DNA from: Octopus bimaculoides
Taxonomy: Eukaryota
Assembly (NCBI RefSeq): GCF_001194135.2
Contig: NC_069007.1
Span: 16,800,098 to 16,836,177 of the forward strand
Direction: 5' to 3'
DNA: 36,080 nt
The position numbers and the translations under genes are program-made. The notes under the pieces were generated by a model. That model searched no databases, had not been told where the DNA came from, and was given only the letters and a program-made list of their open reading frames with translations. The stretch's first letter is position 1. Each line of letters opens with the position of its first letter. Shown piece after piece: positions 1-36,080 of the stretch.

Positions 1-68
1 TATATATATGTATGTATGTATATATATGTATGTATGTATATATATGTATGTATGTATATATATGTATG

Positions 69-106
<38 letters not shown>

Positions 107-240
107 CACATACACACACATATATATATGCACTTATACATACATATATATATGTATACACACCCATACACACACATATATATATATACATATATAGGTA
201 TACACACCCATACATATACATATATATACATAGACACGCA

Positions 241-317
<77 letters not shown>

Positions 318-420
318 TCACAAATACCTATCTACACATATATACATATGTACATATTCATAAATTCATACACACACACATACACATGCATGCACATACA
401 TAACTGTACACAAGTGCACA
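1..420. repeat. (TA)n/(TATG)n/(CA)n microsatellite block
   Basis: Directly visible simple repeats. Confidence 0.95.
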
Positions 421-1019
421 GATATATTATACCTTCGCATAAGTACATATATTTTGTGTATAATCACACACTTATACATGATTTATGGCTGACAAATTGG
501 TTTATAAGAATATGTCAAATTATAGTTATTCATGTAAAGTAATAAAGGCAACGATATTGTGTATTGTGAGCTGTATGGTTGAAGCCATTTAATTGTGAAT
601 AAACATAAAGGAGGAAGGGAGTCATATTAGTGGAAATAATGGCTCAAAAGGGTTCAGAAAAAGACATCAAATAAATGGACACTTATTAATTTCAATTTGA
701 TATATAGGTTAATGATTCATCATCATCATTATCTTACCTTTCAATATCTATAGCTTTCAATAGATTCTGAGCATTTATAAGACTTCGTTGGTGATTAGAT
801 TGTATTGCTGAATCATTATGTTTAATTATGAAGCAAATAATTGAGTTCTACTTTCACTTTCGTCGTTGTTTTGGTTTCAGTGTGAATTCTGCTTAACCGT
901 TAGCGGTATGTCGTTCAAGAAAAGCTTTGAAGTTGTTCAAAAGAACGAGGAGAAATGGAGGAGAAATTTGGTGCAGTTCCAGTCCCATTCATCTAGAGGT
1001 CATACGCCTGTAGAAGAAG

Positions 1020-1365
1020 CCTCACTGGACAGCAGAAGCTGATTGCCATTCAAGGAACAGATTGTTGGTTGGTACCAGTTTCTTGGGGAAATGAATTTAA
1101 GGCAGAAAGGAGAGAATGGTGGAATTATCAAAGGAGATGGCACTACTGTGGAGAGATAAACTGAATTTTCCAATAATTTCCAAGCAAGCAATATGGTCCA
1201 AGCTCAAAAATGTGCTTCATTTGTATGATAAATGTGCCAAGAAAGGAAAATTTGAATCATTAGAGCTGTTCGATATCACCAATGTCCATGGTGAATGGCT
1301 CAATGCTGATGACAAAAGACTGTACTCCATCCAAATCCAAAGCAAGGGCAAAGTGGGCTATTTGA
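1020..1365 (+). mobile_element. Probable degenerate DNA-transposon ORF fragment, family unassigned (LPFKEQIVGWYQFL...WRDKLNFPIISKQAIWSKL...LFDIT...DDKRLYSIQIQS)
   Basis: Unspliced protein-like text broken by a stop and a frameshift. It resembles, from memory only, N-termini of invertebrate transposon-derived proteins. Confidence 0.35.
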
Positions 1366-1437
1366 AGGCAAAGTGGGCTATTTGACAGGCAAAGTGGGCT
1401 ATTTGACAGGCAAAGTGGGCTATTTGATAGGCAAAGC
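1347..1437 (+). repeat. 20-21 bp tandem repeat GGCAAAGTGGGCTATTTGA(CA), about 4.3 copies
   Basis: Four head-to-tail units with no spacers. Confidence 0.92.
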
Positions 1438-1902
1438 TGCAAGCAAGCACACTATCCATTCTTCCAAGAGAAGAAGATGCTCTGATGCTGAAGTCTTCAG
1501 TTCTTTATCAAACCCAACAGCCCTGGATACTGACACCCAATAAATTGCGGTTCTTTCAAATCCTTTTGAACAAACAGTCTTTGCAACTGAATGACAACGC
1601 CATTTCTTTTCCCAGTGTTCACACTCATCTCAGTAACAATCATCTTTACACAGTTCCATAAATAGCATTCATCTAAAACAACTGTTATTCCTTTCACAAG
1701 GGGGAGGAGGAGGAGAAGAGAAACAAGAAAGAAAGAAAAGAAAAAAGGGAGGAGAAGAAAAAAAAAAGCAAAAAGAAACAAGAGGATTAAGGGAATGACG
1801 ATGATAATGATGATGAACAGGAAGAAAGGGCAGAGGGGGAGGAGAAGAAATATTCAAAGAAAATAAGCAGAAAATGGTCAGAAGTGGAAGACAAACTCTC
1901 AG

Positions 1903-1908
1903 TTTATT
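1903..1908 (-). promoter_or_regulatory. Candidate polyadenylation signal AATAAA for ACP7
   Basis: AATAAA on the minus strand about 155 nt past the stop; no transcript evidence. Confidence 0.35.
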
Positions 1909-2063
1909 TTTCGCTGTTGTATTTTTCTTTCTTTTGTAATTTTGTAGTATAAAATTTTGGTAATCACCATAAAAAACATAATAATAAAAAAATTTATAGT
2001 GTAAAAGACCGGAATAATAACTTTTAAAATAGAATTTTATATCAGTTTATCAAACTAATTTTA

Positions 2064-2240
2064 TTATCTTTCAATTGTTCGAAATGACATCTTTTTCTGA
2101 TTTGCGAAGATGCTTTTCCTGTTGACCGATTCCATGCGCTTCAGAGCCTCTTCATTCTTTGCATTGTACCTTAACGTTTTGTCTTTGTAAGGACCATGTG
2201 TGTCTTTAATCAACCACATTTTGTCAATCACTTCACCATC
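2064..2240 (-). CDS. ACP7: ACP7 terminal exon 12 (DGEVIDKMWLIKDTHGPY...MSFRTIER*)
   Basis: Acceptor aatctttcag|GAT, 58 codons then TAA (2066-2064) followed by a second TAA; DGxxID motif. Full CDS is 486 aa with exon 1A and 490 aa with 1B or 1B'. Confidence 0.92.
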   Translation of the reverse strand, partial: DGEVIDKMWLIKDTHGPYKDKTLRYNAKNEEALKRMESVNRKSIFANQKKMSFRTIER

Positions 2241-2287
2241 CTGAAAGATTAAATAAAATAACAGTGGTTAATAATAATAATAATAAC

Positions 2288-2327
<40 letters not shown>

Positions 2328-2715
2328 GTCCTTTCTGCTATAGGCACAAGGCCTGAAGTTTTGGGGGAGGGGACTAATCGATTACATTTACTTTAAGTGG
2401 TAAAAGCAAGTTGCACCTGTAATTCGAAGGGCCAGCCTTGTCACATTCTCTGTCACACAGAATCTCCCTGAGAACTACATTAAGGGTATGCACGACTGTG
2501 GAGTACTCAGCCACTTGCAAGTTAATTTCACAAGCAAGCTGTTCTGTTGATCAGATCCCTTGTCATCATAACCACTGGAATGCCAGTGCTATAGCCACCA
2601 CCACACACAACAATATATCTCTTGTCACACAACCACAGCTACTACTACATGAACACCACACCATTCCTGGCACCATGACCATGGAAAAAAAAAAAGAACA
2701 CAAAGGGAAACTTAC

Positions 2716-2853
2716 CTTATCATCTGATACTTGTTCCGTATAGAGGTGACTGGAGTTGTAGATCTTCATTCTCGTATAGCCATAGTCTAAGCTGCGAAAC
2801 ACAGACCAAGGGGCAGTTTTGTTTGCGAACGGATCATGCTTCTCTGAACAGCC
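2716..2853 (-). CDS. ACP7: ACP7 exon 11 (GCSEKHDPFANKTAPWSVFRSLDYGYTRMKIYNSSHLYTEQVSDDK)
   Basis: Acceptor ttgactgcag|GGC, donor AAG|GTAAGT, 138 nt, phase 0; YGYTR and EQVSDD motifs. Confidence 0.95.
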
Positions 2854-3713
2854 CTGCAGTCAAATAAGAAATAATGAAGTACAATATGGGAAATACAAGG
2901 TCGAATGACAAAAGATAATTTCGTCTGTTTTTACTGTTCTGAGATCAAATTCCACCATGTTTGACTTTGCCTTTCATCCTTTCAGGGTCGATAAATTGAA
3001 TACCAGTTGCATACCAGTCGATAAATTGAATACCAGTTGCATACCAGTTGCATACCAGTATGATGTAATCGACTGCCTCCCCCCCTCCCTCCAAATTTCA
3101 GGCTTTGTGCCTAGAGTAGAAAAGAGTATTTGAATTCAGAACATAAAGGTGGAAGAAATGGTGCTAAGGATTCTGGCAGGTGTACTCATGTTTCTGCTAG
3201 CTCACTGCCTTAAAAAGCAAAGTTGACTGCAGCAGAATTTGAACTCAGAGCCTAAAGCCAGGAGAAATATCACAAAGTAGTTTGTCTGTGTGCTAATGAT
3301 TCTGTCAACATGTCCCCTATGGCATCAACAACACCACCATTTGGGGAACTGCTGCTACTACACAATCACCGGATTAAAACGGAGTCTCTGCCCATCCAGC
3401 AATTCAAAATGGCAGGACCTATGTAAACATACATTTCTTTGACTGTATTTTACTGAAGATGGGCATTTACGCCTGAAATATAAAGGATTTTAAAAAACTT
3501 TCTGTATTGTTAGAATCTTTCCTTATTTCTCATTTCATCTATTATTCTACACAACTGAGTATATATATATATATATAGCAGGAGGTCAGAAAAAGATATA
3601 GACCTTGTCCTTTTTCCTTACATATATACACTTTCCATGTCACTTTCTTACACATACCCCACCCGCTCTTGCTCTCTTTCACCTTATACAAAAAATGGCA
3701 ATGGCTATCTTAC

Positions 3714-3785
3714 TGCAGATCCTGTGGTAATATGGACTGGAGCTTCTGGATTGTCATATGGGTTTATGGAACTTGTGTTGTAGAT
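3714..3785 (-). CDS. ACP7: ACP7 exon 10 (IYNTSSINPYDNPEAPVHITTGSA)
   Basis: Acceptor attttcag|ATC, donor GCA|GTAAGA, 72 nt, phase 0; PVHIxTGSA motif. Confidence 0.94.
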
Positions 3786-4099
3786 CTGAAAATAATCACA
3801 CAAAAATGGAATTATAATACATACATGTATACATATATAAATATATATTAGTTTTGGTGAAGCATTGCGTGATGTTACATTAAAGAGACTTGTTGTGTAA
3901 GGCCAGAAGAATGCAAGAAGATATAAAGTAAACTACAAAAAACAAACAGAAAAGAAAAAAAAAACAAAAGCAAAGTTGTAGTTTTATCTTATAGTTCTAT
4001 ATTTTGGGTCTATGATCCCTTCTTCAGGACATGTGGAAAAGCGAAGGACGGAAAAGCTTGTTCAGATGTGTGGGGGAGGAAGGTGACATGTGCAGACTC

Positions 4100-4661
4100 A
4101 TGCTGCTATAGTAACCAGCCTACTTCATGTAGTTCTTTTCTGTTATCTATGGCTGATCACTGTTGATAAGGAGGGCCTCCATGATGCTGAGTTTGCTCCT
4201 GTTGCACTCAGTGGCTCTAATGGATACCTTGACTGGTGCCTTTCACAACTACACCCCATACAGAAATCCATGGGATTACAATTGGGAGAATTAGAGGCTG
4301 GTAAAGTTGTAGAAATTCTTCAACAACCACTTCTGACTCTGGCCTTCTTAGTAGCAACCCTCTCCATCCAGGGTTTGACTACTGTCTCCAGCAGCTTCAC
4401 AGAGCCATCTGAACTGAGCCTAAGGCCCTGTCCATCAGTTGTTGGATGAATTCAGACACAGTCAGGATGCCTGCTGTATCCCTTCTTGTTGGCTACAGTT
4501 GCGTAGTCTCTGTTGCAGCTGTCCATGTCACATCATCCACCTTTTACAGTGTTCATAGAGCATTGAGCAGCAGTCATGATGCTGGTATTTTGATACCCAA
4601 CGATAAAATCATCATGATACAGGTAACTCTTCCTATACTCAGATCGCTTCAAGTCCGCCAT
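4100..4661 (-). mobile_element. Degenerate Tc1/mariner-superfamily transposase remnant
   Basis: Minus-strand translation gives LLETVVKPWMERVA, SQKWLLKNFYNFT and NSPNCNPMDF (PNSPDxNPxD motif), with stops and frameshifts. Confidence 0.6.
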
Positions 4662-4761
4662 GTCAACTAACTTTTTCTCAACCACAATTTTAATCTTTAG
4701 CTCTTCGCTGCTGTTGACTGTTCACCGATGCATCAAGCTGTTTCTGAAAAAGAAGACTTAA

Positions 4762-5053
4762 CCCATTACCTACCAGTGATCTCATATGAGATTACTTAAA
4801 AATTACAAATTTCGTAATTATCTGTCAATATTTACACATATCTAACCTTTTCGCTATATCTACTAAGTATATTTCTCTGATATTCAAAGGAGGTTTGCTA
4901 ATTTTTCACCTAATATCTCTCTTATTTCTATCTAAAATGTTATTTTGAAATGTTATTTTGATCAATCCAGCGTGTTTCTAAGGCTGTTTTATGCTAGAAA
5001 TCAAAGTTTCATAAAAAAAAATTCCAGTTAATAGAATTATGGGAGGTAATGGG
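4762..5053. mobile_element. piggyBac-type MITE, 292 bp
   Basis: TIR CCCATTACCT...AGGTAATGGG flanked by TTAA on both sides (4758-4761, 5054-5057). Confidence 0.8.
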
Positions 5054-5113
5054 TTAAAAATCACCAAATTTGACCAAAACACCCAGTAGATTATAATAAT
5101 AAATGTTACTCAC

Positions 5114-5242
5114 ATGTCGATCATAAATCGGTAACAGACGTTCATAAGAGTGCTCATGGGCCCAAATTTCAAGATCAACACCATATTTATAAAATAGGTC
5201 CTCGAGGCCATATGCATGGATTATTGGTACACCCTTTCGAAC
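5114..5242 (-). CDS. ACP7: ACP7 exon 9 (VRKGVPIIHAYGLEDLFYKYGVDLEIWAHEHSYERLLPIYDRH)
   Basis: Acceptor tttttttgtcgag|GTT (unusual GAG), donor CAT|GTGAGT, 129 nt, phase 0; GHXH-type motif (AHEH). Confidence 0.93.
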
Positions 5243-5269
5243 CTCGACAAAAAAATGTTTACATCTTAT

Positions 5270-5483
5270 TATATTATACTAAATTATGTTATGTTCTGCT
5301 ATATTACATTACATTGTGTTATATTATATCATATATTATATTATGTTATATATCATACATTATGATACATCATATATTATGTTATATATCATACAAGTAC
5401 CATGATGAAAATGATGATGTTGTTGGTGACAGTGATGGTAATGATCATGATGATAATGATGATGGTGATGGTGGTAGTGGTTG

Positions 5484-5517
<34 letters not shown>

Positions 5518-5928
5518 GACGATGGTGGTAGAGGTAGAAGAGGCAGTGGTGGTGGTGATGATAACAGAGATGACAAATAAATGGCGATGATGATGATGAT
5601 GATGATGATGATGACCACAAATAATGATGACGATAACTATGAGGGTGATGGTGATGATGATGATGATGACAATAACAGTGATGACAATGATGATGATGAT
5701 GATGATGACAGCAATGACAATGATGATGATAATGATGACAACAATGATGATAATGATGACGACTATGGTGATGATGATGACGACTATGGTGATGATGATG
5801 GTCTGATGATGATGATAGTGATGGCGATGACAAGGATGATGATGACGAGGATGATGGTGATGTTGGTGATAATGATGACCATGATGGTTATGCCAAAGGT
5901 AACAATGATGATGATGATGATGATGATA

Positions 5929-5960
<32 letters not shown>

Positions 5961-6085
5961 GGTGGTATGAATGAAGAGGATAAAGAAAATGGTGACAAAA
6001 GATGATGATAACAAAGCTGATAATGATGATGATGATGACAACGATCAATGACTATGATGGTTACACCGAAGGTGATGATGATGAT
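5270..6085. repeat. (TATTA)n-like then (GAT/GGT/GAC)n microsatellite block
   Basis: Directly visible; source of the poly-H/D/M ORFs. Confidence 0.95.
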
Positions 6086-6095
6086 TTGATAGAGG

Positions 6096-6760
6096 CAGGC
6101 GTGGCTGTGTGGCAAGACGTTTGTTTCCCAACCACATGGTTCTAGGTTCAGTCCAGCTGTGTGGCACCGTGAGAAAGTGTCTTCTACTATAGCCTCAGGT
6201 CAACCAAAGACTTGTGAGTGGATTTGGTAGACAGAAACTGAAAGAAGTCAGTAGGGTGGTAAGCTGGCAGAAACGTTAGCGGTATTTCGTCTGTCTTGAT
6301 GTTCTGAGTTCAAATTCCTCCGAGGTCGACTTTGCCTTTCATCCTTTCGGGGTCGATTAAATAAGTACCAGTTATGCACTGGGGGGGTCGATATAATCGA
6401 CTTAATCCGTTTGTCTGTCCTTGTTTGTCCCCTCTGTGTTTAGCCCCTAGTGGGCAGTAAAGAAATAAGAAATTGAAAGAAGTCCATCGTATATTATATG
6501 TGTGTGTTTGTGTGTGTGTGTCTGTGTATCTTTGTGTGTGTGTATTTGTCCCCCACCACTGCCTGACAACTGGGGTTAGTGTGTTTACTTATCACAATCT
6601 GTCCCTTTTGCCATAACTTAGTGGTTCGGAAAAAGAGACTGATAGAATAAGTATCTTGCGAAAAACAACACAAGTACTGTTTTTGACCCATTCTACTAAA
6701 AATTCTTCGAGGTGGTGCCCCAGCATGGCCGCGGTGTAAGGAATAAAACAAGGATAAATG
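6096..6760 (+). mobile_element. Composite of SINE-like repeats: family B head (6096-6250), family C (6256-6470), family B tail (6490-6760)
   Basis: Segments recur in the window (8567-8965, 27415-27580 and others). Confidence 0.8.
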
Positions 6761-6832
6761 ATGATGATTGATGACGATTATGATGATGTTATTTACTGAC
6801 TGGAAAAGAAGAAGAATGTCCAAGAAACTCAC

Positions 6833-6946
6833 CAGACTCTCAGACTTTGTGCAGTCATCCTTGTCATTATTGGAGCAATACATTGGTCTATGGGCCATCG
6901 TTATAATCCAGGGGCGTTTGGCACGGTTGGCTGGTTCATTAGCTTT
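6833..6946 (-). CDS. ACP7: ACP7 exon 8 (KANEPANRAKRPWIITMAHRPMYCSNNDKDDCTKSESL)
   Basis: Acceptor gtattgtag|AAA, donor CTG|GTGAGT, 114 nt, phase 0; VXXH-type motif (TMAH) and RPMYCS. Confidence 0.95.
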
Positions 6947-7146
6947 CTACAATACAGACAAGAAACATAACGTATATAAATTCAAATTACGACAAACGTA
7001 AATAAACAAACGAAGTTTGCTTTTAGAAGCGTTGAGATGTCTTAGAAAGTTAAAGAAGTGATTTTAAATTCTCAATCGCAGAATAATGCTAATAATATAG
7101 CCTGAACAGAATAAACTACCCCTATTTTGCAGAGAAAAGTGTAGGT

Positions 7147-7221
7147 GGCTAGCTGTGGACTCGAACTCACATCCCCGTGATTACGCGTCACGATGCTTTG
7201 ACCAATTAAGCTAAACTACCC
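7147..7221 (-). tRNA. tRNA-like cloverleaf with CGT (Thr) at the anticodon position; probably a pseudogene or SINE head
   Basis: D-stem GCTT/AAGC, anticodon stem CGTGA/TCACG with a 7-nt loop, A box TAGCTTAATTGG, B box GAGTTCGAGTCC, TTTT about 9 nt downstream. Lesions: G33, acceptor mismatch, 4-nt 3' T-stem strand. Confidence 0.5.
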
Positions 7222-8301
7222 ACTACAAATTCCTCTGCAAATATATATATATACATATATATACTTGCCAATGAAAAATGCAGACGCATACTAACAATAT
7301 TCTTAATTAAACCTGGAAAAGTAGAGGATAAGAAAAAACTCATTAAAATTAGAGCTTAAAATATTGCTGCTAAAATTAAAATTAAAAAGTACCTCTTAAG
7401 TACTTTTTTTTATTTTAATTTTATTTCTTGTACTAAATGAATTAATAAAAAANNNNNNNNNNNNNNNNNNNNNNNNNNNNNNNNNNNNNNNNNNNNNNNN
7501 NNNNNNNNNNNNNNNNNNNNNNNNNNNNNNNNNNNNNNNNNNNNNNNNNNNNNNNNNNNNNNNNNNNNNNNNNNNNNNNNNNNNNNNNNNNNNNNNNNNN
7601 NNNNNNNNNNNNNNNNNNNNNNNNNNNNNNNNNNNNNNNNNNNNNNNNNNNNNNNNNNNNNNNNNNNNNNNNNNNNNNNNNNNNNNNNNNNNNNNNNNNN
7701 NNNNNNNNNNNNNNNNNNNNNNNNNNNNNNNNNNNNNNNNNNNNNNNNNNNNNNNNNNNNNNNNNNNNNNNNNNNNNNNNNNNNNNNNNNNNNNNNNNNN
7801 NNNNNNNNNNNNNNNNNNNNNNNNNNNNNNNNNNNNNNNNNNNNNNNNNNNNNNNNNNNNNNNNNNNNNNNNNNNNNNNNNNNNNNNNNNNNNNNNNNNN
7901 NNNNNNNNNNNNNNNNNNGTTTGGCAAAAAAAAGACCGATAGAATAAGTACTAGGCTTCCAAAGAATAAGTCCTGGGGTCGATTTGCTCGACTAAAAGGC
8001 GGTGCTCCAGCATGGCCACAGTCAAAAGACTGAAACAAGTAAAAGAGTAAAAGAGTAAATCAGATTGGAACCTGGTGCAGTTCCCCAGCTTGCCAATACG
8101 GAAAATGGACATTAAATGATGATGATGATGATGATGATACATATACATACGCACACATAAACACACACACATAAACACACACACATATGACTCATAACAT
8201 TAGTCTCAGTTACATCTCACAGCAGCAACATGACTTTATAAACCTCATTCCATTTCAGGTTTTTTTTTTTCCCCTCCCCAATCGAGTATTGAACCTCTCA
8301 C

Positions 8302-8416
8302 CTTAAGATCAGCTTCCAGCCAATGATATTGATGCTCAATCTGGTAAAGTCCATATTCAATGAAGAAATAATATTCCGTTGAGAAAGAAATCACATGGGC
8401 AGGTCCAATATCAAAA
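8302..8416 (-). CDS. ACP7: ACP7 exon 7 (S-FDIGPAHVISFSTEYYFFIEYGLYQIEHQYHWLEADLK)
   Basis: Acceptor attgtttcag|T, donor AAG|GTGAGA, 115 nt, phase 2 to 0. Confidence 0.95.
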
Positions 8417-8566
8417 CTGAAACAATGAAAAGAAACCTGACATGACATGATAAACTAAAAATCTCAGTCATTGCAGTCCAAGATGTTTCTTACTGAGAGC
8501 CATTGTTCCAGAATACAGGTGCTTCCTTCTGTGTAACATCAAAATCTAATTGAAATGCAATTTATA

Positions 8567-8965
8567 GGCGCAGGAGTGGCCGTGTGGTAAGTAGCTTGCT
8601 TACCAACCACATGGTTCCGGGTTCAGTCCCACTGCGTGGCACCTTGGGCAAGTGCCTTCTACTATAGCCTCAGGCTGACCAAAGCCTTGTGAGTGGATTT
8701 GGTAGACGGAAACTGAAATAAGCCCGTCGTATATATGTATATATATGTATGTATGTATGCGTGTTTGTGTGTCTGTGTTTGTCCCTCCACCATTGCTTGA
8801 CAACTGATGCTGGTGTGTTTATGTCCCCGTAACTTAGCAGTTCGGCAAAAAGAGACCGATAGAATAAGTACTAAGCTTACAAAGAAAAAGTCCTGGGGTC
8901 TATTTGTTCGACTAAAGGCGGTGCTCCAGCATGGCCGCAGTCAAATAACTGAAACAAGTAAAAAA
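8567..8965 (+). mobile_element. SINE-like family B, head plus tail (ggcgcaggagtggc...tgaaacaagtaaaa)
   Basis: Homologous copies at 6096, 7920-8058, 12875-13025(-), 18575-18710(-), 24998-25325(-), 31930-32130(-), 32925-33070(-). Confidence 0.85.
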
Positions 8966-9365
8966 AACAAAATAGAAGTCTGACCCTTAGAAATAACTGT
9001 CAGAGAAGTAAAATCGCATGCATTAGTTGCTACGGTATTCGGCTCACAATTGTAAAGTCATGAGTACTATTCCAGTTGGCATGTGCCCCTTTGGGAAAGA
9101 CACTTTATTTCATGTTGTTCCATTCCACTCAGCTGGCAAAAATGAGTTGTAGATGTAATTCAAAGGACCAGCCCTGTTACATTATGTGTCATGCTGAATC
9201 ACTCTGAGAACTATGTCAGCCAGCCTCTTGCCCATTAATTTCATGAGGCTGTTCTGTTGATCAGATTCAACTGGAACTCTCGTCGTCATAACCAAAAGAT
9301 GCTAGTATGCAGTCACAGAAAGCATTGACTAAAATTAAACAAGGAACTGGTAAATGATTGCATAC

Positions 9366-9434
9366 CTGAAGAACATATTGTCACTGTCAATATCTCCAGG
9401 CATGTGGAACCGGTTCTTGTAATTTGAGAAGTTA
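9366..9434 (-). CDS. ACP7: ACP7 exon 6 (A-NFSNYKNRFHMPGDIDSDNMFF-S)
   Basis: Acceptor tttcctcttccag|T, donor AG|GTATGC, 69 nt, phase 2 to 2; matches the family NFSNYKARFSMP segment. Confidence 0.93.
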
Positions 9435-9687
9435 CTGGAAGAGGAAAAAAAGAGAAAAAAATATATATATATACTAGTATACCCGTGACATAAAAAATAC
9501 TGACAGTTTCATTAATAATAAAAAATGGCACATCAAAACAATGCGAAAGACTATTACTAAATGCCAACAATTGAGTAAATATATGAACATACAGAGAAAT
9601 GAAGCACTTGAACAATTAGATATAGTTGTAACATCTTGGTTGAAAATATTATCAGCCACATAATATATAGTATATGTATGTGTATAT

Positions 9688-9948
9688 ATCATCATCATCA
9701 TTGTTTAATGTCCGTTTTCCTTGCTGGCATGGGTTGGATGGTTTGACTGGGGACAGACAAGCCAAGAGGCTGCACCAGGCTCCAATCTGATCTGGCAAGG
9801 TTTCTACAGCTGGATGCCCTTCCTAATGCCAACCTGATGCTTTATATATGCATGGTGCAGCTCTCCAGCTCTGGTCAAACTGTCCAACCCATGACAGCAT
9901 GGACAACAGACTTTAAATGATGATGATGATGATGATGATACGAGTATA
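9688..9948. mobile_element. Two family D (CAT)n-tailed retroposon ends in inverted orientation
   Basis: Plus copy 9688-9835 and minus copy about 9850-9948. Other copies at 13035-13125, 16700-16870, 30880-31035, 35485-35650(-). Confidence 0.8.
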
Positions 9949-9984
9949 AGATGACAGGAATGTAAGAATGTGATGTGTACATAC

Positions 9985-10082
9985 GCATATGCTTCGTGGT
10001 TTCCTGGGCATGTCATGTAAGGAACATTTGCAGCCATTGGTTGAATCAGTTGCATGAATTTGTCACCAACTTCACCATGGCC
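9985..10082 (-). CDS. ACP7: ACP7 exon 5 (GHGEVGDKFMQLIQPMAANVPYMTCPGNHEAY-A)
   Basis: Acceptor ttttctcag|GG, donor GC|GTATGT, 98 nt, phase 0 to 2; GNHE motif. Confidence 0.95.
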
Positions 10083-10094
10083 CTGAGAAAATAT

Positions 10095-10128
10095 AGATAA
10101 GTATATTCGTGTATAAATAAATATATTC

Positions 10129-10164
<36 letters not shown>

Positions 10165-10466
10165 NNNNNNNNNNNNNNNNNNNNNNNNNNNNNNNNNNNN
10201 NNNNNNNNNNNNNNNNNNNNNNNNNNNNNNNNNNNNNNNNNNNNNNNNNNNNNNNNNNNNNNNNNNNNNNNNNNNNNNNNNNNNNNNNNNNNNNNNNNNN
10301 NNNNNNNNNNNNNNNNNNNNNNNNNNNNNNNNNNNNNNNNNNNNNNNNNNNNNNNNNNNNNNNNNNNNNNNNNNNNNNNNNNNNNNNNNNNNNNNNNNNN
10401 NNNNNNNNNNNNNNNNNNNNNNNNNNNNGTGTATATATATATATATATATATATATAAATATATTC

Positions 10467-10500
<34 letters not shown>

Positions 10501-10825
10501 TATTCGTGTATAAGTATATTCATATATATATATATATATAAATATATTCATGTATATATATATAAATGATTCGTGGATAAGTATATTCGTGTATATATAA
10601 ATATATTCGTGGATATACATATAAATATATTCATGTATATATATATATATATATAAATTATTCATATATATATAAATATATTCGTATATATATATATAAA
10701 TATATTCGTGTGTTTATATATAAATTATTCATGTATAAGTATATTCATATATATATAAATATATTCGTGTATATATATATATAAATGATTCATAGATAAG
10801 TATATTCATGTATATATAAATATAT
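10095..10825. repeat. AT-rich minisatellite (ATATATTCGTG/TATATATAA variants), interrupted by a gap
   Basis: Recurrent tattc(g/a)tg core in a (TA)n matrix. Confidence 0.9.
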
Positions 10826-10859
10826 GGAGCAGCATCATCATTATCATCGTAATCATTAT

Positions 10860-11332
10860 ATCAAACTCTCTCATGGGATAGGCTAATAGCATTGGCCATC
10901 TGAGTTTAGCCAATCACTTGTCATCCATCACTGTGGTGAACACAATCAATGTTTTCCTCAGTGGTGGTAATTGCAGGACAGCCAGACCATGGGTCATCTT
11001 CAAGACTCCCCACTTCCCCTCCTAAATTCAGCTGCCCACTTTTGCACTGCTGATAAAGTTGGAACATCATCCCCTAATGTAGCAACCATGTCAATATGAA
11101 TGTCCTTGGGGGCGGGGGTAAATCCTTTTTCTGCAGGTACTTGATAACACCACAATGCCAAACTTTGTCCATTTTCAAGAGAAGTCACCACTAGGTACTT
11201 CTGAAATTCAACAGTCAGACGTCACTTTACTTGGAAAGAGACAATGCAATTATTAATAAGAAGGGCTGAAATTAATACATTTAAGAATTTGCAGGTCTAG
11301 CATCCTATGAACATTTCAACCCACCCTCATAC
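10860..11332 (-). mobile_element. Mariner transposase 5' remnant with possible TIR
   Basis: ATG at 11172 gives MDKVWHCGVIKYLQKK; then PKDIHIDMVATLGDDVPTLSAVQKWAAEFRRG and LEDDPWSGCP (HTH and LEDxxRSGRP-type linker), with frameshifts. TATGAGGGTGGGTTGAAA near 11330 looks like a mariner TIR. Confidence 0.8.
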
Positions 11333-11393
11333 TACAATAACTTTTATGTTGGAAAATATGGTATGTTTATATATATATATATATATATATATA

Positions 11394-11725
11394 TCTGTAA
11401 AAATATGTGACACTTATTCAGTAGCCATGATAAAACTGAGTTTTGGATGCCATGGCTACTGAATAAGTGTCNNNNNNNNNNNNNNNNNNNNNNNNNNNNN
11501 NNNNNNNNNNNNNNNNNNNNNNNNNNNNNNNNNNNNNNNNNNNNNNNNNNNNNNNNNNNNNNNNNNNNNNNNNNNNNNNNNNNNNNNNNNNNNNNNNNNN
11601 NNNNNNNNNNNNNNNNNNNNNNNNNNNNNNNNNNNNNNNNNNNNNNNNNNNNNNNNNNNNNNNNNNNNNNNNNNNNNNNNNNNNNNNNNNATGGCTACTG
11701 AATAAGTGTCACATATTTTTACAGA
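11394..11725. mobile_element. Small Tc1/mariner-type MITE with a perfect 35-bp TIR and TA target site, split by a probably spurious gap
   Basis: TCTGTAAAAATATGTGACACTTATTCAGTAGCCAT and its reverse complement, TA on both sides. Confidence 0.7.
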
Positions 11726-11784
11726 TAAATTCCTCTATTTGCATAATATCGAGGTCTCTTTCTTTCTTTTGTTGCCATTCCTGT

Positions 11785-11827
<43 letters not shown>

Positions 11828-12234
11828 CTCTGTGTGTGTGTGTGTGTGTGTGTACATACATATACCATATTTCTGAGTTGAATTTTTTAGAGCAAAATTT
11901 ACAGCAAAAAAAAAAAGGAAGGTTGATTTATACACAAAGATGATTCTGGAAGACCAAAACTTGCACATGAAATGCAGCAGGATTTAGGAAAGATAGTGAC
12001 AATGTTTGAATGTTTACACAACAAACATGCCCAAAAATACGGTAGCTGTTTCTGATACACATATCAAGGAGATGGACAAACAGAGAGTAAGGACACACTG
12101 TCAATTATATTAGTAGATAGTACATGCATGTATAATTGAATATGTTTGTGTGTGCGCGCATGCGTGCATGTGTGTGTATGCATACATGTCATGTATGTGC
12201 GTGTGTGTGTGTGTGTGTGTGCATGTATACTTAC

Positions 12235-12260
12235 TTTGTGCATATCGTAGGCAAAATCGC
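12235..12260 (-). CDS. ACP7: ACP7 exon 4, 26-nt micro-exon (G-DFAYDMHK)
   Basis: Strong acceptor tttcttttttcttttgcag|GC, donor AAA|GTAAGT, phase 1 to 0; supplies the GDXXY motif required between exons 3 and 5. Confidence 0.93.
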
Positions 12261-14179
12261 CTGCAAAAGAAAAAAGAAATTAGACAGCAACATACAAAAT
12301 CATCCTCATCATCATCAACAGTAGCATTGTCATCATCATCCTTGTGATCACCATCAACATTTTAACATCCATTTTTCCATGCTTGCACATGTCAGATAGA
12401 TTTCATTGGGATAGATTTTTCTACAGCTGGATGCTTGTCCACTCACCAACCCTCACCTGTTTCCAAGCAAGATGATATTTACCCATGGCCAGACATGTTC
12501 TTGCAGAATATAGGAAACAAAGGATACCAGTTGCATGGTGGGGGACACTCATTTATAATCACTGTGCAATGTGAAGAACAAGGAAATACAACCAAAAACA
12601 GATGGTACCTGTAACAAGATGTGTATCACTAAATAATATTACAGCTGAATAAAGAAAATATCAACCTTGGAACTCTCTGCATTCAATAAAGTAGTGGCCC
12701 ACAATGTGTTTGCAGTACCGGTACTCATACCAACATGTGGGTTACTTAATTGGATGCTTGATGAGATCTAAGCCATTGGTGTGAAAACCTGGGAGATACT
12801 AACTAGCACACATAATTTTCACACCAACAGCAACGTAAACCGCTTCTACCTAAAGCGAAAAAGACGAGCTTCTTTCAGTTTCCGTCTACCAAATCCACTC
12901 ACAAGGCTTTAGTCAGCCCGAGGCTATAGTAGAAGACACTTGCCCAAGGTGCCACACAGTGGGACTGAACCCAGAACTATGTGGTTGGTAAACAAGCTAC
13001 TTACCACACAGCCACTCTTGCGCCCATATATATATCATCATCATCATCGTTTAACGTCCGCTTTCCATGCTAGCATGGGTTGGACGATTTGACTGAGGAC
13101 TGGTGCAACCGGATGGCTACACCATAAATATATNNNNNNNNNNNNNNNNNNNNNNNNNNNNNNNNNNNNNNNNNNNNNNNNNNNNNNNNNNNNNNNNNNN
13201 NNNNNNNNNNNNNNNNNNNNNNNNNNNNNNNNNNNNNNNNNNNNNNNNNNNNNNNNNNNNNNNNNNNNNNNNNNNNNNNNNNNNNNNNNNNNNNNNNNNN
13301 NNNNNNNNNNNNNNNNNNNNNNNNNNNNNNNNNNNNNNNNNNNNNNNNNNNNNNNNNNNNNNNNNNNNNNNNNNNNNNNNNNNNNNNNNNNNNNNNNNNN
13401 NNNNNNNNNNNNNNNNNNNNNNNNNNNNNNNNNNNNNNNNNNNNNNNNNNNNNNNNNNNNNNNNNNNNNNNNNNNNNNNNNNNNNNNNNNNNNNNNNNNN
13501 NNNNNNNNNNNNNNNNNNNNNNNNNNNNNNNNNNNNNNNNNNNNNNNNNNNNNNNNNNNNNNNNNNNNNNNNNNNNNNNNNNNNNNNNNNNNNNNNNNNN
13601 NNNNNNNNNNNNNNNNNNNNNNNNNNNNNNNNNNNNNNNNNNNNNNNNNNNNNNNNNNNNNNNNNNNNNNNNNNNNNNNNNNNNNNNNNNNNNNNNNNNN
13701 NNNNNNNNNNNNNNNNNNNNNNNNNNNNNNNNNNNNNNNNNNNNNNNNNNNNNNNNNNNNNNNNNNNNNNNNNNNNTATATATATATATATATATGCTGG
13801 ATTTCTTTTAGTTTCTGTCTACCAAATCTACACACAAATCTTCGGTGTCGTTCCAGGACCACAGCAAAATACACCTGCCCAAGGTGTCATGCAGTGAGAC
13901 TGAAACTGAAATAACAGCCACAGAGTTGCAAAGTAAGATAGCATTTCCCTCATGGCTAGACATGTTCCGATTCCAACTTCTGGAATATGAAATAGCTTGT
14001 ATGACAGTGATATTCGTTTACAATGATCATACACTGTCAAGACAACGTATAATTGACATATAATTAACCCAAGCCCTTGAAGCACTTGGTACTCCAGTAT
14101 GGCTGTGGTCCAGTGATGGAAAACAATAGAAGGATGAAAGAATGAGAAAACAGTGGCTTTGTTGCCAAACCTGACTTAC

Positions 14180-14362
14180 CTACATGGAAGATGGAATCGT
14201 ATAAATTTTGCTTCACTTCTTTCAAAAGTCGGGGTAAAGACTGGGCATTCACACTTCCCATGTCACCAAAGAGGGCAATCATGGGTGCCCAGCTGGAGTC
14301 GTTGCGCTTTGCTGTGAAACTGAACTGTTCACTCCATCCTTGTGGGGAGCCACATCGGTATA
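14180..14362 (-). CDS. ACP7: ACP7 exon 3 (I-YRCGSPQGWSEQFSFTAKRNDSSWAPMIALFGDMG...YDSIFHV-G)
   Basis: Acceptor ccctacag|TA, donor GTAG|GTAAGT, 183 nt, phase 1 to 1; contains metal motif DXG (GDMG). Confidence 0.95.
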
Positions 14363-14369
14363 CTGTAGG

Positions 14370-14470
14370 GAGAGAGAGAGAGAGGAAGAGAGTGAGAGAG
14401 AGGAAGAGAGTGAGAGAGAGGAAGAGAGTGAGAGAGAGGAAGAGAGTGAGAGAGAGGAAGAGAGTTAGAG
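14370..14470. repeat. 18-bp purine tandem repeat (GAGAGAGAGGAAGAGAGT) x about 5, forming the polypyrimidine tract of the exon 3 acceptor
   Basis: Directly visible; starts a few nt from the acceptor AG. Confidence 0.9.
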
Positions 14471-14564
14471 AGAGAGACAAAAGAGGAAGAGATACAAGAG
14501 AGTGAAAGATAGAGACAAGAGAGAAAGCAGGGAGAGGGAGAGAGTGAAAGAGACACACACACAC

Positions 14565-14598
<34 letters not shown>

Positions 14599-15051
14599 CA
14601 CACACACAAATGCGAGAGAATGAGAGATACATACAAGAAAGAGTTAAAGAAAGAGAGACAAGAGTGAAAGAAGACACACACACACACAAGAGAAAGAGAG
14701 AAGAGAGAGTGAGAGACACAGAAAAGAGTAAGACATGCAAGAGAGAGAGAAGAGATAAAAGAAAGAGGAAGAGAAAGTAAGGGGAGAAAAAGTCAGGGCA
14801 AAAAATGATAAAAAGGAGAGAATTAATGGAAGAAATTACAAGAGAGAAAAAGAAAGAATGAATGAGACAGAGAGAGACATTGAAAAAGAGAGTGAGGAAG
14901 AAAAAGCGGAGAAAGACAGAACATTAAAAGACACAGTGAAAAAGAGAGACAAAGAGATAGATAGATGGACTGAACGACGGACAAATGGAGAGACATTGAT
15001 GTAATGTAAGAAAGTGCCAGAAAATATCTAAAGAATTCCGTTTGAACTTAC

Positions 15052-15246
15052 TGTATTTCACGCCTGGTTGAAGATTGGGGACCGTGACGACATGGATATA
15101 TTGAGTGTGGAAATACAGGTCTGGATTGATGAACCGTTGGGCTTTGCCATACGCAACGTGACTAAGAGAATCGGTGCCATATTTTACAATGGTGTTGAGA
15201 CCAGACTTGAAGGTACTCCAGGTAATTATCATGGAATAATCCTCAC
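15052..15246 (-). CDS. ACP7: ACP7 exon 2 (G-EDYSMIITWSTF...YIHVVTVPNLQPGVKY), PAP N-terminal FN3-like domain
   Basis: Acceptor aatcaacag|GT, donor TACA|GTAAGT, 195 nt, phase 1 to 1; aligns with the MTVTW...YIHRVTL..L.PG..Y segment of ACP7 family proteins. Confidence 0.93.
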
Positions 15247-15511
15247 CTGTTGATTAATTAAGATACTCTTTTTATTTTCACATAAGCAAAGAAAAAATGT
15301 GCGTTTTACAAGGATAAGACAAACAGAAAAAAAACGATTATTTTCAGACTTTAGATTGATGGAATCAAGATGGCTAAGTGTATGCTACATGTTCACAAAC
15401 TCTAAGTTCATACAAAACTCTTGATGTGCATGCACCAAGGGATGCATGCATGCTTTGCATACATGCAAACATCAGATTATATATATGTGTGTGTGTTTAT
15501 ATAAATGTCTG

Positions 15512-15552
<41 letters not shown>

Positions 15553-16873
15553 AGAAAGTTGGTATGTGAAAGCACGTGGTTGGATGTATAAAAGATAATA
15601 AGAGTGAAAAAACTACAGAAGGCTTGTTACATGGTTAAAGTATATATTTAAATTATGTCAGAAAAATGTAAGAAAAATGTTATAAAATCTTTTTGGTATA
15701 TAAACATTGTATTTTGAGAAATAACCGGTTTCGTGTTGTCTTTTCAAATTTCTCTACTTCATTGTGTCGTGGGAACGAACACGACACAATGAAGTAGAGA
15801 ANNNNNNNNNNNNNNNNNNNNNNNNNNNNNNNNNNNNNNNNNNNNNNNNNNNNNNNNNNNNNNNNNNNNNNNNNNNNNNNNNNNNNNNNNNNNNNNNNNN
15901 NNNNNNNNNNNNNNNNNNNNNNNNNNNNNNNNNNNNNNNNNNNNNNNNNNNNNNNNNNNNNNNNNNNNNNNNNNNNNNNNNNNNNNNNNNNNNNNNNNNN
16001 NNNNNNNNNNNNNNNNNNNNNNNNNNNNNNNNNNNNNNNNNNNNNNNNNNNNNNNNNNNNNNNNNNNNNNNNNNNNNNNNNNNNNNNNNNNNNNNNNNNN
16101 NNNNNNNNNNNNNNNNNNNNNNNNNNNNNNNNNNNNNNNNNNNNNNNNNNNNNNNNNNNNNNNNNNNNNNNNNNNNNNNNNNNNNNNNNNNNNNNNNNNN
16201 NNNNNNNNNNNNNNNNNNNNNNNNNNNNNNNNNNNNNNNNNNNNNNNNNNNNNNNNNNNNNNNNNNNNNNNNNNNNNNNNNNNNNNNNNNNNNNNNNNNN
16301 NNNNNNNNNNNNNNNNNNATCTGTGTGTGTGTGTGTGTGTGTTTATGTATTTGTTTTGCAAGATTCTTGATGTGAAATTGTGTTGAAGCAGATATTGTTA
16401 CATTTAGGGATGGGCATTTTTTTTTTTGGTGTCAATAACACTGTTTAGTTTGATCTGCACTTTTAGCCTTGTGACCTCTTCAATGATTTCCTGGCACAAA
16501 AAAAAACAAAAAAAAAAACCGTCATTCCAAAATATAACAATATCTGTTTCAACACATGATTTCACACAAAAAGTGTATGACAAAAGAACTCTGACAATAA
16601 ATTAATAATAATAATCATAATATTGTTAAAATGAAGACCAAATATATAGAACGTGTATTTAATTGGCAAAAGATGACCATCCCCAAATATAATGACATAT
16701 ATCATCATCGAGATTTAATGTCTATTTTCCATGTTGGCATGGGTTGGATAACTCAACAGGAACTGGCAAGGCCGGAGGCTGCACCAGGATTTGACACTTG
16801 TTCTGACATGGTTTCTATGGCTGAATGCCCTTCCTAATGCCAACCACTTCATAGAGTGTACTGGGTGTTGTTA

Positions 16874-17245
16874 CATGGCACTGTCACCAGTGCTTTTTAT
16901 GTGGCACCATCACCACTGCTTTTTGTGTGGCATAATCACCAGTGCTTTTCATGTGGCACAATCACCAGTGCTTTTCATGTGGCACCATCACCACTGCTTT
17001 TCGTGTGGCACAATCACCAGTGCTTTTCATGTGGCACCATCACCAGTGTTTTTTTATGTGGCACCATCACCAGTGCTTTTTATGTGGCACCATCACCACT
17101 GCTTTTCATGTGGCACCATCACCGGTGCTTTTTATGTGGCACCATCACCAGTGCTTTTCATGTGGCACCATCACCAGTGCTTTTCATGTGACACCATCAC
17201 CAGTGCTTTTCATGTGGCACAATCACCAGTGCTTTTTACATGGGA
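16874..17245 (+). repeat. 26-bp minisatellite (ATGTGGCACCATCACCAGTGCTTTTC), about 14 copies, inside a family D element
   Basis: Head-to-tail units with point variants and no unique spacers. Confidence 0.92.
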
Positions 17246-17905
17246 CCCACACCCACACTGATGCTTTTCACAAGGTACCTTGGTTTTAGGATCTCAATAC
17301 TGTTGTAGGGGGAAGATCTTCTTGAGTACAGCAATGTGTCATGTATCTCTGTACTCCATTATCTCCTTTGATTAATATCTGAAAAATGAAGGGTTAAAGA
17401 CAGCTATTTACAGCTGTTGCCTGAGACAAAATGAAACACATATATCTATATCTACTTCAAACGTAAAGAAGATCATTTATCGGTTGATTCATTGATCCCC
17501 GAATACAGTGTTTCCAAGATGAATATTGATTTTATGGTGATTCATTGAGACTATATTGTTGAGGTTATCTGTTGTTTACAGCAGTGAATATTCATGCTAA
17601 TTAGTAATTGAATGTTTGATGTTGGTTCCCATACAGAACACGAAAAACACCTATGTATTTGTGTGTGTGTATATGTGTCTGTGTGTGAGTGAGTGTGTGC
17701 ATGTGTGTGTATGTGTACATGTGTGTGTGTATATATATATATATATATGTATACATATCTCCTTGTTTCTTTCTGTGTTCCTTTCTGTGGGAGAGTGTAG
17801 GCTCGAAATGTTAAAGACTTTTTCACTTCCCGAGCATTAAACTAATACATCTGTTTGTTTTCTACACCACCTGTCTTTGTCTTGTTTTTTTGTGAATTCT
17901 CCCCC

Positions 17906-17937
<32 letters not shown>

Positions 17938-19172
17938 TTATGTGTGTGTGTGTGTGTGTATTAGGTAGAGGGGTTCCAAAAGGGGGTCTCAGGGAGTAGC
18001 ATCCCTGCCTTCCTGTGCTAGTTTTCAACCACATTTCTTAAAAATTGTGCTAGAGGCCTTGGTCTAGGGACCACTCATGTTTAGAAATTGAGGTTGGGGG
18101 TAAGCAAGGGCATGCTCCCTGTAGAAAATCCAGCCCCAAAAAAGCCTTATGATAGCAAAGGAGAATGGGCACCAGCCAGCCCAAAGATTGGGGTGAGCTG
18201 CACCTACCTACCTCAGTTGCTATGGCATTGAGGTAGATCTGGCCACCTCTGTTAACAGGGGGTGGCCGGATCTACATATGACTAAGTGAGACCACTTCCT
18301 AAATTCTTAAGTCCATGCAAACATTTTGTGTCCTGTGCAGGAATTTGTTTTGAATGGGTAAAGTGTTGCACAGTGCTGAACCCCCTTCTCAGTGGAGTCA
18401 ACTATATAACCAGTGGCACAACAGAGATTGAGATAACCAGAAACTGACTGTACTTTAGGTTTTTAATGAGTTTACTTTCTCCTAGAAGGAGGTCCTAATG
18501 AGAACTCAGGGCCCTTCACTCCCACTGATCCTCAAGTGTGCGTGTGAGGAGGGAGGAGATTGGCTTCTTCAGTCTTTGTCTACCATATTCACTTGCAAGA
18601 CTTTGGTCAGCCCAGGGCTATAACAGAAGACACTTGCCAATGGTGCCATCCAGAGGGACTGAACCTGGAACCACATGGTTGAGAAACAAGCTTCTTAACC
18701 ACACAGCAATGCATTATACTCAATGTCTGTTTTATCATGGTTTCTAAGACTGGTTTCTTTTTATGCAGGTACTGGTATTCTCATTGAAATTATGGAGGAA
18801 AAATCTGGGATTATGTCTGCAAGTTGAAACAAGTTCATTGTTCTTATTCAAAGGTGAAGTAGTATGGGGGATGAGGGGGGGGGGGGGGGGGTAATGGAAT
18901 AATGTAATGCTTATTTGTTGTACAGGTAACTACTCTAAGTCTACACCATTTACAATGTTTTGAGATGTGTCACATGATCAAACAATGCCATGGCAAGCAA
19001 CATCTAATCCTTGTTTACCTCACAAACATATTAAACACATAGACATTATACATACATACATATATCATCATCATCACCATTTAATGTTCATGTTCTGTGC
19101 TGGCATACATATATATATATATATATATATTTATACATACAGATGTCAAATATATATATATATATATATATA

Positions 19173-19209
<37 letters not shown>

Positions 19210-19363
19210 CAAATGATATATGAGCATATGCATATATACATACATATATGTACATACCTACATCTACATGTATATATAGATGCATATCCGGGTACAGAAT
19301 TTTGGATAATTCTTTATTAGTGCTTTCATCCATTCACGAGGATTTTTCAAAATAATTTTATAG

Positions 19364-19722
19364 AAAGTAAAGACTATTTGCCAACATAATGTGGCACTCC
19401 TAGATAGGATGAATGTTACTGTTGTTTAACCCCAGGAAATATCGTTTCCAGCTGGCTATATGGCACAATATTTGTGTCCTTATATTTTCGAACAGGGGAG
19501 CTCAGCACCCCCGTCCAGCACAAAACAACATCTGTGGACCATTTTCTGGGTTATTGTCCCTTCTCAGCACAGAGTAGCTGCTTGGCTCGACGGCACTGCT
19601 GAATTCCAGTTCAGATATTGTGTCGTATAGTCAGCCGGAAACGATGTTTCCTGGGGCTAAACAACAGTAACATCCGTCCCTTCCAGGACAGCCACATTAT
19701 GTTGGCAAATAGCCTTTACTTT
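19364..19722. mobile_element. Foldback element with about 110-bp imperfect inverted arms
   Basis: AAAGTAAAGACTATTTGCCAACATAATGTGGC...GGCACAATA versus the reverse complement of TATTGTGTC...GCCACATTATGTTGGCAAATAGCCTTTACTTT. Confidence 0.85.
19531..19573 (-). ncRNA. Degenerate minimal type-I hammerhead ribozyme motif
   Basis: UCUGUG-CUGA.GA-A-GGG/CCC-a-GAAA-AUG-GUC-CACAGA: perfect 6-bp stem I, GUC cleavage triplet, two single-nt core lesions. Confidence 0.5.
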
Positions 19723-19991
19723 ACTGGATGCCCTTCCTCATGCCAAACACATCACAGAGTGTACAGGGTGCTTTTTAAATGTGTATGAAGTTTAAATCAT
19801 GACACAGCAAAACTTTATCCACATGAGAGGTCAAGACATTGACCAATCTGCAACCAGACTTCACATAATAGACTCTTCTAGATCTTTCTGGAATGCTGTG
19901 GCTCAAGGGTTATATAAAGGCTTATTTTAGTGCTAACAAGAAAACTATTAAATGGGAGAGAGGAAGAAGAAAGAAGACTTTGTATGTATCA

Positions 19992-20043
<52 letters not shown>

Positions 20044-21057
20044 NNNNNNNNNNNNNNNNNNNNNNNNNNNNNNNNNNNNNNNNNNNNNNNNNNNNNNNNN
20101 NNNNNNNNNNNNNNNNNNNNNNNNNNNNNNNNNNNNNNNNNNNNNNNNNNNNNNNNNNNNNNNNNNNNNNNNNNNNNNNNNNNNNNNNNNNNNNNNNNNN
20201 NNNNNNNNNNNNNNNNNNNNNNNNNNNNNNNNNNNNNNNNNNNNNNNNNNNNNNNNNNNNNNNNNNNNNNNNNNNNNNNNNNNNNNNNNNNNNNNNNNNN
20301 NNNNNNNNNNNNNNNNNNNNNNNNNNNNNNNNNNNNNNNNNNNNNNNNNNNNNNNNNNNNNNNNNNNNNNNNNNNNNNNNNNNNNNNNNNNNNNNNNNNN
20401 NNNNNNNNNNNNNNNNNNNNNNNNNNNNNNNNNNNNNNNNNNNNNNNNNNNNNNNNNNNNNNNNNNNNNNNNNNNNNNNNNNNNNNNNNNNNNNNNNNNN
20501 NNNNNNNNNNNNNNNNNNNNNNNNNNNNNNNNNNNNNNNNNNNNNNNNNNNNNNNNNNNNNNNNNNNNNNNNNNNNNNNNNNNNNNNNNNNNNNNNNNNN
20601 NNNNNNNNNNNNNNNNNNNNNNNNNNNNNNNNNNNNNNNNNNNNNNNNNNNNNNNNNNNNNNNNNNNNNNNNNNNNNNNNNNNNNNNNNNNNNNNNNNNN
20701 NNNNNNNNNNNNNNNNNNNNNNNNNNNNNNNNNNNNNNNNNNNNNNNNNNNNNNNNNNNNNNNNNNNNNNNNNNNNNNNNNNNNNNNNNNNNNNNNNNNN
20801 NNNNNNNNNNNNNNNNNNNNNNNNNNNNNNNNNNNNNNNNNNNNNNNNNNNNNNNNNNNNNNNNNNNNNNNNNNNNNNNNNNNNNNNNNNNNNNNNNNNN
20901 NNNNNNNNNNNNNNNNNNNNNNNNNNNNNNNNNNNNNNNNNNNNNNNNNNNNNNNNNNNNNNNNNNNNNNNNNNNNNNNNNNNNNNNNNNNNNNNNNNNN
21001 NNNGGAACCCTCTCGACGTCGTAAGCGACGGAGTGCCAACAACATATCATTCACACA

Positions 21058-21430
21058 TGTGGAGGCGTAATGGCCCAGTGGTTAGGGCAGCGGACTCGCG
21101 GTTTCGATTCCCAGACCGGGCGTTGTGAATGTTTATTGAACGAAAACACCTAAAGCTCCACGAGGCTCCAGCAGGGGTTGGTGGCGAACCCTGCTGTACT
21201 CTTTCACCACAAGTTTCTCTCACTCTTACTTCCTGTTTCTGTTGTGCCTGTAATTCAAAGGGTCAGCCTTGTCACACCGTGTCACGCTGAATATCCCCGG
21301 GAACTACGTTAAGGGTACACGTGTCTGTGGAGTGCTCAGCCACTTGCATGTTAATTTCACGAGCAGGCTGTTCCGTTGATCGGATCAACTGGAACCCTCT
21401 CGACGTCGTAAGCGACGGAGTGCCAACAAC
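21058..21430 (+). mobile_element. Near full-length tRNA-derived SINE (family A) with a 14-bp direct repeat
   Basis: A box TGGCCCAGTGG, B box GTTTCGATTCC, (CAA)n tail; ATATCATTCACACA at 21044-21057 and 21431-21444. Confidence 0.88.
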
Positions 21431-21765
21431 ATATCATTCACACACAGCTTCACAAGTATACTATTTGCGACACATGACACCAACAGCCTTGAAGTTATTA
21501 AGGAGCTTGCAAGACAAAAGACTCACAGCCACCAACAACTGATTGGAAAGTCGTATTGATGAGTGTGGGGGCACTGATCCAGGTGATGAGAAGTTTCCTA
21601 GCGTGCCCAGTAAAGCTGTTACAAAAGGTGGCTTGCCTCCTTGGCACCACCAGAATAATCAGCAAAGTATGAGATAGCAGAAAAAACAAATAACAGAGTA
21701 CCAATAGGCTGCAAGGAGCAAGACACCGAGAGTTCCAACAGATCTTAAGATGAATGATGATGATG

Positions 21766-21800
<35 letters not shown>

Positions 21801-22346
21801 GATAATAATAATAATAATAATAATTTTTTTTTTTTTTTTTTTTTTNNNNNNNNNNTCTCTGCCCTAGGTGTACGGAAAACACTCGGCGAGAAATGGGAAA
21901 AAATTTGAAGAAAGAAAAAAAAAACATAATAATAATAATAATAATTACGTAAAATACTGTCTATGTGATCTCAAATTTTAAAACAAACACATAATTTTCT
22001 TCTGATTTCTTAAACATTCTCTAGAACAACACTATGTACAAATCCAAATATAGGGTACCCTAGGCATGACACCTACATGAACTTCTAACTTGTCCCTTGA
22101 GGTCTCTGGGAGAGACTTGGATCCAACTTGTACAAATGCACAGCAAAAGTCAAACATAAAATAATAATAATAATAATAATAGTGTTCTTTGTGAAGAAGA
22201 AGAAGAAGAAGAAGAAACAGAAGAAGAAATAGAAGAGTATTGTAAGAAAGTTGGTCGGACAAAAAGGAAGACGTCTGTGAGACGAATAAAAATGACATTT
22301 GTGAATTAAAAAGAAAACATTAATTGAATTAATAAAATGAACTTGC

Positions 22347-22503
22347 CATAAGCGATGTGTATCTGTTCGGGCAGATAACGGTTGAATTTAGTTGTAGGGT
22401 AACCATTGTAAATAGGTGTAGTGGAACAAAGCAACAAAACGTTGTAGAATGTTAATAACAAAATAGCGAATCTCCTGCACTCATTGAGACTTGAAATCTC
22501 CAT
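22347..22503 (-). CDS. ACP7: ACP7 alternative first coding exon 1B' (near-identical copy of 1B; MEISSLNEC...KFNRYLPEQIHIAY-G)
   Basis: 157 nt, 3 nt different from 1B, same GC donor TATG|GCAAGT, phase 1. Could be a true tandem copy or an uncollapsed haplotype. Confidence 0.65.
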
Positions 22504-22862
22504 CACAACCGTATATAAGCATAATTATATAATTATATCATTATATAATATGTAGGTCTGTGTGGGAAAAGGCTAGACTTCCAACTATCTTGTCACCAGA
22601 TCGAATGCTCAGAATATAAATAAAGTACAAATATATTTAAGTGTCAATATATCACGAGGTTATTGTTGTTGTTTGTCGTTTCACTGCTTAAGTCATTTTT
22701 CTTCTTTCCTGTTTGTTTCTCCTGACGCTACGTAACCGTTATAGTTATCTCCCTTGATAGTCTAATTAGATTACTTGCTCTCTTTTCCTCTCTCCCTCTT
22801 TTCCCCTATCTCTCTCTCTCTTTTCCTCTCTCTCGTTTTCAATTTCCCTCTTTTTACTGCAG

Positions 22863-23176
22863 TTGTGAGTGTTTATTGAGCGAAAACACCTAAAGCCCAA
22901 TGAGGCTCCGGCAGGGGATGGTGGCGAACCCTGCTGTACTCTTCCACCACAACTTTCTCTCACTCTTTCTTCCTGCTTCTGTTGTACCTGTAATTCAAAG
23001 GGTCAGCCTTGTCATACTCTGTGTCACGCTGAATATCCCCGAGAACTACGTTAAGGGTACACGTGTCTGTAGAGTGCTCAGCCACTTGCACGTTAATTTC
23101 ACGAGCAGGCTGTTCTGTTGATCGGATCAACTGGAACCCTCGACATCGTAAGCGACGGAGTGCCAACAAACAACAA
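22863..23176 (+). mobile_element. 5'-truncated family A SINE upstream of exon 1B'
   Basis: High identity to 27677-28067, lacks the tRNA head, absent from the equivalent position upstream of 1B. Confidence 0.85.
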
Positions 23177-23947
23177 TTGTAAACCTAATTTATGGGGCTG
23201 AATCACAATTTTACTCTCTTTGGTGTAGTTTGTGTGTGTGTATATACGTGTAGGACCTTNNNNNNNNNNNNNNNNNNNNNNNNNNNNNNNNNNNNNNNNN
23301 NNNNNNNNNNNNNNNNNNNNNNNNNNNNNNNNNNNNNNNNNNNNNNNNNNNNNNNNNNNNNNNNNNNNNNNNNNNNNNNNNNNNNNNNNNNNNNNNNNNN
23401 NNNNNNNNNNNNNNNNNNNNNNNNNNNNNNNNNNNNNNNNNNNNNNNNNNNNNNNNNNNNNNNNNNNNNNNNNNNNNNNNNNNNNNNNNNNNNNNNNNNN
23501 NNNNNNNNNNNNNNNNNNNNNNNNNNNNNNNNNNNNNNNNNNNNNNNNNNNNNNNNNNNNNNNNNNNNNNNNNNNNNNNNNNNNNNNNNNNNNNNNNNNN
23601 NNNNNNNNNNNNNNNNNNNNNNNNNNNNNNNNNNNNNNNNNNNNNNNNNNNNNNNNNNNNNNNNNNNNNNNNNNNNNNNNNNNNNNNNNNNNNNNNNNNN
23701 NNNNNNNNNNNNNNNNNNNNNNNNNNNNNNNNNNNNNNNNNNNNNNNNNNNNNNNNNNNNNNNNNNNNNNNNNNNNNNNNNNNNNNNNNNNNNNNNNNNN
23801 NNNNNNNNNNNNNNNNNNNNNNNNNNNNNNNNNNNNNNNNNNNNNNNNNNNNNNNNNNNNNNNNNNNNNNNNNNNNNNNNNNNNNNTAAAAATGACATTT
23901 GTGAATTAAAAAAAAAAACATTAATTGAATTAATAAAATGAACTTGC

Positions 23948-24104
23948 CATAAGCGATGTGTATCTGTTCGGGCAGATACGGGTTGAATTTAGTTGTAGGG
24001 TAACCATTGTAAATAGGTGTAGTGGAACAAAGCAACAAAACGTTGTAGAATGTTAATAACAAAATAGCGAATCTCCTGCACTCATTGAGACCTGAAATCT
24101 CCAT
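23948..24104 (-). CDS. ACP7: ACP7 alternative first coding exon 1B (MEISGLNECRRFAILLLTFYNVLLLCSTTPIYNGYPTTKFNPYLPEQIHIAY-G)
   Basis: ATG at 24104 (gttgtgATGG; the ORF track start at 24107 is a GTG), hydrophobic core, PEQIHIAYG. Non-canonical GC donor TATG|GCAAGT; 157 nt, phase 1. Confidence 0.75.
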
Positions 24105-24623
24105 CACAACCGTATATAAGCATAAATATATAATTATATAATATGTAGGTCTGTGTGGGAAAAGGCTAGACTTCCAACTATCTTGTCACCAGATCGAATG
24201 CTCGGAATATAAAGTACAAATATATTTAAGTGTCAATATATCACGAGGGTTTATTACTTCCCTGAGCTTTTGTTGTTTGTCGTTTCACTTCTTTTGTTAT
24301 TTTCTTGTTACCTGTTTGTTTGTTATGACGCTACGTGACAGTTGTCACCCTGGTTATATTAATTCGCTTAACCACTCCCCACCGCTTTCTCTTCCCCCCT
24401 CTCTCTCTCTTTCTGTTTCCCTTTTTATTCTGCGTTTTACTTTTTTTTTTATGGCTGTTGTAAATGGGTGCGGATCAATATTTCACTCTCTTTGGCATAG
24501 TTTGTATGTATTTATCAATCTCACTCTCTCTGTCTATCTGTCTGTCTATCTATCTCTCCATCTGTCTATCTATCTATCTCTCCATCTGTCCATCTATCTA
24601 TCTATCTATCTCTCCATCTGTCC

Positions 24624-24657
<34 letters not shown>

Positions 24658-25781
24658 ATATATATATCTGTCTATCTATCTATCTATATCTATATATCTA
24701 TCTATATGTCTGTCTATCTCTTCAACCTACTCAATCTTTCACCCCTCCAAGCTGTTCACACACAGTCAGTTCTATGTTACTCTCAGCTGAGTCGATGATC
24801 CATCAGACATAAAGATTTTTTCCTGACCTTTATAGTCTTATTTAGGGAGAAACATTGATGTGTCATTTTACTATGCCAAGAGGATCTCACAGATATCTCA
24901 ATTATGAAAATGTCAAATTCAGTATAAATATTGTATACACAAATACATGTTGCTTTTTTTCCGTTCTCATTTGTTTCTTTATTTAACTGTGGCCCTGCTG
25001 GAGCACTACCTTAAAAAGTTTTAGTCGAAGAACTTAACTCCAGGACTTATTCTTTGTAAGCCTAGTACATATTGTATCAGTCTCTTTCACTGAACTGCTA
25101 ATTTATGGAGTCATAAACATACCAGCATCATTTGTCAAGCTATGGCAGGGGGACAAACATAAACACACACACATATGAATATATACATATACATATGATG
25201 AGCTTCTTTCAGTTCCCGTATACCAAATCCACTCATAAGGCTTTGAGTGACCCAAGGTACCACACAGTGGGACTGAACCCAGAATCATGTGGTTGGGAAG
25301 CAAGCTTCTTACCACGCAGCCACGCTGGTGTCTATATTTGATTGATAAAATTTCCCTTTTGTGGTTTGCTGTATAGAAAAATAAAAAACAGTTGTAAACT
25401 AATATGTATTTTGATGTATCAAATGCTACTTTTCAAGTGTAGTGTTGTAGAATACTTTTTATTCAGGCAACAATTTAAGTTCATTTTCACTGAAATATCT
25501 TGAGAGGTCTTCAGTGTCACGGGAAGTTTCATTTCATAGAAATATTGTTAAATTATTGAGGTCAGAACAATTGGTATAAGGAAGTCTATAGTCAAACAAT
25601 TCATTTCTCATCCATAGAAACAACTTTGTCTTCAATTTCAATTAATGAATTAATGTGGTGTTATAGATTTCGCAACTGTATTCTATTTTTGTACCAGGAT
25701 ATTGTAACTGAATCTGGTATTTGTAATCTTGCACAAGATAATTTCTGTAGCTTAGCCTTATAGATGCTGGATCCTCTAAAC

Positions 25782-26083
25782 CAGGGGTTTTCAAACTGTG
25801 GTCCGCGGACCACAGGGGGTCTGCAAAGGACAAGACAGGGGGTCCGTGGACAGCAAATACTTTTTATGGGCAATTTGATTTTATATATGTTTTTTAATCG
25901 AAATCTTTTAATTGACAATAAACCTATTTTGTTAAATACTGTTAAATAAATAAATGTGAAAATATATGTTATTTTAAGCAAATATTTATGTATAAATTTC
26001 ATAAGCGTTTATAAGGGGGTCCCTAAGGTAAAGCCTGAAATATAAATAAGGGGTCCGCAAGTCAAAAAGTTTGAAAACCCCTG
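25782..26083 (+). mobile_element. hAT (Charlie-like) MITE, copy 1, 302 bp
   Basis: TIR CAGGGGTTTTCAAACT / AGTTTGAAAACCCCTG; 8-bp flanks CTCTAAAC (left) and ACCTGGGC (right). Confidence 0.88.
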
Positions 26084-26170
26084 ACCTGGGCAACACAAAC
26101 TACCTCCTAGCTCTAGTTAGATCACCCAGGTAGCAGAAATTACGCACAGCTTTAGTTAGGTCACCTAGGC

Positions 26171-26471
26171 CAGGGGTTTTCAAACTGTGGTCCGCGGACC
26201 ACAGGGGGTTCGCAAGGACAAGACAGGGAGTCCATGGACAGCAAATACTTTTTATGAGCAATTTGATTTTATATATGTTTTTTAATCGAAATCTTTTAAT
26301 TGACAATAAACCTATTTGTTAAATACTGTCAAATAAATAAATGTAAAAATATATGTTATTTTAAGCAAATATTTATGTATAAAATTCATAAGCGTTTATA
26401 AGGGGGTCCCTAAGGTAAAGCCTGAAATATAAATAAGGGGTCCGCAAGTCAAAAAGTTTGCAAAACCCCTG
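26171..26471 (+). mobile_element. hAT (Charlie-like) MITE, copy 2, 301 bp
   Basis: About 10 differences from copy 1; 8-bp flanks ACCTAGGC (left) and CTCTAAAT (right). Confidence 0.88.
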
Positions 26472-26981
26472 CTCTAAATCACAGTATTTAAGGAGAATGG
26501 CAAACAGTGTTTTTAACTTGCCTACTGTGCAAGACACAGAAGTCTCTGGCATTGCTGCCATTCAATGACTATCATCCTATAACAAACCTAATCTAAAAGC
26601 TAGAAGCACAAATGAAACCATCAACAGTTCGAAGGTTGATAAAGGATGTGGGACCACAGATTTTATGGAGAAGCAGCCGTAAGTAGAAACATTCCTGCTG
26701 AGTTGGATACACGGTATAAACTCTTCCCAGAATGTTGTCAAATTGGATATCAGGATAAGCATCAACCTCAGTGCCTCTTTTTTCTGCGATTCCATTGTTT
26801 GTTGTTCCATTGTGTGTGTAAATTTAGTATTTGGTGTTGTTGATTGATCTATGAAAAACACCAACACATTGTCTGATGGTTGGACTCTCTAAGCTTAATT
26901 AATTCAAATTTATTAATGATTGTGAATTGCCTGGGACTTAAAATTTCCTACTGTTCAGTTTATTAACCAGTTAAGCAGGCC

Positions 26982-27166
26982 TGTTGTTGTTGTTGTTGGC
27001 ACTCCGTCGCTTACGACGTCGAGGGTTCCAGTTGATCTGATCAACGGAACAGCCTGCTCATGAAATTAATGTGCAAGTGGCTGGGCACTCCACAGACACG
27101 TGTACCCTTAACGCAATTCTCGGGGATATTCAGCGTGACACAGTGTGACAAGGCTGACCCTTTGAA
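26982..27166 (-). mobile_element. 5'-truncated family A SINE with an 11-bp TSD
   Basis: TTAAGCAGGCC at 26971-26981 and 27167-27177; (CAA)n tail. Confidence 0.9.
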
Positions 27167-27676
27167 TTAAGCAGGCCAAACAAATTAATAACAATGCAAA
27201 TCTTGAAGTCAACTTCAAATCATCGACATACCATCACCATCATCACCATCACCATCATCATCATCATCATCATCATCATTTTGACAGCCACTCTTCCATA
27301 CTTGCACAGTTCAAATAGATTTTATTTGAGGTAAATTTTCTGGGGTAAGACACCCGTCTTGTTGCCAATTCTCACCTGCTTTCTAGTAAGGTAATATTGT
27401 TCCCCATGTCAAGGCGTCGAGCTGGCAGAAACGTTAGCACGTAGGGCGAAATGCTTAGTGGTATTTCATCTGCCGTTACGTTCTGAATTCAAATTCCGCC
27501 GAGATCGACTTTGCCTTTCATCCTTTCGGGGTCGATTAAATAAGTACCAGTTACAAATTGGGGTCGATATAATCAACAGCCCCAGCAAGTTGTCACGTGA
27601 CACTGTCTAAACTTTAACTGCAGTGGTAGTGGTTTTGATGCATGTGGGATTGGTGCTGGCTGTAGTATGCTGATAG

Positions 27677-28067
27677 TGGAGGCGCAATGGCCCAGTGGTT
27701 AGGGCAGCGGACTCGCGGTCATACGATCACGGTTTCGATTCCCAGACTGGGCATTGTGAGTGTTTATTGAGCGAAAACACCTAAAAGCTCCACGAGGCTC
27801 CAGCAGAGGATGGTGGCGAACCTTGCTGTACTCTTTCACCACAACTTTCTCTTACTCTTACTTCCTGTTTCTGTTGTACCTGTAATTCAAAGGGTCAGCC
27901 TTGTCACACTGTGTCACGCTGAATCTCCCCGAGAACTACGTTAAGGGTACACGTGTCTGTGGAGTGCTCAGCCACTTGCACGTTAATTTCACGAGCAGGC
28001 TGTTCCGTTGATCGGATCGACTGGAACCCTCAACGTCGTAAGCGACGGAGTGCCAACAACAACAAAA
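27677..28067 (+). mobile_element. Full-length family A tRNA-derived SINE with a perfect 15-bp TSD
   Basis: GTAGTATGCTGATAG at 27662-27676 and 28068-28082; A and B boxes; CAA tail. Confidence 0.92.
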
Positions 28068-28193
28068 GTAGTATGCTGATAGATGATGATGATGACAAAG
28101 ATGGAGATGATGACGATGATGTTGATGACGATAGTAGCATCATTAACAACACGGTAAGAACAAATAACGAAAGCAAGCTAATTATGGTCTTAC

Positions 28194-28338
28194 CGTAGGA
28201 AATATGTATTTGGTCCGGTTGAGTTCGACTCGGCAGGTAACGGCCTGACACAGCAGTGGTCAATGCCAGGACCAAAATTGGCACCACTGTCACCAAGTGG
28301 CTTGGCGCCAAAAGAAAGTGTCTTGAAAGTTTGGTCAT
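28194..28338 (-). CDS. ACP7: ACP7/PAPL purple acid phosphatase, alternative first coding exon 1A (signal peptide; MTKLSRHFLLAPSHLVTVVPILVLALTTAVSGRYLPSRTQPDQIHISY-G)
   Basis: ATG in a good context (cagtcaccATG), hydrophobic stretch, PDQIHISYG matching the PEQVHLSY start of the PAP N-terminal domain. Donor TACG|GTAAGA; 145 nt = 48 codons + 1, phase 1, compatible with exon 2. Confidence 0.88.
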
Positions 28339-28398
28339 GGTGACTGTTTAGTAGAATTCAACATTTACAAAATGTGGCGGAACTCTGTCGAAAACACC

Positions 28399-28406
28399 TT
28401 TATATG
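28399..28406 (-). promoter_or_regulatory. Candidate TATA box (CATATAAA) for exon 1A
   Basis: TATAAA about 60 nt upstream of the 1A ATG. AT-rich background lowers specificity, and ctaaacag|tcaccATG could instead be an acceptor. Confidence 0.35.
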
Positions 28407-29024
28407 TTTACCAGGTAATAATGATAATGCTGCTACTGCTATTGCTGAAGATGAAGATGAAGACAGTAATGAAAATGGTAATGATAATAATATCTATGAC
28501 CAAAAGAACTGAAGGAGAGGGAAGAGGAAGGGGAGGATGAGGCGGGAGGAGAAGAGATAGGGAGATGGAGAAGCGGATGGGGAAAGAGGTGGGAGGAGAA
28601 GGAAGAAGAGGCAGGAAAGCAGAGGAGGAGGATGATGAGAAGTAGGAGGAGGATAATTCATTATAGAAATTGATAAAACCAAAAAAAGAAAAAAAAGAAA
28701 TAAAACAAACAAAAACTACATTTAATCTTAATTGATACTTTACTCTACTGATTAACTAAACTGCATTATTTTTTTGTCCGACAACAATTCATAGATAACG
28801 AGTATTTTGAGATAATTTAACGTAAACAATAATTACAACAACAACAACAACAATAACTGTAACAGTGATGGTTAATGTGTGAGTCGGGGTTGATATTAAA
28901 GTACATCACATTATAATACATTATAATATATTATAATATATTGTGTCAAAATACAATGCAAGAGACATCAGTTCATTGTCCATAACCATTGCAAGATAAA
29001 CAAGACACCCATGGAATGATGATA

Positions 29025-29260
29025 GTGGTGGTGTGGTGGTGGTGGTGGTGGTGGTGGTTGTGGTGGTTGTGGTTGTGGTTGTGGTTGTGGTGGTTGTGGC
29101 TGTGGTGGTGGTTGTGGTGGTGGTGGTGGTGGTGGTTGTGGTTGTGGTCACCATTGTCGTCATGGTTGTGGTGGCAGCAGTGCAAGTGGTAGGGGATCAT
29201 GGTGGTGACGATGACAACAATGAGGATGATGATGAGGATAAGGAGGAGGAGGAGGAGGAT
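29025..29260. repeat. (GGT/TGT)n and (GAT/GAG)n microsatellites
   Basis: Directly visible. Confidence 0.95.
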
Positions 29261-30038
29261 AGTCCTTTTACTATAGACACAAGGCCTGAAATTTTAGAGG
29301 AGGAACCCTAGTCGATTATATCAATCCCCAGTGTGTAACTGGTACTTAATTTATCAACCCTAAAGGATGAAAGGCAAAGTTGACCTTGGTGGAATTTGAA
29401 CTCAGAACATAAAGACGGATGGAATACCACTAAGCATTTTGCCCAGTGTGTTAACAATTCAACTGGCTTGCCACCTTAACAATAATAGGAATATAAGTTT
29501 CTCCTATCAACTATAATAAAACCAACTTAACTATTGTCTTTTTGCTGCAGATCGTGTCTCTGAGTAACACAGTTCGAACAAACAATACCCGAGCTAAATA
29601 AATAAATCGACAAAAGACCAGCAATTTGATTAGATTTTTAGTTTTATCGGTTGACATTTATCAACATGTGATAAAATAGCAGTAATTAAACTGCTAATTG
29701 TTTTATTTATCACTAATTGTGTCATGATCAGCACGTGCCTGATTAGATATTAGTAATTTTCTCTTGATTTTTTTTTTTTTTTTTTTTTTTTGGTTTCTTC
29801 GACTGGAAGTTGTTTTAGTGTACATCATAGTATTAATGTTATATTTTATTGACCCAGAAGGGGAGATGTGTGCTCAAGCAGGAATTGAGTTTAGAACAGT
29901 GAAATAGTAAATTTGATACGAGTTGTTGAAGAAGCCTCTGCATGGTCTTTCACCATGCTAGAAATAGCAAGTGAATGTTTTACATAGAAAATAGACTTGG
30001 AAATAAAGGTGATGGTGATGATGGAAGATCTACAACTA

Positions 30039-30817
30039 TAAACACACATACACACAAATATAAACAGAAAGACACACACACACACATATGCACACAAATA
30101 TAAATACATACATACATAATGTATATTACAATGCATGTGACTCCATATATTTACACAGGCATCTCTGTAAACACAAGCCCACATTCACACACGCACATAG
30201 ACACGCACACATGGTTTCAAATTTTGGCACAAGGCCAGCAATTTTGTGGGGAAGGGATAAACCAATTACATCGACCCCAGTACTCAACTGGTACTTATTT
30301 CATCGACCCCGAAAGGATAAAAGGCAAAGTAAACATCAGCGGAATTTGAACTTAGAATGTAAAGACAGACGAAATTCTGCTAAACATTTTGGCCAGCATT
30401 TTTTTATTCTTTTACTTGTTTCAGTCATTTGACTGTGGCCATGCTGGAGCACCAACTGGTTGCGAAGCAAGCTCCTAACCACACAGCCACATACATACAT
30501 ACATACATACAACCTCTTCCAATAAATATTTCAAAGCGACATGCTGGAGCACCGCTTTTAGTCGAGCAAATCGACCCCAGGACTTATTCTTTGTAAGCCT
30601 AGTACTTATTCTATCGGAGGTGGGTGGGAAGGGGGTTATGTGCATGTGTGCGTGTCTATGTGCGTGTGTGAATGTGGGCTTGTGTTTACAGAGATGCCTG
30701 TGTAAATATATGGAGTCACATGCATTGTAATATACATTATGTATGTATGTATTTATATTTGTGTGCATATGTGTGTGTGTGTGTCTTTCTGTTTATATTT
30801 GTGTGTATGTGTGTTTA
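30039..30817. repeat. Perfect 175-bp inverted duplication (30039-30213 / 30643-30817) around a SINE patchwork
   Basis: Arms are exact reverse complements by eye; ORFs 30088+ and 30768- share an identical 42-aa start. Confidence 0.9.
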
Positions 30818-31385
30818 CAGATATGTTTGTACAAATATATAGAATTACATGTACATGTGCTCAGTCACACACACATACATCATCATCATCATCATCGTCA
30901 TTTAACGTCCGCTTTCCATGCTAGCATGGGTTGGACGATTTGACTGAGGACTGGTGAAACCAGATGGCTACACCAGGCTCCAATCTGATTTGGCAGAGTT
31001 TCTACAGCTGGATGCCCTTCCTAACGCCAACCATCTCGCTCGAAAGTCGTTACACATGCCGCAGGCACAAGTGCCAGAAAGGCGTTGCTGGGCACAGATG
31101 TCATCACAATTTCGCTTTCGCTTGCCCCAATAAGTCTTTGCAAGCAAAGTTTCGTGTCCAATGAGGGAGATGACGTTGGCATGGGTATTCTTATAAATAT
31201 TACACATCGGGTTATCCCATAAATAATGCAGTTTCTTTCACTTGCATGTATTAAAATTCAGAGAGGGACAGGGTAAACTATCTGTATCAACTTGCTGTAA
31301 AAGCAGACAGTGATTTAAACTTATTCCTAGTGCAAGTTTTGAAGAGTGCAGTTTGATTTTAAAAGTTATTTTTTCAAAGCTATAA

Positions 31386-31605
31386 CCCTTTAGCATTTAA
31401 TCTGGCCATATCCAGCCAAAACAGTTTATCTGCCTGATGTTCAAAAGGGTCAGATCTGGCCCTTCACACCTACTCTACAACATAGTTCTGAAAATAAACT
31501 ACCACATCATCAAAATCCTGAAGCCACAAGATAAATCATGATTAATGCAAAACAATGTGAAGAAATAGGCATTACATTTAACAGACTAACCTGAATGCTA
31601 AAGGG
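31386..31605. mobile_element. piggyBac-type MITE, 220 bp
   Basis: TIR CCCTTTAGCATT / AATGCTAAAGGG, flanked by ATAA and TTAA. Confidence 0.72.
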
Positions 31606-31608
31606 TTA

Positions 31609-31895
31609 ATGGAAATGACAGAGGAGCATATTCAGCATATTTTGCTTTATGAGTTCAATAAAGGTAACAATACAACGGAAAATGTGAGGAATATTAATGC
31701 AGGATATGGGGATCAGACAATAAGTGCAAGCTAGGCTCAACGGTGGGTCCAGGAATTTTGAGCCAGAAATTAAAACCTTGAAGATGAGTTGCATCCTGGA
31801 AGATCTGTAGAGCTCAACAAGGACATCCTGCAAACCCTGGTAAAACAAAATTCCATTATAACTATTGAGGACCTAGCAGAGAAGGTAAATATCAC
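31609..31895 (+). pseudogene. Mariner (Hsmar1/Mos1-like) transposase N-terminal pseudogene fragment
   Basis: One frame: MEMTEEHIQHILLYEFNKGNNTTENVRNINAGYGDQTISAS*AQRWVQEF*ARN*NLEDELHPGRSVELNKDILQTLVKQNSIITIEDLAEK, with 3 in-frame stops. Confidence 0.88.
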
Positions 31896-32138
31896 ACACA
31901 CACACAAACACACATATACTATTTACTATTATTTTTACTCTTTTACTTGTTTCAGTCATTTGACTGCGGCCATGCTGGAGCACCGCCTTTAGTCGAGCAA
32001 ATCGACCCCAGGACTTATTCTTTGTAAGCCTAGTACTTATTCTATCAGTCTCTTTTGCCGAACAGCTAGGTTACGGGGGACGTAAACACACCAGCAACGG
32101 TTGTCAAGCGATGGTGGGGGGGACAAACACAGACACAC

Positions 32139-32173
<35 letters not shown>

Positions 32174-32892
32174 NNNNNNNNNNNNNNNNNTGTTTACGCT
32201 TTTCCCTCCGGTTTTTTGTTCTATGTGTGCAATAAATATCGCCATCCGTTTAGAGAAAAATTTGTAGTTTAGAATCAGTAGTTCTTTGACTGCTATTTCT
32301 AAAATTTTCAGTATGTTGGAGAAGCAACTCAATGCTAATCCCTGTATATTTATGATGATAAATGGTTTTACCGATAAAGGTTTTTTCATACTGAACTACT
32401 TGGCAAAATTGTTAATTATTAATTCTATTATTAACTGACGATTCCCTGCCCTTATTCTTGTATATTTTATATATATATATATATGTATGTATGTATGTGT
32501 GTGTATATACATATAGATACGTGTGTGTGTGTGTGAACGCATGTGTATGTGATTGTGTGAGTGCAACTAAAGATACCTACAACAGATTGACAGATAAATA
32601 GATTATATATATACACATTAATACTGACCCTCACGTCCATACATGTGTTATTTAAGAAGTTATATAAAGGAATTAACTACTTCCAGCATAGAATCTCCTT
32701 AAATCTCTTGTATATACTGGACTTATCTCCTTAGGCTGTTGGCTTTAATCTGTTTTGAAGCTCCAAAGTTGGAGGGGAATTGTGTTGGTGGTGGTGGCGG
32801 CAGTGGTGGTGGTGGTGGTGGTGATGCTGTTCGTAGTGGTGATCATGGTGGTAATGGTTATCATGGTGGTGATGGGGAGTGGTGGTAGTGAT

Positions 32893-32927
<35 letters not shown>

Positions 32928-33129
32928 CGGGCTTCTTTCAGTTTCCATCTCCCAAATCCGCTCACAGGGCTTTGGTCAGCCAGGGGCTATGGTACAAGAC
33001 AGTTGCCCAAAGTGCTATGTAGTGGGATTGAACTTGGAACCATGTGACCAAGATGTAAACTTCTCACCACACGCACACACACACACACATACATACACAT
33101 ACATACACACACACACACAGTACTTTATA

Positions 33130-35035
33130 AAAGTAGAGATAATACTTTCAAACAGCTAATGAAAAAGCTGTATGTGAACATTATTGAAATTAGCCACTTC
33201 CAATGTGTGTGTGTATGTATGTATGTATGTGTGTATGTATATATGTATGTATGTGCATGTGTATCTGTGTGTATGTGTGTGTGGATGTGTGCATATGTAT
33301 GTATGTGTATGTATGTATATGTGTGTATGTTTGTAAATATGTGTGCGTATGTGTGTGCATGTATGTATGTATGTAGTTATATATGACTGCTTGCATGTAT
33401 ATATATGTGTATATGTATGTAGGTGTGTGTGTATGTTTGTATGTAGGTATGTATATATATATATATATATAATATATACGGCATGTTTATGTGCTTGTGT
33501 ATATATATTTCTGTGTGTGTGTATGTATATATGTATACATGTATGAGTCTATGTATANNNNNNNNNNNNNNNNNNNNNNNNNNNNNNNNNNNNNNNNNNN
33601 NNNNNNNNNNNNNNNNNNNNNNNNNNNNNNNNNNNNNNNNNNNNNNNNNNNNNNNNNNNNNNNNNNNNNNNNNNNNNNNNNNNNNNNNNNNNNNNNNNNN
33701 NNNNNNNNNNNNNNNNNNNNNNNNNNNNNNNNNNNNNNNNNNNNNNNNNNNNNNNNNNNNNNNNNNNNNNNNNNNNNNNNNNNNNNNNNNNNNNNNNNNN
33801 NNNNNNNNNNNNNNNNNNNNNNNNNNNNNNNNNNNNNNNNNNNNNNNNNNNNNNNNNNNNNNNNNNNNNNNNNNNNNNNNNNNNNNNNNNNNNNNNNNNN
33901 NNNNNNNNNNNNNNNNNNNNNNNNNNNNNNNNNNNNNNNNNNNNNNNNNNNNNNNNNNNNNNNNNNNNNNNNNNNNNNNNNNNNNNNNNNNNNNNNNNNN
34001 NNNNNNNNNNNNNNNNNNNNNNNNNNNNNNNNNNNNNNNNNNNNNNNNNNNNNNNNNNNNNNNNNNNNNNNNNNNNNNNNNNNNNNNNNNNNNNNNNNNN
34101 NNNNNNNNNNNNNNNNNNNNNNNNNNNNNNNNNNNNNNNNNNNNNNNNNNNNNNNNNNNNNNNNNNNNNNNNNNNNNNNNNNNNNNNNNNNNNNNNNNNN
34201 NNNNNNNNNNNNNNNNNNNNNNNNNNNNNNNNNNNNNNNNNNNNNNNNNNNNNNNNNNNNNNNNNNNNNNNNNNNNNNNNNNNNNNNNNNNNNNNNNNNN
34301 NNNNNNNNNNNNNNNNNNNNNNNNNNNNNNNNNNNNNNNNNNNNNNNNNNNNNNNNNNNGGTGGTGGTGGTAGTGGTGGTGGTGGTGGTGGTGGTGAGGA
34401 TAATGATGATGATGATGATGATGACAATGATGATGACGATGACGATGGTGGTGGTGGTTGTGGTGGTGGTGGCGGTGCTGGTGCTGGTGGTGGTGAGGAT
34501 AATGATGAAGATGATGATGAGGATGATGATGACAATGATGATGACGATGATGGTGGTCGTGGTGCTGGTGGCGGTGCTGGTGCTGCTGGTGGTGGTGGTG
34601 GTGAGGATAATGATGATGAGGATGATGACGATGGTGATGGTGATGATGATGGTGATGGTGATGATGACGATGATGATGACAATGATGATGACGATGATAA
34701 NNNNNNNNNNNNNNNNNNNNNNNNNNNNNNNNNNNNNNNNNNNNNNNNNNNNNNNNNNNNNNNNNNNNNNNNNNNNNNNNNNNNNNNNNNNNNNNNNNNN
34801 TATATATATACATAGAGAGAGAGAGGTGGAGAGAGAGAGGTGGAGAGAGACAGACAAACAGAGACAGACAGAAATATAGTTAGATAGATGGATAAATAGA
34901 CAGATGGGTAGATATAGGTAGAGATATATGCACAGTATAGCCAAATGTTTAAGATATTTGCTTTACAATCCCAAGATCTCAGGTTCAATCCTACAGCAGG
35001 GCATCTTGGACAAATGCCATTATATATATATTTAT

Positions 35036-35073
<38 letters not shown>

Positions 35074-35182
35074 NNNNNNNNNNNNNNNNNNNNNNNNNNN
35101 NNNNNNNNNNNNNNNNNNNNNNNNNNNNNNNNNNNNNNNNNNNNNNNNNNNNNNNNNNNNNNNNNNNNNNNNNNNNNNNNNN

Positions 35183-35228
<46 letters not shown>

Positions 35229-35381
35229 ATATATATACATATACACATACATATCTATATCTATATTTCTATATGTATGTGTATGCATGTAAATATATAT
35301 ATATGTATATACACATACATATCTATATCTATATGTATGTGTGTGTGTAATTATATATATGCACATACATATCTATATATC

Positions 35382-35418
<37 letters not shown>

Positions 35419-35420
35419 TC
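33130..35420. repeat. (TG/TA)n and (GGT/GAT)n microsatellite region with gaps; 34360-34700 shows a roughly 110-bp higher-order repeat
   Basis: Directly visible; GGTGAGGATAATGATG recurs three times. Confidence 0.9.
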
Positions 35421-35928
35421 CTAAAAAGGAATATATAAAAGATCTCATTAATAAAACCAATTCTTTTATACGTCGTATAAAAGCACCCACTACACTCTCT
35501 GAGTGGTTGGCGTTAGGAAGGGCATCCAGCTGTAGAAACTCTGCCAAATCAGATTGGAGCCTGGTGTAGCCATCTGGTTTCACCAGTCCTCAGTCAAATC
35601 GTCCAACCCATGCTAGCATGGAAAGCGGACGTTAAACGATGATGATGATCGTATGTGGTGGCGAGCATACTATCTCGACTGAGAAGAAAAAAGGATAAAC
35701 AACACCAAGAATGATAAGATGCTGCACATATATTCAAAACACAGAGACACCCACCACCAAACCTGCAACTGGCTAGATCCAGAGATGTCAACCCCCATGT
35801 GAAAGGTTAACATTTTTAAAGTCTCAACCATGTTAGGAGATGCCACATGTGTAAGCGTAAATACCATATTTACTTGTGTATAAATTGCTTTGCTTTATAT
35901 TTGATTTTAATTGAAAGAAAACTTGGGT

Positions 35929-36080
35929 GCGATTAGCTGGCTCTCTGTCAGTTATGATGACAAAGGTTCCTGTTGAGGCGATTAGCTGGCTCTCTGTCAG
36001 TTATGATGACAAAGGTTCCTGTTGAGGCGATTAGCTGGCTCTCTGTCAGTTATGATGACAAAGGTTCCTGTTGAGGCGAT
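35929..36080. repeat. Perfect 49-bp tandem repeat, 3+ copies, running off the window end
   Basis: GCGATTAGCTGGCTCTCTGTCAGTTATGATGACAAAGGTTCCTGTTGAG starting at 35929, 35978, 36027 and 36076. Confidence 0.95.

What the first reader, a model, noticed from the sequence alone, without database searches (positions are those of the whole stretch)
22347..28338. One phosphatase body served by a cassette of duplicated, mutually exclusive signal-peptide first exons
Seen: three co-oriented exons upstream of a single exon 2-12 body. Each has its own ATG, a hydrophobic leader, and ends in P(D/E)QIHI(S/A)Y+G in phase 1. Exons 1A and 1B share the six codons P,Q,I,H,I,Y, and 5 of the 6 differ at the synonymous third position (ccg/ccc, caa/cag, cat/cac, att/atc, tac/tat); the leaders are unrelated in sequence. 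This pattern suggests an old exon duplication with both copies under purifying selection. Inference: a variable-first-exon/constant-body design using promoter choice could give ACP7 isoforms with different leaders, tissue expression or sorting. I do not recall this for ACP7, whose vertebrate form I know with a single leader exon.
Basis: partly seen in the sequence, partly recalled or inferred. Interest (0 to 1): 0.75.

Follow-up and report, generated by a model that had tools for sequence, protein, structure and literature searches.

The report
Octopus ACP7 alternative signal-peptide first exons
The octopus purple acid phosphatase gene (ACP7) has three real alternative first exons, each supplying a start codon, a secretion leader and the first strand of the enzyme, all spliced to one shared body; this is an ordinary alternative-first-exon gene that RefSeq already lists as three isoforms.

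Summary
On the minus strand, three ATG-initiated exons (1A 28338-28194, 1B 24104-23948, 1C 22503-22347) all end in phase 1 after P(D/E)QIHI(S/A)Y. A single 11-exon phosphatase body follows (15246-2064). The assembly gap lies in non-coding DNA between 1B and 1C and breaks no reading frame.

The three spliced products are letter-for-letter RefSeq proteins of Octopus bimaculoides (XP_014781557, XP_014781554, XP_014781555). Gap-free loci of O. sinensis and O. vulgaris show the same layout: one 1A-type exon, two 1B-type exons and one body.

- 1B and 1C are about 98% identical, flanks included.
- They use GC rather than GT donors, and this is conserved in all species.
- The arrangement is already annotated.

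I tested whether 1B/1C is a haplotype or assembly artefact and rejected it. Just upstream of the near-identical core, 1B groups with the upstream O. sinensis copy and 1C with the downstream one. The duplication is therefore ancestral, and the core was homogenised by gene conversion.

Argonauta has only one leader exon. Separate promoters, tissue specificity and different sorting remain untested. Interest is low to moderate.

The parts
28194..28338 (-). First exon 1A. It carries the ATG, a signal-peptide-like leader (hydrophobic core VTVVPILVLAL) and PDQIHISY+G. Donor is ACG|gtaaga, phase 1.
   Evidence: The spliced product equals XP_014781557. The ortholog in O. sinensis is L001 10001-10139.
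28398..28405 (-). TATA-like ATATAAAG, 60-67 nt upstream of the 1A ATG. It lies inside a block conserved with O. sinensis (28492-28073 matches L001 9837-10263 at 84%).
   Evidence: Sequence read, O. sinensis counterpart, blastn. Promoter function is inferred, not shown.
23948..24104 (-). First exon 1B. It carries the ATG, the leader MEISGLNECRRFAILLLTFYNVLLLC... and PEQIHIAY+G. Donor is ATG|gcaagt (GC donor), phase 1.
   Evidence: The spliced product equals XP_014781554. It is orthologous to O. sinensis L001 14452-14608.
23887..24247 (-). 1B copy of the homogenised (gene-converted) core: proximal upstream region, exon and the first 61 nt of the intron. It runs into the gap.
   Evidence: 6 substitutions in 360 nt plus 3 indels against 22658-22287. 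Within-species grouping in this core.
24236..24370 (-). Unique block upstream of the 1B core. Here 1B groups with the upstream O. sinensis/O. vulgaris copy.
   Evidence: Informative substitutions split 10:1:0, and a shared indel agrees.
23260..23886 (.). Assembly gap in the non-coding interval between exon 1B (61 nt past its donor) and the upstream region of 1C.
   Evidence: The equivalent gap-free interval in O. sinensis and O. vulgaris has no PAP coding sequence.
22859..23176 (-). SINE-like repeat inserted in the upstream region of the 1C unit and absent at the same site of the 1B unit. It belongs to a family with at least 5 copies in the window.
22647..22773 (-). Unique block upstream of the 1C core. 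Here 1C groups with the downstream O. sinensis/O. vulgaris copy.
22287..22658 (-). 1C copy of the homogenised core.
22347..22503 (-). First exon 1C. It differs from 1B by 3 nt (G5S, P42R) and has the same GC donor.
   Evidence: The spliced product equals XP_014781555. It is orthologous to O. sinensis L001 17701-17857.
15052..15246 (-). Exon 2, the first constant exon and the common acceptor (caacag|GT). It continues the Pur_ac_phosph_N domain.
14180..14362 (-). Exon 3 (contains GDMG).
12235..12260 (-). Exon 4 (GDFAYDMHK).
9985..10082 (-). Exon 5 (contains GNHE).
9366..9434 (-). Exon 6.
8302..8416 (-). Exon 7.
6833..6946 (-). Exon 8 (contains TMAH).
5114..5242 (-). Exon 9 (contains AHEH).
3714..3785 (-). 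Exon 10.
2716..2853 (-). Exon 11 (Metallophos_C).
2064..2240 (-). Exon 12, ending in stop codon TAA.

Best explanation
The window holds the Octopus bimaculoides ACP7 (purple acid phosphatase) gene on the minus strand. It has one constant body (exons 2-12) and three genuine alternative first exons: 1A, and the paralogous pair 1B/1C.

Each first exon supplies a start codon, a signal-peptide-like leader and the first nine residues of the N-terminal PAP domain (P-D/E-Q-I-H-I-S/A-Y-G). Each ends in phase 1, so any one of them joins exon 2 in frame. The intron splits the domain itself, so every usable first exon has to keep that strand. That explains the conserved tail on otherwise divergent leaders.

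The exons cannot be chained productively. 1C has no AG in its open upstream frame, and 1A spliced to the only acceptor-like site before 1B hits a stop after five codons. Use is therefore mutually exclusive, most likely by transcription starting at separate promoters (inferred).

History:
- 1A-type and 1B-type exons are an old duplication.
- The 1B-type exon was duplicated again before O. bimaculoides and O. sinensis/vulgaris split.
- The exon plus its proximal flanks has since been homogenised within each species by gene conversion.
- The 1B-type exons use a conserved GC donor.

The mature proteins would differ only in roughly 10-25 N-terminal residues. The likely value of the design is regulatory (when and where the enzyme is made), not a change in catalysis. 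That last point is inference.
For: - Gene model: complete ORFs of 486/490/490 aa, all body introns GT-AG, and only one body in the window.
- Exact identity of the three products to RefSeq isoforms XP_014781557/-554/-555 of one gene. O. sinensis and O. vulgaris isoforms carry the same three leader types.
- O. vulgaris alternative forms come from PASA updates built on Iso-Seq and RNA-seq (PMC10700109).
- Gap-free loci L001 (O. sinensis) and L002 (O. vulgaris) show 1A-type, two 1B-type and a truncated copy, then exon 2, with GT on 1A and GC on every 1B-type donor.
- Pfam places profile position 1 of PF16656 at residue 41 (1A isoform) or 45 (1B isoform), which is the conserved tail.
- Orthology of the copies: informative sites split 10:1:0 for (1B,sinB)(1C,sinA) in the block just upstream of the core, against 15:6:2 or 6:0:0 for within-species grouping inside the core.
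- Between-species dS is about 0.16 for the first exons and 0.153 for the body. The exons have no gap columns while their flanks do.
- Upstream frames and acceptor analysis.
- Hydrophobic cores: KD 2.9 for 1A and 2.3 for 1B.
Against: - I saw no reads. Transcript support is second-hand, through annotation pipelines.
- First-exon omega is high (0.44-0.73). On so few codons it cannot be told apart from weak or no constraint on most leader residues.
- The 3 nt that differ between 1B and 1C cause two amino-acid changes.
- Transcription start sites and promoters are not mapped.
- A conserved acceptor-like site (ttttcccacacag|acc) 46 nt upstream of the 1B ATG leaves open that 1B-type exons are preceded by a non-coding exon and share an upstream promoter.
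- An older RefSeq isoform (XP_014781556, G5 plus R42) is not encoded by the window and is unexplained.
- Gaps at 20044-21003 and 23260-23886 could hide further copies.
Confidence: 0.82

Rival explanations
1. 1B and 1C are one exon assembled twice, as two haplotypes or an unmerged contig overlap across the gap. Under this reading the real gene has only two first exons.
For: The copies are about 98% identical, non-coding flanks included. The 1B copy runs straight into the gap, and the contig after the gap starts roughly where homology to the 1B upstream region begins. The only unique flank match downstream of 1C (21745-21622) is to DNA downstream of the upstream O. sinensis copy.
Against: - Upstream of the near-identical core the two copies are only about 68-77% identical.
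- In that region 1B groups with the upstream copy and 1C with the downstream copy of gap-free O. sinensis/O. vulgaris (10:1:0 informative sites plus a shared indel; 16:1:1). Alleles of one locus could not do this.
- Two full 1B-type exons exist in both gap-free relatives.
- The gap was given a positive size estimate, not an overlap.
Confidence: 0.03
2. The extra leader exons belong to separate ACP7 paralogs whose bodies are hidden in undersized gaps.
For: The region has several gaps of estimated size. The 1B-1C interval is 1.4 kb here against 3.1 kb in O. sinensis.
Against: There is no gap between 1A and 1B. The window has one body only. The gap-free O. sinensis and O. vulgaris loci have the same exon series and one body, with no PAP coding sequence between the leader exons.
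Confidence: 0.02
3. Only one first exon is really used. The others are decaying relics that annotation pipelines keep because they still look like good exons.
For: - The 1B-type exons have non-canonical GC donors.
- The differences between 1B and 1C change two amino acids.
- Omega is 0.5-0.7.
- A truncated third copy exists in O. sinensis/O. vulgaris, so decay does happen here.
- I saw no reads myself.
Against: - ORF, ATG, phase, the PEQIHI motif and the exact G|GCAAGT donor are kept in all six full 1B-type copies of three species, at dS about 0.16 and with no indels, while the flanks are full of indels.
- 1A is equally conserved.
- O. vulgaris alternative forms were added from transcript assemblies only.
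- To my knowledge, RefSeq's Gnomon builds extra isoforms from transcript alignments. This rests on my own knowledge and was not checked here.
Confidence: 0.1
4. The leaders do more than regulate. 1A-type and 1B-type leaders send the same enzyme to different places, for example efficiently secreted versus retained or membrane-anchored, so that promoter choice acts as a sorting switch.
For: The leaders differ strongly. The hydrophobic cores differ in strength (2.9 against 2.3) and 1B has an acidic, uncharged n-region. O. vulgaris also has a leaderless 'MENA' isoform.
Against: Both leaders look like ordinary cleavable signal peptides, with h-regions of about 15 residues that are too short for an anchor. 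No localisation predictor or experiment was available.
Confidence: 0.15

Closest known systems
RefSeq/UniProt annotation of this very gene: O. bimaculoides 'acid phosphatase type 7' isoforms XP_014781554/-555/-557, with the counterparts in O. sinensis (XP_029652684-6) and O. vulgaris (CAI9741659-63)
   Same: The proteins are identical.
   Different: The databases only list isoforms. The exon-cassette history (ancestral duplication, gene conversion, conserved GC donors) is not described in any paper I could find.
Variable-first-exon / constant-exon loci such as UGT1A and the clustered protocadherins (from established knowledge)
   Same: Tandem, duplicated first exons each carry their own start codon and 5' splice site and join one common acceptor. 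Use is mutually exclusive. Neighbouring variable exons evolve in concert.
   Different: There are only three exons (plus a truncated one in relatives). The variable part encodes just a leader and one beta-strand, not a functional domain, so it adds hardly any protein diversity. Separate promoters are not shown.
Vertebrate ACP7 (PAPL) and other animal or plant purple acid phosphatases
   Same: The Pfam architecture is the same (Pur_ac_phosph_N, Metallophos, Metallophos_C), as are the metal-ligand motifs GDMG, GDFAY, GNHE, TMAH and AHEH, and there is an N-terminal leader followed by PEQ(I/V)H(I/L)S.
   Different: Known relatives, including the octopod Argonauta hians, have a single leader exon at the locus examined.
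GC-AG introns (minor class of U2-type introns, from established knowledge)
   Same: The donor G|GCAAGT fits the strong consensus typical of GC donors. To my knowledge such donors are over-represented at alternatively used sites.
   Different: Nothing unusual, apart from conservation of the GC donor across all paralogous copies in three species.

Membership tests
Purple acid phosphatase / ACP7 (metallophosphoesterase) | Domain architecture Pur_ac_phosph_N + Metallophos + Metallophos_C | tested here: met
   PF16656 (67 bits), PF00149 (74 bits) and PF14008 (76.5 bits) are all above their curated cut-offs in both the 1A and 1B isoforms.
Purple acid phosphatase / ACP7 (metallophosphoesterase) | Five metal-ligand motifs GDxG, GDxxY, GNH(D/E), xxxH, xHxH | tested here: met
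   GDMG 146-149, GDFAY 175-179, GNHE 210-213, TMAH 293-296 and AHEH 343-346 in the 1A isoform.
Purple acid phosphatase / ACP7 (metallophosphoesterase) | Cleavable N-terminal signal peptide | tested here: inconclusive
   Hydrophobic cores have KD(11) of 2.9 (1A) and 2.3 (1B), and small residues sit at plausible -3/-1 positions (by eye). No SignalP was available.
Purple acid phosphatase / ACP7 (metallophosphoesterase) | Acid phosphatase activity with a binuclear metal centre | not testable with these tools
   Needs expression and an enzyme assay.
Variable-first-exon / constant-body gene (UGT1A- or clustered-protocadherin-like design) | Several tandem first exons, each with its own ATG and 5' splice site in the same phase | tested here: met
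   1A, 1B and 1C all end in phase 1 after ...IHI(S/A)Y. The same holds in O. sinensis and O. vulgaris.
Variable-first-exon / constant-body gene (UGT1A- or clustered-protocadherin-like design) | One common acceptor and one set of constant exons | tested here: met
   There is a single exon 2 acceptor at 15246 and a single body in the window and in both gap-free relatives.
Variable-first-exon / constant-body gene (UGT1A- or clustered-protocadherin-like design) | Variable exons cannot be joined to each other productively | tested here: met
   1C has no AG in the 21 nt of open frame before its ATG. 1A spliced to the acceptor-like site before 1B reads G|AC CTA CAT ATT ATA TAA, which ends in a stop.
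Variable-first-exon / constant-body gene (UGT1A- or clustered-protocadherin-like design) | Transcripts joining each variable exon to the constant exons | tested here: met
   The evidence is indirect. The three products are exact RefSeq isoforms, and the O. vulgaris isoforms with the three leader types come from an annotation whose alternative forms derive from Iso-Seq/RNA-seq PASA assemblies. I did not see reads.
Variable-first-exon / constant-body gene (UGT1A- or clustered-protocadherin-like design) | A separate promoter in front of each variable exon | not testable with these tools
   There are only hints: a TATA-like element 60-67 nt upstream of the 1A ATG, and conserved, AT-rich proximal regions upstream of 1B/1C. 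CAGE or 5'RACE is needed.
Variable-first-exon / constant-body gene (UGT1A- or clustered-protocadherin-like design) | The variable exon encodes a functionally distinct domain that diversifies the protein | tested here: not met
   The variable exon encodes only the leader plus positions 1-9 of PF16656. The mature proteins would differ by about 10-25 N-terminal residues.
Assembly false duplication (haplotig or unmerged overlap) | Copies are allelic throughout and correspond to a single locus in gap-free relatives | tested here: not met
   The far-upstream blocks are diverged, and each groups with a different copy in O. sinensis/O. vulgaris. Both relatives have two full copies.
GC-AG intron | GC donor with otherwise strong consensus, conserved in orthologs | tested here: met
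   G|GCAAGT is present in 1B, 1C, both O. sinensis copies, both O. vulgaris copies and the truncated copies.

The most novel reading that the evidence does not exclude
The Octopus ACP7 leader cassette may be a small, still-evolving variable-exon cluster. It has one 1A-type exon, two or three 1B-type exons kept alike by gene conversion, and a leaderless mini-exon. Under this reading, promoter choice would set both the tissue in which the phosphatase is made and its fate (secreted, retained or cytosolic). That would be a lineage-specific innovation of Octopus, absent from Argonauta.
Probability: 0.15. Interest if true: 0.5.

Novelty: already known. Interest (0 to 1): 0.25.

Why it matters
It matters little beyond annotation quality. 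The result confirms that the three RefSeq isoforms of octopus ACP7 rest on real, conserved exons and not on an artefact of a gappy assembly. It also explains why the tail of each leader exon is conserved: it is the first strand of the enzyme's N-terminal domain.

The small new point is evolutionary. The 1B-type first exon was duplicated before the Octopus species split, and its core has been kept nearly identical within each species by gene conversion, non-canonical GC donor included. That gives a compact example of concerted evolution of alternative first exons in a cephalopod. If the leaders proved to drive tissue-specific expression or different sorting, the locus would be a convenient small model of promoter-coupled leader choice.

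Tried and rejected
1. Assembly-artefact hypothesis for 1B/1C. I favoured it at first because the copies are near-identical, flank the gap, and the homology edges sit at contig ends. I rejected it after comparison with gap-free O. sinensis/O. vulgaris. A six-sequence alignment through the GA-rich low-complexity DNA gave a noisier count of 15:9:2. The clean unique block gave 10:1:0.

2. Downstream-flank orthology. Most matches were (ATT)n microsatellite and uninformative. The one unique match (21745-21622 to L001 about 15015-15137, 81%) lies downstream of the other O. sinensis copy. It is best read as a paralogous remnant of a longer duplication unit. This is not resolved.

3. First homology search with the N-terminal 187 aa. 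It returned no cephalopod protein at all, with a best identity of 51%. The full-length search did return the Octopus cluster. The exact-sequence look-up was the informative step.

4. Exhaustive representative search. It gave no close cephalopod representative and nothing on leader evolution.

5. Homology of the 1A and 1B leaders outside the motif. The result is marginal, with shuffle p from 0.013 to 0.23, so it is neither established nor excluded.

6. dN/dS on the first exons. Omega is 0.44-0.73 against 0.39 for the body, on too few codons to discriminate.

7. Search of the window for the O. vulgaris 'MENA' mini-exon. Nothing was found. Its O. sinensis position corresponds to gap 20044-21003.

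8. Literature searches for ACP7 alternative first exons, or for ACP7 in octopus. Nothing relevant was found.

9. Look-ups of some isoforms by exact product failed, because only one product per gene is on record.

Full report
**What is there.**
The window has twelve N runs. On the minus strand it carries a complete purple acid phosphatase gene. tblastn with mollusc homologues, followed by inspection of the splice sites, gives eleven body exons, all with AG acceptors and GT donors:
- E2 15246-15052
- E3 14362-14180
- E4 12260-12235
- E5 10082-9985
- E6 9434-9366
- E7 8416-8302
- E8 6946-6833
- E9 5242-5114
- E10 3785-3714
- E11 2853-2716
- E12 2240-2064

Each ends with one base of a Gly codon after ...P(D/E)QIHI(S/A)Y, and exon 2 (caacag|GT GAG GAT...) completes that codon. 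Joined to the body they give open reading frames of 486, 490 and 490 residues. The product has the Pur_ac_phosph_N, Metallophos and Metallophos_C domains and the five metal-ligand motifs. No other PAP-like coding sequence exists between 15300 and 36080.

**The gap.**
N 23260-23886 begins 61 nt after the 1B donor and ends in the upstream region of the 1C unit. No exon abuts it and no reading frame crosses it. In the gap-free O. sinensis and O. vulgaris loci the equivalent interval is about 3.1 kb of repeats with no PAP coding sequence. The gap is probably undersized but hides no gene body.

- The 1B and 1C donors are G|GCAAGT, so these are GC-AG introns. 1A has G|GTAAGA.
- 1B and 1C are near-identical copies of a unit that includes non-coding flanks. 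Over 24247-23887 against 22658-22287 there are 6 substitutions in 360 nt plus three indels. Three of the substitutions are in the exon and change two residues (G5S, P42R).
- A SINE-like element (23176-22859) sits in the upstream region of the 1C unit, and homology to the 1B upstream region resumes beyond it.

**It is already annotated.**
An exact-sequence look-up shows that the three spliced products are RefSeq proteins of Octopus bimaculoides: XP_014781557 (1A), XP_014781554 (1B) and XP_014781555 (1C), listed as 'acid phosphatase type 7' isoforms of one gene. The same 90% cluster holds three O. sinensis isoforms and five O. vulgaris isoforms. These carry one 1A-type leader (MTKLSRNFLLAPSH...) and two distinct 1B-type leaders (MEIPGPYDSRRF..., MDIPGPYDRRRF...). 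In the O. vulgaris annotation, alternative forms were added by PASA updates from Iso-Seq and RNA-seq assemblies (PMC10700109). That is second-hand transcript evidence that each leader type is joined to exon 2.

**Is 1B/1C an assembly artefact?**
I took this seriously because the copies flank the gap and the homology edges coincide with contig ends. The comparison below rejects it.
- The O. sinensis locus (L001) has no N. It has a 1A-type exon (10001-10139, GT donor), two full 1B-type exons (14452-14608 and 17701-17857, GC donors), a truncated third copy (18036-18078, GC donor) and one body starting at 32570.
- O. vulgaris (L002) has no N and the same layout.
- In the unique 130-nt block just upstream of the near-identical core, informative substitutions split 10:1:0. 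1B groups with the upstream O. sinensis copy and 1C with the downstream one, and a shared indel agrees. A broader alignment gave 16:1:1.
- Inside the core the signal flips to within-species grouping: 15:6:2, 6:0:0, and the exon alignment.

The 1B-type exon was therefore already duplicated in the common ancestor. Its core (proximal upstream region, exon, start of intron) has been homogenised within each species by gene conversion. 1B and 1C are real paralogous exons.

**Constraint.**
- Between O. bimaculoides and O. sinensis the first exons have dS of about 0.16 and omega of 0.44-0.73. The body has dS 0.153 and omega 0.39. On about 50 codons this is weak evidence.
- All copies keep the ATG, the open frame, the phase, the PEQIHI tail and their donor.
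- The exons have no gap columns, or only an in-frame 6-nt difference in 1A, whereas the flanks are full of indels.
- Outside the tail the two leaders show only marginal similarity.

**Why the tail is conserved.**
Pfam places position 1 of the Pur_ac_phosph_N profile at the P of P(D/E)QIHI. The first intron therefore splits the domain after its first strand, and any functional first exon must carry that strand.

**Mutual exclusivity.**
1C has no AG within the 21 nt of open frame before its ATG. In 1B the only acceptor-like site is ttttcccacacag|acc, 46 nt upstream of the ATG. Entered from 1A in phase 1, it gives a stop after five codons. The exons therefore cannot be chained productively. Each transcript uses one of them, most simply by starting at its own promoter. 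That last step is inference. I found only a TATA-like element upstream of 1A and conserved AT-rich proximal regions upstream of 1B/1C.

**Distribution.**
The full-length search found an ACP7-like protein of the octopod Argonauta hians at 61% identity. Its gap-free locus has a single leader exon with a GT donor 3.8 kb upstream of exon 2. There is no other PEQIHI-type exon within 10 kb upstream. The cassette may therefore be specific to the Octopus lineage, but orthology of the Argonauta gene was not proven.

**Verdict.**
The design is an ordinary alternative-first-exon gene that public annotation already records, so it is not new. The evolutionary detail (ancestral duplication, gene conversion, conserved GC donors) is a modest addition. 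Promoter use, tissue specificity and any effect of leader choice on sorting remain untested.

Noticed in passing
not in the window; protein P0036 = XP_014781556.1: An older RefSeq isoform of the same gene has a hybrid 1B-type leader (Gly5 as in 1B, Arg42 as in 1C). Neither copy in the window encodes it, and there is no AGGT site that could splice 1B into 1C. It may point to a third 1B-type exon hidden in a gap, or to a sequence change between assembly versions.
   Followed up: partly
L001 18036-18078 (O. sinensis); L002 18871-18913 (O. vulgaris): A truncated third 1B-type copy (KFNPYQPEQIHIAYG plus the GC donor, no ATG or leader) lies about 140-165 nt downstream of the second full copy. No such copy is in the readable O. 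bimaculoides sequence.
   Followed up: partly
L001 19304-19316; corresponds to window gap 20044-21003: A mini first exon ATGGAAAATGCAG|gt ('MENA', phase 1) is used in O. vulgaris isoform CAI9741662. It gives a protein with no signal peptide and no first beta-strand. It was not found in the window (0 matches with up to 3 mismatches).
   Followed up: partly
window 24164-24151 (before 1B) and 22571-22558 (before 1C), minus strand: An acceptor-like polypyrimidine tract plus CAG (ttttcccacacag|acc) lies 46 or 54 nt upstream of the 1B/1C start codons. It is conserved in all 1B-type copies of three species. These exons might be preceded by a non-coding exon rather than being true first exons.
   Followed up: partly
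window 28065-27676, 27179-26987 (inverted), 23176-22859, 21431-21059 (another starts at about 21050 before the gap), 2557-2410: These are copies of one SINE-like repeat family, 91-95% identical to each other (the 2557-2410 copy about 81-86%). The family is also present in O. sinensis (L001 8226-8605, 16422-16801). One copy is inserted in the 1C upstream region but not in the 1B one.
   Followed up: partly
window 17255-16876; L001 23860-27368: An intron-1 minisatellite (HSP offsets of about 26 nt) spans about 0.4 kb in O. bimaculoides and about 3.5 kb in O. sinensis. It accounts for much of the difference in intron size.
   Followed up: no
window 25781-26083 and 26170-26471: A direct repeat of about 300 nt at 96% identity lies between exons 1A and 1B. 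Its nature was not examined.
   Followed up: no
window 24123-24121 and 22522-22520, minus strand: An out-of-frame upstream ATG lies 19 nt before the 1B/1C start codon, giving a 13-codon uORF that overlaps the start. It is absent in O. sinensis, which has ATA at that position.
   Followed up: no
window 15050-14370, minus strand (intron 2): About 650 nt of CT-rich low-complexity sequence with (CTCTCACTCTCTTC)n-like repeats fills most of intron 2.
   Followed up: no
L003 10001-10151 (Argonauta hians): The Argonauta ACP7-like gene has one leader exon only, with a GT donor. Its leader ends ...LLLC...YNPEQIHISYG, slightly closer to the 1B type (42% identity over 31 residues).
   Followed up: partly
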